Origin: Bacteroidota bacterium
GTDB lineage: Bacteria; Bacteroidota; Bacteroidia; AKYH767-A; OLB10
DNA length: 64,000 bases
Assembly: GCA_025352785.1 (NCBI GenBank)
Contig: JANXSD010000163.1
Location: forward strand, 11,028-75,027
Direction: 5' to 3'
Shown piece after piece: positions 1 to 64,000 of the stretch; positions within the stretch are counted from its first letter, which is position 1, and every line of letters begins with the position of its first letter. The notes beneath the pieces were generated by a model, which was not told the DNA's origin, searched no databases, and saw only the letters and a list, made by a program, of their open reading frames with translations. Made by a program: the position numbers and the translations under genes.

Positions 1-483
1 TTTATTCAGCGATTCAATTTGCCCAGGTTCTAAAAATCCGATGTAATGTGTGATAAATAATTTAAAATCGATGGGATTAACATGCGTTGAAAAATTTTCG
101 ACAGCGGCACGAATTTGTTCCACTTCGTACCATGTAAATAACGTATGGATGATTGCTGCACCAATACCTGTTACGAGATAAAAAATAAGAAATCTTTTGG
201 GTCCCCAATAATTCTCCAACACATTACCAAACATCCACAATGCAAACATATTTGAAAAAACATGCATCAAACTGCCGTGCATAAATAAGTGAGTGATGTA
301 TTGATGGGGACGAAAATATTCTGATGATGGAAAATGTAATCCAAAAAAATCTGCTAAATCATAACCAAATTTTTCATTGATTACAGTAGTTGCAAGAAAC
401 ATAATTCCATTGATGATTAACAGATTCTTGACCACAGGAGGCAGGATCTGAAAACGGGATGGTCTGAACTCTTCTGACGACAT
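1..483 (-). CDS. rhomboid family intramembrane serine protease, N-terminal 161 codons (gene runs off the left edge)
   Basis: Absent from the ORF track because it is open at the window edge. My reverse-complement translation from ATG 483..481 gives MSSEEFRPSRFQILPPVVKNLLIINGIMFLATTV...YITHLFMHGSLMHVFSNMFALWMFGNVLENYWGPKRFLIFYLVTGIGAAIIH... It is multi-TM with the rhomboid TM2 H-x3-N signature (HVFSN). It lies 21 nt downstream of mutL on the same strand. Confidence 0.7.
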   Translation of the reverse strand, partial: MSSEEFRPSRFQILPPVVKNLLIINGIMFLATTVINEKFGYDLADFFGLHFPSSEYFRPHQYITHLFMHGSLMHVFSNMFALWMFGNVLENYWGPKRFLIFYLVTGIGAAIIHTLFTWYEVEQIRAAVENFSTHVNPIDFKLFITHYIGFLEPGQIESLNK

Positions 484-504
484 ATTTGAATCCGTTTAAC
501 GGAA

Positions 505-2349
505 TTAAGATTGAAAGAAATTTAATAAATCATTCGAATTTAAATGTACCAGAATGGTTTTGCCATTTACTCCGTAATTTGAATTTTCACATTGCAATAA
601 ATCTAAAGCAATTTTTCGCAACTCCTTATATTGATAGTTTCGTAAATCTTTTACTGACATACTTCTGGCCATTGAACGAGCGAGATTATCATCAGCGCTT
701 AACTCCAAACGATTGCGATTATTTCTAAATTGTTCCAGTAACTCTTGCAATACTGTTGTTTCTTTTCCTGAATCTAATCCGGAAGGAATTCCGTGAATCA
801 CAATTGTATTATTACCAAAATCAGTTAAATCAAAACCAAGTTTTCGTAATTCATCATTCAATTCAGTGACTAACAAAGCATCATCATGACTTAATTGTAA
901 TCGTGGTGGAAATAATTGCTGTTGTGTAATAACGGCTTTCGTTTGTAATGCATGAAGATAACGTTCATACAATATTCTTTCATGCGCACCAGGCAAGTCA
1001 ATTAATAAAATTCCATTTTTAAAAGAAATATTTAGAATTCTTGATCCTGTTAAAACAAATCGGTCATCAGGCAACTCTTCCATCTCTCGTTGTAATTCCT
1101 TAACAGGTTCAGTTACTTCTTCATTGTAAACTGTTTGTTGTATTGGTTCTTGATGTAATTTAAGCCATTGATCCGTACGTTGAGATTCCATTCGCGACCA
1201 TGAATTATCACGACCAATATTTGGATTAAATGACGTTTCAGGTTTAAACGGATTGTAATTCGGATTTACTTTTATTACTGGTTGAATTGGAATCGCATTT
1301 AATTTATCAAGTGGAACATCAAATGCACGTTCTTGATCAAAATCAAGTGAAGGTGCAATGGAAAATTTACCTAGTGCCCGCTTTACTGCAGCACGTAAAA
1401 TTGCATATACCGATTTTTCATCCTCAAATTTAATTTCCGTTTTTGTAGGATGGATATTCACATCAATTTTTGCAGGATCGATATAAATTTTAAGCCAATA
1501 AGAAGCATAAGCATCTTTAGGAATGAGTGAATCAAAAGCAGCATTAACGGCATGATGCAAATAGCTATCTTTAATAAATCGATTGTTCACAAAAAAATAT
1601 TGTTCTCCACGATTCTTCTTAGCAAATTCTGGCTTACCTATAAAACCTTCTAATTTTACAATCGTGGTATCTTCCTCAACAGGCACTAATCGTTCATTAT
1701 AATTGTTTCCACAAATAGATGCGATACGCTGACGAAAATTTCCTTCTCTTAAATCAAAAACTTGCAAATCATTATGATGGAATGAAAAATGAATTTGTGG
1801 ATTCGACATTGCAACCCGTGTAAACTCTTCAATAATGTGTCGTGTTTCAACGGGATTAGATTTTAAGAAATTTCTTCTAGCTGGTACATTATAAAAAAGA
1901 TTTTTGATTGCTAATGATGTTCCTTCTGGTGTAGCAACGGGATCTTGCGATTTACACACTGAAGCTTCAATAACAACTTTAGTTCCGATTTCTGATCCGC
2001 GCAAGCGACTTTTTAAATCTACTTGGGCAATTGCTGCGATGGATGCTAAAGCCTCTCCACGAAACCCCATTGTATGCAATGAAAAAAGATCTTCGGCTTT
2101 CCTTATTTTAGAGGTTGCATGACGTTCAAAACTTAGACGTGAATCCGTTTCCGACATTCCTCCTCCATCATCAATCACTTGAATTAAGGTTTTTCCCGCA
2201 TCACGGATAATCAATTGGATTCGGCTACTTCCAGCATCTACTGCATTTTCTAATACTTCTTTAACAGCAGAAGCCGGACGCTGTATCACTTCTCCTGCAG
2301 CAATTTGATTTGCAACAGCATCAGGTAAAAGATGAATAATATCTGCCAT
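505..2349 (-). CDS. mutL: DNA mismatch repair protein MutL
   Basis: 614 aa. GHKL ATPase N-terminus (LPDAVANQIAAGEVIQRPASAVKEVLENAVDAG, DDGGGM) and a MutL-type C-terminal domain. Confidence 0.97.
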   Translation of the reverse strand: MADIIHLLPDAVANQIAAGEVIQRPASAVKEVLENAVDAGSSRIQLIIRDAGKTLIQVIDDGGGMSETDSRLSFERHATSKIRKAEDLFSLHTMGFRGEALASIAAIAQVDLKSRLRGSEIGTKVVIEASVCKSQDPVATPEGTSLAIKNLFYNVPARRNFLKSNPVETRHIIEEFTRVAMSNPQIHFSFHHNDLQVFDLREGNFRQRIASICGNNYNERLVPVEEDTTIVKLEGFIGKPEFAKKNRGEQYFFVNNRFIKDSYLHHAVNAAFDSLIPKDAYASYWLKIYIDPAKIDVNIHPTKTEIKFEDEKSVYAILRAAVKRALGKFSIAPSLDFDQERAFDVPLDKLNAIPIQPVIKVNPNYNPFKPETSFNPNIGRDNSWSRMESQRTDQWLKLHQEPIQQTVYNEEVTEPVKELQREMEELPDDRFVLTGSRILNISFKNGILLIDLPGAHERILYERYLHALQTKAVITQQQLFPPRLQLSHDDALLVTELNDELRKLGFDLTDFGNNTIVIHGIPSGLDSGKETTVLQELLEQFRNNRNRLELSADDNLARSMARSMSVKDLRNYQYKELRKIALDLLQCENSNYGVNGKTILVHLNSNDLLNFFQS

Positions 2350-2547
2350 AATTATCGCACAAAGGTATAATTTCCTTATGTTATTAATGCAATTTTATCA
2401 TAAATAGAAAGATTTTACTTACGAAGGAGTAAAAAACAAACATTTTAAAATGCAATTGATAGATCTAAATTTAATGGAACTCAAATTATCTTAAATTTAA
2501 TTAATCTCATCCTAAAAATCTATACTTGGAGGTTAAAAATCAACTTT

Positions 2548-4587
2548 TTATGCAGAAGGATACGCCACTCTAACATGATAAATACTATTCAGCATTTTCT
2601 TGAAAATCTTTTTAATGACTGTAATATCTCGATAGGTAATATCACAATTTTCAAACTGTCCGCTTTCAATCTGATGATTGATGATTTTATCAACAAGGTG
2701 ATCAATGGACTCTGCATCATGTGAAGTAAGACTTCGCGCAGAAGCCTCTACAGAATCTGCCATCATCAAAACCGCAGTCTCTTTAGAAAAAGGCTTTGGG
2801 CCGGGATATCGAAAATCATCAATATCTGCCACTTCATCAGGGAAATTTTTTAAAAATGATTGATAAAAATATTGAACAACTGTAGTACCGTGATGTGTTC
2901 GAATAAAATCCACAACAACATCGGGAAGTTTATGTTTCCTTGCACGCTCGATACCTCTAATCACATGACTAATAATTATAGAAGCACTTTCATCAAATGA
3001 TAATTCATCGTGAGGATTCATTTGAGTACTTTGATTTTCTATAAAATACATTGGCATATCCATCTTACCAACATCATGATACAATGCGCCCACTCGTACC
3101 AATAAAGAGTTGCCGCCTATCTTATAAATTGCTGCTTCTGCTAAGTTCGCAACTTGCAATGAATGCTGAAATGTTCCTGGTGTTTTCGTTGCAAGTTCGC
3201 GCAACAAATCACTGTTAAAATCAGTAAGCTCCATCAATGTAAAATCAGAAGTAACGGAAAAAGTTTTTTCAATAAAAAATATTAATGGATAACTTAATAA
3301 TGTGAGCAAACAATTTCCAAGCAACCAAACAGCATTCGAATAATTTATTTTATCCAACGATCCTTCAGATAATAATGATAAGCCGATGTAAGAAACGAGA
3401 TACGCAATAAATATAATTCCAGCAGCAATAAAAAGCTGAGATCGCTTACGCATATTTACGATACTAAAAATAGCAACCATTCCAGCTACAATTTGCATGT
3501 AAACGAAATCAAAACCTCCCGGGGCAACCGTACCTAAAATTAATATCGTTAACACATGGGTAAATAAGGCAGTACGTGTATCAAAAAAAGCTCTAGTAAC
3601 AAGAGGTAAAATACACAATGGCAGCAACATCATATTCATTCGATTACTCGCCAACAATTGCGAATAAATGATGCAAGTTGATACGATTAATAGAAATAAT
3701 AATGAAATTTTTCTGCTGTCCAATAATATATCCTTTCGCAACAACCAAATAAACGTTAGTAAAACTCCAATAGCAGTACAAACAAGCAAGAGATAACCAA
3801 GATAAAGAGACGGTCGTATCTCAATGTTAGCCGCTTCGTTTCCACCAAAGGCAATTTTTAAAGAATTTAATTGATCGTATTCGCGCTGACCAACAAATTT
3901 TCCATGTTCAATAATCACTGCACCTTCTTTCACTAATCCTCTTGTCGGATTTATTGCTTCTAGATATTGTTGTCGGTTACGTTCAGTTAGGACACCATCA
4001 TAAATAATATTTGGTTTAATCGACTGAACCAATGAGGCCAATAACATTCCATCCCCTTGCAAATTTTTATTGATGAGTTGCCGTTCAATTTCAGCTGCTA
4101 CTTGATTCAATTGTAGATGAGCTGACAATTCTGTTGGAACAGATTTGTTTCCTTTCAACAATAAAACTTGTTGATTTTGATCGACGGAATAATTCCGAGG
4201 CAAATCAATTAATCCTTGCTTATAAAACTGATGAATGATTTCATCACCTTGAATTAATGCTTTATTATTTTCTTCTTTATACAATGAATGAAATTCCAGT
4301 AATGCACGATTTTGTGCTAAAGTATCCACTTTAAAAAATAAAGGCGATTGATTAATAACCACATTCTTTTCCTCCTCTAGTTGCGCCTTAGATTTATATA
4401 ATGGGAAATCGAATGGAGCTTTTAAATCCTCATAAATCCAAATTCCCCCTTGATCAAAATCGTATTTGAAACGCATTTGTCGTGGCAGAAAAGCAGTTAT
4501 ACCTATGATGGAAAGCGTAATTAAAACAATACGGTAATAGAGGTCGTGTTTATTACTAACTTTAATAAATAATTTGCGGAGATTCAT
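2548..4587 (-). CDS. 7TM-receptor-type HD/HDIG phosphohydrolase
   Basis: 679 aa. N-terminal TM plus extracytoplasmic domain, a central 7-TM block, and a C-terminal HD domain (GALYHDVGK, IRTHHGT). Confidence 0.9.
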   Translation of the reverse strand: MNLRKLFIKVSNKHDLYYRIVLITLSIIGITAFLPRQMRFKYDFDQGGIWIYEDLKAPFDFPLYKSKAQLEEEKNVVINQSPLFFKVDTLAQNRALLEFHSLYKEENNKALIQGDEIIHQFYKQGLIDLPRNYSVDQNQQVLLLKGNKSVPTELSAHLQLNQVAAEIERQLINKNLQGDGMLLASLVQSIKPNIIYDGVLTERNRQQYLEAINPTRGLVKEGAVIIEHGKFVGQREYDQLNSLKIAFGGNEAANIEIRPSLYLGYLLLVCTAIGVLLTFIWLLRKDILLDSRKISLLFLLIVSTCIIYSQLLASNRMNMMLLPLCILPLVTRAFFDTRTALFTHVLTILILGTVAPGGFDFVYMQIVAGMVAIFSIVNMRKRSQLFIAAGIIFIAYLVSYIGLSLLSEGSLDKINYSNAVWLLGNCLLTLLSYPLIFFIEKTFSVTSDFTLMELTDFNSDLLRELATKTPGTFQHSLQVANLAEAAIYKIGGNSLLVRVGALYHDVGKMDMPMYFIENQSTQMNPHDELSFDESASIIISHVIRGIERARKHKLPDVVVDFIRTHHGTTVVQYFYQSFLKNFPDEVADIDDFRYPGPKPFSKETAVLMMADSVEASARSLTSHDAESIDHLVDKIINHQIESGQFENCDITYRDITVIKKIFKKMLNSIYHVRVAYPSA

Positions 4588-4670
4588 ATGTTAGTTCAGA
4601 AACAAATTAGTTAATCTGTTTGCAAAGATTATTATTTGTGCATTTAGTTATTCATATCAAAAATAAAAAG

Positions 4671-5061
4671 GAAAGCAAACCTATAAGCCGGGTTCTGTAT
4701 TCATCAATTTGCATTGCTGAAATCCTGTCATTTATCTGCGATTGCGCTCACGCACTACCTGAATCAGCCTACCCATCAGGGCATCTTGTTTTGCAACAAG
4801 CTTCGAGCGAGCAGCCCTTCGCCCTGACCTATTTGGCTTTTCAACCCACAAGGTTTACCCTCTTGCATGTTACCATAACAAGACGTGAGCTTTTACCTCA
4901 CATTTTCACCCGTGCCTCACAAGGAGGCGGTTATTTTCTGCGGCCCTTTCTGTCAATCCATCGTTCCCAATGAATTGCCTTCCCGTTAGGAAGTGTGGTG
5001 CTCTGTGTTGCCCGGACTTTCCTCCCTCCGTAAACGAAGAGCGACAGGACAGTTTGCTTTC
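4671..5061 (-). ncRNA. rnpB: RNase P RNA, bacterial type A
   Basis: The minus-strand read contains GGAGGGAGGAAAGTCCGGGC near the 5' end and ACAGAACCCGGCTTATAGG near the 3' end (the two universally conserved P4 strands). It also has GAGGTAAAAGCTCAC and GCCAAATAGG blocks. The termini GAAAGCAAAC (5061..5052) and GTTTGCTTTC (4680..4671) pair as P1, followed by a T-rich run. Confidence 0.95.
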
Positions 5062-5065
5062 GTCA

Positions 5066-5073
5066 CAAAGATA
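5066..5073 (-). promoter_or_regulatory. -7 box TATCTTTG for rnpB
   Basis: Plus-strand CAAAGATA equals minus-strand TATCTTTG, a perfect match to the Bacteroidota TAnnTTTG consensus. It ends 5 nt upstream of the predicted P1 5' end (5061) and sits in the 23-nt gap after the upstream CDS stop (5085..5087). Confidence 0.5.
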
Positions 5074-5084
5074 GAAATATGTGA

Positions 5085-5663
5085 TTAGCTTGTGATCTCC
5101 AGCCAATTTTGAAGTATCTGTTTGCCAAAAGCGGTCATCACAGATTCTGGGTGAAATTGTAAAGAATAAATTGGCAAATCAACATGTTTCATTGCCATGA
5201 TATGCGCTTGTTCGTCGCGCGCAAGTACTTTAAAAGTTGTGGGCAAAGTCTTTTCGTCCACCAGCCAACTATGGTATCGTCCTGCTTCGAAAGTATTTGG
5301 TACACCTTTGAAGAAATCATCTTGCAAATCCGTTATGATACATTTTCGCTGTAGACCATGTACTACTTCTGATAATTGTAAGAGTGATCCACCAAATGCT
5401 TCTGCTATAGCTTGATGTCCTAAACATACACCTAAAAGGGGCTTTATTGTTGCGTACTCTTTAATGAGAGGAATTAAAATTCCTGCTTCAGTTGGCATCC
5501 CTGGTCCAGGTGATAAAACGATACGATCAAAGGTGGCAATATCCGCTAAAGAAATCTCATCATTACGAAAAACGCAAATTTCATCCGCTGTTAACATTTC
5601 GAGGTAATGCAACAGGTTCCAGGTAAACGAATCATAATTATCTAACAATAAAATCCGTGACAT
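5085..5663 (-). CDS. anthranilate / aminodeoxychorismate synthase component II (class I glutamine amidotransferase)
   Basis: 192 aa. LLLDNYDSFTWNL, nucleophile Cys in GVCLGHQAI, and HPES at the C-terminus. No trpE/pabB gene is adjacent, so TrpG versus PabA is unresolved. Confidence 0.9.
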   Translation of the reverse strand: MSRILLLDNYDSFTWNLLHYLEMLTADEICVFRNDEISLADIATFDRIVLSPGPGMPTEAGILIPLIKEYATIKPLLGVCLGHQAIAEAFGGSLLQLSEVVHGLQRKCIITDLQDDFFKGVPNTFEAGRYHSWLVDEKTLPTTFKVLARDEQAHIMAMKHVDLPIYSLQFHPESVMTAFGKQILQNWLEITS

Positions 5664-5723
5664 CAGAATCTGCTATTTTCGCAAAGATAATTTATCAGCT
5701 CAATAAAATTCCCAACAACATTT

Positions 5724-6101
5724 ATGACAACCATCATCCATACAAAAAATGCCCCTGCTCCTATTGGCCCCTATTCGCAAGCTGTAAAAGTTGGTAACAT
5801 GCTTTATGCCTCTGGGCAAATTGCTATAGATCCTTCAACAGGAAATATAATAATGGATAATATACAGTCTGAAACACATCAAGTGATGAAAAACATTTTA
5901 GCATTATTGAAAGAAGCAGGAATGGAATATCAACATATTGTTAAGACAAGTATTTTTTTAAAAGATATGAATCAGTTTGCGGCAGTGAATGCAATTTATG
6001 GAAGCTATTTCACCTCAAATTATCCAGCGCGTGAAACGGTTGAAGTATCACGACTTCCCAAAGATGTCAATGTGGAAATTTCTGTAATTGCAATTTTATA
6101 A
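5724..6101 (+). CDS. ridA: RidA family (YjgF/L-PSP) reactive-intermediate deaminase
   Basis: 125 aa. TKNAPAPIGPYSQAVKVGNMLYASGQIAIDPSTG and ARETVEVSRLPKDV are typical RidA blocks. Confidence 0.92.
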   Translation: MTTIIHTKNAPAPIGPYSQAVKVGNMLYASGQIAIDPSTGNIIMDNIQSETHQVMKNILALLKEAGMEYQHIVKTSIFLKDMNQFAAVNAIYGSYFTSNYPARETVEVSRLPKDVNVEISVIAIL

Positions 6102-6153
6102 ATTTAAAGCAACGAATTAATTTATGTATAAAAATTGAGTTAGATGGATCTCA

Positions 6154-7617
6154 TTATTTATTCTCAGGAATCCTCATTAAAGTTTCTAAAAAGTATCCCC
6201 AGTATTTCTGAACAGAACTAATTTGAACTTTTTCATCAGGTGAATGCGCTCCACGAATATTAGGACCAAAAGAAATCATTTCCATGTCTGGATAGTTGGT
6301 TCCAAGGATACCACATTCTAATCCTGCATGACAAGCACTTACTAATGCTTCATCGTTATACCGTTCTTTATAAAGATCACTCATGATTTTTACAATAGAA
6401 GCATCTGGGTTTGGAGTCCAGCCTGGATAAGATCCTTTAAAATCAACCTTAGCTCCTATTAATTCAAAAGTGTTTTTTAAGCTATTTGCTAAATCCATTT
6501 TTTCAGAATCCACCGAGCTTCGTGTCAAACATTGTATAGAATATTCACCATCTTTTGCTAACACTCTCGCTAAATTATTGGAAGTTTGGACGAGGTGTAA
6601 AATATCAGGACTCATGCGATAAATTCCATTTGCACAAGCATAAATACATTTCATTAATTTAATCTGAAAACCCTTTTGCATGACACGTTTCACCTCATCA
6701 GATTTTGTAATGCTTACTGCTAAATTCGGATCTGTCGTTTTGTGTTCAGCTTTTAATTCTTCTTCAATCGCTATAATAAAATCTCCAAATGAATTTTGTT
6801 CTTTTTCAGGAAACGCAATTTCAGCAATTGATTCACGAGGAATCGCATTGCGTAGACTACCGCCATCAATACTACTAATTTGAATTCCGAATTTTTCGAA
6901 AGCAGCAAATAAAATACGATTCATGATTTTATTTGCATTTCCTCTTCCCTTATAAATATCCATTCCCGAATGTCCACCGGCTAAACCAGTCACGGAAATT
7001 TTATACAATAAAGAATTAGGAGGAATCGCTTCATGAGTATAACTTCCTGTTGCTGTTACATCAATACCACCTGCACATCCAATGGTCAATTCGTTATCAT
7101 CTTCCGTATCGAGATTCAATAATATTTTTCCTTCCAACAATCCACCTTTCAAATTCAACGCACCTGTCATTCCGGTTTCTTCATCGATGGTAAATAATGC
7201 TTCAATGGCAGGATGAGGAATTGCAGACGAGGATAATATGGTCATGATAGAAGCAACACCAATTCCATTATCAGCACCAAGTGTAGTACCATCTGCTTTC
7301 ACCCAATCACCATCAACGATCATTTCAATTCCTTGCTTATCGAAATCAAAATTGGTACTTGCATTTTTTTGATGCACCATATCAAGATGACTTTGCAAAA
7401 CAACCGTTTGCCGTTTCTCCATGCCTTTACTAGCAGGTTTCTTTATAATTACATTTCCAATTTCATCTTGGCTTGTTTCAAGATGAAGACTCTTTCCAAA
7501 TTTTAGAATAAACTGTCTTACAAGTTCTTCCTTTTTCGATGGACGTGGAACTGCGTTTAAATCAGCAAAGTGATTCCATATTTCTTTTGGCTCTAATTCT
7601 CTTACGTCTTTTGACAT
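6154..7617 (-). CDS. pepD: aminoacyl-histidine (Xaa-His) dipeptidase, peptidase M20C
   Basis: 487 aa. PRPSKKEE, QSHLDMV, GADNGIG and IDEETGMTGA are PepD-type metal-ligand blocks. Confidence 0.9.
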   Translation of the reverse strand: MSKDVRELEPKEIWNHFADLNAVPRPSKKEELVRQFILKFGKSLHLETSQDEIGNVIIKKPASKGMEKRQTVVLQSHLDMVHQKNASTNFDFDKQGIEMIVDGDWVKADGTTLGADNGIGVASIMTILSSSAIPHPAIEALFTIDEETGMTGALNLKGGLLEGKILLNLDTEDDNELTIGCAGGIDVTATGSYTHEAIPPNSLLYKISVTGLAGGHSGMDIYKGRGNANKIMNRILFAAFEKFGIQISSIDGGSLRNAIPRESIAEIAFPEKEQNSFGDFIIAIEEELKAEHKTTDPNLAVSITKSDEVKRVMQKGFQIKLMKCIYACANGIYRMSPDILHLVQTSNNLARVLAKDGEYSIQCLTRSSVDSEKMDLANSLKNTFELIGAKVDFKGSYPGWTPNPDASIVKIMSDLYKERYNDEALVSACHAGLECGILGTNYPDMEMISFGPNIRGAHSPDEKVQISSVQKYWGYFLETLMRIPENK

Positions 7618-7764
7618 GATTTTAAATTAATTACGAATTACATTCCGATAGTTATCGGAATAAAAATTATGGATATTAAAATATATACTTCTACTTACAA
7701 ATATAATACTTATAAACTTACAAGACTTATAGTTGTTGTTAGTGGGTAAAATTATTATCATAGC

Positions 7765-9492
7765 TTAATCCGGAAAGTTTAATCCACACCAGGATTTAAA
7801 AGCTACTTTTTGTTGGTCATTTGCACCTGAAATGGCTGCAATTTTCACAGTATCAAAATAAGTTTTCGTATCAGCAGTAAGCACAATTGCTTTTAATTTC
7901 TTTTGAGAAAATACATTTAACTGAATAGGTTGTAAATTAGCTTTAATCAATTCGTTTAAATTATTTTCTACTTTCCACTCATTGCAAGAAATGATTTCAT
8001 CTTCACGTGCAAGGCCAGCATTTTCAGCTGGAGAACCTGGTAAAACGTTGGCAACTTTTGTAATGCCACCTTCCACAAAAATCCGCAATCCGAATAATGA
8101 TTCATTAGACCATACAGACGCAATTTTTGAAAGATAACATCCTACATAATTTAACATTTCATTCAATTTTGCTTCATACGAAACAGGTTGATTTAATAAT
8201 TCATCAAATACATAAGCGATGGTATTACTCCCCAGATTCATTGCTAATGCACGTACATCTTTTTCAGTATATCCCAAATGCTGAGGAGCAAAATCATTGT
8301 ACAACTGATAAAATAAATCATCAAGCGATTTTTTATCCGAAGTAGCCTTTCGTATTGTGAGATCAAGCAATAAGGCAATCAAGCTGCCTTCATCGTAAAT
8401 ATTTGTCTTGCGCGCTGGTGCACCTGGCACATACCCATCCAACCATGTATCATAACTACTATCACTCACAGATAAATTAAATCTTCCATAGTTATCAAAA
8501 TGTTTTTGTAAGCGAGCATTAATTTCTGCAAAATAATTTTTCACATCAAAAAATCCACTACGCGCTAAAAATAAATCACCATAGTAAGTAGTAAATCCTT
8601 CATACACCCATCCAAGATGACTATAATTTTCTTTAGTATAATCGTATACCACAAAATCATGCGGACGAAGTGTTTTTACATTCCATGCATGAAACAATTC
8701 GTGAGAAGCAACACCTAAAAGATCAGCATACAAATCCTCTTCCATCAATTTATAACCGGGCCCAAGCGCTAATACCGTACTTGTAATATGCTCCACTCCG
8801 TGATAAAATCGGAAAGGCAAAATAAGAATCAGAAAATGGTATTCAGCACTTGGCAATTTATGCATCATCGCCATTTGCACTTTTGTGAATCCTTCAAAAT
8901 CTTTAATTATTTTGTTCCAATCAGGTTTACATTCTCCTTGAAACCAAACATGAAAAAGATGATCATTTACAGAGTAAGTTTGATGTTGTAAAGTTGCAGA
9001 CGCGAAAAAGGGAGAATCAACTAATTCATGAAAATCATTTGCGACTAAAGTATGCTTATTTGTTTCCTTTAATGCACAAGCAATTTCCCAATTGGAAGGA
9101 ATATCTAAATGTACATTACATATCTCCTGCAAGTTATCTGCTTCATAAATCATGCAATGAATAGGATTCACATACAACACTTGCTCATCTACCCAGCATG
9201 CACCTGCATCTGGTTGCGAAGCGAAATATTCGTAATCAATTATTACTTGCTTGCAATTAACTTCATGTACGATCCATTTGTCCTTTGTAATTTTTTCAAG
9301 GTGCAAAGGATTGCCATTTTCATCATAAGCATTAATGCTGCGAACATTTTTTGCGAAATTTCCAAGCTCATATCTACCAGGTCGCCATGAAGGCAATTGA
9401 AATTCTATTGAACTTTCTTGCTTAACCGCTTTAACAGCCATGATTTTTAAGAAACGACTGGAAGGTATGGGGATTGATAGATAATAATCCAT
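7765..9492 (-). CDS. M61 family glycyl aminopeptidase with C-terminal PDZ domain
   Basis: 575 aa. Zinc motif ASHELFHAWNVK, LPSWRPGRYE near the N-terminus, and PDZ-like VLPGSPAENAGL near the C-terminus. Confidence 0.85.
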   Translation of the reverse strand: MDYYLSIPIPSSRFLKIMAVKAVKQESSIEFQLPSWRPGRYELGNFAKNVRSINAYDENGNPLHLEKITKDKWIVHEVNCKQVIIDYEYFASQPDAGACWVDEQVLYVNPIHCMIYEADNLQEICNVHLDIPSNWEIACALKETNKHTLVANDFHELVDSPFFASATLQHQTYSVNDHLFHVWFQGECKPDWNKIIKDFEGFTKVQMAMMHKLPSAEYHFLILILPFRFYHGVEHITSTVLALGPGYKLMEEDLYADLLGVASHELFHAWNVKTLRPHDFVVYDYTKENYSHLGWVYEGFTTYYGDLFLARSGFFDVKNYFAEINARLQKHFDNYGRFNLSVSDSSYDTWLDGYVPGAPARKTNIYDEGSLIALLLDLTIRKATSDKKSLDDLFYQLYNDFAPQHLGYTEKDVRALAMNLGSNTIAYVFDELLNQPVSYEAKLNEMLNYVGCYLSKIASVWSNESLFGLRIFVEGGITKVANVLPGSPAENAGLAREDEIISCNEWKVENNLNELIKANLQPIQLNVFSQKKLKAIVLTADTKTYFDTVKIAAISGANDQQKVAFKSWCGLNFPD

Positions 9493-9658
9493 TGCAGAGA
9501 TATAAGATTTTCCAAAAATACAATTAAAATCTATGATTGGATAAATTCAATAATATTCCTATTCGACATGAAATTATACCTGAACAGTAATTATATTTTT
9601 GCTTTGTGATAAAAATTCATAAATTTATATTTTCAAAACATAATTAAAATCAATACTT

Positions 9659-9847
9659 ATGAAAAAGCTTTTACTATTATTATATTCTTTAGGGATTTTA
9701 TTTATTTGCAATGCGCAAGGCTTCGAATGGGTGAAATCGAAGCCCGTTAAACTCAACTTAAATTCTGAAATGAACGGTATTTATCATATTATAGCAATAA
9801 GTAACAAAGGAGTAATTTTAAATGGATCCATTAATTTAATCCTCTAA
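9659..9847 (+). CDS. 62-aa orphan with signal peptide (small secreted protein or N-terminal remnant of a T9SS cargo gene)
   Basis: MKKLLLLLYSLGILFICNAQ signal peptide followed by only about 40 aa. Its stop TAA (9845..9847) abuts the ATG (9848) of the decayed gene downstream. Confidence 0.3.
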   Translation: MKKLLLLLYSLGILFICNAQGFEWVKSKPVKLNLNSEMNGIYHIIAISNKGVILNGSINLIL

Positions 9848-11306
9848 ATGAATAATTGTTTTAAAATTTTATTATTTGTTTTGAGCAGTGCAAATTCGTA
9901 CAAGCTCAAAACCATTTTAATATAACTACTACCTTCGGAGTTGATGTGGCTAATAATATTTTGGAGACCGATTCATGCTATTTTACCTCAATTACATCAG
10001 GCCAGCCAATAATTCCACGACATGATATTTTATGTTTTTATGACAACTTAGGAAATTTAAAATGGAGTAAAATTTATGGTGATTCTTTAGAATATATTAA
10101 TGATTATTCAATGTGTCAAGATTCAGCAAAAAACTTTACAATGGGTGCTGGATATTATTCAAGTATTACGAATAAAAATGGAATGTGCTTAGGACGAGTT
10201 TCAAATATTGGCGATACTTTATGGTTCAAATCATATTCGCCAGACACCTCAAAAAACTATTTCGGCGCATGGGTTTTAAAAACAAAAGATAAAGGCTACT
10301 TACTACCTAGTAGCGTTTCTGATACCATTGACGGAAATATTTACGCTTTGAAAACTGATAGTTTAGGGTCTATTCATTGGCAGTATGAATTAATTGGTAG
10401 TAAATATGATCAAGCATACGATGCTGGGGAAACAATGAACAATGAATACCTAATTGTTGGATGGACTAGATCATTTGGCAATGGAAATTTGAATTTTAGA
10501 GATGCAATAGTAGTTTGTATTGATAGTGCAGGAAACTATAAATGGAAAAAAACTTTTGGAGCATCGAATGTCAATGAAACTATGTATCGTATAATTGCCT
10601 CACCTGATGGCAATTTTATAATATCTGGTGTTAAATATTCGTTAACAGCACAGTATGACAATGCAAGTATTTGGAAAATTGACTCTTTGGGAAATTTAAA
10701 ATGGCAAAAATATTATTACTCTTTATCAAACTTAAATATTTTTTATGGAATACAAGAATTACCAAATGGACAAATTCTAGCTGTTGGGTCAGATAGTGAT
10801 ACTAGTACACAATTTGATCAAGGTTGGATTGTATTATTGGATAGCTTAGGAAACATTTTAAAAGAACGAAGATTTACCCTTGGTAATGATCATTGTATTT
10901 TTAATGATGTTAAACAAACAAAAGATGGAGGTTTATAATTATTGGATACGTGTTTGGCGGTCCTAATGGAGAAGATGGATGGATAGTTAAATTAGATAGC
11001 AATTTATGTGACGTAGCCGGATGTGCAAACAACACTGCTATACATGAAATAACTAATTATAAGAATGATGGAAGTGTAATCGTTTTTCCGAACCCTTGTA
11101 GCGCTAATTTATTTATAAAACCTGAATTTGGCTTAAACATACTTTCTGCAACTATTTATGATATTGCTGGAATGGAAATAAAAACAACTTCTTATCGAAG
11201 TAGAGAACTCTTTCAAATAAATACTGCCGATTTATCAGCAGGAATTTATTTAATAAAACTGAAGACAGAATCAGGATTTAAAACTATTAAATTTATTAAA
11301 CAGTAA
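9848..11306 (+). pseudogene. T9SS type A cargo protein (repeat/beta-propeller-like) disrupted by two frameshifts
   Basis: Three successive frames. Frame 1 is ATG 9848 MNNCFKILLFVLSSAN.. (signal peptide, stops at 9923). Frame 2 opens at 9865 and reads ..FVQAQNHFNITTTFGVD.. through the track ORF 9946..10938. Frame 3 is track ORF 10950..11306, carrying a Por/T9SS CTD (VIVFPNPCSANLFI...SAGIYLIKLKTESGFKTIKFIKQ). At 10927..10950 the repeat unit KDGG-FIIIGYVFGG...DGWIVKLDS is restored by adding one T to the TTT run at 10932..10934. Confidence 0.75.
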
Positions 11307-11495
11307 ATTATGATTTAAAATTTCGAACTCTTTTTGTTAAAAAACGAACAACACTTAAAAATCAATCCATTTTTATTTTAGAATCTAATATTGTCCATCT
11401 CAATCAAATTATTCCAATAAATTAGTGATATTCAATGTAATCATAATTTCTATACAAAATGCTTTACCTTCGCAGCTCTTAAAAACATATAAAAT

Positions 11496-12884
11496 ATGAG
11501 TTTCGATCTAATTGTTATTGGAAGTGGTCCTGGTGGTTATGTTGCAGCAATTCGTGCTTCACAGTTAGGAATGAAAGTAGCTGTAGTTGAAAAGGAATCT
11601 TTAGGTGGGGTTTGCCTTAACTGGGGCTGCATTCCAACAAAGGCTCTTTTGAAAAGTGCTCAAGTTTTCGAATATCTAAAGCATGCTGCCGATTATGGTA
11701 TCACAGTTTCTGATTATAAAGCGGATTTCGGTGGGATGGTAAAAAGAAGTCGTGATGTGGCGGATGGAATGAGCAAAGGAATTCAATTTCTTTTTAAGAA
11801 AAATAAAATTGAAGTATTAAATGGTTTTGGAAAATTAAAGTCAGGAAAAAAAGTTGAAGTAACTGCTGCAGATGGTACTGTAACATTGCATGAAGCAAAT
11901 CATATTATGCTTGCAACTGGAGCACGTAGTCGTGAGTTGCCGAATTTAAAACAAGATGGTAAAAAAGTAATTGGCTATCGTGATGCAATGGTTTTACCCA
12001 CTCAACCGAAGAGTATGGTGATTGTTGGATCAGGAGCTATTGGATGTGAGTTTGCTTATTTTTATAATTCAATTGGTACTAAAGTTACGATTGTTGAATT
12101 CATGCCAAACGTTGTTCCTGTTGAAGACGAAGAAGTTTCAAAACAACTTGCTCGTTCATTCAAAAAACTTGGTATCGAAATCATGACAGAAGCAAGTGTT
12201 GAAGCTGTTGATACAAGTGGTGACGGTTGTAAGGTAACTGTTAAGACAAAAAAAGGAGAAGAAATTTTAGCAGCAGAAATTGTTTTATCAGCGGTAGGAA
12301 TTACTCCTAATATTGAAAATATCGGATTAGAAGAATGTGGTGTGATCACCGACAATGGCAAAGTTTTAGTAAACGATTTTTATCAAACAAATATACCAGG
12401 TGTTTATGCGATTGGTGATATTGTTAAAGGTCCGGCACTGGCACATGTTGCTTCTGCAGAAGGTATTTGTTGCGTTGAAAAAATTGCAGGTTTACCTGTT
12501 GAACCTATCAACTATAACAACATTCCAGGTTGTACCTATTGCTCTCCTGAAATTGCTTCTGTTGGATATACGGAGAAAGCCGCTAAAGAAGCTGGATACG
12601 AAATTAAAGTTGGTAAATTCCCTTTTTCTGCAAGTGGAAAAGCGAAAGCTGCTGGTGCTGCAGATGGTTTTGTAAAAGTAATTTTTGATGCAAAATATGG
12701 CGAATGGTTAGGAGCACATTTTATCGGCGCTAATGTTACTGAATTTATTGCTGAAGTAGTTGTTGCAAGAAATTTAGAAACAACAGGTCATGAAATTATA
12801 AAATCAATTCATCCACATCCCACAATGAGCGAAGCATTAATGGAAGCATGTGCAGCAGCTTATGGTGAAGTGATTCACATGTAA
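11496..12884 (+). CDS. lpdA: dihydrolipoyl dehydrogenase (E3)
   Basis: 462 aa. IGSGPGGY, redox-active GGVCLNWGCIPTK, and HPHPTMSE near the C-terminus. Confidence 0.96.
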   Translation: MSFDLIVIGSGPGGYVAAIRASQLGMKVAVVEKESLGGVCLNWGCIPTKALLKSAQVFEYLKHAADYGITVSDYKADFGGMVKRSRDVADGMSKGIQFLFKKNKIEVLNGFGKLKSGKKVEVTAADGTVTLHEANHIMLATGARSRELPNLKQDGKKVIGYRDAMVLPTQPKSMVIVGSGAIGCEFAYFYNSIGTKVTIVEFMPNVVPVEDEEVSKQLARSFKKLGIEIMTEASVEAVDTSGDGCKVTVKTKKGEEILAAEIVLSAVGITPNIENIGLEECGVITDNGKVLVNDFYQTNIPGVYAIGDIVKGPALAHVASAEGICCVEKIAGLPVEPINYNNIPGCTYCSPEIASVGYTEKAAKEAGYEIKVGKFPFSASGKAKAAGAADGFVKVIFDAKYGEWLGAHFIGANVTEFIAEVVVARNLETTGHEIIKSIHPHPTMSEALMEACAAAYGEVIHM

Positions 12885-12902
12885 AATAAAATTGTCAAAA
12901 AT

Positions 12903-12945
12903 AAAAAATGGATCGGATTACGATTGTAATCCGATCCATTTTTTA
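12903..12945. terminator. bidirectional rho-independent terminator (lpdA / rlmD)
   Basis: ATGGATCGGATTA (12908..12920), loop CGATTG, TAATCCGATCCAT (12927..12939). A 13-bp perfect stem flanked by an A-run upstream and a T-run downstream, between convergent genes. Confidence 0.8.
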
Positions 12946-12960
12946 TTTCCAGTTTGCAAT

Positions 12961-14355
12961 TCAACCAATCAACTCCAACAAAGCAACATTTTCAACGTGC
13001 GCTGTATGTGGAAACATATCTACTGGTTGCACTTTAATGACTTTATACTTCTCACTCATCAATGCCATATCTCGGGCTTGTGTAGCAGGATTACAACTCA
13101 CATATACAATTCTTTTCGCACCTGATTTATTAATTTGCTCAACAACATCAACATGCATTCCAGCACGAGGAGGATCAGTAATGATTACATCCGGTTTTCC
13201 ATTTACATCAAAGAAATTTGCAGTGAGTAAATCTTTCATGTCACCTGCAAAAAATTTTGTGTTATGAATATTATTGAGTGTCGAATTTAATTTTGCATCT
13301 TCGATCGCATCCGCAACATATTCAACTCCCACCACAGCCTTGGATTTAGAAGCAACGAAGTTTGCAATGGTTCCTGTTCCAGTGTACAAATCATAAACTA
13401 ATTCTACACCTCTTAATCCTGCATATTCTCTAGCAATCTCATATAATTTTAATGATTGTTTACTATTCGTTTGAAAAAAAGATTTAGGGCCGATTCTAAA
13501 TTGCAATCCTTCCATTTCTTCAACGATATAAGGTAAACCATGATGCACTTTCAATTCTAAATCTTGAAGTGAATCATTTCCCTTTGGATTTATAACATAC
13601 ATTAAAGATGATATTTGAGGAAAATTTTTAACTAGAAAATCCAATAGACCTTTACTCTTTTTCTCATCATGTTCATATACCATTACTATCACCATCACAT
13701 CACCTTTCAATGTTGTGCGAATAATTAAACTTCGTAAGATGCCTGATTTATTTCGCAGATTTATAAAACTCAAATCATTTTCAAGAGCATATTTTTTAAT
13801 AGCATTTCGAATACTATCCGAAGGTTCGGGTTGTAAAAAACATTCATCAATATCGAGCACTTTATCAAACCGACCTGGAATATGAAATCCTAATGCTGGT
13901 CCATCTAAAATTTCTTTTTCTTCAAATTGTTCTTTGGTCAACCATTTTCTATCTGAAAAAGAAAAATCTAATTTATTTCGATAATAGCGAATATCTTCAG
14001 AACCAATAATGGGTAGCATAGGGGGATTTTCAATTTTCCCCAATCTTTGCAAAGCATCACTCACTTGTTTGAATTTAAATTGCAATTGTGCAGAATAATC
14101 CAAATGTTGCCATTTACATCCACCACAAATTCCAAAATGTTTGCAAAAGGGATCAATTCTACTCGCTGAAGGCTGAACAAGTTTCACAACTTCCGCTTCC
14201 AAATAGGATTTATGTTTCTTTTTTACAATCACATCAACAATGTCACCAGGAACAGCCTTGTCAATAAAAACTACTAATCCCTCGTGACGTGAAACAGCTT
14301 TACCTTCATCCGCCATGTCAAATACCTCTAATCCTTCTAATATTTTACCTTTCAC
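12961..14355 (-). CDS. rlmD: 23S rRNA (uracil-C5)-methyltransferase RlmD/RumA family
   Basis: 464 aa with a GTG start. TRAM N-terminus, Fe-S Cys cluster CKHFGICGGCKWQH, SAM fold DLYTGTGT, DPPRAG, and catalytic Cys in YVSCNP. Confidence 0.92.
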   Translation of the reverse strand: MKGKILEGLEVFDMADEGKAVSRHEGLVVFIDKAVPGDIVDVIVKKKHKSYLEAEVVKLVQPSASRIDPFCKHFGICGGCKWQHLDYSAQLQFKFKQVSDALQRLGKIENPPMLPIIGSEDIRYYRNKLDFSFSDRKWLTKEQFEEKEILDGPALGFHIPGRFDKVLDIDECFLQPEPSDSIRNAIKKYALENDLSFINLRNKSGILRSLIIRTTLKGDVMVIVMVYEHDEKKSKGLLDFLVKNFPQISSLMYVINPKGNDSLQDLELKVHHGLPYIVEEMEGLQFRIGPKSFFQTNSKQSLKLYEIAREYAGLRGVELVYDLYTGTGTIANFVASKSKAVVGVEYVADAIEDAKLNSTLNNIHNTKFFAGDMKDLLTANFFDVNGKPDVIITDPPRAGMHVDVVEQINKSGAKRIVYVSCNPATQARDMALMSEKYKVIKVQPVDMFPHTAHVENVALLELIG

Positions 14356-14365
14356 CCTATTTATT

Positions 14366-14395
14366 TTTGTAAGGTGACGAAATTAGGTAACTTTG
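14366..14395 (+). promoter_or_regulatory. Bacteroidota-type promoter: -33 TTTG (14366..14369), 18-nt spacer, -7 TAACTTTG (14388..14395)
   Basis: Perfect match to the TTTG / TAnnTTTG consensus, 18 nt upstream of ATG 14413. Confidence 0.55.
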
Positions 14396-14412
14396 AGTGT
14401 TAAGTTTTAATA

Positions 14413-16797
14413 ATGGGCAAGAAGTACATTCTTTTTATTTTATTCGTTTTCTCTTCGGTAATGGCGAATGCTTTCCATATTGCTGGCGGCGACCTCACTA
14501 CGAAATGGCTTAGTGGAAATATTTTTGATATTCAACTTACATTATATAGAGACTGCAGTAATCCAAATGGTGCTCAATTTGACGCATCCATAAATTTAGC
14601 GATTTATGATAAGGCAGATAATTCATTAGCGACTTCAGTAATTCTCACTTTAGACCAGTCCTCTATTACTCCAATTGTTTTATCTGGAAATGGATGCAGT
14701 CCGCCACCGTCTGTTTGTTTGGAAAGTGGTAATTATCATGAAACAATTTTAATACCCGATAATCCAAATGGCTATTACCTTGTATGGGAACGATGCTGTA
14801 GGAATAATACCATTATCAATATTGTTAGTCCGCAATCAACTGGACTAGCGTTCTATGCGGAAATTCCTGATCCTGCTTTGCATAATTCGAGTCCAGTTTT
14901 TAATAGTCCGCCGGCACCGTATACTTGCGAAAGGCAATTTTTTCAATTTGGATTTCAAGCTACTGATGCAGATGGAGATTCTCTTGTTTATGAACTTTCG
15001 GATCCACTTGATGGAGGTCATACATCAACAGGTAATTCAAATCCATTTGCGAATGGTTCTGGAGGTGGGCAAATCCCTTTACCCGCTCCATATACTCATA
15101 TAATTTGGCAAAATTCTTATGGACTAAATAACATTTGCGGAGGTACTCAACCCTTAGTTATAAATTCGAATACCGGTTTGGTGCAAGGAACACCTGACAA
15201 TATTGGCATTTATGCGATGGCTGTAACAGTTTATGAATATCGCAATGGTATTCTTATCGGATTGGTTCGTCGAGAAATTGAATTCACTTCTATTTCTTGC
15301 TCTGGGAATACAGCCCCCAATATTTCTCCTAGTATTGCCAATAAAGATTACGAAATATATGCAACAGATACTCTTTGCTTCGATGTTACTGCTACAGATG
15401 TAAATGGTGATTCAATTTATTTAATTCATGCTGGAGAAATTTTTGAAAATACAAATCTAACCACGATTTCTGCTCCTTATGCAGTAAGTACAGATACTGC
15501 TGGTTTAGATTCCATTTTTACTACTTTCTGCTGGACACCGTCTTGCGATCAAACAAAAGATTCCGCCTACTTAGTTACTTATACAATTAGAGATAATGGT
15601 TGTCCGCTAGCACTCGCAGTTAATGGTAATTTTAGAATCAAAGTTGATCACATGAAAATGATTGATCGCCCTAATTTATTGTGTTTGCACTTTGAAAGTG
15701 ACGATGTAATAAAAATTGTTAAAGCTCCAGACAATACGATTAATGCAAGATATTTTAAAGGTTATACGATTTATCGAAGTGTAAATAATAGCACTTTTTC
15801 ACCTATTAAAATTATTGCAGATCCTTTCACAACTATTTTTTATGACAGCACTGCAATGGATAATAAAAATAATAATTATTGCTACGTAATTACAGGCGTA
15901 AATAATTGCAATATCGAGAGCATCAATTCCGATACATTATGTTCTGACAATGCATTTAATAGCAATAAAAATTATATTGAAAGTGTATCTGTGGAAAGTA
16001 ATAATGTTATCAAGATGAAATGGGAACAATTTGCCGATGGTTTCTTTTCAACTTATTTTATTTATCGAAAAATTAATGCACTAAATGCTACCTTTGAAAA
16101 AGTTATTGATTTAAAAAACTATCCTTCTTTCGAATGGAAAGATGATAGTGTGTTTACTTCCCAAAATTCTTATTGTTATAAAATGATGAATGAAGATGTC
16201 TGTGGAAATTTTAGTAAGGTGAGTGATGAAGCTTGTACTATTTTATTAAAAGGCAAAGCAGATTTTTTTATCGATAAATTAAATTGGAATAGTTATATCA
16301 ATTGGAAAGGATCCGTTGCCTCTTACACTACAGAAAGAAGCGACGTAAATATTAATATACCTTATCGTCAAGTAATTGTTATCCCTTTTGCAGATACAAT
16401 TGCTGAAGATCGCAACTTGCCGTCCAACGGTGGTGTTTTTAATTACCGCATTAGAGCATTGGAAGGACCAGGAAGTAAAAATGCAGAAAGCTTATCTAAT
16501 GAATTAGAATTAATTCAAGCACCAGCAATCTATTTGCCGAATGCATTTAGTCCGAATATCGACACAAAAAATGAACTATGGGGCGCTGAATCTGTATTTG
16601 TAAAAACCTATAATCTTGAACTTTATAATAGATGGGGAGAACTAATTTTCAAGACAGAATCTACACAAGAAAAATGGGATGGAACCTTTAAAGGAAAAGA
16701 ATTACCAGAGGGTATTTATATTTACAAAGTACAATTTAGTGGTTATAACTCCAATAAAGTTTTTGAAAAAACGGAATCCTTAACATTGATAAGATAA
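14413..16797 (+). CDS. large secreted protein with gliding-motility-associated C-terminal domain (T9SS type B sorting domain)
   Basis: 794 aa. Signal peptide MGKKYILFILFVFSSVMANA. The last roughly 90 aa (IYLPNAFSPN...ELYNRWGELIF...WDGTFKGKELPEGIYIYKVQF) match the CHU_C / type B CTD pattern. Confidence 0.85.
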   Translation: MGKKYILFILFVFSSVMANAFHIAGGDLTTKWLSGNIFDIQLTLYRDCSNPNGAQFDASINLAIYDKADNSLATSVILTLDQSSITPIVLSGNGCSPPPSVCLESGNYHETILIPDNPNGYYLVWERCCRNNTIINIVSPQSTGLAFYAEIPDPALHNSSPVFNSPPAPYTCERQFFQFGFQATDADGDSLVYELSDPLDGGHTSTGNSNPFANGSGGGQIPLPAPYTHIIWQNSYGLNNICGGTQPLVINSNTGLVQGTPDNIGIYAMAVTVYEYRNGILIGLVRREIEFTSISCSGNTAPNISPSIANKDYEIYATDTLCFDVTATDVNGDSIYLIHAGEIFENTNLTTISAPYAVSTDTAGLDSIFTTFCWTPSCDQTKDSAYLVTYTIRDNGCPLALAVNGNFRIKVDHMKMIDRPNLLCLHFESDDVIKIVKAPDNTINARYFKGYTIYRSVNNSTFSPIKIIADPFTTIFYDSTAMDNKNNNYCYVITGVNNCNIESINSDTLCSDNAFNSNKNYIESVSVESNNVIKMKWEQFADGFFSTYFIYRKINALNATFEKVIDLKNYPSFEWKDDSVFTSQNSYCYKMMNEDVCGNFSKVSDEACTILLKGKADFFIDKLNWNSYINWKGSVASYTTERSDVNINIPYRQVIVIPFADTIAEDRNLPSNGGVFNYRIRALEGPGSKNAESLSNELELIQAPAIYLPNAFSPNIDTKNELWGAESVFVKTYNLELYNRWGELIFKTESTQEKWDGTFKGKELPEGIYIYKVQFSGYNSNKVFEKTESLTLIR

Positions 16798-16877
16798 ATT
16801 AATATTTTGCATCATTTTTCTAGGATAAAAGCGTGGTAATACTAAAAACAAAAATTGCTTCCTCAAAACCTTATCAT

Positions 16878-16885
16878 TACCTTTG
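16878..16885 (+). promoter_or_regulatory. -7 box TACCTTTG for rocD
   Basis: Perfect TAnnTTTG match 18 nt upstream of ATG 16904. It overlaps the track's TTG start (16883), which argues for the ATG start. Confidence 0.5.
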
Positions 16886-16903
16886 TACATCAATATTATT
16901 AGC

Positions 16904-18136
16904 ATGAAAATCGCCGAAACAATTATTACAAGTCAGCATGCAATTGCGTTAGAAGAAAAATATGGTGCGCATAATTATCATCCTTTACCAGTAGTTTTAA
17001 ATCGTGGTGAAGGAGTTTTTGTTTGGGATGTTGAAGGTAATCGTTATTATGATTTTCTTTCTGCGTATTCTGCCGTAAATCAAGGACATTGTCATCCGCG
17101 AATTATTAATGCGATGATTGAACAAGCTCAAAAGTTAACGCTCACCTCTCGTGCTTTTCATAATGATATTTTAGGTGAATACGAACAATTTATGACAAAG
17201 CTTTTCGGTTATGACAAACTTCTTCCAATGAACACTGGTGTTGAAGGTGGTGAAACGGCATTGAAACTTGCACGTAGATGGGGATATGATGTGAAAGGCG
17301 TTGAAAAAAATAAAGCGAAAATTATATTTGCAGAAGGGAATTTCTGGGGCAGAACACTTGCAGCAATTTCTTCTTCTACTGATCCTTCAAGCTCAGGTGG
17401 TTTTGGTCCGTTTATGCCAGGCTTCGAACTAATTCCTTATAATGATTTAGCTGCTCTTGAAAATGCTGTTAAAGATCCGAATGTAGTTGGCTTTATGATT
17501 GAACCCATTCAAGGTGAAGCGGGCGTTTTAGTTCCTGATGAAGGTTATCTTGCAAAAGCTTTTACTATCTGTAAAAAAAATAAAGTACTTTTCATTGCTG
17601 ATGAAGTTCAAACAGGAATCGCGCGTACAGGAAAGATGCTTGCTTGCGATCATGAAAATGTTCGTCCTGATATTTTAATTTTAGGTAAGGCATTATCTGG
17701 TGGTACCATGCCTGTTTCTGCTGTCTTTGCAGATGATGAAATTATGCTATGCATCAAGCCTGGTGAACATGGATCAACGTACGGAGGTAATCCCTTGGCT
17801 TGCAAAGTGGCAATGGCAGCAATGAGTGTTGTACTTGATGAGAAACTCTCTGAAAACGCAGCTGCACTTGGTGAAATTTTACGCAGTGAATTACGGAAAA
17901 TAAAATCTGATCGTATCACTTTGGTAAGAGGAAAAGGGTTACTCAATGCAATTGTTATCGAAGAAAAAAATGGTTTCGATGCATGGGATATTTGCCTGCG
18001 ATTAAAAGACAATGGACTGTTGGCTAAACCCACACATGGTGATATTATTCGTTTTGCTCCTCCTCTAGTAATTACCGAAGAACAAATTATGGAATGCGCA
18101 GCAATTATTCGAAGAACAATTGAATCGCTGGATTAA
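16904..18136 (+). CDS. rocD: ornithine--oxo-acid aminotransferase
   Basis: Class III aminotransferase. [32 protein letters not shown], and PLP lysine in [10 protein letters not shown] start it at ATG 16904 rather than the track's TTG 16883. Confidence 0.93.
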
Positions 18137-18138
18137 AA

Positions 18139-18170
18139 AAAATCCTGAAGTAAGTTACTTCAGGATTTTT
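18139..18170. terminator. bidirectional rho-independent terminator (rocD / DUF4199 gene)
   Basis: AAAATCCTGAAGTAA (18139..18153), GT, TTACTTCAGGATTTT (18156..18170). The stem is flanked by A- and T-runs between convergent genes. Confidence 0.8.
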
Positions 18171-18186
18171 GTAATACGAAATTTCT

Positions 18187-18696
18187 CTATGAAATAGCAT
18201 CAGGGTTTGGCTTCTTAACGATAGCTGCCATGATTAAAGAGATAACAGCTGCCATAATAATTCCTACAACGATTGCGAATCCACATTGAGCCATTGGCGT
18301 CATCCATTTACCAATCATGGTGATCTGTTTTTCAATCATATCTTCACTCATTCCTCTCTCCTGCAATTTCTCTAGCTGAAGATTCATCTGATAATCGACA
18401 TAAGAAGGATCAATAAATTTCAAGTAAAGGAAATGATAAAAAGCACCAATTATAGCTCCTATTGAAGTCACCTTAAATGCAAGGTTGAACGCTTTACCAA
18501 AACTGATAAATCCATTACCTTCCGTCTGCAAGTAAATTTTTGTCACTTGAATAATGCAAATTATAGGAATGATTAAAGCTATAAATTGAATCCACATGAA
18601 AGCAGCATTCCGATTTAAACCAGTAACATACATGATCATTGCCCATAATACGCCAGCGCCAGCGTTTATTAATCCAAATTTGGTAGAAGGTTTCAT
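18187..18696 (-). CDS. DUF4199-like small membrane protein
   Basis: 169 aa with four hydrophobic helices. The N-terminus KFGLINAGAGVLWAMIMYVTGL resembles the Bacteroidota DUF4199 family as I remember it. Confidence 0.6.
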   Translation of the reverse strand: MKPSTKFGLINAGAGVLWAMIMYVTGLNRNAAFMWIQFIALIIPIICIIQVTKIYLQTEGNGFISFGKAFNLAFKVTSIGAIIGAFYHFLYLKFIDPSYVDYQMNLQLEKLQERGMSEDMIEKQITMIGKWMTPMAQCGFAIVVGIIMAAVISLIMAAIVKKPNPDAIS

Positions 18697-18727
18697 AAAT
18701 AATTAATTTTTTATAGAATGGTATCGT

Positions 18728-18735
18728 TAAATTTG
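18728..18735 (+). promoter_or_regulatory. -7 box TAAATTTG for the S1-like protease gene
   Basis: Perfect TAnnTTTG match 37 nt upstream of ATG 18773. It supports that start codon, and therefore the absence of a signal peptide. Confidence 0.45.
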
Positions 18736-18772
18736 CCTCAAATTAAATGCATTTCGCAATAGAAACCAAGCT

Positions 18773-19657
18773 ATGTTCGTAAGAGCCATTGATGAAGTTA
18801 GCAAATTTACAAGGCCGATTCACTCAATTATAAGAAGTTATAGTACCAATAAAGTATATCCAGGGGCGGCAACTTTATTTTTTGTGAATGCCGAAGGAGT
18901 TGCAATCACATGCCGCCATGTTGCGGAACACCTTCTTCAAGCTGATAAAATTAATCAACAATATTTACTTTTTGCACAATCACGATTTCGTTTGCGACAA
19001 GATGAAAATTATTCGGAAAATTTAAGGCAATTGGAACAGCAGTTCGGATTTCACCAAGATTCACCCATTCAAATCAAACATAATTTCGTTGGATGTTGCG
19101 ATCGCTTCACCAGCTTCGATTGCCATTTGCATCCGCAATATGATTTAGCAATTATCCACTTTAAGGGATTTCAACAAATTGGCTATTCCAGTTTTGCACG
19201 ATTTACTAAAGATTCAAGTGTTTCGAAACCAGGAAAAATGTTATGTCGATTAGGATTTCCTTTTCCTGAATTTACCAACTTCACTTACAACTATCAAACA
19301 GATGATATCGAATGGACACGTGAAGGAAATCCACGCTCACCATCTTTTCCAATCGAAGGAATTATCACACGGTTAATTTCTCAATACGGAAAAATTTCCG
19401 GTATCGAAATGAGCTCTCCCGGTTTACGTGGACAAAGCGGTGGACCTCTCTTCGATAGTGATGGTGTAGTTTATGGAATGCAAAGTTCAACACGACATTT
19501 GCATCTAGGATTCGATCTCGAAAATTTTGAAGTAGCAATTGGTCCTGGAACAAAAAAAGTAACCAATATGCCTTTCTTACATGTTGGACAATGTATTCAT
19601 GTTGATGTGATAAAATATTTTTTAAGAGAACATGGAATTAATTTTCATGAAATTTAA
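18773..19657 (+). CDS. trypsin-like (S1/PA clan) serine peptidase without signal peptide
   Basis: 294 aa. Ordered triad candidates are His in AITCRHVAEH, Asp in YDLAIIHF and Ser in GLRGQSGGPLFD. The N-terminus MFVRAIDEVSKFTRP is not hydrophobic. Confidence 0.7.
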   Translation: MFVRAIDEVSKFTRPIHSIIRSYSTNKVYPGAATLFFVNAEGVAITCRHVAEHLLQADKINQQYLLFAQSRFRLRQDENYSENLRQLEQQFGFHQDSPIQIKHNFVGCCDRFTSFDCHLHPQYDLAIIHFKGFQQIGYSSFARFTKDSSVSKPGKMLCRLGFPFPEFTNFTYNYQTDDIEWTREGNPRSPSFPIEGIITRLISQYGKISGIEMSSPGLRGQSGGPLFDSDGVVYGMQSSTRHLHLGFDLENFEVAIGPGTKKVTNMPFLHVGQCIHVDVIKYFLREHGINFHEI

Positions 19658-19679
19658 TTTGCATTAACCATCAAATTAA

Positions 19680-20819
19680 TTACGAATTTTCTATCACTAA
19701 TTTTGCAGCTTCTTCTCCAACTAAAGTTCCAATTGCAATTCCCATCCCTCCCATCCGTACAGCGCAAAAAAGATGTTCGCTGATTTTTTTTACAATCGTA
19801 TTTTTCGTTTTACCCAATCCCATGATTCCGCTCCAACGTTGCTCAACAGTATAATTTTTAAGAGGTAAAATCATGGTAGATAATAATTCGTCTAGTTTAT
19901 TTTGGACTGTTTCCGTTATTCCAAATTCCATTGTTTTCTCTGTTTTAAAATCCAAATTTCGTCCTCCTCCAAAAAGAATTCTATCACCAACATTTCTAAA
20001 ATAATAATAACCTTTGTCGTAATGAAATGAACCTTTCACTTTTAAATTTTCAATCGGACTAGTTATCAAAACTTGAGCACGACCAGGCTCTACTTCTAAT
20101 TCTGGAAGCAATTGTTTTGCGAATGCATTCGTTGTTACAACTACTTGTTTTGCGATAAAATTAAATCCTTGTGCAGTCGAAATTTTAACACCTTCCTTCA
20201 ACTCCTCAAATGAATTTATTGCAATGCCATTTAAAACTTCAACTCCCTTTTCGCGAACAAATTTTAATATGGATTGCATCATTTTTCCTGTATCAATCTG
20301 ACCTTCTCCTGAATTAAGAATTAAATGTTGCACCTGTTCAAAACCAAAATCAGGAATACAATTATCTTTCTGCTGATAGGTATTTTTTATACCAGTAATT
20401 TTACAAAGTAAATTATTAAAATATTCTATCTGATCAATGCAATGATTAAAATTTTCTTCATCCGCATCAGCGAATACTTCATAACCACCTAATGCTTCGT
20501 AACCTATATTTTTATCGCCTAATACCGCTCGTAGTTTTTTTAATCCTTCCCATCTGCGTTGCACCAAATCAAAAACTTCCGACTCACTCATCTTTGTTAA
20601 GTCATCCATTAACTCCGTTAAACTTCCAAAACAAGCGAAACCTGCGTTTCGAGTACTCGCACCATATGGTAAAAATCCACGATCAATTACCAAAATCTTA
20701 TGATTAGGTTGGTACTCTTTAATCGCCCGAGCTGTATTTAATCCAACAATTCCACTTCCTATTACCAATACATCGATATTGCTGAAGTGACTATTCCTTT
20801 CCCAAAAGCTTAATTCCAT
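19680..20819 (-). CDS. FAD-dependent oxidoreductase (DAO / glycine-D-amino-acid oxidase family)
   Basis: 379 aa. N-terminal dinucleotide fold DVLVIGSGIVGLNTA. The substrate is unknown. Confidence 0.8.
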   Translation of the reverse strand: MELSFWERNSHFSNIDVLVIGSGIVGLNTARAIKEYQPNHKILVIDRGFLPYGASTRNAGFACFGSLTELMDDLTKMSESEVFDLVQRRWEGLKKLRAVLGDKNIGYEALGGYEVFADADEENFNHCIDQIEYFNNLLCKITGIKNTYQQKDNCIPDFGFEQVQHLILNSGEGQIDTGKMMQSILKFVREKGVEVLNGIAINSFEELKEGVKISTAQGFNFIAKQVVVTTNAFAKQLLPELEVEPGRAQVLITSPIENLKVKGSFHYDKGYYYFRNVGDRILFGGGRNLDFKTEKTMEFGITETVQNKLDELLSTMILPLKNYTVEQRWSGIMGLGKTKNTIVKKISEHLFCAVRMGGMGIAIGTLVGEEAAKLVIENS

Positions 20820-20884
20820 ACCTCAAATATAGGATCAATGCTGGTTTTCGACCATATCCCCATTTCGAAACCCAACTAAAAACT

Positions 20885-20892
20885 TATCTTTG
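20885..20892 (+). promoter_or_regulatory. -7 box TATCTTTG for ychF
   Basis: Perfect TAnnTTTG match 23 nt upstream of ATG 20916. Confidence 0.5.
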
Positions 20893-20915
20893 CGCCTTCT
20901 TTAGAAAAACAAAAT

Positions 20916-22016
20916 ATGGGATTGAAATGTGGCATCGTGGGCCTTCCAAATGTTGGTAAATCCACCTTATTTAATTGCCTATCCAATGCAAAAGCGCAGG
21001 CTGCAAACTTTCCTTTTTGCACGATTGAACCTAATGTGGGTGTTATCACAGTACCCGACGATCGTTTAAATATCCTCGAAGGCATTGCAAAACCTCAAAG
21101 AGTAGTTCCGACTACTGTTGAAATTGTTGATATCGCTGGTCTAGTAAAAGGTGCTAGCAAAGGCGAAGGATTGGGCAACCAATTTCTTGGAAATATTCGT
21201 GAATGTGATGCGATACTTCATGTTTTGAGATGTTTTGATGATCCAAACGTAGTGCATGTTGATGGTCAGGTTAATCCTGTTCGTGATAAAGAAACGATCG
21301 ACATCGAGCTTCAGTTAAAAGATTTAGAAACGGTTGAGAAACGCATGCAACGTATCGAAAAGCAAGCGAAAGTGGGTACCGATAAAGAAGCTAAAAAAAC
21401 ATACGAAATTTATCAGCAATTAAAAGAACATCTTGAGAAAGGAATGTCGGCACGTTCTGCACTTTTATCGGAAGATGATTGGAAACTCGCTGCTGATTTA
21501 TGGTTGCTTACCGCAAAGCCTGTGATGTATGTTTGCAATGTAGATGAAGGTTCAGTGGTTACTGGAAATAAACATGTAGAAGCAGTTCGTGCAGCAGTTT
21601 CATCCGAAAATGCAGAAGTACTTGTTATCGCTGCAGCTATCGAAGCAGATATCGCACAACTTGAAAGCTTTGAAGATCGTCAGGCATTTTTAACCGATTT
21701 AGGATTGACAGAATCTGGTGTAACGAAATTAATTAAGACTGCATATCGTTTGTTAAGCTTGCAAACTTATTTTACCGTTGGTGAAAAAGAAGTTCGTGCA
21801 TGGACCATTCATCAAGGTATGACAGCTCCACAATCAGCGGGAGTAATTCATACCGATTTTGAAAAAGGATTTATTCGTGCAGAGGTAATTCATTACAATG
21901 ATTTTGTTACTTTAGGTTCTGAATCAGCTTGTCGCGATGCTGGAAAATTGGCAGTAGAAGGAAAAGAATATATTGTGCAAGATGGTGATCTAATGCATTT
22001 CAGATTTAACGTATAA
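20916..22016 (+). CDS. ychF: ribosome-binding ATPase YchF
   Basis: 366 aa. GIVGLPNVGKSTLFN, DIAGLVKGAS, NVDE, and a conserved C-terminal domain ending GDLMHFRFNV. Confidence 0.97.
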   Translation: MGLKCGIVGLPNVGKSTLFNCLSNAKAQAANFPFCTIEPNVGVITVPDDRLNILEGIAKPQRVVPTTVEIVDIAGLVKGASKGEGLGNQFLGNIRECDAILHVLRCFDDPNVVHVDGQVNPVRDKETIDIELQLKDLETVEKRMQRIEKQAKVGTDKEAKKTYEIYQQLKEHLEKGMSARSALLSEDDWKLAADLWLLTAKPVMYVCNVDEGSVVTGNKHVEAVRAAVSSENAEVLVIAAAIEADIAQLESFEDRQAFLTDLGLTESGVTKLIKTAYRLLSLQTYFTVGEKEVRAWTIHQGMTAPQSAGVIHTDFEKGFIRAEVIHYNDFVTLGSESACRDAGKLAVEGKEYIVQDGDLMHFRFNV

Positions 22017-22044
22017 AAATAAATTAAGCTTAAATAAATCCACC

Positions 22045-22761
22045 ATGGGAAGAGCTTTTGAGAAACGTAAACATAAAATGTTTGCGAACAATACAAAGAA
22101 TGCGAGAGCATTTACACGTATCGGAAAAGAGATTGCAATTGCAGTAAAATTAGGTGGTAATAATCCTGATGGCAATCCTCGGTTAAGAATGGTGATGCAA
22201 AATGCGAAAGCATTAAACATGCCCAAAGATCGTGTTGAAGCTGCCATACATCGAGCTGAATTAAAGGATGCGAAAACACTCGACGAAGTAGTATTTGAAG
22301 GGTACGGTCCGCATGGAATTGCTATCGTTGTTGAAACAGCAACAGATAATAATACACGCACCGTTGCAAATATTCGTATGTATTTTAATCGTTCGGATGG
22401 AGCATTGGGAAAAACTGGTTCACTTGATTTTTTATTCGACAGAAAAGGAATCTTTACCATTGAAAAAGGTAAATGGCAAATGGAAGATCTAGAATTGGAA
22501 TTAATAGATTTTGGTGCGGAAGAGCTCGAAGAGCATGAAAACGAAATTTACATTTATACTCCTTTCACTGCTTTCGGCTCAATGCAAAAAGCATTAGAAG
22601 AAAAAGGAATCGCAATCATCAGTGCTGAATTAGACAGAATCCCAACAACATCAACTGAACTCACTTCCGAACAACAACAAGAAGTTCATGTCCTCATCGA
22701 AAAATTAGAAGAAGACGAAGATGTTCAAAATGTTTTTCATAATATGAAAGAAGAAAATTAA
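22045..22761 (+). CDS. YebC/PmpR family DNA-binding transcriptional regulator
   Basis: 238 aa. The MGRAFEKRKHK.. N-terminus and YEGYGPHGIAIVVE block are typical of YebC. Confidence 0.93.
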   Translation: MGRAFEKRKHKMFANNTKNARAFTRIGKEIAIAVKLGGNNPDGNPRLRMVMQNAKALNMPKDRVEAAIHRAELKDAKTLDEVVFEGYGPHGIAIVVETATDNNTRTVANIRMYFNRSDGALGKTGSLDFLFDRKGIFTIEKGKWQMEDLELELIDFGAEELEEHENEIYIYTPFTAFGSMQKALEEKGIAIISAELDRIPTTSTELTSEQQQEVHVLIEKLEEDEDVQNVFHNMKEEN

Positions 22762-22791
22762 GTCTCGATAGCTATCGGGATAAGAATTAAG

Positions 22792-22837
22792 AAGCAGCCC
22801 AATAAAATTTCTCATGAGAAATTTTATTGGGCTGCTT
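22792..22837. terminator. 46-nt perfect palindrome (about 21-bp hairpin) between convergent genes
   Basis: AAGCAGCCCAATAAAATTTCTCA|TGAGAAATTTTATTGGGCTGCTT is self-complementary over its whole length. It lies between the yebC-like gene (+) and the 22930..23238 gene (-). No clean U-tract on either side. Confidence 0.5.
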
Positions 22838-22929
22838 AATTTATAACATTTACTTTATCAATAAATTTCAACATTAAATTTAATCTCTCTTTTTCAAAAT
22901 TAACTGCAATTCAAAACCAACTTAAAATT

Positions 22930-23238
22930 CTAATTATTTCCACTATTAGGAGGACTTGCAGCAGCCCAAACTACCCAATCAGTAGTATTGTCCTCCATTT
23001 TCTCTGGATTTTTCTTGTCATGATACGAATAAGAACCAGGAGTTGGTTTTAAAATGGATTTTAAAATTGAAATCCAAACAAAAGGGAAAAGCCATATCAT
23101 TATATAATGAAACACTTTTCTCCTTCCAATATAAAAAGAGTTCTTTTTGAAAATAATTGAATATTTTAATGAATAAATAAAATAGTAAATTAATACTGCC
23201 GTAAGTAATGAATATTTAAAAATTGACTCTGTCGCCAT
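22930..23238 (-). CDS. hypothetical small membrane protein
   Basis: 102 aa with two hydrophobic helices. No motif I recognise. Confidence 0.45.
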   Translation of the reverse strand: MATESIFKYSLLTAVLIYYFIYSLKYSIIFKKNSFYIGRRKVFHYIMIWLFPFVWISILKSILKPTPGSYSYHDKKNPEKMEDNTTDWVVWAAASPPNSGNN

Positions 23239-23320
23239 AAGATTAAAACGTAATAATTTATAAATTTAATACTATTTTACTAATTACAAATTCTGTTCAA
23301 ATAATTGTTAACACAAACTC

Positions 23321-26300
23321 CTAATTCGCAAAATTATAAATTGTAGTTCCACTAAATAAAACAAAACTCTTACTCCATGTTTCCATTGAATTTCTATGAC
23401 GAACAATGATATAATAATTATTTCCAGATGCAGCGGCAGGAAATGGAATTGTAGCATTTCCAGAAATGTTTAATACTCCTGTTGCAGCATACACTAATCC
23501 ATAAGGTGATGATGCTGCATGTAACTCAACAGTGATCGTATCCGTTTGTCCGGCTGCAATAATAGAAGTCATTTGTCCGCTGCCCAAATAAAACCCTTGT
23601 ATGAATACATGTAATTGTAATGATACATTATTACTAACTGTAAAGGATGGGCCAGTTGCAATTCCACAAATTGTTGTCACTCGTACAACACCTGTTGTAG
23701 CTCCAACAGGAACCGTTGCATTAATTTGATTGTCGCTTACAACAGAAAACAATGGTGCATTAATACTATTAAATGAGACTGCAGTAGTAGTTAAAAATCC
23801 AGATCCACTAATGGTGATTGATGTTCCAACAGCTGTAGAAGTAGGAGAATAACTTGTTATAACTGCCGGGTTAGATGCATTTACATTTATTGTATTTGAA
23901 ATCGCAGGACATAATGCAGGAGCCGCAGGAAATGTGATTGTCCAACTATTAATTGTTCCTACATCCGATGCGGCACGATCATACGCAAATAATTTCCAAG
24001 CACCATTAGGATTTATACTTCCAGAATTAATTGCAGCAAATGTTAAAATTGTTGTTGCAGGTGTACATCCTGTAATTGTGAACATGGTTGCCCATGGTTT
24101 ATACAAACCAGTATAGGGAGATCCAGTAGCTGGAATTTGTGCAGAACCTGAATCTGCAAAAACAGAATTTGTAAAATTATGACCATTACTTCCAATAGCA
24201 TTTACCAATCCTAATCGCTGACCACCAGGTGTTTCAAGATACATCTGAAGATCTGCATCCCATGTATGTGTTACATTAATGGATATGTAAATTTTTGCTG
24301 TAGTAATTGTTGATGTATATCCTGATACATTTATTGTGCTACTTACTCCAGTACAACTATTGTCAGGAATTGAAGCAGTAGTTGTATTACTAAATGTAAG
24401 TGGAGCATACGAAGCAACATCATAAGCACCACTTTGATTTACACTGAATGCAGTTGCATTCGCACCAGCAATATCAACTCCATTTTTTCTCCATTGATTA
24501 TAAGAACTTGATGAAGGAGTAAACGACAAGGAAACAGAACTGCTCGTACAAATTGTTGTTGCACTTGCGGCACTTACCACGCCTGGACTAGGACTATTCA
24601 AAAGATTAAGCGCTAACGTACTTACTATTCCACTTCCACATCCATTAGTTCCTGCAACAGAAATTGATCCCGTTGTTGCTCCAAACGTTACTGTAATTGT
24701 ATTTGTATTTATTCCTGTTGTGATACTTGCACCTGAAGGTAATGTCCAATTATAACTTGTTGCGTTTGCAATTGAAGCAACAGAATAAATATTTCCAGTA
24801 CTATTTTTACAAGAAGAAGTAGGTCCGCTAATCGCACCAGCAGCAGAAGGAAGTATTGAAACTGAAACTGAAAATAAAGGAGAACTTCCACCACTAAAAC
24901 ATGCATTAGAAGCTATAACACTTACATTACCTGAAATAGCAACTGCTGAAAAAGTAACTGTAATGCTTGTTGTATTATTTCCGGCGGTTATACTTGCACC
25001 TGTTGGCAACGACCACGTATATGTTGTAGCATTTGTAATGGAAGTAATTGAAAATACTACCGATGTCTGTCCTTGACAAACTGTAGCTGTTCCCGTAATA
25101 ACTCCAGCACTTGCAACAGTATTTAATTTCGTTAAATTAATTCCATTATCTGAACCAATAACTACTGGATTCGAACTAACAACACGAATGCGGTATCCAG
25201 AACCGGTTCCTACAGGTATTGTACAGGTAATTGTTCCAGAAGAAGAAACACTTGTTAATGTTCCGATGGAAATCGGACTGGAAAATGATCCTGCTGAATT
25301 TGATAATTGAGTAGTAAAAACATTACCAGCATTTGCTGGTCCATTCCCAGTGTAATCAACATTTAAATTTTGCCCAACACATAAATTTGTTGTAGAAAGT
25401 GTGTTTGTATTGAGCGTTGATAAAATTGCAGAGCTCGCTTGAATAGTAAAATTTACATCATTAATATCAAAGAAAATATTTCCTACTGCTTCTATTTTAA
25501 TACGCGCTTGAGTTGTTAATGTAGTTGGAACAGTTATTAATTCTGTACCATCATTTGGTGTACTAGCTGCAACAACATTTGGAAATGTTAATCCTCCATC
25601 TGTAGAAAAAGAAATCTTAACATTCGCACAGCTAATGGGTGAAATATTACTAGATGAAACATCCCACGTTACTGTTTGTGATGATCCAGAATTCCATATA
25701 ACAGCAGCATTTTGAACAGTAACTTTAAATGGAGTTGATGTATTAATTACCTGAACTTTTAATGTATCATCATTATGAGTAACACCTCCTCCACCACTTC
25801 TATTATCTCTAACAGTTAATCGAAATTTTAATGTTCGTGCATACGTTGGAAGGATTTCTCCAATTGTGGTTACATTATTTAAAATATCCGAAAGTTTTGG
25901 AAATGTTCTACTGGCACTTGTCACTGGAGAAAATGGTCGAAAGATCGGTGCATCTAAAGCTGGAGCATTCCACGCACCGCCTGTTGTTGTTTTATCAAAC
26001 TCTTCCCAGCTATACGTAATCGCATCCCCATCAGGATCCGAACCTACTCCAGTAATTGTAAATGGCGTTTTATATGGAATGACAAAATTTGCCGTTGCTC
26101 CAATGGATGCAAATGGAGGATTGTTTCCTGTAGCAGACTGTACAGCACAACCATTTCCAGTTCCTGTAACAGAAAAATTATAAATCTCATCAAAACTCCA
26201 GGTATGAAAATAAGCAATACTATGTTGGTCTAAATCATCGATGCCACAGATTCCGGCATACGCCATAATTGTTACTCCACTTCCAGGCTCGTATGCAGCC

Positions 26301-27403
26301 GATGCCGCACGATTTCCGCCACCGCATGATCCTAATACGCTATTGAAAGTATGATTCGCACCAAACTGATGTCCCATTTCATGAGCCACATAATCAACAT
26401 CAAAAGAATCACCAACAGGACTAGAATTTCCAGTTACGCCTTTAGCTTTGCTTGTTCCACATGGACTATTTAATTGTGCAATTCCTCCACCTCCAGTACT
26501 GAAAACGTGACCAATATCGTAGTTTGCAGTTCCAATTACACTATTAATATTTGTTTGATTTTCGGTCAACATGGTGCTCCCATTTGAATTCGTATATGGA
26601 TCAGTTGCCGCATTTAAATAAACCAAAAGGTTGTCGTTAGCGATCATCACCATGCGGATAGAAACTTCAGTTTCATAAATGCCGTTAACACGTAACATAC
26701 TCGCTACCATACCAGACATAGCACCTGAAGCAGTTCCACCTTTCGTAGCAGCATATTCTCCTGTACAAGCGAGTGCAAGTCTGTAAGTTCTTAATTGCGT
26801 TCCGTTAGATCGTAAGGTTGAATGATTTGCTGTAATTAAATTATTTTTACCAATGTGCTTCTCCTTTTCTGTTTCGCAAATAAATGAATTATATGCTTTC
26901 AAATCGTTGCTATAGTAAACGATATAATCACGAGTATTAAACTGATTATAAGGATCTATAAAAACACTTCCCTCAGGAGATAAAACCATCGCTTGAAATC
27001 CAAGATCTGTAAAACTAACTTTGATGATATCAGTAGGATGATCTACACCTTGCCCCGAAAATGTTTTAAACTCAGGAAACTTCTGCGCTAATTTAGGTTC
27101 CATCATGACCGTTTCCACCATTTTAAAAGAATGTATGGTTCCATTTGGGAAAGGAATTTCAAGAAAAACTGTACTTTTCTTACCAGCAGAAGTAAATTCC
27201 ATGGGTGAACTTGATAGATATGTCTTTAAAGAAAAAATATCTAACTGAAATAATTCGAATTTTGAAGGAAGTGCGTATCGTTCTGACCCATTTGCCAATT
27301 GATTTGATTGGATCTTTGTCCAGTATTTTTCAAACGAGGATTGCGCATACAGGCAGTTTAAACCAAAGCATAACACTAAAAGTACAAGTAGTGGTTTCTT
27401 CAT
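23321..27403 (-). CDS. giant secreted zinc metalloprotease (reprolysin/M12B-like) with PKD-like repeats, proprotein-convertase P domain and IPT/TIG domain
   Basis: I start it at the ATG giving MKKPLLVLLVLCFGLNCLYAQ (the track begins 11 codons upstream, at 27436). Zinc motif VAHEMGHQFGANH (HExxHxxGxxH). Tandem roughly 85-aa repeats (C.G......Y.V......TSY.W.LP.GASIT.G..T..ITV.F). P-domain-like block THTWDADLQMYLETPGG...GAWKLFAYDRAASDVGTINSWTITF. IPT-like block ITSYSPTSTAVGTSITISGSGF. The C-terminus is not a recognisable T9SS CTD. Confidence 0.85.
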   Translation of the reverse strand: MKKPLLVLLVLCFGLNCLYAQSSFEKYWTKIQSNQLANGSERYALPSKFELFQLDIFSLKTYLSSSPMEFTSAGKKSTVFLEIPFPNGTIHSFKMVETVMMEPKLAQKFPEFKTFSGQGVDHPTDIIKVSFTDLGFQAMVLSPEGSVFIDPYNQFNTRDYIVYYSNDLKAYNSFICETEKEKHIGKNNLITANHSTLRSNGTQLRTYRLALACTGEYAATKGGTASGAMSGMVASMLRVNGIYETEVSIRMVMIANDNLLVYLNAATDPYTNSNGSTMLTENQTNINSVIGTANYDIGHVFSTGGGGIAQLNSPCGTSKAKGVTGNSSPVGDSFDVDYVAHEMGHQFGANHTFNSVLGSCGGGNRAASAAYEPGSGVTIMAYAGICGIDDLDQHSIAYFHTWSFDEIYNFSVTGTGNGCAVQSATGNNPPFASIGATANFVIPYKTPFTITGVGSDPDGDAITYSWEEFDKTTTGGAWNAPALDAPIFRPFSPVTSASRTFPKLSDILNNVTTIGEILPTYARTLKFRLTVRDNRSGGGGVTHNDDTLKVQVINTSTPFKVTVQNAAVIWNSGSSQTVTWDVSSSNISPISCANVKISFSTDGGLTFPNVVAASTPNDGTELITVPTTLTTQARIKIEAVGNIFFDINDVNFTIQASSAILSTLNTNTLSTTNLCVGQNLNVDYTGNGPANAGNVFTTQLSNSAGSFSSPISIGTLTSVSSSGTITCTIPVGTGSGYRIRVVSSNPVVIGSDNGINLTKLNTVASAGVITGTATVCQGQTSVVFSITSITNATTYTWSLPTGASITAGNNTTSITVTFSAVAISGNVSVIASNACFSGGSSPLFSVSVSILPSAAGAISGPTSSCKNSTGNIYSVASIANATSYNWTLPSGASITTGINTNTITVTFGATTGSISVAGTNGCGSGIVSTLALNLLNSPSPGVVSAASATTICTSSSVSLSFTPSSSSYNQWRKNGVDIAGANATAFSVNQSGAYDVASYAPLTFSNTTTASIPDNSCTGVSSTINVSGYTSTITTAKIYISINVTHTWDADLQMYLETPGGQRLGLVNAIGSNGHNFTNSVFADSGSAQIPATGSPYTGLYKPWATMFTITGCTPATTILTFAAINSGSINPNGAWKLFAYDRAASDVGTINSWTITFPAAPALCPAISNTINVNASNPAVITSYSPTSTAVGTSITISGSGFLTTTAVSFNSINAPLFSVVSDNQINATVPVGATTGVVRVTTICGIATGPSFTVSNNVSLQLHVFIQGFYLGSGQMTSIIAAGQTDTITVELHAASSPYGLVYAATGVLNISGNATIPFPAAASGNNYYIIVRHRNSMETWSKSFVLFSGTTIYNFAN

Positions 27404-27620
27404 AAATTGATAATTTAAGGGAATTATAAATTCCATCTTTTAATTTCCTGATTTCTTTGGAAGAAAGCCTTAAAGCCCCAAGAATGGTTGCTAAGTTCAG
27501 AATAATCAAACGCTAAGTCAAGGAAAACTAAATTAAACATGACTTATCATCAACTTTACCATTTAAATGACTTGATTTTAGTAATCTTTTGTAATATTTT
27601 GAAATAAAGTAAGAAAAAAC

Positions 27621-27650
27621 TTGCTTTATTCGTATAAGATCTTAAATTTG
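27621..27650 (+). promoter_or_regulatory. Bacteroidota-type promoter for the mini-ORF: -33 TTG (27621..27623), 19-nt spacer, -7 TAAATTTG (27643..27650)
   Basis: Perfect TAnnTTTG with consensus spacing. The box ends 33 nt upstream of ATG 27684. Confidence 0.55.
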
Positions 27651-27683
27651 CAATTGTATACGTTGACTTGAAAACACATAAAA

Positions 27684-27863
27684 ATGAAAAGCATACTACT
27701 CAAATCATTACCCTTAATTGCATTCTTTGTAATTATGGCAATTCCAATGTTTGCCCAGAAAAGTGATCCTAATGTACCTATTGATGGTGGATTAAGCCTT
27801 TTGTTAGCTTCTGGAGCCGCATACGGAGTTAAAAAATTGAAGAATAAACGAAAAGAAAAGTAA
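27684..27863 (+). CDS. 59-aa pre-peptide: signal peptide + PIDGG motif + TM helix + poly-basic tail (candidate exosortase XrtF substrate)
   Basis: One codon below the track's 60-aa cutoff. My translation is MKSILLKSLPLIAFFVIMAIPMFAQKSDPNVPIDGGLSLLLASGAAYGVKKLKNKRKEK*. It is flanked by its own promoter and terminator, with xrtF starting 103 nt downstream. Confidence 0.7.
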   Translation: MKSILLKSLPLIAFFVIMAIPMFAQKSDPNVPIDGGLSLLLASGAAYGVKKLKNKRKEK

Positions 27864-27879
27864 TTGTCAATTCATCATA

Positions 27880-27913
27880 AAAAATGGTTAGCCTTAAAGC
27901 TAACTTTTTTTTT
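27880..27913 (+). terminator. rho-independent terminator after the mini-ORF
   Basis: AAAAATG-GTTAGC (27887..27892), loop CTTAAA, GCTAAC (27899..27904), then TTTTTTTTT (27905..27913). It starts 17 nt after the stop codon. Confidence 0.6.
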
Positions 27914-27966
27914 GTTCGTACGTATCATTTTGTTCAGCTATATTAGCAACATTATAGCTGATAATA

Positions 27967-28527
27967 ATGATACTGAAAATAATCAAAGATCCACGCCAAC
28001 AACAAATTGCTCTGTTTGTCATTAAAGCAGTGTTATTATATATAGTTTGGTTTATCCTTTACGATTTTCTTGTAGCACAAGATGGAGTAATCAATGTATG
28101 GCTAAATCATAGAGTTGCAACTGATGCTTCCTATTTTCTTGATGTTTTCGGACTCAACGGTGGTACCATTCCGGGAAACCATCAAACTGTTCTAATGATA
28201 AAGGGAGAAACTATGGTTGGAGTAGGAAACCCTTGTAACGGACTAGAATTATTTGCTCTCTTTGCAGGATTCATAATTTGCTTCCCAGGAAATACTAAAT
28301 CCAAATTTTGGTTTATCCCTTTAGGCTTTTTTATTATTCATCTTGTCAATGTTTTAAGAACTACGGCATTAGCATATATAGAATATAAAGCTCCGGAATA
28401 TTTAGATTTCAATCATCATTATACATTTACAATTATTGTTTATGCAATCATTTTTTTACTTTGGATGACATGGGTAAATCGCTATTCAGGATTTAATATC
28501 ACACCTGAAAATAAAAAATCAGCATAA
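27967..28527 (+). CDS. xrtF: exosortase family protein, XrtF type
   Basis: 186 aa and polytopic. Exosortase-type residues occur in canonical order: Cys in VGNPCNGLELF, Asn/Arg in HLVNVLRTTAL, His in DFNHHYTF. The small size and Bacteroidota host fit XrtF. Confidence 0.85.
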   Translation: MILKIIKDPRQQQIALFVIKAVLLYIVWFILYDFLVAQDGVINVWLNHRVATDASYFLDVFGLNGGTIPGNHQTVLMIKGETMVGVGNPCNGLELFALFAGFIICFPGNTKSKFWFIPLGFFIIHLVNVLRTTALAYIEYKAPEYLDFNHHYTFTIIVYAIIFLLWMTWVNRYSGFNITPENKKSA

Positions 28528-28528
28528 G

Positions 28529-29023
28529 ATGTTAGCAAATAAATTTATTCGAAATACGTTAATTATTATTTTATCTGTGTTCATGCTATGGCTCGGATTC
28601 GAAAGGGATGAAAAACTGATCGTAATGAAGAACTATCAATTTACTTTTGTTAATCGCTATCCGAAAGAACAAGTAACAAATTATGATTCTGTAATGAAAA
28701 ACTTGAAAGGATTTAAATTACCATCAAGATTACAATCGTCAATATTCTATAGTTTAAGTTATCTTGTACTTGCTACCTTAATCTTATATCTGCTTTCATT
28801 TTCTGGATTTATTGCAAAACTTACTGCATCATTATATTTCATCTATATGATCCTCTGCTTTTTCTTAATAAAGATTGGTGCTATGGGAGTTGATTATAGA
28901 TTAAGTATCGGTTTATCACATTACCTCGAAGATTTGTTCCTTTCTCCATTCTTCGTACTAGCATTAGCAGTAATTATAAAAGCATTCGGATTCACTCCCG
29001 AAATTCCATCACATAAAATTTAA
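28529..29023 (+). CDS. exosortase F system-associated membrane protein (by position)
   Basis: 164 aa, about 4 TM helices, starting 1 nt after the xrtF stop. A small membrane protein immediately after xrtF is the defining context of the XrtF partner family. I cannot verify the match by motif. Confidence 0.6.
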   Translation: MLANKFIRNTLIIILSVFMLWLGFERDEKLIVMKNYQFTFVNRYPKEQVTNYDSVMKNLKGFKLPSRLQSSIFYSLSYLVLATLILYLLSFSGFIAKLTASLYFIYMILCFFLIKIGAMGVDYRLSIGLSHYLEDLFLSPFFVLALAVIIKAFGFTPEIPSHKI

Positions 29024-29074
29024 GTTGGTATATTTCATTAATAATACCAATTCCAAAACAATAAACTCAATCTT

Positions 29075-30004
29075 ATGAATATATGGATCTTAATGCCGGT
29101 ATTTAATGATTGGGAATCCTGTGCAATCCTATTAGAAAAGGCAGAAGTAGAACTAAAAGAAAATCCAACATTTAATTATTCTTTTGCAATAGTAAATGAT
29201 TTTTCAACCCTTCCTATCCCTGATAATTTTGAAAACAATTTTAATAATCATGTAAAAATAATTCAACTGAATAGAAATGTAGGCCATCAACGTGCGATTG
29301 CATTAGGCTTATGTTTTATCCAAAAAGAATTACCATGCGATTATGTTATTGTAATGGATGCAGATGGTGAAGATCGTCCACAAGATATTCCATTACTTAT
29401 TGAAGAAGCTATCCAGCAAAATGGTAAAATAATTTTCGCAAAAAGAACAAAGCGTTTTGAAGGATTGTGGTTTCGCTTCTTTTATAAATGGTATAAATTC
29501 TTTTTTCGATTACTAACAGGAAAAACTATTGCTTTCGGAAATTTCTGTGTTATACCTTATGATAAATTAAAAAATATAGTTTATGTTTCTGAATTGTGGA
29601 ATCATTTTTCAGGTGGTATCTTAAGATCAAGAATCCCCTACTCAAGTATACCATTAGAAAGAGGTGTTCGATATGCTGGCCAATCAAAAATGAATTTTAT
29701 TTCATTAGTGATGCATGGCTTATCAGCGATTTCAGTTTATACGGATACACTGGCAGTAAGAATACTACTTTCATCATTAGGACTAATCTTTATAGCACTT
29801 TTAAGCATTTTTATAGTCGCAGGAATTAGATTATTCACTCCATTCGCAATTCCAGGATGGGCTTCTTTTGTTGTTATTGGAATACTTATAATAATCTTTC
29901 AAGCGTTTATGATATCGTTGTTCTTAGTATTTAATGTTTTAAATTATCGCACTCAACAACATTTCATTCCCGCTTTAGAATACAAAAATTTTATAGAAGA
30001 ATAA
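29075..30004 (+). CDS. GT2 polyprenyl-phosphate glycosyltransferase (GtrB / ArnC / DPM1-like)
   Basis: 309 aa. MPVFND, VMDADGEDRPQDIP (DxD region), RYAGQSKMNF, then two C-terminal TM helices (LIFIALLSIFIVAG, PGWASFVVIGILIIIFQAFMISL), as in GtrB-type enzymes. Confidence 0.8.
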   Translation: MNIWILMPVFNDWESCAILLEKAEVELKENPTFNYSFAIVNDFSTLPIPDNFENNFNNHVKIIQLNRNVGHQRAIALGLCFIQKELPCDYVIVMDADGEDRPQDIPLLIEEAIQQNGKIIFAKRTKRFEGLWFRFFYKWYKFFFRLLTGKTIAFGNFCVIPYDKLKNIVYVSELWNHFSGGILRSRIPYSSIPLERGVRYAGQSKMNFISLVMHGLSAISVYTDTLAVRILLSSLGLIFIALLSIFIVAGIRLFTPFAIPGWASFVVIGILIIIFQAFMISLFLVFNVLNYRTQQHFIPALEYKNFIEE

Positions 30005-30007
30005 TTA

Positions 30008-30730
30008 ATGAATACATCTACAAATACAGCAACTTACATTGGACAAGAATTAGAACTTTTCAAGAAAGCTTATAATTGGAAACAATACTATCGAAACATA
30101 ATTCTTCCATTTCTAAAAGATGATGTTTTGGAAGTAGGTGCTGGCATCGGAGCAACGACTGAACACTTAGTAAATACCAATGTTAAAACATGGACGTGTT
30201 TAGAACCAGATCCAGAACTTGCAAAAGTTGTAGAACAATTATTAAATAACAAACAATTACCTAATGTATGCAAACTTATTATCGGCACAACTGACGATCT
30301 GGATACATCAATAAAATATAATGCTATCATTTATATGGATGTTATAGAACATATAGAAGATGATGCTGCTGAATTAAAAAGAGCAGCAGAATTGTTAAAA
30401 CCAGAAGGGTATTTAATCATTCTTGTGCCTGCACACAACTGGTTAAGAAGCCCATTAGATGATGCTATTGGTCATTACAGAAGGTATAATAAGGGCATGC
30501 TAAAAAATGTGGTTCCATCTTCATTAAAACAAATTAGATTATCTTATTTAGACTCTGTAGGATTAATAGCTTCCCTGGGAAATAAAATGCTACTAAAAAA
30601 ATCCTATCCAAACGAAAAACAAATTCGTATTTGGGATTCGGGAATGGTTCCTATCTCCAAATTAATAGACCCATTTTTAGGCTTTAACTTTGGCAAGTCG
30701 GTATTGGGTATTTGGCAAAAAAAGTCATAA
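30008..30730 (+). CDS. class I SAM-dependent methyltransferase
   Basis: 240 aa. Motif I VLEVGAGIGATT, then IIYMDVIEHIEDD and LKPEGYLIILVP. It starts 3 nt after the GT2 stop. Confidence 0.85.
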   Translation: MNTSTNTATYIGQELELFKKAYNWKQYYRNIILPFLKDDVLEVGAGIGATTEHLVNTNVKTWTCLEPDPELAKVVEQLLNNKQLPNVCKLIIGTTDDLDTSIKYNAIIYMDVIEHIEDDAAELKRAAELLKPEGYLIILVPAHNWLRSPLDDAIGHYRRYNKGMLKNVVPSSLKQIRLSYLDSVGLIASLGNKMLLKKSYPNEKQIRIWDSGMVPISKLIDPFLGFNFGKSVLGIWQKKS

Positions 30731-30738
30731 AGAACACG

Positions 30739-32217
30739 ATGAACCGCAAGCAATATGAACTATTAATACTGTCAATTCTAGGCATTGCTTCCATAGCTGT
30801 TTTATTGTTAAGGATCATTTTTATTAAATCCTATTTGCCAGAAACTGGAGGAGTATCAATAAATGTTGTTTACGGAATAGAACAACTATTATCGACTGGA
30901 AAACTTTATATTAATCCTGAAGATGCGCCCTTTTCAATTATTCAATATATGCCCCTTCATTATCATATTGTAGCATATATTGCCACTTTAATAAACATTC
31001 AATCAGATGTACATTCCGTCATGGTACTGAATAGACTAATCTGCTTCATTTATGATATTCTATCCGTAGTATTTATTATTAATTTTATAAGAAAAACATT
31101 TCCCAAAATCGGAATGCGATTAGCAATCTCTTGTGGATTGCTATATTTCTTATTAATACCAAGTATTGTATTTGCAAGGGTTGACAATTTATACCTATTA
31201 CTTTGGATACTTTCAATAAGTTTCTTCGCTTCAATTTTCCATCATGAAAAAAGTAATTTAATTTCCATTAAAAAATCCATCTTATTTGCCGGTATTTGTT
31301 CCGCTCTGGCATTATTTACAAAACAAACAGCAATATTCTTAATTGTATTCAATATAGCGTTCTTAATCCTAATTTATAAGGAATATAAAACAACTATTCT
31401 TTACATAGTAAGCTTTGGAACCACGCTTATAATTTTATCACTTTTCCTTATTAAAGAAAATCCAATTGATTTTAAATTTAATGTAATTGATGGATTAAAA
31501 AATGGCATTAATTTAAATTGGTTTCTAGAAGTGTTTTTAAAAAACTACTTCATGAAATATACAATACTAATATGTAGTGGGATTTTTACAGGTTATATGT
31601 TACTACTACAAAAAAAATCAATGCTTCATTTGTTTTTAGGGTCAAGCATACTCTACTATTTTCTTATTGCTATTGTCTTTAGTTTAAAAGGCGGATCAGG
31701 ACCGAATTATTACTTAGAATTCAACATATTAAGCATCTTCGGAATTTGTTTATTGATAGACGACCAACCTGATATTTCATTTAACTATTTTCGTTTTGCT
31801 GCAATCTTAATACCTGTATTCTTACTAGCCTGCATGAATGATAAGGGATGGGGATTTCTCTCTTGCCGCAAAAAAGCAATTTCCGAATATGTGATGTGTC
31901 AATCAGTTGCTCATTATGTTAAAACTAATCTTAAGAAAGATAATTACGTTTTAACAGCGTTTCACAAAGAAAATAGTTTGAATTTATTTTTAACGCCTAA
32001 AGCACTTTTTCCTTGCCGAGAGGTTGCATTGTATTTTACTTACCCGATGGGCGTATTTAAATTTGAAAAATTCAAAACTCAATTATTAAAGAAGCAAGTT
32101 CAATATTATATTGATGAAAAAGGTCATCTTCCCACGACATTTCTTCATGAGGACATTTCGAATTTTGTAGTTGATACAACAATCGGCAATTATACAATTT
32201 ATAAAACAAATAAATGA
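30739..32217 (+). CDS. GT-C-like (ArnT/PMT-like) polytopic membrane glycosyltransferase, paralogue 1 of 3
   Basis: I start it at ATG 30739 (MNRKQYELLILSILG), 8 nt after the methyltransferase stop and matching the N-termini of paralogues 2 and 3; the track's TTG 30712 overlaps the upstream gene. There are about 11-13 TM helices plus a roughly 130-aa C-terminal soluble domain. Shared blocks are LPETGGVSIN..YGI, NPE.APFSIIQY.PL.Y, R.DNLYL, L.TKQT and LFPCREVA. Confidence 0.55.
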   Translation: MNRKQYELLILSILGIASIAVLLLRIIFIKSYLPETGGVSINVVYGIEQLLSTGKLYINPEDAPFSIIQYMPLHYHIVAYIATLINIQSDVHSVMVLNRLICFIYDILSVVFIINFIRKTFPKIGMRLAISCGLLYFLLIPSIVFARVDNLYLLLWILSISFFASIFHHEKSNLISIKKSILFAGICSALALFTKQTAIFLIVFNIAFLILIYKEYKTTILYIVSFGTTLIILSLFLIKENPIDFKFNVIDGLKNGINLNWFLEVFLKNYFMKYTILICSGIFTGYMLLLQKKSMLHLFLGSSILYYFLIAIVFSLKGGSGPNYYLEFNILSIFGICLLIDDQPDISFNYFRFAAILIPVFLLACMNDKGWGFLSCRKKAISEYVMCQSVAHYVKTNLKKDNYVLTAFHKENSLNLFLTPKALFPCREVALYFTYPMGVFKFEKFKTQLLKKQVQYYIDEKGHLPTTFLHEDISNFVVDTTIGNYTIYKTNK

Positions 32218-33701
32218 CAAACAGTTTTTACGAACGACTAATTTGCACTATGCTTTTCATCTATGCATTCGCAACACTTGTTATTCGCTTTGTATTTTCA
32301 ACTTCTAATCTTCCTGAAATGGGGGGAGGAATGTCGATTAACATGCTTTATGGAATTGAACATTTACGACAAACTGGCCTTCTATACATAAATCCAGAAA
32401 AAGCACCGTTTTCAATTATTCAATATACACCTCTATATTATTATTTCATCAATTTCCTCATAAAAATTATTCCATTCGAATTAAATTTGCATCAAGTTAT
32501 TGTATTACACCGTATAATTTGCCTCTCAACAAATATTTTTTATAGCATTCTAGTGGCCTTAACATGCAAAAATTTATTCCCAAAAGTCACGAAATTAAAT
32601 ATCATTTCTATTGCACTTATCATTCTTATCACCACCCCAAATTTAAATTTTGAGCGAATCGATAATCTTTACTTATTATTTTCAGTATTAGCTATTCGTT
32701 TTTTCTTGGGATATCTTAAAAAGAAGGAGTCGACTTCGTTAAAAAATTCTGGTCAAATTATTTTTGCAGGCTTAGCTTGTGGGTTAGCCTTATTAACTAA
32801 ACAAACTGCAGTATGGCTCATAGGCTTAATTAGCATCTGGTTGTTGTTTTTTGAATACAACTTTAAACTTTGGTTAAAATACATTGTATCGATCATATTG
32901 GTATTCTTACCATTAATTTTAGTTTTTAGTAACGGGCATTTATTAGATCTAAAATTAAATATTATTGATGGTCTTAAAAATGGAATTGGTATCGATTGGT
33001 TTATCCAGGTATTTATAAAAGGCTATTTCACCAGGTTTTCGCTACTAATCGTTTTTGGTCTATACATTGGTGGATGGAAATTATTTGAGAAGTCGGCTTC
33101 GCTAAAATCATTTCTTGGATTTAGCATCTTATATTTCTTTTTCGCAGCTCTAGTATTTAGTTTAAAATATGGAGCAACTCAAAATTATTTCATAGAATTT
33201 ACCATTGTGGTTGTAATTGGTATTTGCTATTTACTCAATCAGGAACCGCTCAAATACAATTCATATTTAGCTTTTACAGCTCTTTATATCCCATTTTTAT
33301 TAATGACTTGCGCTACTGATAAATACTGGCAAAATATTGCCTTACTTAAATCCTCTGAAAAAGATTTTAAAGTTTGCGAAGATGTAGCTTCCTACGTATC
33401 TAAAAACACATTTAATGGGAATTACATTTACTCCAATTTCCATACGGAAAATTCTCTAAATCTGATGCTGTCAAAAATTGCAATATTCCCTTGTCGTGAA
33501 GTTGCATTTATTCAAACATATCCACATGGCATTTTCAACTTTAAACAATTTGGTGAATTACTAGCACAAGGAAAAATTCAATATATCATTGATAAAACAA
33601 ATCACTTTCCAGATAAAATTTTATATGCAACTCCTATAAATTATACTGCCGAAAAATCATTTGGCGATTATACTATTTATAGATTTCAACAAAATAAATA
33701 G
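32214..33701 (+). CDS. GT-C-like polytopic membrane glycosyltransferase, paralogue 2 of 3
   Basis: 495 aa. Its ATG overlaps the paralogue 1 stop (ATGA). It has the same conserved blocks: LPEMGGGMSIN, NPEKAPFSIIQYTPLYYY, RIDNLYLL, LLTKQTAV, IFPCREVA. Confidence 0.55.
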   Translation: MTNSFYERLICTMLFIYAFATLVIRFVFSTSNLPEMGGGMSINMLYGIEHLRQTGLLYINPEKAPFSIIQYTPLYYYFINFLIKIIPFELNLHQVIVLHRIICLSTNIFYSILVALTCKNLFPKVTKLNIISIALIILITTPNLNFERIDNLYLLFSVLAIRFFLGYLKKKESTSLKNSGQIIFAGLACGLALLTKQTAVWLIGLISIWLLFFEYNFKLWLKYIVSIILVFLPLILVFSNGHLLDLKLNIIDGLKNGIGIDWFIQVFIKGYFTRFSLLIVFGLYIGGWKLFEKSASLKSFLGFSILYFFFAALVFSLKYGATQNYFIEFTIVVVIGICYLLNQEPLKYNSYLAFTALYIPFLLMTCATDKYWQNIALLKSSEKDFKVCEDVASYVSKNTFNGNYIYSNFHTENSLNLMLSKIAIFPCREVAFIQTYPHGIFNFKQFGELLAQGKIQYIIDKTNHFPDKILYATPINYTAEKSFGDYTIYRFQQNK

Positions 33702-33726
33702 ATTACATTAATACTAAATTCCAATT

Positions 33727-35208
33727 ATGAAAAATGCATTGTATGAAAAGATAATTTTAACTGTATTATCATTGTATGCACTTTCCATTCTTATTGTTAG
33801 AGTCGCTATCATCTTTTCTTTCTTACCTGAAACAGGAGGAGTATCCATTAATATGATGTATGGCATAATGCATCTTAGTAAAACAAGCATCCTCTATAGC
33901 AATCCGGAATTTGCGCCCTTTTCTATCATTCAATATATGCCACTATATTATTATCTAATTTCCGGTATTGGAAAATTATTTAATATCTCAAATGATGTGC
34001 ATCAGATGCTTGTAGTTAATAGAATGATATGCTTTTTAAGTGGAGTTGCCTATAGCTTTTTATTGTTTTATTGTATCAGAAAGTTTTTCCCTAAAGTTGG
34101 ATTTCGAATCGCATCAGCAATTGGATTGTTGATGTTTATCCTAATCCCTAGTCATAATTATGGTCGACTTGATAATCTATATTTGGTATTTTGTATGGCA
34201 GCGATATATACATTCATAAATTACTTACAAATTAAGTATCGAGACGAAAAAATCAATTTGCAAGCATTACTACTTTCAGGATTGTTTTGCAGTTTAGCTG
34301 TACTTACTAAACAAACCGGAATTATCATTACTGTATTTTTTTGTGGATGGCTTTTAGTAATCGAAAAATCTCCACTTCGATTGCTGCAATTTCTTTTGGC
34401 ATTTATCCTACCAACTGCAATAGGTATTTACCTAACATTGCCTTCTACCCCACTTGACTTTAAACTCAATACCATAAATGGAATAAAAAATGGTATTGAT
34501 TTAAATTGGTTTTATCAAGTAACCGTAAAATATTATTTTGCGGAATCTGGATTCTTGATCGCCTTCGGATTATATATCGCCGGATGGTTATTGTTCGAAC
34601 GTAAACCTGGGTTAAAATTATTTATATCAGGATCTATTTTATTTTTATTCGCAACAGCATTTTTAATGAGTATGAAAGGTGGAGGGAATCCCTATTACTT
34701 TTTAGAATTTACCTTCATGGTATTTATCGGTATTTGCTTTTTGATCAACACTCAACCTGATAACTACAAAAAATATATGCCCTATATTACTTTATTGCTT
34801 CCTTTCTTTTTAATGTCGACCATTAATGATAAAGGTTGGCATGAATTAGGGCGAATGAAAAAAGCTAAAAAAGATTATAATGATTGTCTACAAGTAAGTA
34901 ATTATATCAACCAAAATATTAGAAAGGGAAATTATATCTATTCGAATTTCCACTTGGAGAATACGCTTAATCTAATGCAAAGTGAAACTGCATTATTTCC
35001 TTGCCGTGAAGTTGCATTCCGGTTTACTTATCCACAAGGTGTTTTTAAATTCAGTCAGTTCGATACGCTTATGAAAAATAATCAGGTTCAATATATCATT
35101 GCTAACGCTGATGATTTTCCTGTAAAGATTTTAGATACTCCAATTGTTAATTATAAAAAGGATACCGTAATTGCCGATTATACTATTTATCAACGAATCA
35201 CAAATTAG
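33727..35208 (+). CDS. GT-C-like polytopic membrane glycosyltransferase, paralogue 3 of 3
   Basis: 493 aa with the same conserved blocks: LPETGGVSIN, NPEFAPFSIIQYMPLYYY, RLDNLYLV, VLTKQTGI, LFPCREVA. Confidence 0.55.
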   Translation: MKNALYEKIILTVLSLYALSILIVRVAIIFSFLPETGGVSINMMYGIMHLSKTSILYSNPEFAPFSIIQYMPLYYYLISGIGKLFNISNDVHQMLVVNRMICFLSGVAYSFLLFYCIRKFFPKVGFRIASAIGLLMFILIPSHNYGRLDNLYLVFCMAAIYTFINYLQIKYRDEKINLQALLLSGLFCSLAVLTKQTGIIITVFFCGWLLVIEKSPLRLLQFLLAFILPTAIGIYLTLPSTPLDFKLNTINGIKNGIDLNWFYQVTVKYYFAESGFLIAFGLYIAGWLLFERKPGLKLFISGSILFLFATAFLMSMKGGGNPYYFLEFTFMVFIGICFLINTQPDNYKKYMPYITLLLPFFLMSTINDKGWHELGRMKKAKKDYNDCLQVSNYINQNIRKGNYIYSNFHLENTLNLMQSETALFPCREVAFRFTYPQGVFKFSQFDTLMKNNQVQYIIANADDFPVKILDTPIVNYKKDTVIADYTIYQRITN

Positions 35209-35218
35209 TAATTAAATT

Positions 35219-36253
35219 TTACTTGCTTCTTGCTTTACGAAAAAGAATACTGTTACAAATTGCAACGAAATATTTAAAGTCAGTAGTAAATGGATTATTC
35301 GCATACGACTTAAGATATTTTAATTCAGAGTCAACTATTTCCTCTAACGTGCGAGGCATGTCTACATAAAATGGAGGTAATAATCCTGGCTTAGCGTCTT
35401 TACGTTTATCTTGCAATTCTTTACTATACAAACTATGGTAATGACGGCTTAGCGGACGCACTCCAACAATTTTAATATCGCCACGTAATAAATTAAAAAT
35501 CATTGGAAGCTCATCCACCCAAATTTTCCGTATTAACTTTCCCCATGACGTAACTCGAAAATCATCAGCAAATTTCCCGCCCTCTGCTAAACTATTTTGC
35601 TCATAAATATATTCTTGCAAATATTCAGCATAAGGATACATCGTACGCAACTTAAAAACTTTTATATTTTTACCATCCTTGCCAATGCGAGTCATTGCAA
35701 ACACAGGGCCGTAAGATGGATTTAAATCATAATGCGGAACTTTTTCTTTCTTACCAACAAAATAAGTAAGGTTTTCGAATTGATAAACTTCAACAATTCG
35801 AAAGCCACAAGAAACTAATCTTCCAAGTGCTTCTGCCTTCGACATAACACGATTTCTGCCATTCGTGATAAAGAAGTAAAACTTTTTCAAAATGGGCATC
35901 TTTGGAAAAAACCGCTTGAAAGTGAAGTCGAAAATAAAATAAATATGTGCTAAACCCGGAATAAACTTTTTTAGTAATCGTGACTTTCTCTGCTCTTGTG
36001 TTTCAACTAAACCAATATAATATCCGCCAGTAGGAAGTTTTTGATTAACAGCTTCCTGAAATTTATTTACGAATCGTATATCATTAATCTTTTTAAGATT
36101 AATAATTGCATTGCAATCACCCTCTTCAATGTTTTGAACATTAAACGAAGTGGTAGTCTTAAACACTTTTGTATTCGAATGTGATAGATCTACGTATTTA
36201 CGTAGTAACTGTTCTATTTCCGAATGAATTTCGTTAATGAATGCTTTCTTCAT
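35219..36253 (-). CDS. bacterial sugar transferase (polyprenyl-phosphate glycosyl-1-phosphate transferase family) with atypical N-terminal domain
   Basis: 344 aa. The catalytic core is GPVFAMTRIGKDGKNIKVFKLRTM ... VDELPMIFNLLRGDIKIVGVRPL (PglC/WbaP-type blocks). The preceding roughly 180 aa have no clear reentrant or TM helix directly before the core. Confidence 0.8.
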   Translation of the reverse strand: MKKAFINEIHSEIEQLLRKYVDLSHSNTKVFKTTTSFNVQNIEEGDCNAIINLKKINDIRFVNKFQEAVNQKLPTGGYYIGLVETQEQRKSRLLKKFIPGLAHIYFIFDFTFKRFFPKMPILKKFYFFITNGRNRVMSKAEALGRLVSCGFRIVEVYQFENLTYFVGKKEKVPHYDLNPSYGPVFAMTRIGKDGKNIKVFKLRTMYPYAEYLQEYIYEQNSLAEGGKFADDFRVTSWGKLIRKIWVDELPMIFNLLRGDIKIVGVRPLSRHYHSLYSKELQDKRKDAKPGLLPPFYVDMPRTLEEIVDSELKYLKSYANNPFTTDFKYFVAICNSILFRKARSK

Positions 36254-36263
36254 AATTTTTACT

Positions 36264-36289
36264 AATCATGTCAAATTAATGACATGATT
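36264..36289. promoter_or_regulatory. 10-bp inverted repeat in the leader of the sugar transferase gene
   Basis: AATCATGTCA (36264..36273), AATTAA, TGACATGATT (36280..36289). The arms are perfect, and the repeat begins 11 nt upstream of the start codon (36253) on the gene's strand. Confidence 0.35.
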
Positions 36290-36559
36290 GTGCGATTTAA
36301 ATTATTAATTCGGCAAAGGGATACGTGACATGGGTGAACTTTGTTCCAAAAAGGGTAAGTGCGAACTTACTTATGTCTTTTTCTCTATCGTAAACTTAGG
36401 AAATTTTTATTAATATTCCAAATTATTTTTGTTATAATTCAAATAAAAGGTAATTTACAGCCACAATTGTGAATTAAAATATCTATAACAAGGTGTTAAT
36501 TAGAAGCCTATTGTAGAAAAAAAGTAATAATTAACAAATTGCTAAATCAATGATATTAT

Positions 36560-37189
36560 TCAAGAAAAAATATTAAAAAGCATTTTACATCCAAAAAGTA
36601 TAATTCCAATTCCCGATAAACGATTAAGCCACAATAAAAATTGTGGACGAATAATCTTCTTCAAACGCGTAGCGAGCCATGCTTTCAGTAAATCAGTAGA
36701 GAAAATAGTGCCCAACGTGGCCATAAAAAATAAAATTGTATTCGTATTACTAAAATGCTCCTTTGCAGCTAAAGTTCCCGCTACTCCCATCCAAAATAAT
36801 AATACAAATGGATTGAGCATATTCATCATAAATCCCTTCCCTGTATCAATCCATAATGTCTTCGAATCATCTGGTAATTCTAACGCATCGGCAGATATCG
36901 TTGGTTTTTTAAACAAATTTGCAATACCAAATCCTATCATCAATAATCCTCCCCCAAGACCAATCCATATCTTTTGTGTTTGTATTAACGAAATATAAGT
37001 ACTTCCGAAATAAGCTATAGTTATGTAGATCCCATCACTTAACATTACCCCAAAAGCTAAGTAAGCAGCAGGTTTAAATCCCTTTTTCAAACTAGTGTTA
37101 AGTAACATAAAAAATATTGGCCCTACTAGCATTGCTAGCACAAGACCAAGCGTTACACCTGCAAGTATCGGTTCAAACATAGAAAACAA
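36560..37189 (-). CDS. LysE/RhtB family amino-acid efflux translocator
   Basis: 209 aa and 6 TM. N-terminal block GLVLAMLVGPIFFMLLNTSLKKGFK is typical of LysE-family proteins. Confidence 0.8.
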   Translation of the reverse strand: MFSMFEPILAGVTLGLVLAMLVGPIFFMLLNTSLKKGFKPAAYLAFGVMLSDGIYITIAYFGSTYISLIQTQKIWIGLGGGLLMIGFGIANLFKKPTISADALELPDDSKTLWIDTGKGFMMNMLNPFVLLFWMGVAGTLAAKEHFSNTNTILFFMATLGTIFSTDLLKAWLATRLKKIIRPQFLLWLNRLSGIGIILFGCKMLFNIFS

Positions 37190-37311
37190 TTAATTGAATG
37201 GCACTAAAATAAGGAAAAGATCCTGCTAACGGTTAAAACAAGAAGGCAAGTTGATCCATGCAAATATAATAGTTGATAATCCAAAAACTAATAGTATTTT
37301 TGACATACTCT

Positions 37312-38334
37312 ATGAAACAATTTTATTTTATTCTGCTAGTTTTAGTTTTTCCAACTCTCCTCTTCAGCAGCTGTTCAAATGATTTAGATGTATTAGATAA
37401 TTATAAAGAAATTCCCATTGTTTATGGCCTGGTTAATCCAAACCAAAATATTAATTACGTCAGGCTTGAAAAAGGGTATTTAGGTGTTGGAAATGCATTG
37501 GTGATGGCTCAGCAACACGATAGTATTTACTATGATACTTCTCAAGTTGACCTCCAACTCATTGCCTTGAAATCAGGTGTGGATTTTACTAGTTATAAAT
37601 TAACTCCCGTCTTCAATATATTTAAAGATCAAGGTCTCTTTACAGATGCCGACCATATTCTCTACCAATTAGTGATGAAAGATCAAAATGGCGATACAAT
37701 TAAACTTACATCAGGTATTGATTATAAATTGAAATTTACTAATAAAGTTACAGGCTTAATTGATACAGCCATCACTAAAATAATTGAACCTTTAACTGTT
37801 CAAAATTTTGGAACCTCCACTACTTTTCCTAAAATCAATTTAGCTGCAAAAGACCCCTATAAAATTAGGCTTTTTGCTAGTAAATATGCAAAAGTTTATG
37901 GGATGATCTTTCGCTTTAAGTATTATGAAAAAAATAATACTACTCAACTAATTACCGTCAAAACTCTCGATTATTACGTTAAAGATGTTGTTAGCCGAAC
38001 TATTACCGCCACCTCTGATATTGAATTTCCACTCGATGGGCAAACTATATTTCAATATTTAGGAGCAAATATCAAAACCGACCTTACCGTTTCAAGGTCT
38101 GTTAAAAGTTGCGACTTTGTATTAACTGCTGGCACGCAAGAATTTTATGATTATTACCAAATCAATAAACCTTCTAATACAGTAAATTATATTCCGGTTT
38201 TTTCAAATCTTAGCGTCGGAAAAGGAGTCTTTGCATGTAGAAATACTTCTTTGGTTAGCGATGTAATTTTTAATGATCTTACCCTCGACTCACTTTATAA
38301 CGGTAGCTACACGAAGCATATTTTCCAAAATTGA
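37312..38334 (+). CDS. hypothetical lipoprotein
   Basis: I start it at ATG 37312 (MKQFYFILLVLVFPTLLFSSC, lipobox-like). A perfect -7 box TATTTTTG at 37295..37302 lies downstream of the track's TTG 37273. Function unknown. Confidence 0.6.
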   Translation: MKQFYFILLVLVFPTLLFSSCSNDLDVLDNYKEIPIVYGLVNPNQNINYVRLEKGYLGVGNALVMAQQHDSIYYDTSQVDLQLIALKSGVDFTSYKLTPVFNIFKDQGLFTDADHILYQLVMKDQNGDTIKLTSGIDYKLKFTNKVTGLIDTAITKIIEPLTVQNFGTSTTFPKINLAAKDPYKIRLFASKYAKVYGMIFRFKYYEKNNTTQLITVKTLDYYVKDVVSRTITATSDIEFPLDGQTIFQYLGANIKTDLTVSRSVKSCDFVLTAGTQEFYDYYQINKPSNTVNYIPVFSNLSVGKGVFACRNTSLVSDVIFNDLTLDSLYNGSYTKHIFQN

Positions 38335-38476
38335 TTTTAATAGGTTTCTGTCTTTTTGGCAGAATGTCACCTTTTACTGGTTAGAATAGGCTCTATTCCT
38401 GTCAATCTATTCCTATTAATTCCCATGGCATACATGTTGAATAGCTCGTTTTAATTAAACGTAAAAAATAAAAATC

Positions 38477-40396
38477 ATGAGAAAAGTAATCGGAATCGAC
38501 CTAGGTACAACTAACTCTTGTGTTGCAGTTATGGAGGGAAGCGAAGCTGTGGTAATTCCCAATAGCGAAGGTCGTCGCACAACTCCATCAATGGTAGCTT
38601 TTATAAAGGATGGAGAACGTAAAGTTGGCGATCCAGCTAAACGCCAAGCTATAACAAATCCAAAACATACCATCGCTTCTATTAAACGCTTTATGGGCGA
38701 GTCATTTGATAAAGTATCAACTGAAATTTCACGTATGCCTTATGAAGTAGTTAAAGGCGATAACAATACTCCTCGCGTAAAAATTAACGACAGGATGTAC
38801 ACTCCTCAAGAGATTTCAGCAATCATCTTGCAAAAGATGAAAAAAACTGCTGAAGATTATTTAGGTTATGAAGTTTCGGAAGCTGTTGTTACAGTTCCTG
38901 CTTATTTTAATGATGCACAACGTCAGGCAACGAAAGAAGCAGGCGAAATAGCAGGATTAAAAGTATTACGTATCATCAACGAACCAACTGCTGCTGCATT
39001 AGCTTATGGTATGGATAAAAAACATACCGATACTAAAGTTGCAGTATTCGACTTAGGTGGTGGTACTTTCGATATCTCCGTTCTTGAATTAGGTGATGGA
39101 GTTTTCGAAGTGAAATCAACGAATGGTGATACTCATTTAGGTGGTGATGATTTTGATCAGGTAATCATTGATTGGTTAGCAGCTGAATTCAAAAACGATG
39201 AAGGTTTAGATCTACGTAAAGATCCAATGGCTATGCAACGTTTGAAAGAAGGTGCTGAGAAAGCAAAAGTTGAATTATCAAGTTCATCGCAAACAGAAAT
39301 CAATTTGCCATACATTATGCCTGTTGATGGAATTCCCAAACATCTTGTAAAAACATTAACACGTGCGAAGTTTGAACAATTAGCAAATACATTAATTCAA
39401 CGCACTCTGGAGCCTTGTAAAAAAGCGTTAGCTGATGCGAAACTTTCGCCTAATGATATTGATGAAGTAATTCTAGTTGGTGGTTCTACGCGAATCCCAG
39501 CTATTCAAGAATTAGTTGAAAAATTCTTCGGTAAAAAACCTTCTAAAGGAGTTAATCCTGATGAAGTGGTTGCGTTAGGTGCTGCAATTCAAGGAGCTGT
39601 TTTAACAGGAGAAGTGAAAGATGTATTGTTACTTGATGTAACTCCTCTTGCTCTAGGAATCGAAACGATGGGTGGTGTATTCACAAAATTAATTGAAGCA
39701 AACACAACAATTCCTTCTAAGAAATCAGAAACATTCTCAACAGCTTCCGACAATCAACCATCAGTAGAAATCCATATTCTACAAGGTGAACGTCCGATGG
39801 CAAAAGACAACAGAACAATTGGTCGCTTCCATTTAGATAGTATTCCACCAGCACCTCGTGGTGTTCCACAAGTTGAAGTTATATTCGACATTGATGCAAA
39901 TGGAATTCTACATGTTACTGCAAAAGATAAAGCAACTGGAAAGAGCCAAAATATTCGTATTGAAGCATCTTCTGGTTTAACAGATGAGGAAATCAAACGC
40001 ATGAAAAACGAAGCGGAAGTAAATGCTGAAACGGATCGAAAATCGAAAGAAGAAGTAGAAAAAATTAATGCTGCTGATTCAATGATCTTCAATACCGAAA
40101 AACAATTAAAAGAATTCGGCGATAAAATTCCTGCAGAGAAAAAAAATGCTATCGAAAATGCACTTACTCAATTGAAAGATGCACATGGCAAACGTGATGC
40201 AGCTGAAATTGAAACTGCAATGACGTCAATTAACGCAGCTTGGCAAGAAGCTTCCGAAGACATGTACAAAGCAAGTCAAGATGCAGGTGCTCCGCAAGGC
40301 GCTCCAACTTCAGAAGGTGGGGAACCACAGGCTAATGCAGAAGGTTCTGGAGTTACTGATGTTGAATTCGAAGAAGTAAAAGACGAAAAGAAATAA
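38477..40396 (+). CDS. dnaK: molecular chaperone DnaK (Hsp70)
   Basis: 639 aa. [34 protein letters not shown]. Confidence 0.99.
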
Positions 40397-40417
40397 GTAA
40401 TTATTCACACTAATATT

Positions 40418-40451
40418 AAAGAGGTTGCTTCAAAATAGCAGCCTCTTTTTT
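40418..40451 (+). terminator. rho-independent terminator after dnaK
   Basis: AAAGAGGTTGCT (40418..40429), loop, AGCAGCCTCTTT (40437..40448), followed by a T-run. Confidence 0.7.
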
Positions 40452-40625
40452 GTATTATGAAGCTTCAAAATAATTTGCTTTCTTTAAATTTAAAATTTTC
40501 GCACAAATGGCAATAATGTTACGCGTACACTTGGTTTTAATATTCTCACGAAAAAAATTGTAACTTCTCAAACTTAGCTAAGAAAAAAATTAAAGTATAA
40601 AATGTAGTGAGGTATGAAACGAATG

Positions 40626-41753
40626 CTATAAAAAATTCAATCTCGCCATAAATACTTCCTTATATGATTTACCAATAGGAATTGTTTTATCACCAATTAA
40701 AACGGTATTTTCATCTAATACATTTATCTTTTCGATAGGAATAATATACGAACGATGAACTCGAAGGAAACGATGTGTTGGTAATTTATTCTCTATATCT
40801 TTCATCGTAGAATGAATTACAAATTGATCTGCGTTCGTTTGAATAATCACATAATTATCCATTGCTTGAATCCATTGGATATTATCTAAATATACTTTCA
40901 CTAACATAGATCCTTTCTTAACGAAAAAGGAATTTTGTATAACTTGATTATCGAGAAACGCCATTTGTGAAACCGCCTCTGTTCGCTCTACTCCGGTCGA
41001 TTGCTTTTCGTCTAACACTAATGCAGCTCCTAAATATTGATTTTTTTCATCATGAACTGGGGATGCGGTTAATGACAACGCCACGCTCGTATTGTCACGT
41101 TTTAATATTAAATGACAATCTTCAATTACAATCGGTTCATCTTTACGCATTGAATTAAGTAATGCATCTTTTTTTATCTGCACACCTCCTTCCTGTTCAA
41201 TCGAAAACAGCTGGAATAAATCTAAACCAATTGCTGAACTATTACCATATCCTAATAACGTTTCAGCCCTTTCATTCAAATAGGAAATTCTTCCTTCAAT
41301 ATCAGTAATAATAATTGATTCTTCAACCTTTGCTAACGCATTCGCTAAACGTTGTTCGCTATCTCTAACTTCACGATCACGACTAAATTTAAAAAGTGCC
41401 ATTTCAACAGTAGTCTTTAGATCAGACTCATTAAAAGGCTTAACTATATATCCGTAAGGCTCGGTAACTTTTGCACGATCCAAGGTTTCTTGATCTACGT
41501 ATGATGTTAAGAAAATAACAGGGATATTATATTTTTCTTTGATATGTTCTGCAATATGAATTCCATCTTCTTCTCCTTTTAATTTTATATCAAGAAAAAC
41601 AAGTTGTGGTTGAATCTGCTCCAATTTCTCATACGCAGAAGCAGCAGAGGAAGCTGTTGAAGGAACATCATAACCCAATTTAATTAAGGTATTTTGAATA
41701 TCTTTAGCTACTATACTTTCATCTTCAACTACTAATATTCGCGTTTTACTCAT
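40626..41753 (-). CDS. response regulator, REC-PAS-LytTR architecture
   Basis: 375 aa. N-terminal receiver (ILVVEDE..., phospho-acceptor region VFLDIKL), a central PAS-like segment, and a C-terminal LytTR domain (IQWIQAMDNYVIIQT..FLRVHRSYIIPIEKI). Confidence 0.88.
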   Translation of the reverse strand: MSKTRILVVEDESIVAKDIQNTLIKLGYDVPSTASSAASAYEKLEQIQPQLVFLDIKLKGEEDGIHIAEHIKEKYNIPVIFLTSYVDQETLDRAKVTEPYGYIVKPFNESDLKTTVEMALFKFSRDREVRDSEQRLANALAKVEESIIITDIEGRISYLNERAETLLGYGNSSAIGLDLFQLFSIEQEGGVQIKKDALLNSMRKDEPIVIEDCHLILKRDNTSVALSLTASPVHDEKNQYLGAALVLDEKQSTGVERTEAVSQMAFLDNQVIQNSFFVKKGSMLVKVYLDNIQWIQAMDNYVIIQTNADQFVIHSTMKDIENKLPTHRFLRVHRSYIIPIEKINVLDENTVLIGDKTIPIGKSYKEVFMARLNFL

Positions 41754-41765
41754 GGTTAATTTTTC

Positions 41766-44700
41766 TTAGATAATACGTTTAAAATCTATTATGTATTTCA
41801 CACCTTCATTAAGTGCCCCTTCCATTCTCATTGTCCCTTCTAATTGATCCGTTAGTGCTTGAATCAATTGTATTCCTAGCGAGTCAGAACTTTCAACATT
41901 GAATCCTATAGGCATTCCAACACCATTATCATCAATTGACATTCTGAAATTATTCTCTGTAGTTTGAATTAGGTCGATAGTAATGATTCCCTTCTGACCC
42001 TCCTTAAACGCATGTTTCAGCGAATTAGATACGATTTCGTTAATAATTAGCCCACAAGGGACAGCTGTATCAATATCCAAAGATATTCTCTCTGCATTGA
42101 TTTTCAAAATTACATCATCTCGATTAACTTTAAACGACTGAAAAAGATTGTCCGCTAATCGTTTTATATAATCATCGAAATCGATTTGCGACAACCCATC
42201 TGTTTGGTAAAAACGCTCATGAATTAGTGCCATACTTTTAATCCTATCTTGACCTTCTTTTAAAGCCTTGTATGCTGATTCATCTTGTACATAACTTGTT
42301 TGAAGATTAAAAAGACTTATTATAATCTGCAAATTATTTTTTACTCGATGATGAATTTCTCGAAGTAATACTCCCTTTTCTTCTAAAGCTGTTCGGATCT
42401 GTTCTTCCATTTTCTTTCGAAGAGTGATATCGGTATCTATCACGACTATATTTTTCAGCAAACCTTTTTCATTGAGAATCGGTGTTAATGTAGAGGACGC
42501 CCATCGCTTTTCACCTTCTTTAGTTTCCACTTCTGATTCATAAATAAATGATTGCTTTTCCTTAATACAGTCATCGATATGATCAACAACAAACTGATTT
42601 GTACTTAAATCACTTAAGTGTGTTCCTTTTCTTTTCCGAACCTCATCGAGGGTATAACCTGTGAGTTTTGTATACCCCGTATTCACCCATTCTAATTCAA
42701 GAAATTCATCGAAAATCATTACAGCATTATCTGTTTCGGATGCCACTAATGAAAGCTTTGCTAGTTCCAAATTTTTCTCGCTCAACTCTTTTGTACGTGC
42801 CTCCACTTTTCGCCTCAAAAGTTCCGAACTTCTTCTTAAATTCCTAGTACGCATCCTGTACGAAAGCAAAATGGATCCCGCACCAATTACGATATACATC
42901 AGATAAAAAAATGGTGTTTTCCATATAGGAGGTCGGATCGTGAAATTATAGGTTAGTGGTACACTCCAATCGCGACTATTAACAGTTGCTTGCACTTTGA
43001 AAACATAAGATCCAGGAGGAATATTAGAATAACTAGAGATGTTTAATTTAGATGCTGGAGACCACGAGTCATCAAATCCTTCGAGCATAAAGCGGAATTG
43101 TACATCTTCTGGTGTAGTTAAATAAATTCCACTACAAATAAAACTAAGATGGTTATTATTATACGGGAGAACTAATTTTATTGGTAATCCAGTATGAATA
43201 TCAATATTTATTCTGCTTTTCGACCAATTAACATTTTCTAGAAACAATTGAATATTATTAATTGAAACTAGAGGTAAAGTTTGCTTTGTTGCCTCAGAGG
43301 TAGGATTATAACGAATTGCGCCATTTACTGTAGCAAACCAAATATTGCCTAATGAATCTTCACTTGCAGCATTACTTTCTACACCTAAAAATCCATTACT
43401 TTTATCATAATGAACATTTTTAAGGATGCCCGTTTGAATGTATTCATCCCAATTAATACAATCTAATCCATCTGGAGTGCCAAGCCATAACATGTTTCTA
43501 CTATCGACATAATTAAATAATAGCCGTTCATTAAAAAGCCCATTTTTTTTGTTAATGATAGTTACTGGATTTGCTTTTAAAGTGGGATTATATCTAATAA
43601 TGCCAAAATCATACGTGCTAATTAAAATATTGCCATAATGATCATTGATAATAGAAGTTATAGGGGCTTTTGGTAATTTGAATTCTTCGTTTAAACTAAT
43701 AGCTTTATTCTCATCAAGGTAATAAACTCCCTTTAAAGTTCCGATCCATATTTTCCCTTGAGGATCTTCAATTAATACACGAACTTTATCATTAGATAAA
43801 CCTTGATTAATACCAATTTGCGAAAAAATGCCCTTGTCAAAACAATAAATTCCTTTATCAGTACCAAAATACAATTTTCTGTTTTTATCTTGAAGGATTG
43901 CATAGATTATTTGGTTTTGCATATTAGGAAAAGGGTGCTCTACATTTTCACGAGCAAAGTTGTATCTTGCTGGACCATTAGTTGTCCCAAACCAATAATT
44001 CGAATCTTTGTCCTGGTAGATACACCAAATTGTATTGCTTTTAAGTCCGTTTTCAGTACTTAACTTGCTATAACTTTTTCCATTAAAGATATTTACTCCA
44101 CCAGCTAAAGTACCAAACCAAGTATTATTATGCTGGTCAGTATAGATACTTAAAATGTTGTTATTTGATAAACCATCTTCTACAGTATAAGTTGTAAATC
44201 GGTCTCCATTGTACTTATAAACCCCATTCAATGTGCCGATCCAAAAATTACCTTCCCTATCTTCAGTAACTGTTTTTATAATATTACTATTTACGCCACC
44301 TTGTAATTGAATTCCAACAATAGTATCCTTAAATAATTTGCCAATTCCTCCACCATAAGTTCCTAGCCATACATTATTATTCCTATCTATTTCTAAATCT
44401 TCAACTCTTTCATTAGGAATACCATTTGCTAAAGTGAAATTTTTAAAAAATTTTCCATCAAAGCAACTTATTCCTTCGTAAGTGCCAAACCAAATTTTAC
44501 CATCTTTCGATTCTTGAATTCGATATACAATATTGCTTACAAGTCCTTGATCAATTGTATAGTTTTGGAATTTCTTTCCATCAAATTTGCTCACGCCTCC
44601 AATTGTTGCAATCCATAAATTACCATTTTTATCAAAATGAAGATCAAAAATATTGTTATTGATTAACCCATTTGTTGTTGTATAATTTACAAAACTCTTC

Positions 44701-45224
44701 CCATCATAACGGCTAAGGCCTTCGGAGGTGCCAACCCAAATGACTCCATTATTATCTTCGCAAACAGCATTTACGATATCACTTAAAAGACCATCATTTG
44801 CTGTATAGTTGAAGAAACTAGTCCCTGTGTATTTTACTAATCCTTTTCGAATAGTACCAAACCAAAGATTTCCCGATTTATCTTCAAAAACTGTTTTCAC
44901 TGGATTGGTTGTCAATATATTATCTTCCGAAAAAGGCGTAAAAACCTTGCCATCAAATCGTACAACGCCATTCATTGTGCAAATCCAAAGTTTACCGTAA
45001 CGATCTTGAATAATTTTGTTTACTTGATTTCCAGGTAATCCTTGAGTTGTTGTATAATTGGAAAAATTAAACCGTTGAGCGCCTGCCTGCCACGACAGAA
45101 CAAGAATAATAAAAAGTAATAATAATCGGTTTTTCACAGAATGATAGAATCTTCTAAATTGGATTTGCCAAATATCGGTAATGTTGGCACGCAATTTTAC
45201 ATTATTTTTCGCATTTAAATTCAT
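41766..45224 (-). CDS. sensor histidine kinase with periplasmic two-component-regulator propeller + Y_Y_Y domain, PAS and HisKA_2-type kinase core
   Basis: 1152 aa. It has many G.LW.GT..GL..YDG propeller repeats, Y_Y_Y-like FRFMLEGFDDSWSP...GSYVFKVQA, one TM helix (FFYLMYIVIGAGSILLSY), a PAS segment, an H-box EIHHRVKNNLQIIISLFNLQ, and an ATPase block DDNGVGMP. It ends 12 nt upstream of the response regulator. Confidence 0.88.
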   Translation of the reverse strand: MNLNAKNNVKLRANITDIWQIQFRRFYHSVKNRLLLLFIILVLSWQAGAQRFNFSNYTTTQGLPGNQVNKIIQDRYGKLWICTMNGVVRFDGKVFTPFSEDNILTTNPVKTVFEDKSGNLWFGTIRKGLVKYTGTSFFNYTANDGLLSDIVNAVCEDNNGVIWVGTSEGLSRYDGKSFVNYTTTNGLINNNIFDLHFDKNGNLWIATIGGVSKFDGKKFQNYTIDQGLVSNIVYRIQESKDGKIWFGTYEGISCFDGKFFKNFTLANGIPNERVEDLEIDRNNNVWLGTYGGGIGKLFKDTIVGIQLQGGVNSNIIKTVTEDREGNFWIGTLNGVYKYNGDRFTTYTVEDGLSNNNILSIYTDQHNNTWFGTLAGGVNIFNGKSYSKLSTENGLKSNTIWCIYQDKDSNYWFGTTNGPARYNFARENVEHPFPNMQNQIIYAILQDKNRKLYFGTDKGIYCFDKGIFSQIGINQGLSNDKVRVLIEDPQGKIWIGTLKGVYYLDENKAISLNEEFKLPKAPITSIINDHYGNILISTYDFGIIRYNPTLKANPVTIINKKNGLFNERLLFNYVDSRNMLWLGTPDGLDCINWDEYIQTGILKNVHYDKSNGFLGVESNAASEDSLGNIWFATVNGAIRYNPTSEATKQTLPLVSINNIQLFLENVNWSKSRINIDIHTGLPIKLVLPYNNNHLSFICSGIYLTTPEDVQFRFMLEGFDDSWSPASKLNISSYSNIPPGSYVFKVQATVNSRDWSVPLTYNFTIRPPIWKTPFFYLMYIVIGAGSILLSYRMRTRNLRRSSELLRRKVEARTKELSEKNLELAKLSLVASETDNAVMIFDEFLELEWVNTGYTKLTGYTLDEVRKRKGTHLSDLSTNQFVVDHIDDCIKEKQSFIYESEVETKEGEKRWASSTLTPILNEKGLLKNIVVIDTDITLRKKMEEQIRTALEEKGVLLREIHHRVKNNLQIIISLFNLQTSYVQDESAYKALKEGQDRIKSMALIHERFYQTDGLSQIDFDDYIKRLADNLFQSFKVNRDDVILKINAERISLDIDTAVPCGLIINEIVSNSLKHAFKEGQKGIITIDLIQTTENNFRMSIDDNGVGMPIGFNVESSDSLGIQLIQALTDQLEGTMRMEGALNEGVKYIIDFKRII

Positions 45225-45291
45225 TAATAAATAAGGTTAAAAAAAATAAAATAATCTATCATTTCTTAGTGCTGCAATGGTTTCAAAGCAT

Positions 45292-45299
45292 TATCTTTG
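45292..45299 (+). promoter_or_regulatory. -7 box TATCTTTG for the T9SS cargo gene
   Basis: Perfect TAnnTTTG match 40 nt upstream of ATG 45340 and downstream of the track's ATG 45277. This supports the shorter gene model, which begins with a signal peptide. Confidence 0.45.
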
Positions 45300-45339
45300 T
45301 TTAAATATCCATAAAAGTAAAACCATAAATAATCTAAAT

Positions 45340-46734
45340 ATGAAACAAACCTTTACAAACACAGTATGGAAGTACTTATTGGTAGTGCTTTTCATTAGCT
45401 CAGGTGTTTCGGCACAAGCTCAAACTCCAAGTGTTGCAATTGTCCCTTCGGGACCGATAGTATGTGCTGGAACAAAATTAGATGCAATAACAACTAACTT
45501 GGTTGGACCTTATTCTTATTTGTGGAATACTGGTGCAACTACTTCGTCAATTGTTGTAACTCAAACTGGATTTTATCGTGTTTCAGTTTTGGGAACTTTC
45601 AATGGCAGTATCAGAAAAGTGCGAAGTAACTGGGTTCCATTATTCGTTATTCCATTAACAAATGCTTCAATAGCAGCTAATGGATCTACAAATCTTTGCC
45701 CTGGCGAAAATGTAATATTGACTGCTAATGGAGGACAATTCTTTAGCAACTATTCATGGAGCAATGGTTCTTCTAACCATAATATTACTGTAAATTCTAC
45801 AGGGGATTATTCTGTAACTATATCAAATAATTTTGGTAGTTGTAACACTAGTACAACTGCAACAATCCACGTTCAATCATTTGATTCAAGCTACATCCCG
45901 AACATTAATGCAGTGGGTCCAATTACAGTTTGTAAACCAGGTTACGTACATTTAACTGCTGATTCTGGTTTCACAGGTTACTCATGGTCTACAGGTGCTA
46001 CTACACAAAATGTTAACATTTTAATGGATGGCCTACAACAAGGTCCAGTTCTAGATACATTAACTGTTTATTTAACAGTTCAATTAAATAATTCTTGTGA
46101 GTTTACAAATCCAAATGGAATTGTTGTTCGCTCAATTCGTGAGCCTAAATTAACTACTGCTTCTTGTGGTAAATTAAATTATACTTCAACGGATAGTATA
46201 CACAGTGAAGTAGTTTTAACTTATTTGAATTTCGTGCCTCAATACGAATTTGAATTTGAAGAAACTACTCAACCTGGAATTACTTGGACGTATCTGTCAA
46301 ATACACGTTGGGCAAATTTTGCAAACGTAACTCCAGCATTACAACCAGGATCATTCTACAATGTTCGTGTTCGTGCTGTAATTGGCGGAACACCATATTG
46401 CTATGGTAATGTATGTCAGATTGGTTTAACTCCACTCAGATTATCAAATGTAAATGCTACTCAAGCTATTCGTACTGATGGAACTTCTTTAGATGCAACG
46501 GTATTCCCAAATCCATCTTCTGAATCATTTAAATTGGTAATTCACAACTTAAATGCTGATCAAGCTACTTCAGTTCGTGTATCTGATGTATCTGGACGTT
46601 TAGTTCACGAATATCAATATGATACCACATCTGAATCACTACAATTTGGTCAAGAATTAAGTAATGGAATTTATTTCGTTACTGTTGAACAAGGTGATGC
46701 TAAATCAGTAACACGTGTTGTTAAAACAAATTAA
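45340..46734 (+). CDS. secreted Ig-like-repeat protein with T9SS type A C-terminal sorting domain
   Basis: It starts MKQTFTNTVWKYLLVVLFISSGVSAQAQ. Repeated C.G....L.A.....Y.WS.G.T...I modules. The CTD is VFPNPSSESFKLVIHNL...VSDVSGRLV...LSNGIYFVTVEQGDAKSVTRVVKTN. Confidence 0.85.
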   Translation: MKQTFTNTVWKYLLVVLFISSGVSAQAQTPSVAIVPSGPIVCAGTKLDAITTNLVGPYSYLWNTGATTSSIVVTQTGFYRVSVLGTFNGSIRKVRSNWVPLFVIPLTNASIAANGSTNLCPGENVILTANGGQFFSNYSWSNGSSNHNITVNSTGDYSVTISNNFGSCNTSTTATIHVQSFDSSYIPNINAVGPITVCKPGYVHLTADSGFTGYSWSTGATTQNVNILMDGLQQGPVLDTLTVYLTVQLNNSCEFTNPNGIVVRSIREPKLTTASCGKLNYTSTDSIHSEVVLTYLNFVPQYEFEFEETTQPGITWTYLSNTRWANFANVTPALQPGSFYNVRVRAVIGGTPYCYGNVCQIGLTPLRLSNVNATQAIRTDGTSLDATVFPNPSSESFKLVIHNLNADQATSVRVSDVSGRLVHEYQYDTTSESLQFGQELSNGIYFVTVEQGDAKSVTRVVKTN

Positions 46735-46767
46735 TTTAACTTAAAGGTTATAAACCACTGCTTGCAC

Positions 46768-46799
46768 AAAAAGAGCTCCGTAAATCGGGGCTCTTTTTG
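46768..46799 (+). terminator. rho-independent terminator after the T9SS cargo gene
   Basis: AAAAAGAGCTCCG, TAAAT, CGGGGCTCTTTTT. The stem has one bulge or mismatch and is followed by Ts. Confidence 0.65.
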
Positions 46800-46850
46800 T
46801 TTTACAGCTATTCGCAATCGTATTTTCTCTACGAACAAAAACTACATATC

Positions 46851-47249
46851 ATGGAGCACTCAATTCAAGTTGTGGCAGGAATTATTTATGATACAGATAA
46901 TAAAAAAATACTGATAGCAAGAAAAAAATTAGGTCTCCCACGTGGTGGATTATGGGAATTTCCAGGAGGTAAAGTTGAAGAAAATGAAAGCTATGAAATG
47001 GCTTTAAAAAGAGAGTTGAGAGAAGAATTAAATATTGAAATTAATTCTATTCGCTCCTATTTAATTACACATCACATTTCAAATGGAATACTCATTCAAT
47101 TACATTCATTTCGGTGCAATTATCATTCTGGCGAAATAATTTTAAAAGATCATGATGAAGTAAAATGGGTAGAAAAGTCGGAATTGTCATCGCATAATTT
47201 TTTGCTAACGGATTTCGGTATTGTCGAAAAACTATTCACAAGAATTTAA
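46851..47249 (+). CDS. NUDIX hydrolase (MutT-like nucleoside triphosphate pyrophosphohydrolase)
   Basis: I start it at ATG 46851 (MEHSIQVVAGIIYD), because the track's upstream start overlaps the terminator. The Nudix box is GLWEFPGGKVEENESYEMALKRELREELNI. Confidence 0.88.
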   Translation: MEHSIQVVAGIIYDTDNKKILIARKKLGLPRGGLWEFPGGKVEENESYEMALKRELREELNIEINSIRSYLITHHISNGILIQLHSFRCNYHSGEIILKDHDEVKWVEKSELSSHNFLLTDFGIVEKLFTRI

Positions 47250-47261
47250 GTAATCACAAAA

Positions 47262-48071
47262 TTATTTTGCAATTAATTCTCTAATAAGTGCAGTCATTTT
47301 AATTTCTGCAGCCTGAGCCACCTTTAAAACTTCTTCATGTGTAATTATCTGAACATCTTCTAATCCTCCCATATCTGTAATGATAGAAATTGCAAACACT
47401 GGCAAACCCATGTGACGCGCAACTATTACCTCAGGAATTGTAGACATTCCTACACAATCAGCACCAATAGTACGAATGTATTTATATTCTGCTCGCGTTT
47501 CATAAGTTGGTCCTGTTACGGCTGCATAAACACCTATATGACAACGATAATTTTTTGCTATTGCAATCTCTATAGCGGCCTTAACCAAGGTTGGATCATA
47601 AGGAGCACTCATATCTGGAAATCGTGGTCCTAACTCATCATTATTAGGTCCAATCAGTGGATTAGTACCCATTAAGTTAATATGATCATCGATAATCATT
47701 AAATCACCAACTTGATAATTCGGATTCATGCCTCCACTTGCATTAGATAAAAACAAACGATTGATGCCTAAATATTTTAATACGCGAATAGGAAATGCAA
47801 CATCTTGCATTGAATATCCTTCATAAAAATGAAATCGTCCTTGCATAACTGCAACTTTTACTCCATTTAATTTTCCAAGCAGTAATTTGCTACCATGCCC
47901 ATGCACTGTAGAAACTGGAAAATTAGGAATATCGCTGTAAGACAATGTATGTTCAACTTCAACTTCTTTCACTAATCCACCCAAACCAGATCCTAAAACA
48001 ATTCCGACTTCTGGGGTAAATCCAGTTTTTGACTGTATATAATCAACAGTAGCTTTAATTCGATTCAACAT
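47262..48071 (-). CDS. purine nucleoside phosphorylase (PNP/PunA family)
   Basis: 269 aa. IVLGSGLGG, HGHGSKLLLGKL, GRFHFYEGY, VGMSTIPE. It overlaps the lpxK 3' end by 17 nt. Confidence 0.92.
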   Translation of the reverse strand: MLNRIKATVDYIQSKTGFTPEVGIVLGSGLGGLVKEVEVEHTLSYSDIPNFPVSTVHGHGSKLLLGKLNGVKVAVMQGRFHFYEGYSMQDVAFPIRVLKYLGINRLFLSNASGGMNPNYQVGDLMIIDDHINLMGTNPLIGPNNDELGPRFPDMSAPYDPTLVKAAIEIAIAKNYRCHIGVYAAVTGPTYETRAEYKYIRTIGADCVGMSTIPEVIVARHMGLPVFAISIITDMGGLEDVQIITHEEVLKVAQAAEIKMTALIRELIAK

Positions 48072-49113
48072 AATGTTGTATTAATTGGTTAAATTCTTTT
48101 GATTGATTTCCAACAAATGCAATTTCAATATCGATTATTGCAATTGGTAAATCTTTAATTAACATTTTTAATTCTGGTCTTTGCAAACGCATAGCATCTT
48201 TACGAGTAGTGACAATATATGTTGGTGTATTTACAAATGCCATCGCAAACATATCAAATTTCTTTCTTAGATGAACTATATCAGCAACTGAATATGAATG
48301 GTGATCGGGAAATATTAATTCATCTATAGCAAGGCAATAATCGATTAGGAATGATTTTAAGGGTGCGGGATTAGCAATGCCAGTGAGAAGTAAAATATTT
48401 TTATCTCTCAACTCTTCGAGAATAATATTACTTGAATTATCAATAGTTAAAAGCTCATTGTATTTGATGTAAGTGAAAAATAATTTTTGGAAACTATTTA
48501 AATTTAATCGAGATTTTACAGATGCCATTTCCGTTTCACTAATGGAAGCAGGGCATTTTGTAACAACAATACATTGTGCTCTTTTTGATGAACTTATTGG
48601 CTCACGTAATCTTCCTAATGGCAACAACTCATCATCAATATAAAGGTCGTTAAATTCGGTAAGTAAAATATTCAACCCTGCTTTAATATAGCGATGTTGG
48701 AACGCATCATCCAAAATTATTAAATCTGGAGTTCCATTCTTTTGAATAATTGATTCAATACCTTCTTTTCTCTTTTCAGATACTGCAACAGTTACATCTT
48801 TTAAATACTTTGCGTATTGGAGAGGTTCATCGCCAACTTCAATTGCAGTATCATTAGGATTAACAAAACGAAACCCTTTTGTTGATCTTCCATAACCTCT
48901 AGAGAGTATTGTTATTCTATGAGAAGTACGTAGAAGCATGGCGAGGTAAAATACTTGAGGCGATTTACCCGTACCCCCAGTTTTTAAATTCCCTATGCAA
49001 ATTATAGGAAAATTAAAGGACTTTTGTTTCAAAATCCCTATATCGAACAAAAAGTTCCTAAGGAGAATTATAACTCCATACAATTTCGCAAAGGGCCAAA
49101 GTAGTATTTGCAT
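48055..49113 (-). CDS. lpxK: tetraacyldisaccharide 4'-kinase
   Basis: P-loop GNLKTGGTGKSP and LLWPFAKLYG at the N-terminus. I prefer the ATG at 49113 (MQILLWPF). The track's start at 49152 adds 13 non-conserved residues and remains possible. Confidence 0.88.
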   Translation of the reverse strand: MQILLWPFAKLYGVIILLRNFLFDIGILKQKSFNFPIICIGNLKTGGTGKSPQVFYLAMLLRTSHRITILSRGYGRSTKGFRFVNPNDTAIEVGDEPLQYAKYLKDVTVAVSEKRKEGIESIIQKNGTPDLIILDDAFQHRYIKAGLNILLTEFNDLYIDDELLPLGRLREPISSSKRAQCIVVTKCPASISETEMASVKSRLNLNSFQKLFFTYIKYNELLTIDNSSNIILEELRDKNILLLTGIANPAPLKSFLIDYCLAIDELIFPDHHSYSVADIVHLRKKFDMFAMAFVNTPTYIVTTRKDAMRLQRPELKMLIKDLPIAIIDIEIAFVGNQSKEFNQLIQHYVESN

Positions 49114-49202
49114 GCTGCGAAAATAGAATAATTCATTGCACCATTTTTTCATTGTATTGATTTAGCCCTAGCTTAATTACATTTGCGCTCAAATTTATTA
49201 TC

Positions 49203-50297
49203 ATGCGTTTAAGTGAAATCATCTCTGTAATTGAACAATTAGCGCCTCCTTCCTATCAGGAGTCCTACGACAATTCGGGTCTTATTACCGGAAGTACTGA
49301 AATGGAAATTACTGGTGCATTAATATGTTTAGATAGCTTGGAAGTCATTTTAGATGAAGCAATCCAAAAAAAATGCAATCTCGTAATTGCGCATCATCCA
49401 ATTGTTTTTTCAGGGTTAAAACGATTAAATGGCAATAATTATATTGAACGAGTTATTATTAAAGCAATCAAAAATGATATTGCCATTTATTCAGTGCATA
49501 CCAATTTAGATAATGTTTACAGAGGAGTAAATTCTAAAATCTGTGAAAAATTAAACTTAATTAATTGCAAGATACTTTCCCCAATGAGTAATCAATTAAG
49601 AAAGCTGGTGACGTATGCTCAAAAGAAAGATATTGAAGGAATTAGAAATGCACTTTTTATTGCCGGAGCGGGAGATATTGGTAATTACAGCGAGTGCAGT
49701 TTTACCTCTACAGGAACTGGAACGTATAAAGGAAGTACTGGGTCAAATCCTACAGTTGGTGAAAAGAATGTTAGATCTTATGAAACCGAAGAGCGCATAG
49801 AAATTATATTTCCTCAACATTTAGAAAGCCTAATAATTCCAGCTATAAAATCAAGGAATACCTATGAAGAGGTTGCTTATGAGATTTGTGAAATTAATAA
49901 TGTCAACCAATTTTTAGGAGCTGGAATGGTTGGTGAATTAGAATCGGCGATGAATTCAAGTGAATTTCTTTTGTTTGTTAAATCCGCAATGAAAGCATCG
50001 AGTGTTCGTTTTACTAAGCCTTTATCAGAACCCATAAAGAAAGTTGCAGTTTGCGGAGGGTCAGGGAGTTTTTTATTAGGAAATGCCATCAAATCGCGTG
50101 CACAAGTTTTCATTAGTGCAGACTTTAAATACCACCAGTTTTTTGATGCTGATAGCAAAATCATGATCGTAGATATCGGACACTTTGAAACTGAGCAGTT
50201 TACAATTGAGCTATTAGGTGCTTATTTAAGGGAAAAATTCCCTAAATTTGCCGTCCATTTGACGGAACTAAACACCAATCCTATCAACTATATTTGA
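49203..50297 (+). CDS. Nif3-like dinuclear metal centre protein (YbgI/GTP cyclohydrolase 1 type 2 family)
   Basis: 364 aa. DNSGL, LVIAHHP, IAIYSVHTNLD, and C-terminal GHFETE. Confidence 0.9.
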   Translation: MRLSEIISVIEQLAPPSYQESYDNSGLITGSTEMEITGALICLDSLEVILDEAIQKKCNLVIAHHPIVFSGLKRLNGNNYIERVIIKAIKNDIAIYSVHTNLDNVYRGVNSKICEKLNLINCKILSPMSNQLRKLVTYAQKKDIEGIRNALFIAGAGDIGNYSECSFTSTGTGTYKGSTGSNPTVGEKNVRSYETEERIEIIFPQHLESLIIPAIKSRNTYEEVAYEICEINNVNQFLGAGMVGELESAMNSSEFLLFVKSAMKASSVRFTKPLSEPIKKVAVCGGSGSFLLGNAIKSRAQVFISADFKYHQFFDADSKIMIVDIGHFETEQFTIELLGAYLREKFPKFAVHLTELNTNPINYI

Positions 50298-50299
50298 TC

Positions 50300-51121
50300 A
50301 TGGCTACCAAAAAGACCTCCAAAAAAGAAGACATTGCAGTAGCCGAAGCTCCAAAGAAGCCTTTGCCAATAGTTCGCACTATTGAAAAAGGTGAAAATAC
50401 TATTGAAGACAAGCTTCGTGCACTATTCCAACTTCAACTTATCGACAGTCAGATCGATAAAATCCGCATTACTAGAGGAGAATTACCAATGGAGGTAATC
50501 GATCTTGAAGATGAAATTGCTGGTTTACAAACTCGAATTACGAATTATACTGAAGAAGCCAAAAATCTTGACGATCAGGTTAAATCGAAAAAGCAGACTA
50601 TTAAGGATGCTTTAGCTTTGATAAAGAAATACCAAACGCAACAAGGAAGTGTTAAGAATAATCGTGAATTCGATTCGCTTAACAAGGAGATGGAATATCA
50701 GCAATTAGAGATTCAATTAAGCGAAAAACGCATTAAAGAATTTTCTGCTGAACTAGCAGCAAAAAAGCAAATCATAGATGCCTCTGGAAAAACATTTGAA
50801 GATCGTCAAATCGATCTTCAAAATAAAAAGGCAGAATTAGATTCTATCATTGCAGAAACTGAAAAGGAAGAACTAGAACTATCTACCGAATCAAACAAAG
50901 CGTCAACTGTTATTGAGGAAAGATTACTCACTGCATATTATAGAATTCGTGGTAACGCACGTAATGGCCTTGCAGTGGTTAGTATTGCTCGCGATGCATG
51001 TGGTGGTTGTTTTAATAAGATTCCACCTCAACGTCAGTTAGATATTCGACAACGAAAAAAAGTTATTGTTTGTGAACATTGCGGTCGAATACTCGTGGAT
51101 CCAAATATCCTTGATAAATAA
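50300..51121 (+). CDS. coiled-coil / C4 zinc-ribbon protein (COG1579-type, conserved partner of Nif3)
   Basis: I start it at ATG 50300. It has a long coiled coil and a C-terminal CGGC...CEHCGRIL zinc ribbon. The position after the nif3-like gene is the conserved pairing. Confidence 0.85.
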   Translation: MATKKTSKKEDIAVAEAPKKPLPIVRTIEKGENTIEDKLRALFQLQLIDSQIDKIRITRGELPMEVIDLEDEIAGLQTRITNYTEEAKNLDDQVKSKKQTIKDALALIKKYQTQQGSVKNNREFDSLNKEMEYQQLEIQLSEKRIKEFSAELAAKKQIIDASGKTFEDRQIDLQNKKAELDSIIAETEKEELELSTESNKASTVIEERLLTAYYRIRGNARNGLAVVSIARDACGGCFNKIPPQRQLDIRQRKKVIVCEHCGRILVDPNILDK

Positions 51122-51146
51122 GTAATAGAAATTAATTTATAAAAAA

Positions 51147-51174
51147 CCTCAAAGAAATTTGGGGCTTTTTTTTG
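51147..51174 (+). terminator. rho-independent terminator after the zinc-ribbon gene
   Basis: CCTCAAA, GAAA, TTTGGGG (7-bp stem with one G-U pair), followed by CTTTTTTTTG. Confidence 0.55.
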
Positions 51175-51256
51175 CCTTTTTTTGAAAATGTGTATTAAGA
51201 AAAATAAATACTATATTTATACTTTATAAATTCATATTCACTAAAACTGATTTTAA

Positions 51257-52105
51257 ATGAAAAAGCAAATGGAAAATTTGAACAAAACTATTTTTGAAAA
51301 CATTAAATTACTTGATCTAAACAATAATGAATATTGGACTGCACGTGATTTAAGTAAGGTACTTGAGTATTCAGAATTCAGACACTTTAAACCCGTAATT
51401 GATCGTGCAAAAGAAGCTTGCAAGAACAGCGGATTTAAAGTGTCTGATCATATCGAGGATATCCTCGATATGATCGAATTAGGGAAAGGTGCACTGCGCC
51501 AAATTGATAATGTGAAGCTATCAAGGTATGCTTGTTATTTGATAGTGCAGAATGCGGATCCTAGTAAAGAAATAGTTGCGATAGGACAGACATATTTCGC
51601 TGTACAAACACGATTGCAAGAGATTCAACAAATGCAAGCGTATCAGCAATTAAAAACGGAAGATGCTAAAAGGATATTTCTTCGTCAGGAATTAGCTGCA
51701 CACAATAAGCAATTAGCTGATGCAGCAAAAAATGCAGGTGTAATTAACCCAATTGATTATGCGATATTTCAGAATCACGGTTACTTGGGATTGTATGGAG
51801 GACTAGATGCTAAAGGAATTCATCAACAGAAAAAATTGAAGAAAAGTGAAAATATTTTAGACCACATGGGAAGTACTGAATTAGCAGCTAATCTATTTCG
51901 TTCAACGCAAACCGAAGATAAATTAAGACGTGAGAATATAAAAGGGAAACAGAAAGCTAATCAAACACATTTTGATGTTGGTAAAAAAGTAAGAAAAACG
52001 ATAATAGAATTGGGTGGAATGTTGCCAGAAAATTTACCCGTTTCAGAAAGCATTAAAAAAATAAACAAAAAAGAAGCGATGAAAAAAATGAATTCAAAAA
52101 AATAA
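51257..52105 (+). CDS. dinD: DNA damage-inducible protein D (DinD-like)
   Basis: 282 aa. The N-terminal block FENIK....NEYWTARDLSKVLEYSEFRHFKPVIDRAKEACKNSG..VSDH and the following YFAVQTR region match my recollection of DinD-family proteins. Confidence 0.7.
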   Translation: MKKQMENLNKTIFENIKLLDLNNNEYWTARDLSKVLEYSEFRHFKPVIDRAKEACKNSGFKVSDHIEDILDMIELGKGALRQIDNVKLSRYACYLIVQNADPSKEIVAIGQTYFAVQTRLQEIQQMQAYQQLKTEDAKRIFLRQELAAHNKQLADAAKNAGVINPIDYAIFQNHGYLGLYGGLDAKGIHQQKKLKKSENILDHMGSTELAANLFRSTQTEDKLRRENIKGKQKANQTHFDVGKKVRKTIIELGGMLPENLPVSESIKKINKKEAMKKMNSKK

Positions 52106-52218
52106 CAGATAGAAATATAATATGACTCTACTTCTACTTTAGAAAATTTTTAGAATAGCGCTTTTCTGAAATATAATATATGTTAAATTAAATAAAAGAA
52201 AATAAGTTTATTTGTTCT

Positions 52219-53355
52219 TTACAGCCTATCAAATAAATCATATCCAAGCAAGCGGCTTTCCTGATCACCATAAAATAACTTAAATCGCTTTTTTGCTTTC
52301 AGTCCTATTAATTTACCAATTTCAGGATTACCTGTAAAAATAAATGCTTTATAATTAGTAAATTTCTGTTTAAAACAATTTCCAATATTTGAGAAGAAAT
52401 TTTTATCTTCAATAATATCTTCTTTATTTCCAAATGGTGGATTTATTAAAATTGTTCCTACTCCATCTGGTCTTTTGAATAAATTAAAATCAACATTACT
52501 GGTTATAATCATATCATCAACTCCTGCTGAAGCGATGTTTAAATTTGCTTTTTCAAAGACCTCCTTATTGACTTCATTTGCATAAATACGAATTGGATTA
52601 TTTACAATTCTTGCGATTTGTTTATCACGAATAAGATTGAAAAGATTTAAATCAAAGTCGATCCAATTCTCGAAGGCAAAATGCTTTCGAAATGCCCCAG
52701 GAGGGATTTTTGCAGCCCATAATGCAGCCTCAATTGGAATAACCCCAGCACCACACATTAAATCAATCAATGGTTGATGTGTCTCCCAACTTGAAAGCAC
52801 AATGATTCCAGATGCGATAATGGGATCTAATATTTCATTGTTTTCTTCAAGTAAATATCCTCTTTTACTTAATGATTCTCCAGAACTATTTAAAAGTATA
52901 GATCCATTGATTCCAATATAAATTAGAATTTCTACATCAGGATTTATAAGCTCAATTTTGGGAAATTTATTGACTTTACTTTGAAAAAAATCAACAACGG
53001 ATTGACTGGCTTTCGTAACCAACAATAATTTATCTTCAAAAAATTCAGAAGAAATTGTGCACTTAACATTGAATGACTGATCAGATGTTAAATAATTGTC
53101 CCATTGAATTGAATCCAAATTTAAGAACAAATCTTTCTCATCATAAACTGGAAAAGTTTTAATGAGAGGCAACACCATTAAACCAGTACGCAAGCAGAAA
53201 TTTGCTTTGTACATGAAACCTTTATCACCAGTGCAGGATACAGCTTTCCATTTGATTTCAACATCTCTCCCTCCTAGTTGACTAATTTCTTTAGCCAACA
53301 ATTCTTCTAATCCACTATAAGTTGGAATAACAAATCTAGTTTCAGTGTCAAACAT
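52219..53355 (-). CDS. THUMP domain-containing class I SAM-dependent RNA methyltransferase
   Basis: 378 aa. N-terminal THUMP-like fold, DLMCGAGVIPIEAA (motif I), and INPPFG (motif IV). Confidence 0.85.
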   Translation of the reverse strand: MFDTETRFVIPTYSGLEELLAKEISQLGGRDVEIKWKAVSCTGDKGFMYKANFCLRTGLMVLPLIKTFPVYDEKDLFLNLDSIQWDNYLTSDQSFNVKCTISSEFFEDKLLLVTKASQSVVDFFQSKVNKFPKIELINPDVEILIYIGINGSILLNSSGESLSKRGYLLEENNEILDPIIASGIIVLSSWETHQPLIDLMCGAGVIPIEAALWAAKIPPGAFRKHFAFENWIDFDLNLFNLIRDKQIARIVNNPIRIYANEVNKEVFEKANLNIASAGVDDMIITSNVDFNLFKRPDGVGTILINPPFGNKEDIIEDKNFFSNIGNCFKQKFTNYKAFIFTGNPEIGKLIGLKAKKRFKLFYGDQESRLLGYDLFDRL

Positions 53356-53412
53356 GTTTTTGAATATTTACGAAGATAGTTATAAGAAAAATCACTCCAT
53401 TAAATCAAATTA

Positions 53413-53449
53413 AAAAGCTGCTCTTGAAAATAAAACAAAAGCAGCTTTT
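53413..53449 (-). terminator. putative terminator of the TonB-dependent receptor operon
   Basis: On the minus strand: AAAAGCTGC, a 19-nt loop, GCAGCTTTT, then a T-rich run. It lies 18 nt after the stop. The large loop lowers confidence. Confidence 0.4.
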
Positions 53450-53466
53450 AATACTTTAAGAAATAT

Positions 53467-55755
53467 TTATTTCAGTCCAAAAGGCACAGTAAATCCAATG
53501 GTAATATTCCTTCCCATTGCATGAATTCCTGCATCTTTTAATCGACTTAGATGATCATAATAATTTTCATTGGTAATATTTGTACATAATAAAAATAAAT
53601 TTGCCCATTGCTTACCAATTAAAAAATCAGTACCCGCTGAGGCACTTAAAACCGTAGCGCCTTTCGTTTCTGATTCGAATTCATCAATGCGATCTTGCTT
53701 TGAATAAACATCAAGCATTAATTTAACATGAGACTCACGAAATTTCTTACCATGAATAATCTTAAATGAATAATTCAAATTGCTTCTATAATGAATTGGA
53801 GGTATGAATGGCAAAGGCTTATTTGTTTCAATATTAGTTGCATAAACATATGCTATTGAATTTTCGAAATGCAATTGATCAATCAAATGAATATCAGCAG
53901 ATACTTCGAATCCTTTTAATGACGAATTTCCTTGCGTATATCGATAAACGGGGTATGTTATAGCATCTTTCGTAATTTGTTCATTCGTGGTGTTTCGATA
54001 ATAGATAAAATTATCAATGAAATTATAATATCCAGAAAAATCCAGAGTAACTCTAGCGGATTCAAAACCTATTCCAGCATCAAATTGCAATGATGTTTCT
54101 GGATGCAAATTAGAATTACCAATTTCATATCTAAATGTTCCTTCATGCACCCCATTTGCGGATAATTCTGAAATATTTGGGGAACGAAATCCTCTTCCAA
54201 TATTTCCTTTCAAATTAAAAAATTTATTTAATTTAAGTGTACTACCTATAGAGCCGGAGACTGCCGAGAAATGTGATGTGAATTTATCAAACAATATATT
54301 TCCAGCATCACTTAACTCATCACCTTTAACTTCACGTTGATCATATCTTATGCCTCCATTTAAAGTAACTTTCTCGAAATTTTTCTTAAACGAAATAAAT
54401 CCACCTAAATCTGACATTGAATAATTAGGAACTAAAAACTCAGTACCTTTATTCATGTTTTTCTGTTGCAATGTACTTGCACCAATTACTGTCTCAATTC
54501 CGTTAACTTCAGGTAAATAATATTTAGCATCTAAAGTAAATGTATGTAATCTAAAATAGAGTCCTGGTTCAGTACGGGAAACAGCAAATTCTTTACGATC
54601 GTTCTGTTGCCACCCAGTAGTTATTCTCAAATTACTTTTACCAATAAAAAAGCTATTTACAGAGGAGATTTTAACATGTTGAATATTTTGATTGGGCAAG
54701 TCGAGCTTTCTAGTAAAAACATCGGCATCACTTACTGGTTCTCCGCCACTATTTAAAAAATTATTTGTTGATGAATCACGTTTGCCTTCCACCAAACCAA
54801 TATTTGCATCGTACCAACTTGCATGTAAATGACTGAATCCCCAAGTTCGATTAAGACCTAATAATAAATTACCATCCTTTTCATTAAAGCCAGAATTGTA
54901 TATCCTTTCAAAAGGTGATTTGTAAGATGCGGCATTTTTATACGTGCTACGTGCTCTCCAAATAAATCCTTCTGAATTTCCTTCTGCCATTATTGAATTT
55001 GCTGTTAATCCATTATTGGAGGCGTATTGTGTATTTACTTCACCTCTAATCACGCCTAACGGTGCAGGTATTGGTTCAAGAATATTTATTACTCCTCCTA
55101 ATGCGTCCGAACCATACATCAAACTAGAAGGCCCCTTTAATACTTCAATTCGATCTGCAGAAAATTGGTCTATCTCTAGTCCATGTTCATCTCCCCATTG
55201 TTGTCCTTCTTGTCGAATACCTTCGTTGATTGTTACAATTCGATTATAACCCAAGCCGCGAATCACAGGTTTGCTTATAGCACTTCCAGTACTAATACCC
55301 GAAACTCCTGGAACTTGAGCAATTGCATCTGTAATATTATTGGCGCCGACAGATTGTAATTCTTTACGATCTAATGGTATCACCGAGAGACTTGATCGTG
55401 TATTATTACTTGTAAATGCACTTCCCGTAACAACAACTTCATTGGTTTCGATAACAGAAGTATTAAGTATAAAATCTTTGTTTTTTGTTGTAGATAAATC
55501 AACCTGCTCACTTATGGTGGAATAACCCACATATTTTACTTGTACTAAAAATTTGAGTGATGGCAATCCATTTAATTCATATTTTCCATTTACATCTGTA
55601 GCTGCACCAGAACGTAAGTCAGCAATATAAACAACAGCACCAATTAATGGCTGACCATCTTTTTTATCTGTTACCTTTCCTGTAAGTGAACCTTGTGCAT
55701 TTACTTCGAAACATAATAGCAACATCATTACTGATGAATAAATATATTTTTTCAT
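53467..55755 (-). CDS. TonB-dependent outer-membrane receptor with CarboxypepD_reg-like N-terminal domain
   Basis: 762 aa. Signal peptide, GSLTGKVTDKKDGQPLIGAVVYI (carboxypeptidase regulatory-like), a plug domain (RIEVLKGPSSLMYGSDALGGVINI), and a beta-barrel. Confidence 0.92.
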   Translation of the reverse strand: MKKYIYSSVMMLLLCFEVNAQGSLTGKVTDKKDGQPLIGAVVYIADLRSGAATDVNGKYELNGLPSLKFLVQVKYVGYSTISEQVDLSTTKNKDFILNTSVIETNEVVVTGSAFTSNNTRSSLSVIPLDRKELQSVGANNITDAIAQVPGVSGISTGSAISKPVIRGLGYNRIVTINEGIRQEGQQWGDEHGLEIDQFSADRIEVLKGPSSLMYGSDALGGVINILEPIPAPLGVIRGEVNTQYASNNGLTANSIMAEGNSEGFIWRARSTYKNAASYKSPFERIYNSGFNEKDGNLLLGLNRTWGFSHLHASWYDANIGLVEGKRDSSTNNFLNSGGEPVSDADVFTRKLDLPNQNIQHVKISSVNSFFIGKSNLRITTGWQQNDRKEFAVSRTEPGLYFRLHTFTLDAKYYLPEVNGIETVIGASTLQQKNMNKGTEFLVPNYSMSDLGGFISFKKNFEKVTLNGGIRYDQREVKGDELSDAGNILFDKFTSHFSAVSGSIGSTLKLNKFFNLKGNIGRGFRSPNISELSANGVHEGTFRYEIGNSNLHPETSLQFDAGIGFESARVTLDFSGYYNFIDNFIYYRNTTNEQITKDAITYPVYRYTQGNSSLKGFEVSADIHLIDQLHFENSIAYVYATNIETNKPLPFIPPIHYRSNLNYSFKIIHGKKFRESHVKLMLDVYSKQDRIDEFESETKGATVLSASAGTDFLIGKQWANLFLLCTNITNENYYDHLSRLKDAGIHAMGRNITIGFTVPFGLK

Positions 55756-55837
55756 GTTTAAATATTAAGTTATTAAAATAATTAGTTCACCATCAAATAT
55801 GAAAATGATATGATGCATGACTAAAAAAAATAAAATA

Positions 55838-56164
55838 TCAACTTAATAATATGGGTGGACCTCTACATTCAAAAATTTCATGAAATGCAAAAGTTATAGG
55901 AAGCGCTAAATACTTTTTAAAGTAGTAATTATTTTTCACTATTAAAAACTCAATGAAAGTTACCTCTTGCAACATTGGAGGAACCGACAACTCTAGTATT
56001 AAGCAATGTTCGTGATGTTGACCTACAGCAAGATTTCTTGAATTATTTATCTGATCAACGGTATCGGTATGATCACAAAATGAATGTATGAATTCATGCG
56101 GAATAATCCACTGAAGGCTTAAAGCCAACAAGAAAAGTGAAATTAATTTCCGGAGTTTTAACAT
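55838..56164 (-). CDS. small His/Cys-rich membrane-anchored or secreted protein
   Basis: 108 aa. N-terminal hydrophobic helix MLKLRKLISLFLLALSL, then PHEFIHSFCDHTD and GQHHEHC clusters. It lies immediately upstream of the receptor gene on the same strand. Confidence 0.5.
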   Translation of the reverse strand: MLKLRKLISLFLLALSLQWIIPHEFIHSFCDHTDTVDQINNSRNLAVGQHHEHCLILELSVPPMLQEVTFIEFLIVKNNYYFKKYLALPITFAFHEIFECRGPPILLS

Positions 56165-56183
56165 ATCATTTCAAAAATTTACT

Positions 56184-56858
56184 TTAATTTTTAAAGGCAT
56201 AGTCAATAATATTTGCTCCCATCTTTAAAGCCTTTTGATGAATCTCTGGAGAATCTTTATGTACTTCGTAATCTTCCCATCCATCACCTAAGTCGCATTC
56301 GTAATCATAAAAACATACTAACCTACCATTGTAAATTAAACCGAACCCTTGTGCTGGAGTTCCATCATGTTCATGCACTTTGGGAAGTCCATTAGGAAAA
56401 TCAAATTTCTGATGATAAATGGGATGGCTAAAAGGCAATTCAACAAATTCAAGTTCTGGAAATACTTTTTTCATTTGAGGACGAATGAACTTATCGATTC
56501 CATAATTATCGGAAATATGCAAAAATCCACCACCGATAAGATAATTACGAAGGTTTTGTGTTTCTTGAACATTAAAAACAACATTGCCATGTCCTGTCAT
56601 GTGAACAAATGGAAAATTAAACAATTCTGCACTTCCAACTTCAACGATTGCTTGTTGGGGAGCTATTGTAGTATTGAGATTTTGATTACAAAAGCTAATT
56701 AGGTTTCTTAAAGAAGTTTCTAGATTTGCGTACCAATCGCCACCGCCGTTGTACTTCAATAAAGCAATCTTAACAGATGGTTCAGGAGATTGGAAACTTA
56801 GAAATAAGAAAATTATTGGTAATGCAATAAATATCTTTTTACTATTAACTCGCTTCAT
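56184..56858 (-). CDS. DUF4159-like secreted protein
   Basis: 224 aa with a signal peptide. IALLKYNGGGDWYAN resembles the DUF4159 signature as I remember it. Confidence 0.55.
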   Translation of the reverse strand: MKRVNSKKIFIALPIIFLFLSFQSPEPSVKIALLKYNGGGDWYANLETSLRNLISFCNQNLNTTIAPQQAIVEVGSAELFNFPFVHMTGHGNVVFNVQETQNLRNYLIGGGFLHISDNYGIDKFIRPQMKKVFPELEFVELPFSHPIYHQKFDFPNGLPKVHEHDGTPAQGFGLIYNGRLVCFYDYECDLGDGWEDYEVHKDSPEIHQKALKMGANIIDYAFKN

Positions 56859-56916
56859 TTTACAAATGTAACAAATATGTGAGGTGATACTTCTATCTAA
56901 AATAACTAATCATACT

Positions 56917-57618
56917 TTATTCACCATTGAATATTGCAAAAGATGAACATGCGTGCAGTGCTGCTGTTTCAGTGCGTAATCGACTTAAGCCTAATGAAAG
57001 CGAAGAAAATCCATTAGCCATTGCCAATTCAATCTCCTTTGGAACGAAATCACCTTCTGGCCCGATTAATATTAATGTATCCGTGGCATTAGTAAAAGTT
57101 TCTATTAATGTCTTCTTTTCACCCTCATCGCAATGGGCTATTAGTTTTGTTTCGTTGAAGTTTAAAATGATAAATTTTTCTAAACTGATGATAGGATTCA
57201 AATGTGGAAAGTATGCTTTGCGAGATTGCTTTGCTGCGGAAATAATCACTTTTTCTAATCTTTCTAGTTTAACTTCTTTTCTTTCCGAACGTTGACAAAG
57301 TATCGGAGTAATTTGTTCAATACCAATTTCAGTTGCTTTTTCAAGAAACCATTCTAAGCGATCAATATTTTTTGTTGGTGCGATAGCGATGTGCAAAGTA
57401 TTTTTCCGTGGTTGAGTTTTTATTTCATTAATAATTTCTGCTGTAACAGTTTTCTTTGAAATCTCCAGAAGTTTTGCAATATATAAACTACCCTTTCCAT
57501 TGGTTAATTGAATATTCTCGCCAGATTTAGATCGTAACACATGAAATATATGATGTGCTTCGTCGATAGGAAGAACGACAATATCGTCTATAATTTCGGG
57601 ACAATAGAATAATTGCAT
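56917..57618 (-). CDS. rsmE: 16S rRNA (uracil1498-N3)-methyltransferase
   Basis: 233 aa. MQLFY... N-terminus, HIFHVLR, and C-terminal SPOUT knot LIGPEGDF...LSLGLSRLRTETAAL. Confidence 0.92.
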   Translation of the reverse strand: MQLFYCPEIIDDIVVLPIDEAHHIFHVLRSKSGENIQLTNGKGSLYIAKLLEISKKTVTAEIINEIKTQPRKNTLHIAIAPTKNIDRLEWFLEKATEIGIEQITPILCQRSERKEVKLERLEKVIISAAKQSRKAYFPHLNPIISLEKFIILNFNETKLIAHCDEGEKKTLIETFTNATDTLILIGPEGDFVPKEIELAMANGFSSLSLGLSRLRTETAALHACSSFAIFNGE

Positions 57619-57634
57619 AGATGGATATAAAATG

Positions 57635-57673
57635 ATAATGGTGTAAAAACGAAATACGTTCTTACACCATTAT
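57635..57673 (-). terminator. putative terminator after pckA
   Basis: ATAATGGTGTAA (57635..57646), a 15-nt loop, TTACACCATTAT (57662..57673). A 12-bp perfect stem followed on the minus strand by CATTTTAT. Confidence 0.45.
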
Positions 57674-57689
57674 TTTATGAATAATAGAA

Positions 57690-59306
57690 TTAAGCTATCT
57701 CAGGAATTGAAGGTGCAGCTGATAAAATTTCTTCAGAGGCAACATCCGCATATTGAGCGAAATTTTTCACAAACTTCACAGCAAGATCTAACGCTTTTGT
57801 ATCATAATCTGCCTTATCAGACCATGTTAATCGAGGATTTAATATTTCAGAAGGAACAGCAGGGCAAGATTTAGGAACACGCAATTTAAAGATTGGTAAC
57901 TCTTCAAATTCAACTTTATTTAAATCACCGTTTAAGGCTGCCGTTATCATTGAACGTGTAAAACTTAATTTCATTCTAGCTCCAACGCCATAAGATCCTC
58001 CAGACCAACCCGTATTTATTAACCAAACTTTAATTTCTGGATTTTCCTTTAATTTCTTTCCTAGCAACTCAGCGTATTTTGCGGGGTGTAGAGGAAGAAA
58101 AACTTTTCCGAAGCAAGCTGAAAAGGTAGTTATTGGCTCCGTAACCCCCATTTCAGTTCCTGCAACTTTCGCAGTATAACCAGAGATGAAATGATACATC
58201 GCCTGTGCATTATCCAATCTACTGATTGGAGGTAAGACACCAAATGCATCACAGGTAAGGAAGAAAATGTTTTTCGGAATTGATGCAACAGAAGGTTCAA
58301 CAGCATTATCAATATAATTGATTGGATAAGCTACACGAGTATTCTCGGTTTTGCTGATATTATCATAATCAGTAATTGTAGTACCAGGATAAAATTCTGT
58401 GTTCTCTAATAAAGCTCCGAAACGAATCGCATTAAAAATTTGTGGTTCTTTTTCTTTGCTTAGATTCACACATTTCGCATAACATCCACCTTCGAAATTA
58501 AAAACTGAATCATCACTCCATCCATGTTCATCGTCACCAATTAAACCTCTATTAGGATCAGCACTTAAAGTAGTTTTTCCAGTGCCAGATAATCCAAAAA
58601 ACAATGCTGTATCACCATCTTTGCCAATATTAGCAGAGCAATGCATACTTAAAACTCCTTTGTGCTGAGGAAGGACATAATTAAGAACAGTAAATATTCC
58701 TTTTTTGATTTCGCCTGTATATCCAGTTCCTCCAATAAGAATCATTTTCCTAGTGAAATCTATTGCGGCGAAATTATGTTGGCGAGTTCCATCAATTGCT
58801 GGATCTGCAAAAAACCCAGGTGCATTTACAATCACCCAATCAGGGTCCATATTTTCTATTTCTTCTCTAGTTGGACGAAGGAATAAATTGTTTACGAAAA
58901 GATTCTGCCAAGGAAATTCAGATACTAAACGAACGTTTAATCGGAAACGAGGATCTGCACACGCATAACTATCTCGAACATAAACTTCACGTCCAATTAA
59001 ATAAGCCGCCATCCGTTTGTATAAATTTTCAAACTTTGTGGAATCAAATTTAATATTGACATCGCCCCACCAAACGGTATTTTCAGTTTCAGCATCAACA
59101 ACAGTAAATTTATCTTTTGGCGAACGACCAGTAAACTCACCAGTATCTATTGCTAAAGCTCCGGAATCGGTTAATTCTCCTTGTCCTTGTAAAATAGTTT
59201 CTTCAACTAATTCCGCTAGACTCAAGTTCCAATAAGCGGCTGAAAGATTTTTAAGCCCTAAATCAGCAAGAGAAGCATTAGGGTTTTTTATTCCATATTC
59301 ATTCAT
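57690..59306 (-). CDS. pckA: phosphoenolpyruvate carboxykinase (ATP)
   Basis: GLSGTGKTTLS kinase-1a loop and IGDDEHGW. I start it at ATG 59306 (MNEYGIKNPN); the track uses a TTG 7 codons upstream. Confidence 0.96.
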   Translation of the reverse strand: MNEYGIKNPNASLADLGLKNLSAAYWNLSLAELVEETILQGQGELTDSGALAIDTGEFTGRSPKDKFTVVDAETENTVWWGDVNIKFDSTKFENLYKRMAAYLIGREVYVRDSYACADPRFRLNVRLVSEFPWQNLFVNNLFLRPTREEIENMDPDWVIVNAPGFFADPAIDGTRQHNFAAIDFTRKMILIGGTGYTGEIKKGIFTVLNYVLPQHKGVLSMHCSANIGKDGDTALFFGLSGTGKTTLSADPNRGLIGDDEHGWSDDSVFNFEGGCYAKCVNLSKEKEPQIFNAIRFGALLENTEFYPGTTITDYDNISKTENTRVAYPINYIDNAVEPSVASIPKNIFFLTCDAFGVLPPISRLDNAQAMYHFISGYTAKVAGTEMGVTEPITTFSACFGKVFLPLHPAKYAELLGKKLKENPEIKVWLINTGWSGGSYGVGARMKLSFTRSMITAALNGDLNKVEFEELPIFKLRVPKSCPAVPSEILNPRLTWSDKADYDTKALDLAVKFVKNFAQYADVASEEILSAAPSIPEIA

Positions 59307-59364
59307 AGGATTCGCTAATTTTTGCAAAGAAACGTAAAATATAGGCTTCAGTCAACCTATATTT

Positions 59365-59847
59365 TTACCTTTTAAAGCGGTTTTTTATATTTTCTGAAAT
59401 AAGCACTAATTTATGCCCTTTAAATGCTGAATTTAAATTACTTATAAAATTTTGTTGTTCAACTTGATTTAACTCATTTAAATTGAAATAATATTCAACT
59501 TCTCCTTCCCTACCCCAAGGAATGGTTATATAGTTGGGATTTTTACCTGTTTTTCTAGAAAATGTTTCTAACGTTGAGGTTAAAATATTAAGGCCTTCTG
59601 GATCTGTTCCTTCACCGATACTGATTAAAGAAATCGATAATCGGATGGTATCAGGCAATGATTTCTTTAGGTCATCTAGACTCTGAGTTAGAGGTGTTTT
59701 CACAGGTTGTTGTGTACTAGTACTACTTTCAGATGAGGTTGATTCCATTGAAGTGGAAGATAGGGGAGCATTCTCGGTGGAGACCTCCTTTGCGGGTTTA
59801 CAGGAAATAATTCCTATAAATGCGATTGAGAAGAGAAAGGATTTCAT
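59365..59847 (-). CDS. hypothetical lipoprotein with Ser/Thr-rich linker
   Basis: 160 aa. Lipobox-like FIGIISC, then STSMESTSSESSTST. No recognisable domain. Confidence 0.55.
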   Translation of the reverse strand: MKSFLFSIAFIGIISCKPAKEVSTENAPLSSTSMESTSSESSTSTQQPVKTPLTQSLDDLKKSLPDTIRLSISLISIGEGTDPEGLNILTSTLETFSRKTGKNPNYITIPWGREGEVEYYFNLNELNQVEQQNFISNLNSAFKGHKLVLISENIKNRFKR

Positions 59848-59856
59848 TTTGTAAAA

Positions 59857-60270
59857 TTAACTATTTATGCCTTTGTAATCGTCATTCATTTTTATTGAAG
59901 AAATAATCAGTAAAAGCCAACCTATTATAAAACAAAGTCCTCCAAGGGGAGTAAATGGTCCAAGCCAAGTTAAATCAACTTCCATTAACGATTTAGTTGC
60001 AATCAAATAAAGTGATCCTGAAAAAAGAAGAGTCCCATATATAAAAAATCGTGCTACTGTATTTAAAATCTTAGAATCCGATTTCATCTTTAAAAATGCA
60101 ACAATAAAAAGTGCAAATACATGATAAAATTGATAGCGGGTCGCCGTTTCCCAAACTTCGAGCGATCGCATATCAATTTTTTCTCGTAAGGCATGGGCTC
60201 CGAAAGCACCGAAAGCAACGGAAATAATTGCGAAGAAGGATGCGAATTTAATTATAGTTGAGATTTTCAT
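59857..60270 (-). CDS. DUF423 (YgdD-like) membrane protein
   Basis: 137 aa and 4 TM. GAFGAHAL and RYQFYH blocks are typical of DUF423. Confidence 0.8.
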   Translation of the reverse strand: MKISTIIKFASFFAIISVAFGAFGAHALREKIDMRSLEVWETATRYQFYHVFALFIVAFLKMKSDSKILNTVARFFIYGTLLFSGSLYLIATKSLMEVDLTWLGPFTPLGGLCFIIGWLLLIISSIKMNDDYKGINS

Positions 60271-60361
60271 TTTATAAATTATTCTCGTATTATTAATTGT
60301 TGTTAAAAAAATTGCCTCCTCAATATTGACAAAGCTATTTTATGATTTTTAATTCTACTAC

Positions 60362-61345
60362 TTATTTTGATTGGATATATTCATTTAAATCTTCAATGGA
60401 CGATTCAAAAGTAAATACATCATTTACCTTAAAATAATTCCCTAAATCATACGTATGATCATAAGAATATTTTGCAAACTCCAGTTTTGATTCTTCGAAA
60501 GAAAACAATTGCATTATTTCTTTTACTTGAGACACAAACAAACATTGCTTTAATACTACTTGTTTTGCAATAGTCATTTTTGTGTCTTCAAAACTTTTAG
60601 TTTTTATTGTTTGCTTTAATTCATTAAAATCATTTTGTGATAGAGGAACAGGACATCCGTAAGGTCCGTTATAACCAGGTAAATAAGTTGGTGGTAGAGG
60701 AACCGGCTGTTCGTGCTGTGGATATTGATGAATGTTATTTGTGTTGGTAGTAGTGGTTGTAATAGTTTGAGTTGTAGTAGTTGTTGAACTTGAATTAGAA
60801 TCATCCAAACCCGACATATTTATATTTACATTTCCTCCTTGACCACCAACATTTACTCCCATATTAAAATTAACATCATCAGGATTTGAATGAGTTCCCT
60901 TTACAATTGAAGTTGTTGTAGTTTTATGTGTAACAGTTCCAGAATTTGAAGGCTCTGAGGATGGATTATTCATATATTGAATTTCACTTTGTGTAGCAGA
61001 AGTGGCAGGCGCAATTGCAATAGGTACGGCACTTATAAAACGTAAAACATATTCACCTTTTGAATTTTTCTTGATTGAATAAGTTGATTCATTTCCAATC
61101 TGAACTGCTAGATTAAAATTCTTTTCTCCGAAAGTTTTATTTTCAAAAATCACTTTCAGCTTATAATATTCTGCATTTAATCCAGTAATTTTTACATTGG
61201 TTTCAGATTTATCATTTTGACGGATACCATTTAAAATTGTAGTAAATTTTTCGCCATTTTCAGTAAACAATACTGCATTTGCTGTTTGCGCCCAAATTTG
61301 ACAAGCGCATAAAGAAGTGATGATTATGAGCAATAATTTTTTCAT
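60362..61345 (-). CDS. secreted protein with C-terminal DUF4476-like domain and poly-Thr linker
   Basis: 327 aa with a signal peptide, a central SSSTTTTTQTITTTTTNTNN tract, and a C-terminal block FNELKQTIKTKSFEDTKMTIAKQV...SFEESKLEFAKYSY. Confidence 0.65.
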   Translation of the reverse strand: MKKLLLIIITSLCACQIWAQTANAVLFTENGEKFTTILNGIRQNDKSETNVKITGLNAEYYKLKVIFENKTFGEKNFNLAVQIGNESTYSIKKNSKGEYVLRFISAVPIAIAPATSATQSEIQYMNNPSSEPSNSGTVTHKTTTTSIVKGTHSNPDDVNFNMGVNVGGQGGNVNINMSGLDDSNSSSTTTTTQTITTTTTNTNNIHQYPQHEQPVPLPPTYLPGYNGPYGCPVPLSQNDFNELKQTIKTKSFEDTKMTIAKQVVLKQCLFVSQVKEIMQLFSFEESKLEFAKYSYDHTYDLGNYFKVNDVFTFESSIEDLNEYIQSK

Positions 61346-61396
61346 GAAATGAGATTTTTTTTAGTTACAAATTTTGCCTTTCAAGAGTTACATAAT

Positions 61397-61412
61397 TACT
61401 TTTGCAAAAGTA
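61397..61412. promoter_or_regulatory. back-to-back -7 boxes forming the 16-nt palindrome TACTTTTGCAAAAGTA
   Basis: It reads TACTTTTG (a perfect TAnnTTTG match) on both strands, in the divergent intergenic region between 61345 (-) and 61481 (+). Confidence 0.4.
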
Positions 61413-61480
61413 ATACTTCCTTTCATTTATTATTATTCGTTAATTCAGGATGATCTTTTCTATTTTCGCAAACGAATTAC

Positions 61481-62821
61481 ATGAAAAAGATACTATTACT
61501 TGGAGCAGGACGGTCATCAGGAGCTTTGATCAATTATTTACTTGAAAACGCTAATGCTGATAATTACATCCTAAGGGTTGGTGATCGATCCCTTGAATTT
61601 GCAAACGACAAAACAAGGAATCATCCTAAAGCACAGCCATTTAGCTTTGATGTTGAAAATATTGAACAACGTGAAAAAGAAATTTCAACTGCTGATATTA
61701 TCATTTCCCTTCTCCCTCCTGCCCTTCATATTTTAGCTGCAAAAGATTGTTTGAAATTCAGGAAAAATCTCGTAACAGCAAGTTACATATCACCTGAGTT
61801 GTTGGCAATGGATGATGATGTAAAAAACCTGGGATTGCTTTTTTTGAATGAATGTGGTTTAGATCCCGGTATTGATCATATGTCGGCAGTTGAAATTATT
61901 CATCGTCTTAAGCAACAAGGTGCGGAAATAAAATCATTCAAATCATATACAGGAGGATTGGTTGCACCAGAATCAAATGATAATCCATGGGGATATAAAT
62001 TTACTTGGAATCCAAGAAATGTAATTGTAGCTGGACAAGGCACTGCGAGTTATATTAAGAACGGGAAATATCATTACATACCATACAATAGGTTATTTAG
62101 TGAAATTACCCGAATTGAAATTGATGGTTATGGTAAATACGATGGATATGCCAATCGTGATTCCTTAGCATATAGAAATCATTATGGAATAGAAAATATA
62201 CCAACATTAATTCGTGGCACCTTAAGAAACGAAGGATATTGCAGTGCTTGGCAAGTTTTTGTTACTCTAGGTATTACTGATGATACATTTGATGTAGCAG
62301 ATGTAGAAAATTTAACCTACTCACAGTTTGTTGAAGCGTTTATTCCAGCATCAGTTTTTGGTACAACACTAGAAGAAAGAATAGCTCGCTTATGCAATAT
62401 TGATCCTGATGGTCCGGCGATGGAAAAAATTCGATTTACAGGAATATTAGATGACAAAAAAATAGGATTAAAAAAAGCTACTCCTGCACAAATACTTCAA
62501 CATTTACTTGAGCAAAAATGGGTATTAAAAGCAAATGATAAAGACATGATTGTAATGCAACATCAATTTGAATTTTCTGTTGAAGGACATGCAAAAATAT
62601 TATCATCATCCTTAGTTGTAAAAGGTGATGATACAGTTCAAACTGCGATGGCAAAAACCGTTGGGTTACCCCTTGGAATTGCTTCACGTTTAATCCTTAA
62701 TGGTACTATCCAAGTAAGTGGCGTTCATATTCCTGTTTTAGAAGGAATTTACAAGCCAATATTAAAAGAATTAATGAAAATGGGAATTCGATTTGTAGAG
62801 GTGGAAAAAAATAATGGGTGA
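61481..62821 (+). CDS. saccharopine dehydrogenase family protein
   Basis: 446 aa. N-terminal Rossmann ILLLGAGRSSG and the conserved NECGLDPGIDHM block of saccharopine reductase/dehydrogenase enzymes. Confidence 0.88.
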   Translation: MKKILLLGAGRSSGALINYLLENANADNYILRVGDRSLEFANDKTRNHPKAQPFSFDVENIEQREKEISTADIIISLLPPALHILAAKDCLKFRKNLVTASYISPELLAMDDDVKNLGLLFLNECGLDPGIDHMSAVEIIHRLKQQGAEIKSFKSYTGGLVAPESNDNPWGYKFTWNPRNVIVAGQGTASYIKNGKYHYIPYNRLFSEITRIEIDGYGKYDGYANRDSLAYRNHYGIENIPTLIRGTLRNEGYCSAWQVFVTLGITDDTFDVADVENLTYSQFVEAFIPASVFGTTLEERIARLCNIDPDGPAMEKIRFTGILDDKKIGLKKATPAQILQHLLEQKWVLKANDKDMIVMQHQFEFSVEGHAKILSSSLVVKGDDTVQTAMAKTVGLPLGIASRLILNGTIQVSGVHIPVLEGIYKPILKELMKMGIRFVEVEKNNG

Positions 62822-62867
62822 GAAATTAATTTTCAGCAACTGGAATTTACTATTCGATAATAATAAT

Positions 62868-63575
62868 TTAAAATGCTGGATAAAACTCTTTCGTTAATAC
62901 TTTATAAGCATCCGTAAAAGTAGTGTCTGATTCACGTAAAATAATATCTTTCTCTTTTAATTCTTCATCAATTCTACTGAACTCCATCAGTACACGTTTT
63001 GCAGGTTTACCAATGATAGTATGCACATGAGTTATTCGATTGCAAAACAATCCATCTTGCTCTGCCTTTTCTCTGAAAATTATTCCTTCTTTTGAAGGTA
63101 AGATCACACAAAATTTTCCTGAAGTCGTAAGTAAACGAATAATTCCTTGCAATAATTCTTCATAGGATAATGACGCGGAAGCTTGTCGTGCTCTATTTCT
63201 TGCTTCGTCGGTCGGAGCAAATGAATCAATAAAATATGGAGGGTTACTAACGATGAGATCAAACTTACGATGTGGATGAAAATCTTGAAGAGATGCGTGA
63301 ATTACCCTCAAACGATTTGACCAAGGTGAGGCATTTACATTGACCAATGCTTGCTTGAAAGCATCGTTATCAATATCAATCGCATCAATGTGTGCATCGT
63401 ATTTCTGAGCCATCATCAATGCAATTAATCCGGTTCCAGTGCCAATATCTAAAATGTGCTCCGCACTCTCTAAACTTATCCAAGCACCAAGTAAAACTCC
63501 ATCAGTGCCTACTTTCATTGCGCACTTATCCTGAAGGATAGTAAATCGTTTAAAATGAAAAACAGATGCGGGCAT
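62868..63575 (-). CDS. tRNA1(Val) (adenine37-N6)-methyltransferase (YfiC/TrmN6-like)
   Basis: I start it at the ATG giving MPASVFHFKRFTILQDKCAMKVGTDGVLLGAW (the track uses a TTG 13 codons upstream, at 63614). ILDIGTGTGLI (motif I) and SNPPYF (motif IV). Confidence 0.85.
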   Translation of the reverse strand: MPASVFHFKRFTILQDKCAMKVGTDGVLLGAWISLESAEHILDIGTGTGLIALMMAQKYDAHIDAIDIDNDAFKQALVNVNASPWSNRLRVIHASLQDFHPHRKFDLIVSNPPYFIDSFAPTDEARNRARQASASLSYEELLQGIIRLLTTSGKFCVILPSKEGIIFREKAEQDGLFCNRITHVHTIIGKPAKRVLMEFSRIDEELKEKDIILRESDTTFTDAYKVLTKEFYPAF

Positions 63576-63764
63576 AGAAGGATTGTAAGTCAAATATAAT
63601 AAAAGAAAATTCAATTAAAATTTCCATATTAATTTAGCCTTAAAACAGAACTGAAATGATGTCAAAATCCTTCTAGTAATCTTGAATAAATTACATTAAT
63701 AGACTTTTCCGAAAAATTTATAAAACTTTTAAAATTGACTATCAATATATTACAATTTTATTTA

Positions 63765-63785
63765 GTACTATGCATTGCATAGTAC
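63765..63785. promoter_or_regulatory. 10-bp perfect inverted repeat GTACTATGCA-T-TGCATAGTAC (candidate operator)
   Basis: It lies 13 nt upstream of a perfect -7 box TATGTTTG (63799..63806) and covers the expected -33 position (TTG at 63775..63777, 21-nt spacer). It is upstream of the partial PadR-like gene. Confidence 0.35.
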
Positions 63786-63940
63786 CTTTTAATATTCTTA
63801 TGTTTGCAAAGTCAAAAAATAAGTAGGGGTAAAATTGATCTACAAAATTCAAATGATAGCTACATTTCGAATAATGAAAATCAACGGATAGCGTCAATGC
63901 TAGCAAAACAAAATCCACCTTTATAAAACAACTCGAAAAA

Positions 63941-64000
63941 ATGAGCAATCTAGAAAACACCCAATTACAAATGAGGAAAGGGGTGTTAGAGTTTTGCATC
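63941..64000 (+). CDS. PadR-like transcriptional regulator, first 20 codons (gene runs off the right edge)
   Basis: MSNLENTQLQMRKGVLEFCI. The ..Q.RKG.LE.CIL.. start is typical of PadR-family winged-helix regulators. Only 20 codons are visible. Confidence 0.45.
   Translation, partial: MSNLENTQLQMRKGVLEFCI

Follow-up and report, generated by a model that had tools for sequence, protein, structure and literature searches.

A compact string of genes in the DNA analysed here (the window, a stretch of 64,000 nucleotides from a Bacteroidota bacterium) joins a small exosortase system, formed by a mini-peptide, the exosortase XrtX and a membrane partner, to a glycosylation cassette formed by a GT2 glycosyltransferase, a methyltransferase and three GT-C enzymes. 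Comparison with related loci indicates that these are two separable modules, and that their association is neither a chance adjacency nor a general feature of XrtX. Within one clade, the presence of the cassette coincides with a mini-peptide devoid of Cys.

Layout of the locus

The seven plus-strand genes that run from 27967 to 35208 (Table 1) are separated by 1, 51, 3, 8, -4 and 25 nt, the negative value being an ATGA overlap; these spacings and all the open reading frames were re-confirmed as given in the original prediction. The gene for a sugar-phosphate transferase converges on the string, with 10 nt between its stop codon and that of GT-C paralogue 3. An alternative start of paralogue 1 is a TTG at 30712; the ATG at 30739 is supported by the lengths of the orthologues and by the public gene prediction P0121, which has 492 aa. 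The arrangement is not due to chance: no fewer than 16 further public loci show the same gene string. The whole string is probably co-transcribed as one unit.

Table 1. Predicted features of the locus, with positions in the window
Feature	Position	Strand	Length	Basis or detail
Mini pre-peptide gene	27684..27863	+	59 aa	
XrtX exosortase	27967..28527	+	186 aa	NF046081
XrtX-associated small polytopic membrane protein (partner)	28529..29023	+	164 aa	NF046082 (sub-cutoff) and position
GT2 polyprenyl-phosphate glycosyltransferase, ArnC/GtrB/PgfS type	29075..30004	+	309 aa	PF00535, phmmer
Class I SAM-dependent methyltransferase, soluble	30008..30730	+	240 aa	PF13489, PF08242, PF08241
GT-C paralogue 1	30739..32217	+	492 aa	AlphaFold2 model and Foldseek
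GT-C paralogue 2	32214..33701	+	495 aa	PMT_2/PMT Pfam, invariant columns, tree
GT-C paralogue 3	33727..35208	+	493 aa	PMT_2, invariant columns, tree
Polyprenyl-phosphate sugar-phosphate transferase (Bac_transf), convergent	35219..36253	-		PF02397
Possible promoter motif	27643..27650	+		TAAATTTG
Terminator-like stem-loop	27886..27914	+		GGTTAGC-N6-GCTAACT then T9

Upstream of the mini-peptide gene, 34 nt 5' of its ATG, TAAATTTG matches the Bacteroidota -7 motif TAnnTTTG and is a possible promoter; with 93 occurrences observed in the window where 101 would be expected, the motif shows no enrichment, and the indication is weak and positional only. The stem-loop between the mini-gene and xrtX resembles an intrinsic terminator. 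An alignment of 17 loci shows it preserved as a stem of 9 bp, 4 pairs of which have compensatory changes, and it is also found in loci of Hymenobacter and Adhaeribacter.

The XrtX system and its relatives

The exosortase had been taken for XrtF in the original prediction. Among the NCBIfam models, it scores 201.2 bits with XrtX (cutoff 170) and 89.4 bits with XrtF (TIGR04128, cutoff 90), and its identity as XrtF was rejected on these scores; XrtX is a sister family with its own database models. An alignment of 25 homologues shows no variation at the catalytic residues Cys90, Arg131 and His150. The partner gene has the place expected for the XrtX system, directly 3' of the exosortase gene in 68 of 80 loci. 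Its product had been a candidate exosortase-F-associated protein; this was discarded given that the XrtX-associated model NF046082 is its sole NCBIfam match at E<=0.01. At 37.3 bits, the score is under the cutoff of 75 and points to a diverged subfamily of the XrtX-associated protein; among the positional equivalents, that of Hymenobacter reaches 167.6 bits and that of a Flavobacteriales MAG 61 bits.

The mini-peptide gene, located 103 nt upstream of xrtX, was proposed to encode a sorting-signal precursor, and its product indeed scores 53.3 bits with the PID_CTERM model NF046080 (cutoff 26). It is formed by a signal peptide, a cleavage site between FA and Q, the sequence QKSDPNV, the PID motif, a single TM helix and a basic tail. 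A Gln exposed at the N-terminus by signal peptidase I corresponds to the Q-rule of the Bacteroidetes (PMC5837995). The mini-peptide is the sole visible XrtX substrate, and is presumed to be processed by this enzyme; a comparable mini-gene adjoins XrtX in 63 of the 80 loci, and all the PID-CTERM homologues are mini-proteins of 43-139 aa. Exosortase and signal are both above the curated cutoffs of the XrtX/PID-CTERM/XrtX-associated protein system (Pfam PF28310 besides the NCBIfam models), the partner is below its own, and the cassette forms no part of the database definition. A search of the literature library found no paper on this system and no experimental one on XrtX.

XrtF is reportedly without a recognised sorting signal (Haft, 2012; PMC10936215), whereas PID-CTERM mini-peptides are encoded beside XrtX. 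The XrtF of Flavobacterium johnsoniae is likewise a short Bacteroidota exosortase with an adjoining small membrane partner; deletion of either gene (Fjoh_1448/1449) abolishes biofilm formation and surface colonisation, and its substrates are not known (PMC10936215).

The PEP-CTERM/XrtA and the archaeal ArtA/PGF-CTERM systems also have a three-part signal at the C-terminus (motif, TM helix and basic tail), which is recognised by a membrane enzyme of the Cys/Arg/His kind, and they too are associated with glycan genes. The substrates of ArtA are glycoproteins that are given a C-terminal lipid. In contrast, the substrate described here is little else than a signal peptide and a sorting signal, with a predicted product of 8-10 residues; the motif is PID instead of PEP or PGF, and the window has no EPS locus. 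An EPS-associated system of the PEP-CTERM/XrtA type was rejected on account of the PID motif, the lack of an XrtA match and the absence of Wza, Wzc, Wzx and Wzy from the neighbourhood of the locus.

The glycosylation cassette

The GT2 enzyme has a PF00535 domain (Pfam), the sequence DADGEDRPQDIP with DADGED as the DxD region, and a pair of hydrophobic helices at its C-terminus. In phmmer searches it matches ArnC (9hwj, 3e-12, residues 3-284 of 309) and GtrB sll0501 (5ekp, 1e-11, residues 4-283 of 309) over the full length, which places it in the ArnC/GtrB polyprenyl-phosphate type, in agreement with its earlier description as GtrB-like. An equivalog identity could not be assigned with the NCBIfam models for ArnC, PgfS and PpgS, which gave 49-56 bits against cutoffs of 370-529; the top match was PgfS (56 bits, cutoff 500). 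The methyltransferase shows the motif VLEVGAGIG and is the constant middle gene of the cassette, with an identity that is still 45-58% in distant cassettes without XrtX.

The three large proteins that follow are 41-43% identical to each other. The AlphaFold2 model of paralogue 1 (pLDDT 90.8, pTM 0.90) retrieved ArnT, STT3/AglB, DPY19, AftA, ALG9, PimE and Pmt as top Foldseek matches in the PDB; the best 23 matches are all GT-C enzymes and nothing else scores, the best of them being ArnT (5f15/5ezm, E 1.7e-6, TM 0.58-0.61). In Pfam, paralogue 3 reaches PMT_2 (26.6 bits, cutoff 26.1), paralogue 2 reaches PMT (23.9 bits, cutoff 22.7) with PMT_2 just below threshold (25.7 bits, cutoff 26.1), and paralogue 1 remains under the cutoff with 19.9 bits. 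All 22 invariant columns of the family are kept in paralogue 2, and the invariant columns are also kept in paralogue 3. The model indicates that all three paralogues are GT-C glycosyltransferases, as had been anticipated, with the Pfam scores lying at the threshold. Membership in ArnT proper (GT83) was rejected for want of significant sequence similarity: a profile search of the PDB sequences with the GT-C family gave no ArnT match, the best being Pmt2 with an E of 0.55. As for the acidic residue that GT-C enzymes conserve in the first periplasmic loop, the family shows the sequence LPETGG after TM1, a Glu (E35) conserved in at least 90% of its members and the invariant residues R147 and D149, which are putative counterparts at most of the catalytic Asp of ArnT or PMT. 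Paralogue 1 is the orthologue of the single GT-C copy of the relatives (43-48% identity); from the tree, paralogues 2 and 3 are lineage-specific duplicates, and three copies are found only in the sub-lineage of the window. The whole family is small, with only about 50 sequence clusters, and each of these carries the annotation hypothetical.

The logic of the cassette is similar to that of the lipid A pathways ArnC-ArnD-ArnT and Francisella FlmF2-NaxD-FlmK, where a GT2 charges undecaprenyl phosphate, a cytoplasmic enzyme modifies the lipid-linked sugar and a GT-C enzyme transfers it on the periplasmic face; among solved structures, ArnC is also the closest to the GT2 in sequence. However, the modifier is a SAM methyltransferase instead of a deformylase or deacetylase, and there is no ArnE/F-type flippase. 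A lipid-carrier GT2 acting with a polytopic GT-C protein outside the membrane is likewise found in GtrA-GtrB-GtrC, CsbB/YfhO and the Pgf system of Streptococcus mutans (PgfS/PgfM), which differ from the cassette in that it has an added methyltransferase, no GtrA flippase and a GT2 far below the PgfS cutoff.

The convergent sugar-phosphate transferase matches PF02397 between residues 183 and 331 (84.3 bits, cutoff 27), and is under the cutoffs of the WbaP, WcaJ and EPS_sugtrans models. It occupies the syntenic site next to XrtX alone, to the cassette alone and to the two together (about 25 loci), and it is absent from the distant XrtX loci and from the cassettes at other sites; it is a conserved syntenic neighbour, not a demonstrated member of either module.

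Separable modules and their possible coupling

The mini-peptide, XrtX and the partner form a conserved core in 63-68 of the 80 loci, which belong to Bacteroidia MAGs, Hymenobacter, Adhaeribacter and Flavobacteriales, and most of these loci have no glycosylation genes. On the other hand, the GT2, the methyltransferase and the GT-C enzyme form a fixed triad that recurs in every context recovered. At the syntenic site, the window carries both modules, as do L001, L003, L004, L007-L012, L085, L087, L092, L102, L103 and L106; XrtX is alone in about half of the syntenic relatives (12 loci: L005, L006, L013-L017, L019-L021, L104 and L105), and the cassette is alone in L101 and L093. Cassettes without XrtX occur in at least four lineages (L101, L093, L098/L099 and L095), unrelated sites included, and none of the 59 more distant XrtX loci searched has a cassette. 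Hence, the linkage of the exosortase to the glycosyltransferases that was predicted does recur in other genomes, and is limited to some members of a single Bacteroidia clade of family level. Wherever both modules are present, the gap between the partner and the GT2 gene is 13-51 nt and the orientation is identical.

The mini-peptide covaries with the cassette. The peptide is free of Cys, AQKS[D/N]PNVPID, in each of the 17 loci with the cassette, and it contains Cys in each of the 13 loci without it; whichever marker tree is used, parsimony requires 2-3 changes of state, these being NJ trees of short proteins from one clade that yield only 2-3 independent events. A cassette-less group (L005/L017) clusters with a cassette-bearing clade with a bootstrap of 94-100%. 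Cys-free peptides are also found in distant cassette-less XrtX clades, such as Hymenobacter.

These data led us to favour a facultative coupling, whose chances we judge to be evenly balanced, in which the cassette would provide a lipid-linked, probably methylated sugar with the peptide or an XrtX conjugate as candidate acceptor. The 59-aa precursor would be exported by Sec and cut by signal peptidase I after FA, the new N-terminal Gln being expected to cyclise, while the PID-CTERM helix would retain it in the inner membrane. XrtX (Cys/Arg/His) and its partner would then cleave at PID, either freeing QKSDPNVP(ID), of approximately 8-10 residues, or passing the peptide to an acceptor; a leaky terminator after the mini-gene could keep the peptide in excess over the enzymes. 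On the cytoplasmic face, the GT2 would load one sugar onto undecaprenyl phosphate and the soluble methyltransferase would probably methylate it. A flippase, of which the locus has none, would turn the lipid-linked sugar over for the GT-C enzymes to transfer to acceptors on the periplasmic side, and the three diverged copies suggest three acceptors, sites or linkages. Where both modules are present, the candidate acceptor would be Ser3 of the mini-peptide or the conjugate made by XrtX; since the cassette occurs without XrtX in several lineages, the mini-peptide cannot be its only acceptor. Further observations stand against coupling: XrtX is without the cassette in most genomes, and the nearest structural match and architecture are those of ArnT, whose acceptor is a lipid and not a peptide.

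Alternatively, a functional link may not exist. The cassette would then act on a glycolipid or glycan of the envelope (lipid A or LPS core, or other lipid-anchored acceptor), as the Arn and Flm pathways do, and merely occupy a permissive insertion site by XrtX. This is a real possibility, although on balance a doubtful one. The modules separate in both directions, the ArnT-like fold and domain layout and the Arn-like order of GT2, cytoplasmic modifier and GT-C agree with it, and in L101 and L093 the cassette begins at its own intergenic region; however, it leaves without explanation the constant orientation and tight junction with the partner gene, and the perfect association of peptide and cassette over 2-3 independent events, despite the presence of xrtX and the partner gene in between.

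It is improbable that the cassette and the sugar-phosphate transferase build or decorate a polysaccharide to which XrtX attaches the peptide, in the manner of the EPS-linked PEP-CTERM/XrtA systems. The constancy of the transferase at the site would fit, as would a Wzc-like kinase in nine Flavobacteriales-type XrtX loci and an entire NeuB/Wzx polysaccharide cluster in one, both divergently upstream. Nevertheless, the surroundings of the locus in the window lack Wzx, Wzy, Wza and Wzc as well as additional transferases, the sugar-phosphate transferase is encoded on the other strand and is missing from cassettes at other sites, and the Hymenobacter XrtX has no adjoining polysaccharide genes; the transferase stays whichever module is present, just as LysE, a 353-aa protein and DnaK do, and therefore looks like plain synteny. 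An obligate exosortase-F glycosylation and sorting machine of all seven genes, as put forward in the original prediction, is very unlikely. The compact same-strand string with its overlap, conserved in about 17 loci, speaks for it; nonetheless, the enzyme is not XrtF, half of the syntenic relatives and all the distant XrtX loci have no cassette, the cassette is found alone, and the triplication of the GT-C gene is restricted to one sub-lineage. Given that the cassette exists without XrtX and XrtX mostly without the cassette, no obligate integrated system is involved; the covariation of peptide and cassette is a new finding that speaks for the original prediction.

A more specific form of facultative coupling, which we offer tentatively and think rather unlikely, is that XrtX systems produce a very small, ribosomally made peptide of the cell surface (pyroglutamyl cap, 8-10 residues, C-terminus joined by XrtX to an envelope acceptor), which in this clade exists in two chemistries: with Ser3 O-glycosylated with a methylated sugar by the cassette, or with Cys in a different link in loci without the cassette. 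The GT-C paralogues, three in number, would diversify the decoration.

To our knowledge, how bacterial exosortases act on their substrates and what these are attached to has been an open question since the family was defined in 2006-2012. So far, exosortase genetics has provided biofilm and colonisation phenotypes only (PMC10936215). XrtX represents a minimal system: besides the enzyme, it has a single partner and a single mini-peptide with a mature part of 8-10 residues, a product small enough to be tracked directly by mass spectrometry. The locus also reveals an unannotated GT-C family, the named members of which are all "hypothetical protein", and a fixed GT2-methyltransferase-GT-C triad with an Arn-like logic. 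It provides a testable hypothesis, i.e., that a lipid-carrier glycosylation cassette tracks a Ser/Cys switch in the peptide, and if the two-chemistry proposal were true, a substrate and its modification would for the first time be defined together for a bacterial exosortase.

Layout of the locus and identity of its exosortase

The ORF list reproduced all the coordinates and spacings of the original prediction, with gaps of 1, 51, 3, 8, -4 and 25 nt along the plus-strand genes from xrtX to the third GT-C gene, and the stops of the latter and of the convergent sugar-phosphate transferase lie 10 nt apart. The locus combines a first module (the mini-gene, the exosortase and its partner) with a cassette, or second module, formed by a GT2, a methyltransferase and GT-C genes.

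Features of the XrtX locus and of its surroundings in the window
Feature	Position	Strand	Source
RNase P RNA, bacterial class A	4668-5060	-	
Reprolysin-like metalloprotease, 1371 aa	23321-27436	-	
Mini-gene (59-aa PID-CTERM precursor)	27684-27863	+	ORF list
Stem-loop followed by T9	27886-27914		
Exosortase XrtX	27967-28527	+	ORF list, NCBIfam
Partner, small membrane protein	28529-29023	+	ORF list
GT2	29075-30004	+	ORF list
Methyltransferase	30008-30730	+	ORF list
GT-C paralogue 1	30739-32217	+	ORF list
GT-C paralogue 2	32214-33701	+	ORF list
GT-C paralogue 3	33727-35208	+	ORF list
Convergent sugar-phosphate transferase	35219-36253	-	ORF list
353-aa protein	37273-38334	+	

The G+C content is ~30-37% across the window, with no break in composition at this locus, and the surrounding genes are of a housekeeping kind (aminotransferase, YchF, YebC, DnaK and a two-component pair). 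No gene for Wzx, Wzy, Wza or Wzc was found in the neighbourhood of the locus. As remarked earlier, the locus does not encode a flippase. A sigma-70 promoter scan was uninformative (47 matches versus 55 expected), and the Bacteroidota promoter motif TAnnTTTG was not enriched. The RNase P RNA is full length (230.9 bits). The 353-aa protein begins with a hydrophobic lipoprotein-like segment, has no match in Pfam or NCBIfam, and keeps its syntenic place, flanked by LysE and DnaK, in all relatives. The metalloprotease contains PKD_6 and P-domain regions and shows no recognised T9SS or PID-CTERM tail; its gene is conserved next to the XrtX module, in divergent orientation. An extra T9SS cargo protein of ~1500 aa (GEVED/MopE/PKD_6/Por_Secre_tail), absent from the window, lies between the protease and the mini-gene in several of the public comparison loci, denoted by L and a number (L003, L007, L008, L010, L012, L017, L102-L105).

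The exosortase, which had been identified as XrtF, is XrtX: it reaches 201.2 bits with the NCBIfam model NF046081 (cutoff 170) and 89.4 bits with the XrtF model (cutoff 90). Its homologues carry the public name 'XrtF' in older records and 'exosortase X' in newer ones; 25 homologues all share the residues Cys90, Arg131 and His150. The sole NCBIfam match of the partner is the XrtX-associated protein model, with 37.3 bits and thus under the cutoff of 75; its positional equivalents reach 167.6 bits (Hymenobacter) and 61 bits (a Flavobacteriales MAG) with this model, and we regard the partner as a diverged subfamily.

The PID-CTERM mini-peptide and its hairpin

The mini-protein matches the PID_CTERM model NF046080 with 53.3 bits (cutoff 26). 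A set of 80 XrtX loci was drawn from GTDB contigs, one genome per species, with hosts that include Bacteroidia MAGs, Hymenobacter, Adhaeribacter, Botryobacter, Crocinitomicaceae, Salibacteraceae and other Flavobacteriales. In 63 of these loci there is a mini-gene with PID-CTERM (56-99 aa), nearly always directly upstream of XrtX, and a partner ORF follows directly downstream in 68; PID-CTERM was not found at the end of a large protein in any of the 80. When the 59-aa peptide was run with HMMER against the full set of 1.84 billion representatives, 557 relatives were found, the best 150 of which have 43-139 aa, and a word-index search, which recovered few members of the window's clade and added one locus, by inference only, to the covariation count described below, gave 95 relatives, all of 54-94 aa and all with PF28310. 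Since the relatives are short and no large protein of these loci ends in PID-CTERM, this is essentially a signal of mini-proteins. The cleavage contexts of the mini-peptides (…FA↓QKS…, …FAMA↓QDP… and …HA↓QPV…) fit the Q-rule that governs signal peptidase I substrates in Bacteroidetes (PMC5837995); a signal peptidase I cut at …A↓Q would therefore leave a mature part of ~7-15 residues before PID.

Other candidates were discarded. The large proteins upstream have C-termini that are T9SS sorting domains and were rejected as PID-CTERM substrates; the 424-aa gene often found 3' of XrtX in Flavobacteriales, which was considered as a component of the system, is the housekeeping serine hydroxymethyltransferase (SHMT). 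In 18 loci of distant clades one or two large T9SS-tailed proteins are encoded on the strand of the mini-gene and immediately 5' of it, including L025, L028, L031, L035, L041 and L084 (DUF8202 family in the last), so that the adjacency of XrtX and T9SS cargo is recurrent there. In L039, L047, L049, L055, L062 and L077, and in L022, L023, L043 and L046, there is an XrtX-like gene with no PID-CTERM mini-gene upstream; its place is taken by a conserved protein of ~1489 aa ending in …QLTGQKDED or by a membrane protein of 112-116 aa, and these genes may represent a different exosortase subtype.

The stem-loop and its T9 tract stand directly 3' of the mini-gene stop. An alignment of 17 loci from the clade shows a 9-bp stem with compensatory changes at four pairs; longer and G+C-richer hairpins occupy the equivalent position in Hymenobacter and Adhaeribacter, and overall a terminator-like hairpin with a T-run, conserved across families, follows the mini-gene in L001-L021, L025, L041, L050, L056, L065, L069 and L078. 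The conserved hairpin suggests attenuated read-through into xrtX, and we infer from its layout a structural or precursor gene with high expression and, beyond it, read-through into the processing genes.

The GT2-methyltransferase-GT-C triad and its distribution

The GT2 aligns over its full length with ArnC and GtrB, both of solved structure (E 3e-12 to 1e-11), and its best NCBIfam matches are the polyprenyl-phosphate transferases PgfS, ArnC and PpgS, all far under the equivalog cutoffs. The methyltransferase is a generic class I SAM enzyme for which no solved relative was found by sequence, so its substrate cannot be named; its gene is split or shortened in L004 (about 12059-12744) and L009 (about 12017-12559), both on contigs named 'tig…', where frameshift errors or real decay could be the cause. 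The convergent gene encodes a Bac_transf phosphoglycosyl transferase. The three paralogues have no family match in NCBIfam and score at or slightly below the Pfam PMT_2/PMT thresholds, and their family profile found nothing significant among PDB sequences. An AlphaFold2 model of paralogue 1, built from a 42-sequence alignment (pLDDT 90.8, pTM 0.90), was compared with the PDB by Foldseek, and the best 23 matches are all GT-C enzymes, headed by ArnT (E 1.7e-6, TM 0.58-0.61) and continuing with STT3/AglB, DPY19, AftA, ALG9, PimE, AftD/B and Pmt. The fold comparison is thus what carries the GT-C assignment, previously proposed from topology and short motifs, since sequence searches of the paralogues gave no family. 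The 22 columns that are invariant in the family, R147/D149 and K195/Q196 among them, are kept by all three, as is the near-invariant LPETGG after TM1. The family comprises ~50 clusters at 90% identity among 5.8 billion proteins, and its members, wherever a source name is given, are all called 'hypothetical protein'.

The 80 XrtX loci were searched for the cassette by tblastn with the window proteins, by a GT-C profile search (E<=1) and, for GT2 and methyltransferase, by phmmer. The methods agree that it is present solely in L001, L003, L004 and L007-L012; L002 holds its start and is truncated within the GT2 gene. The shared synteny includes the partner, the transferase (-), LysE (-), the 353-aa protein and DnaK, with the reprolysin-like protease upstream in many loci; L005, L006, L013-L017 and L019-L021 have this order with no cassette, the partner gene converging directly on the transferase. 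Neither cassette nor transferase was found in any of the 59 more distant XrtX loci. A reverse test started from the GT-C family members and looked at their upstream DNA. All members with at least 27% identity and available upstream DNA are preceded by a methyltransferase and a GT2, hence the triad is a unit; the most distant relative, the public protein P0171 (locus L100, 24% identity), has the GT2 and no methyltransferase. XrtX lies upstream of the cassette in L085, L087 and L092, and L102, L103 and L106, retrieved through XrtX proteins, hold both modules; L104 and L105 are two further XrtX-only loci. L101 and L093 correspond to the chromosomal site of the window without mini-gene, XrtX and partner: the triad stands between the protease (-) and the transferase (-), LysE (-) and, further on, DnaK. 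Elsewhere the triad follows an ECF sigma/anti-sigma pair and precedes GH3 and isocitrate dehydrogenase genes (L098/L099), or follows a 2-oxoacid dehydrogenase E1 gene (L095, 60% G+C). The modules assort independently of each other. All three GT-C genes were seen in the window and L001 only, and the duplicates branch inside the window's sub-lineage.

Six records bear odd titles (Bifidobacterium, Rhodanobacter, Chitinophaga pinensis, Hydrocarboniphaga or Saccharibacteria), and these labels look wrong: L003 and L011, titled Bifidobacterium, have the gene order of the window's Bacteroidia clade, and the XrtX genes of L033, L035, L053 and L077 resemble Bacteroidota-titled ones.

Covariation, proposed mechanism and candidate acceptor

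When the mini-genes of the window and related loci were compared (n=30), the peptide was found to vary with the cassette. All 17 cassette loci encode the Cys-free …AQKS[D/N]PNVPIDGG…, and all 13 loci without it the Cys-containing …AQ[N/S]CNPN[V/I]PIDGG…; the Cys forms in cassette-less loci are [N/S]CNPN and HSNPC, and the rearranged L027 peptide reads …AQHSNPCIPIDGG…. This Cys was rejected as a lipobox residue, given that Q/N at -2/-1 makes a poor lipobox and that the context LFA↓Q is in line with the Q-rule of signal peptidase I; an Ala/Val position in the sorting-signal helix covaries imperfectly, being broken by L105.

We regard it as about as likely as not that the XrtX module and the cassette are facultatively coupled. 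The first module would be a dedicated peptide-maturation system, in which Sec export and signal peptidase I cleavage, with probable pyroglutamyl formation at the N-terminus, would be followed by an XrtX cut at PID and release or transfer of the peptide. The second would follow the logic of ArnC-ArnD-ArnT, which it resembles in the order GT2, cytoplasmic modifier, GT-C, the modifier being here a methyltransferase: the GT2 would make a polyprenyl-phosphate sugar, the methyltransferase, being soluble and cytoplasmic, would most plausibly act on the lipid-linked sugar or a nucleotide precursor, and the GT-C enzymes would move the sugar to an acceptor outside the membrane. Full independence of the modules is a possible, albeit somewhat doubtful, reading. 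The covariation favours the peptide (Ser3) or a peptide conjugate as candidate acceptor. A lipid or glycan acceptor is favoured by the resemblance to ArnT in architecture and by the cassettes that occur without XrtX.

Simple block inheritance fails to explain the association, because xrtX and the partner gene, which lie between mini-gene and cassette, do not form two haplotype clades. With 94-100% bootstrap for XrtX plus partner, transferase, DnaK and protease, the group of the cassette-less L005 and L017 (and L105) is the sister of the large clade that bears the cassette, which the window's group joins in at most 7% of the replicates. The transferase tree places the window among cassette-less lineages and L106, with both modules, beside the cassette-only L101, and Fitch parsimony requires two to three state changes on the trees of every marker. 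Two point mutations suffice to convert one peptide form into the other, and outside the clade XrtX systems without cassette can also have Cys-free peptides. With a small sample and neighbour-joining trees of short proteins, the covariation suggests, and does not prove, an interaction between the modules.

Nine loci of other clades have a gene for a Wzc-like kinase upstream of XrtX, in divergent orientation; Hymenobacter loci have MoxR instead. Wzc-like proteins (Wzz + GNVR + AAA_31) on the opposite strand, one to three ORFs upstream, were noted in L028, L031, L034, L035, L038, L053, L054/L081, L061, L074 and L084. The gene of L081 heads a whole cluster for a polysaccharide (GT2, acetyltransferase, CMP-sugar synthase, aminotransferase, NeuB and Wzx). 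These neighbours echo the classical exosortase-EPS association and do not amount to a rule.

No relevant published work on PID-CTERM, XrtX or exosortase X was found, and the nearest experiments concern XrtF of F. johnsoniae, whose substrates are not known (PMC10936215). XrtX and PID-CTERM were already known as curated HMMs. Neither the GT2-methyltransferase-GT-C triad nor its GT-C family has been annotated so far, and, as far as these tools show, the combination of XrtX with this cassette and the covariation between peptide and cassette are new.
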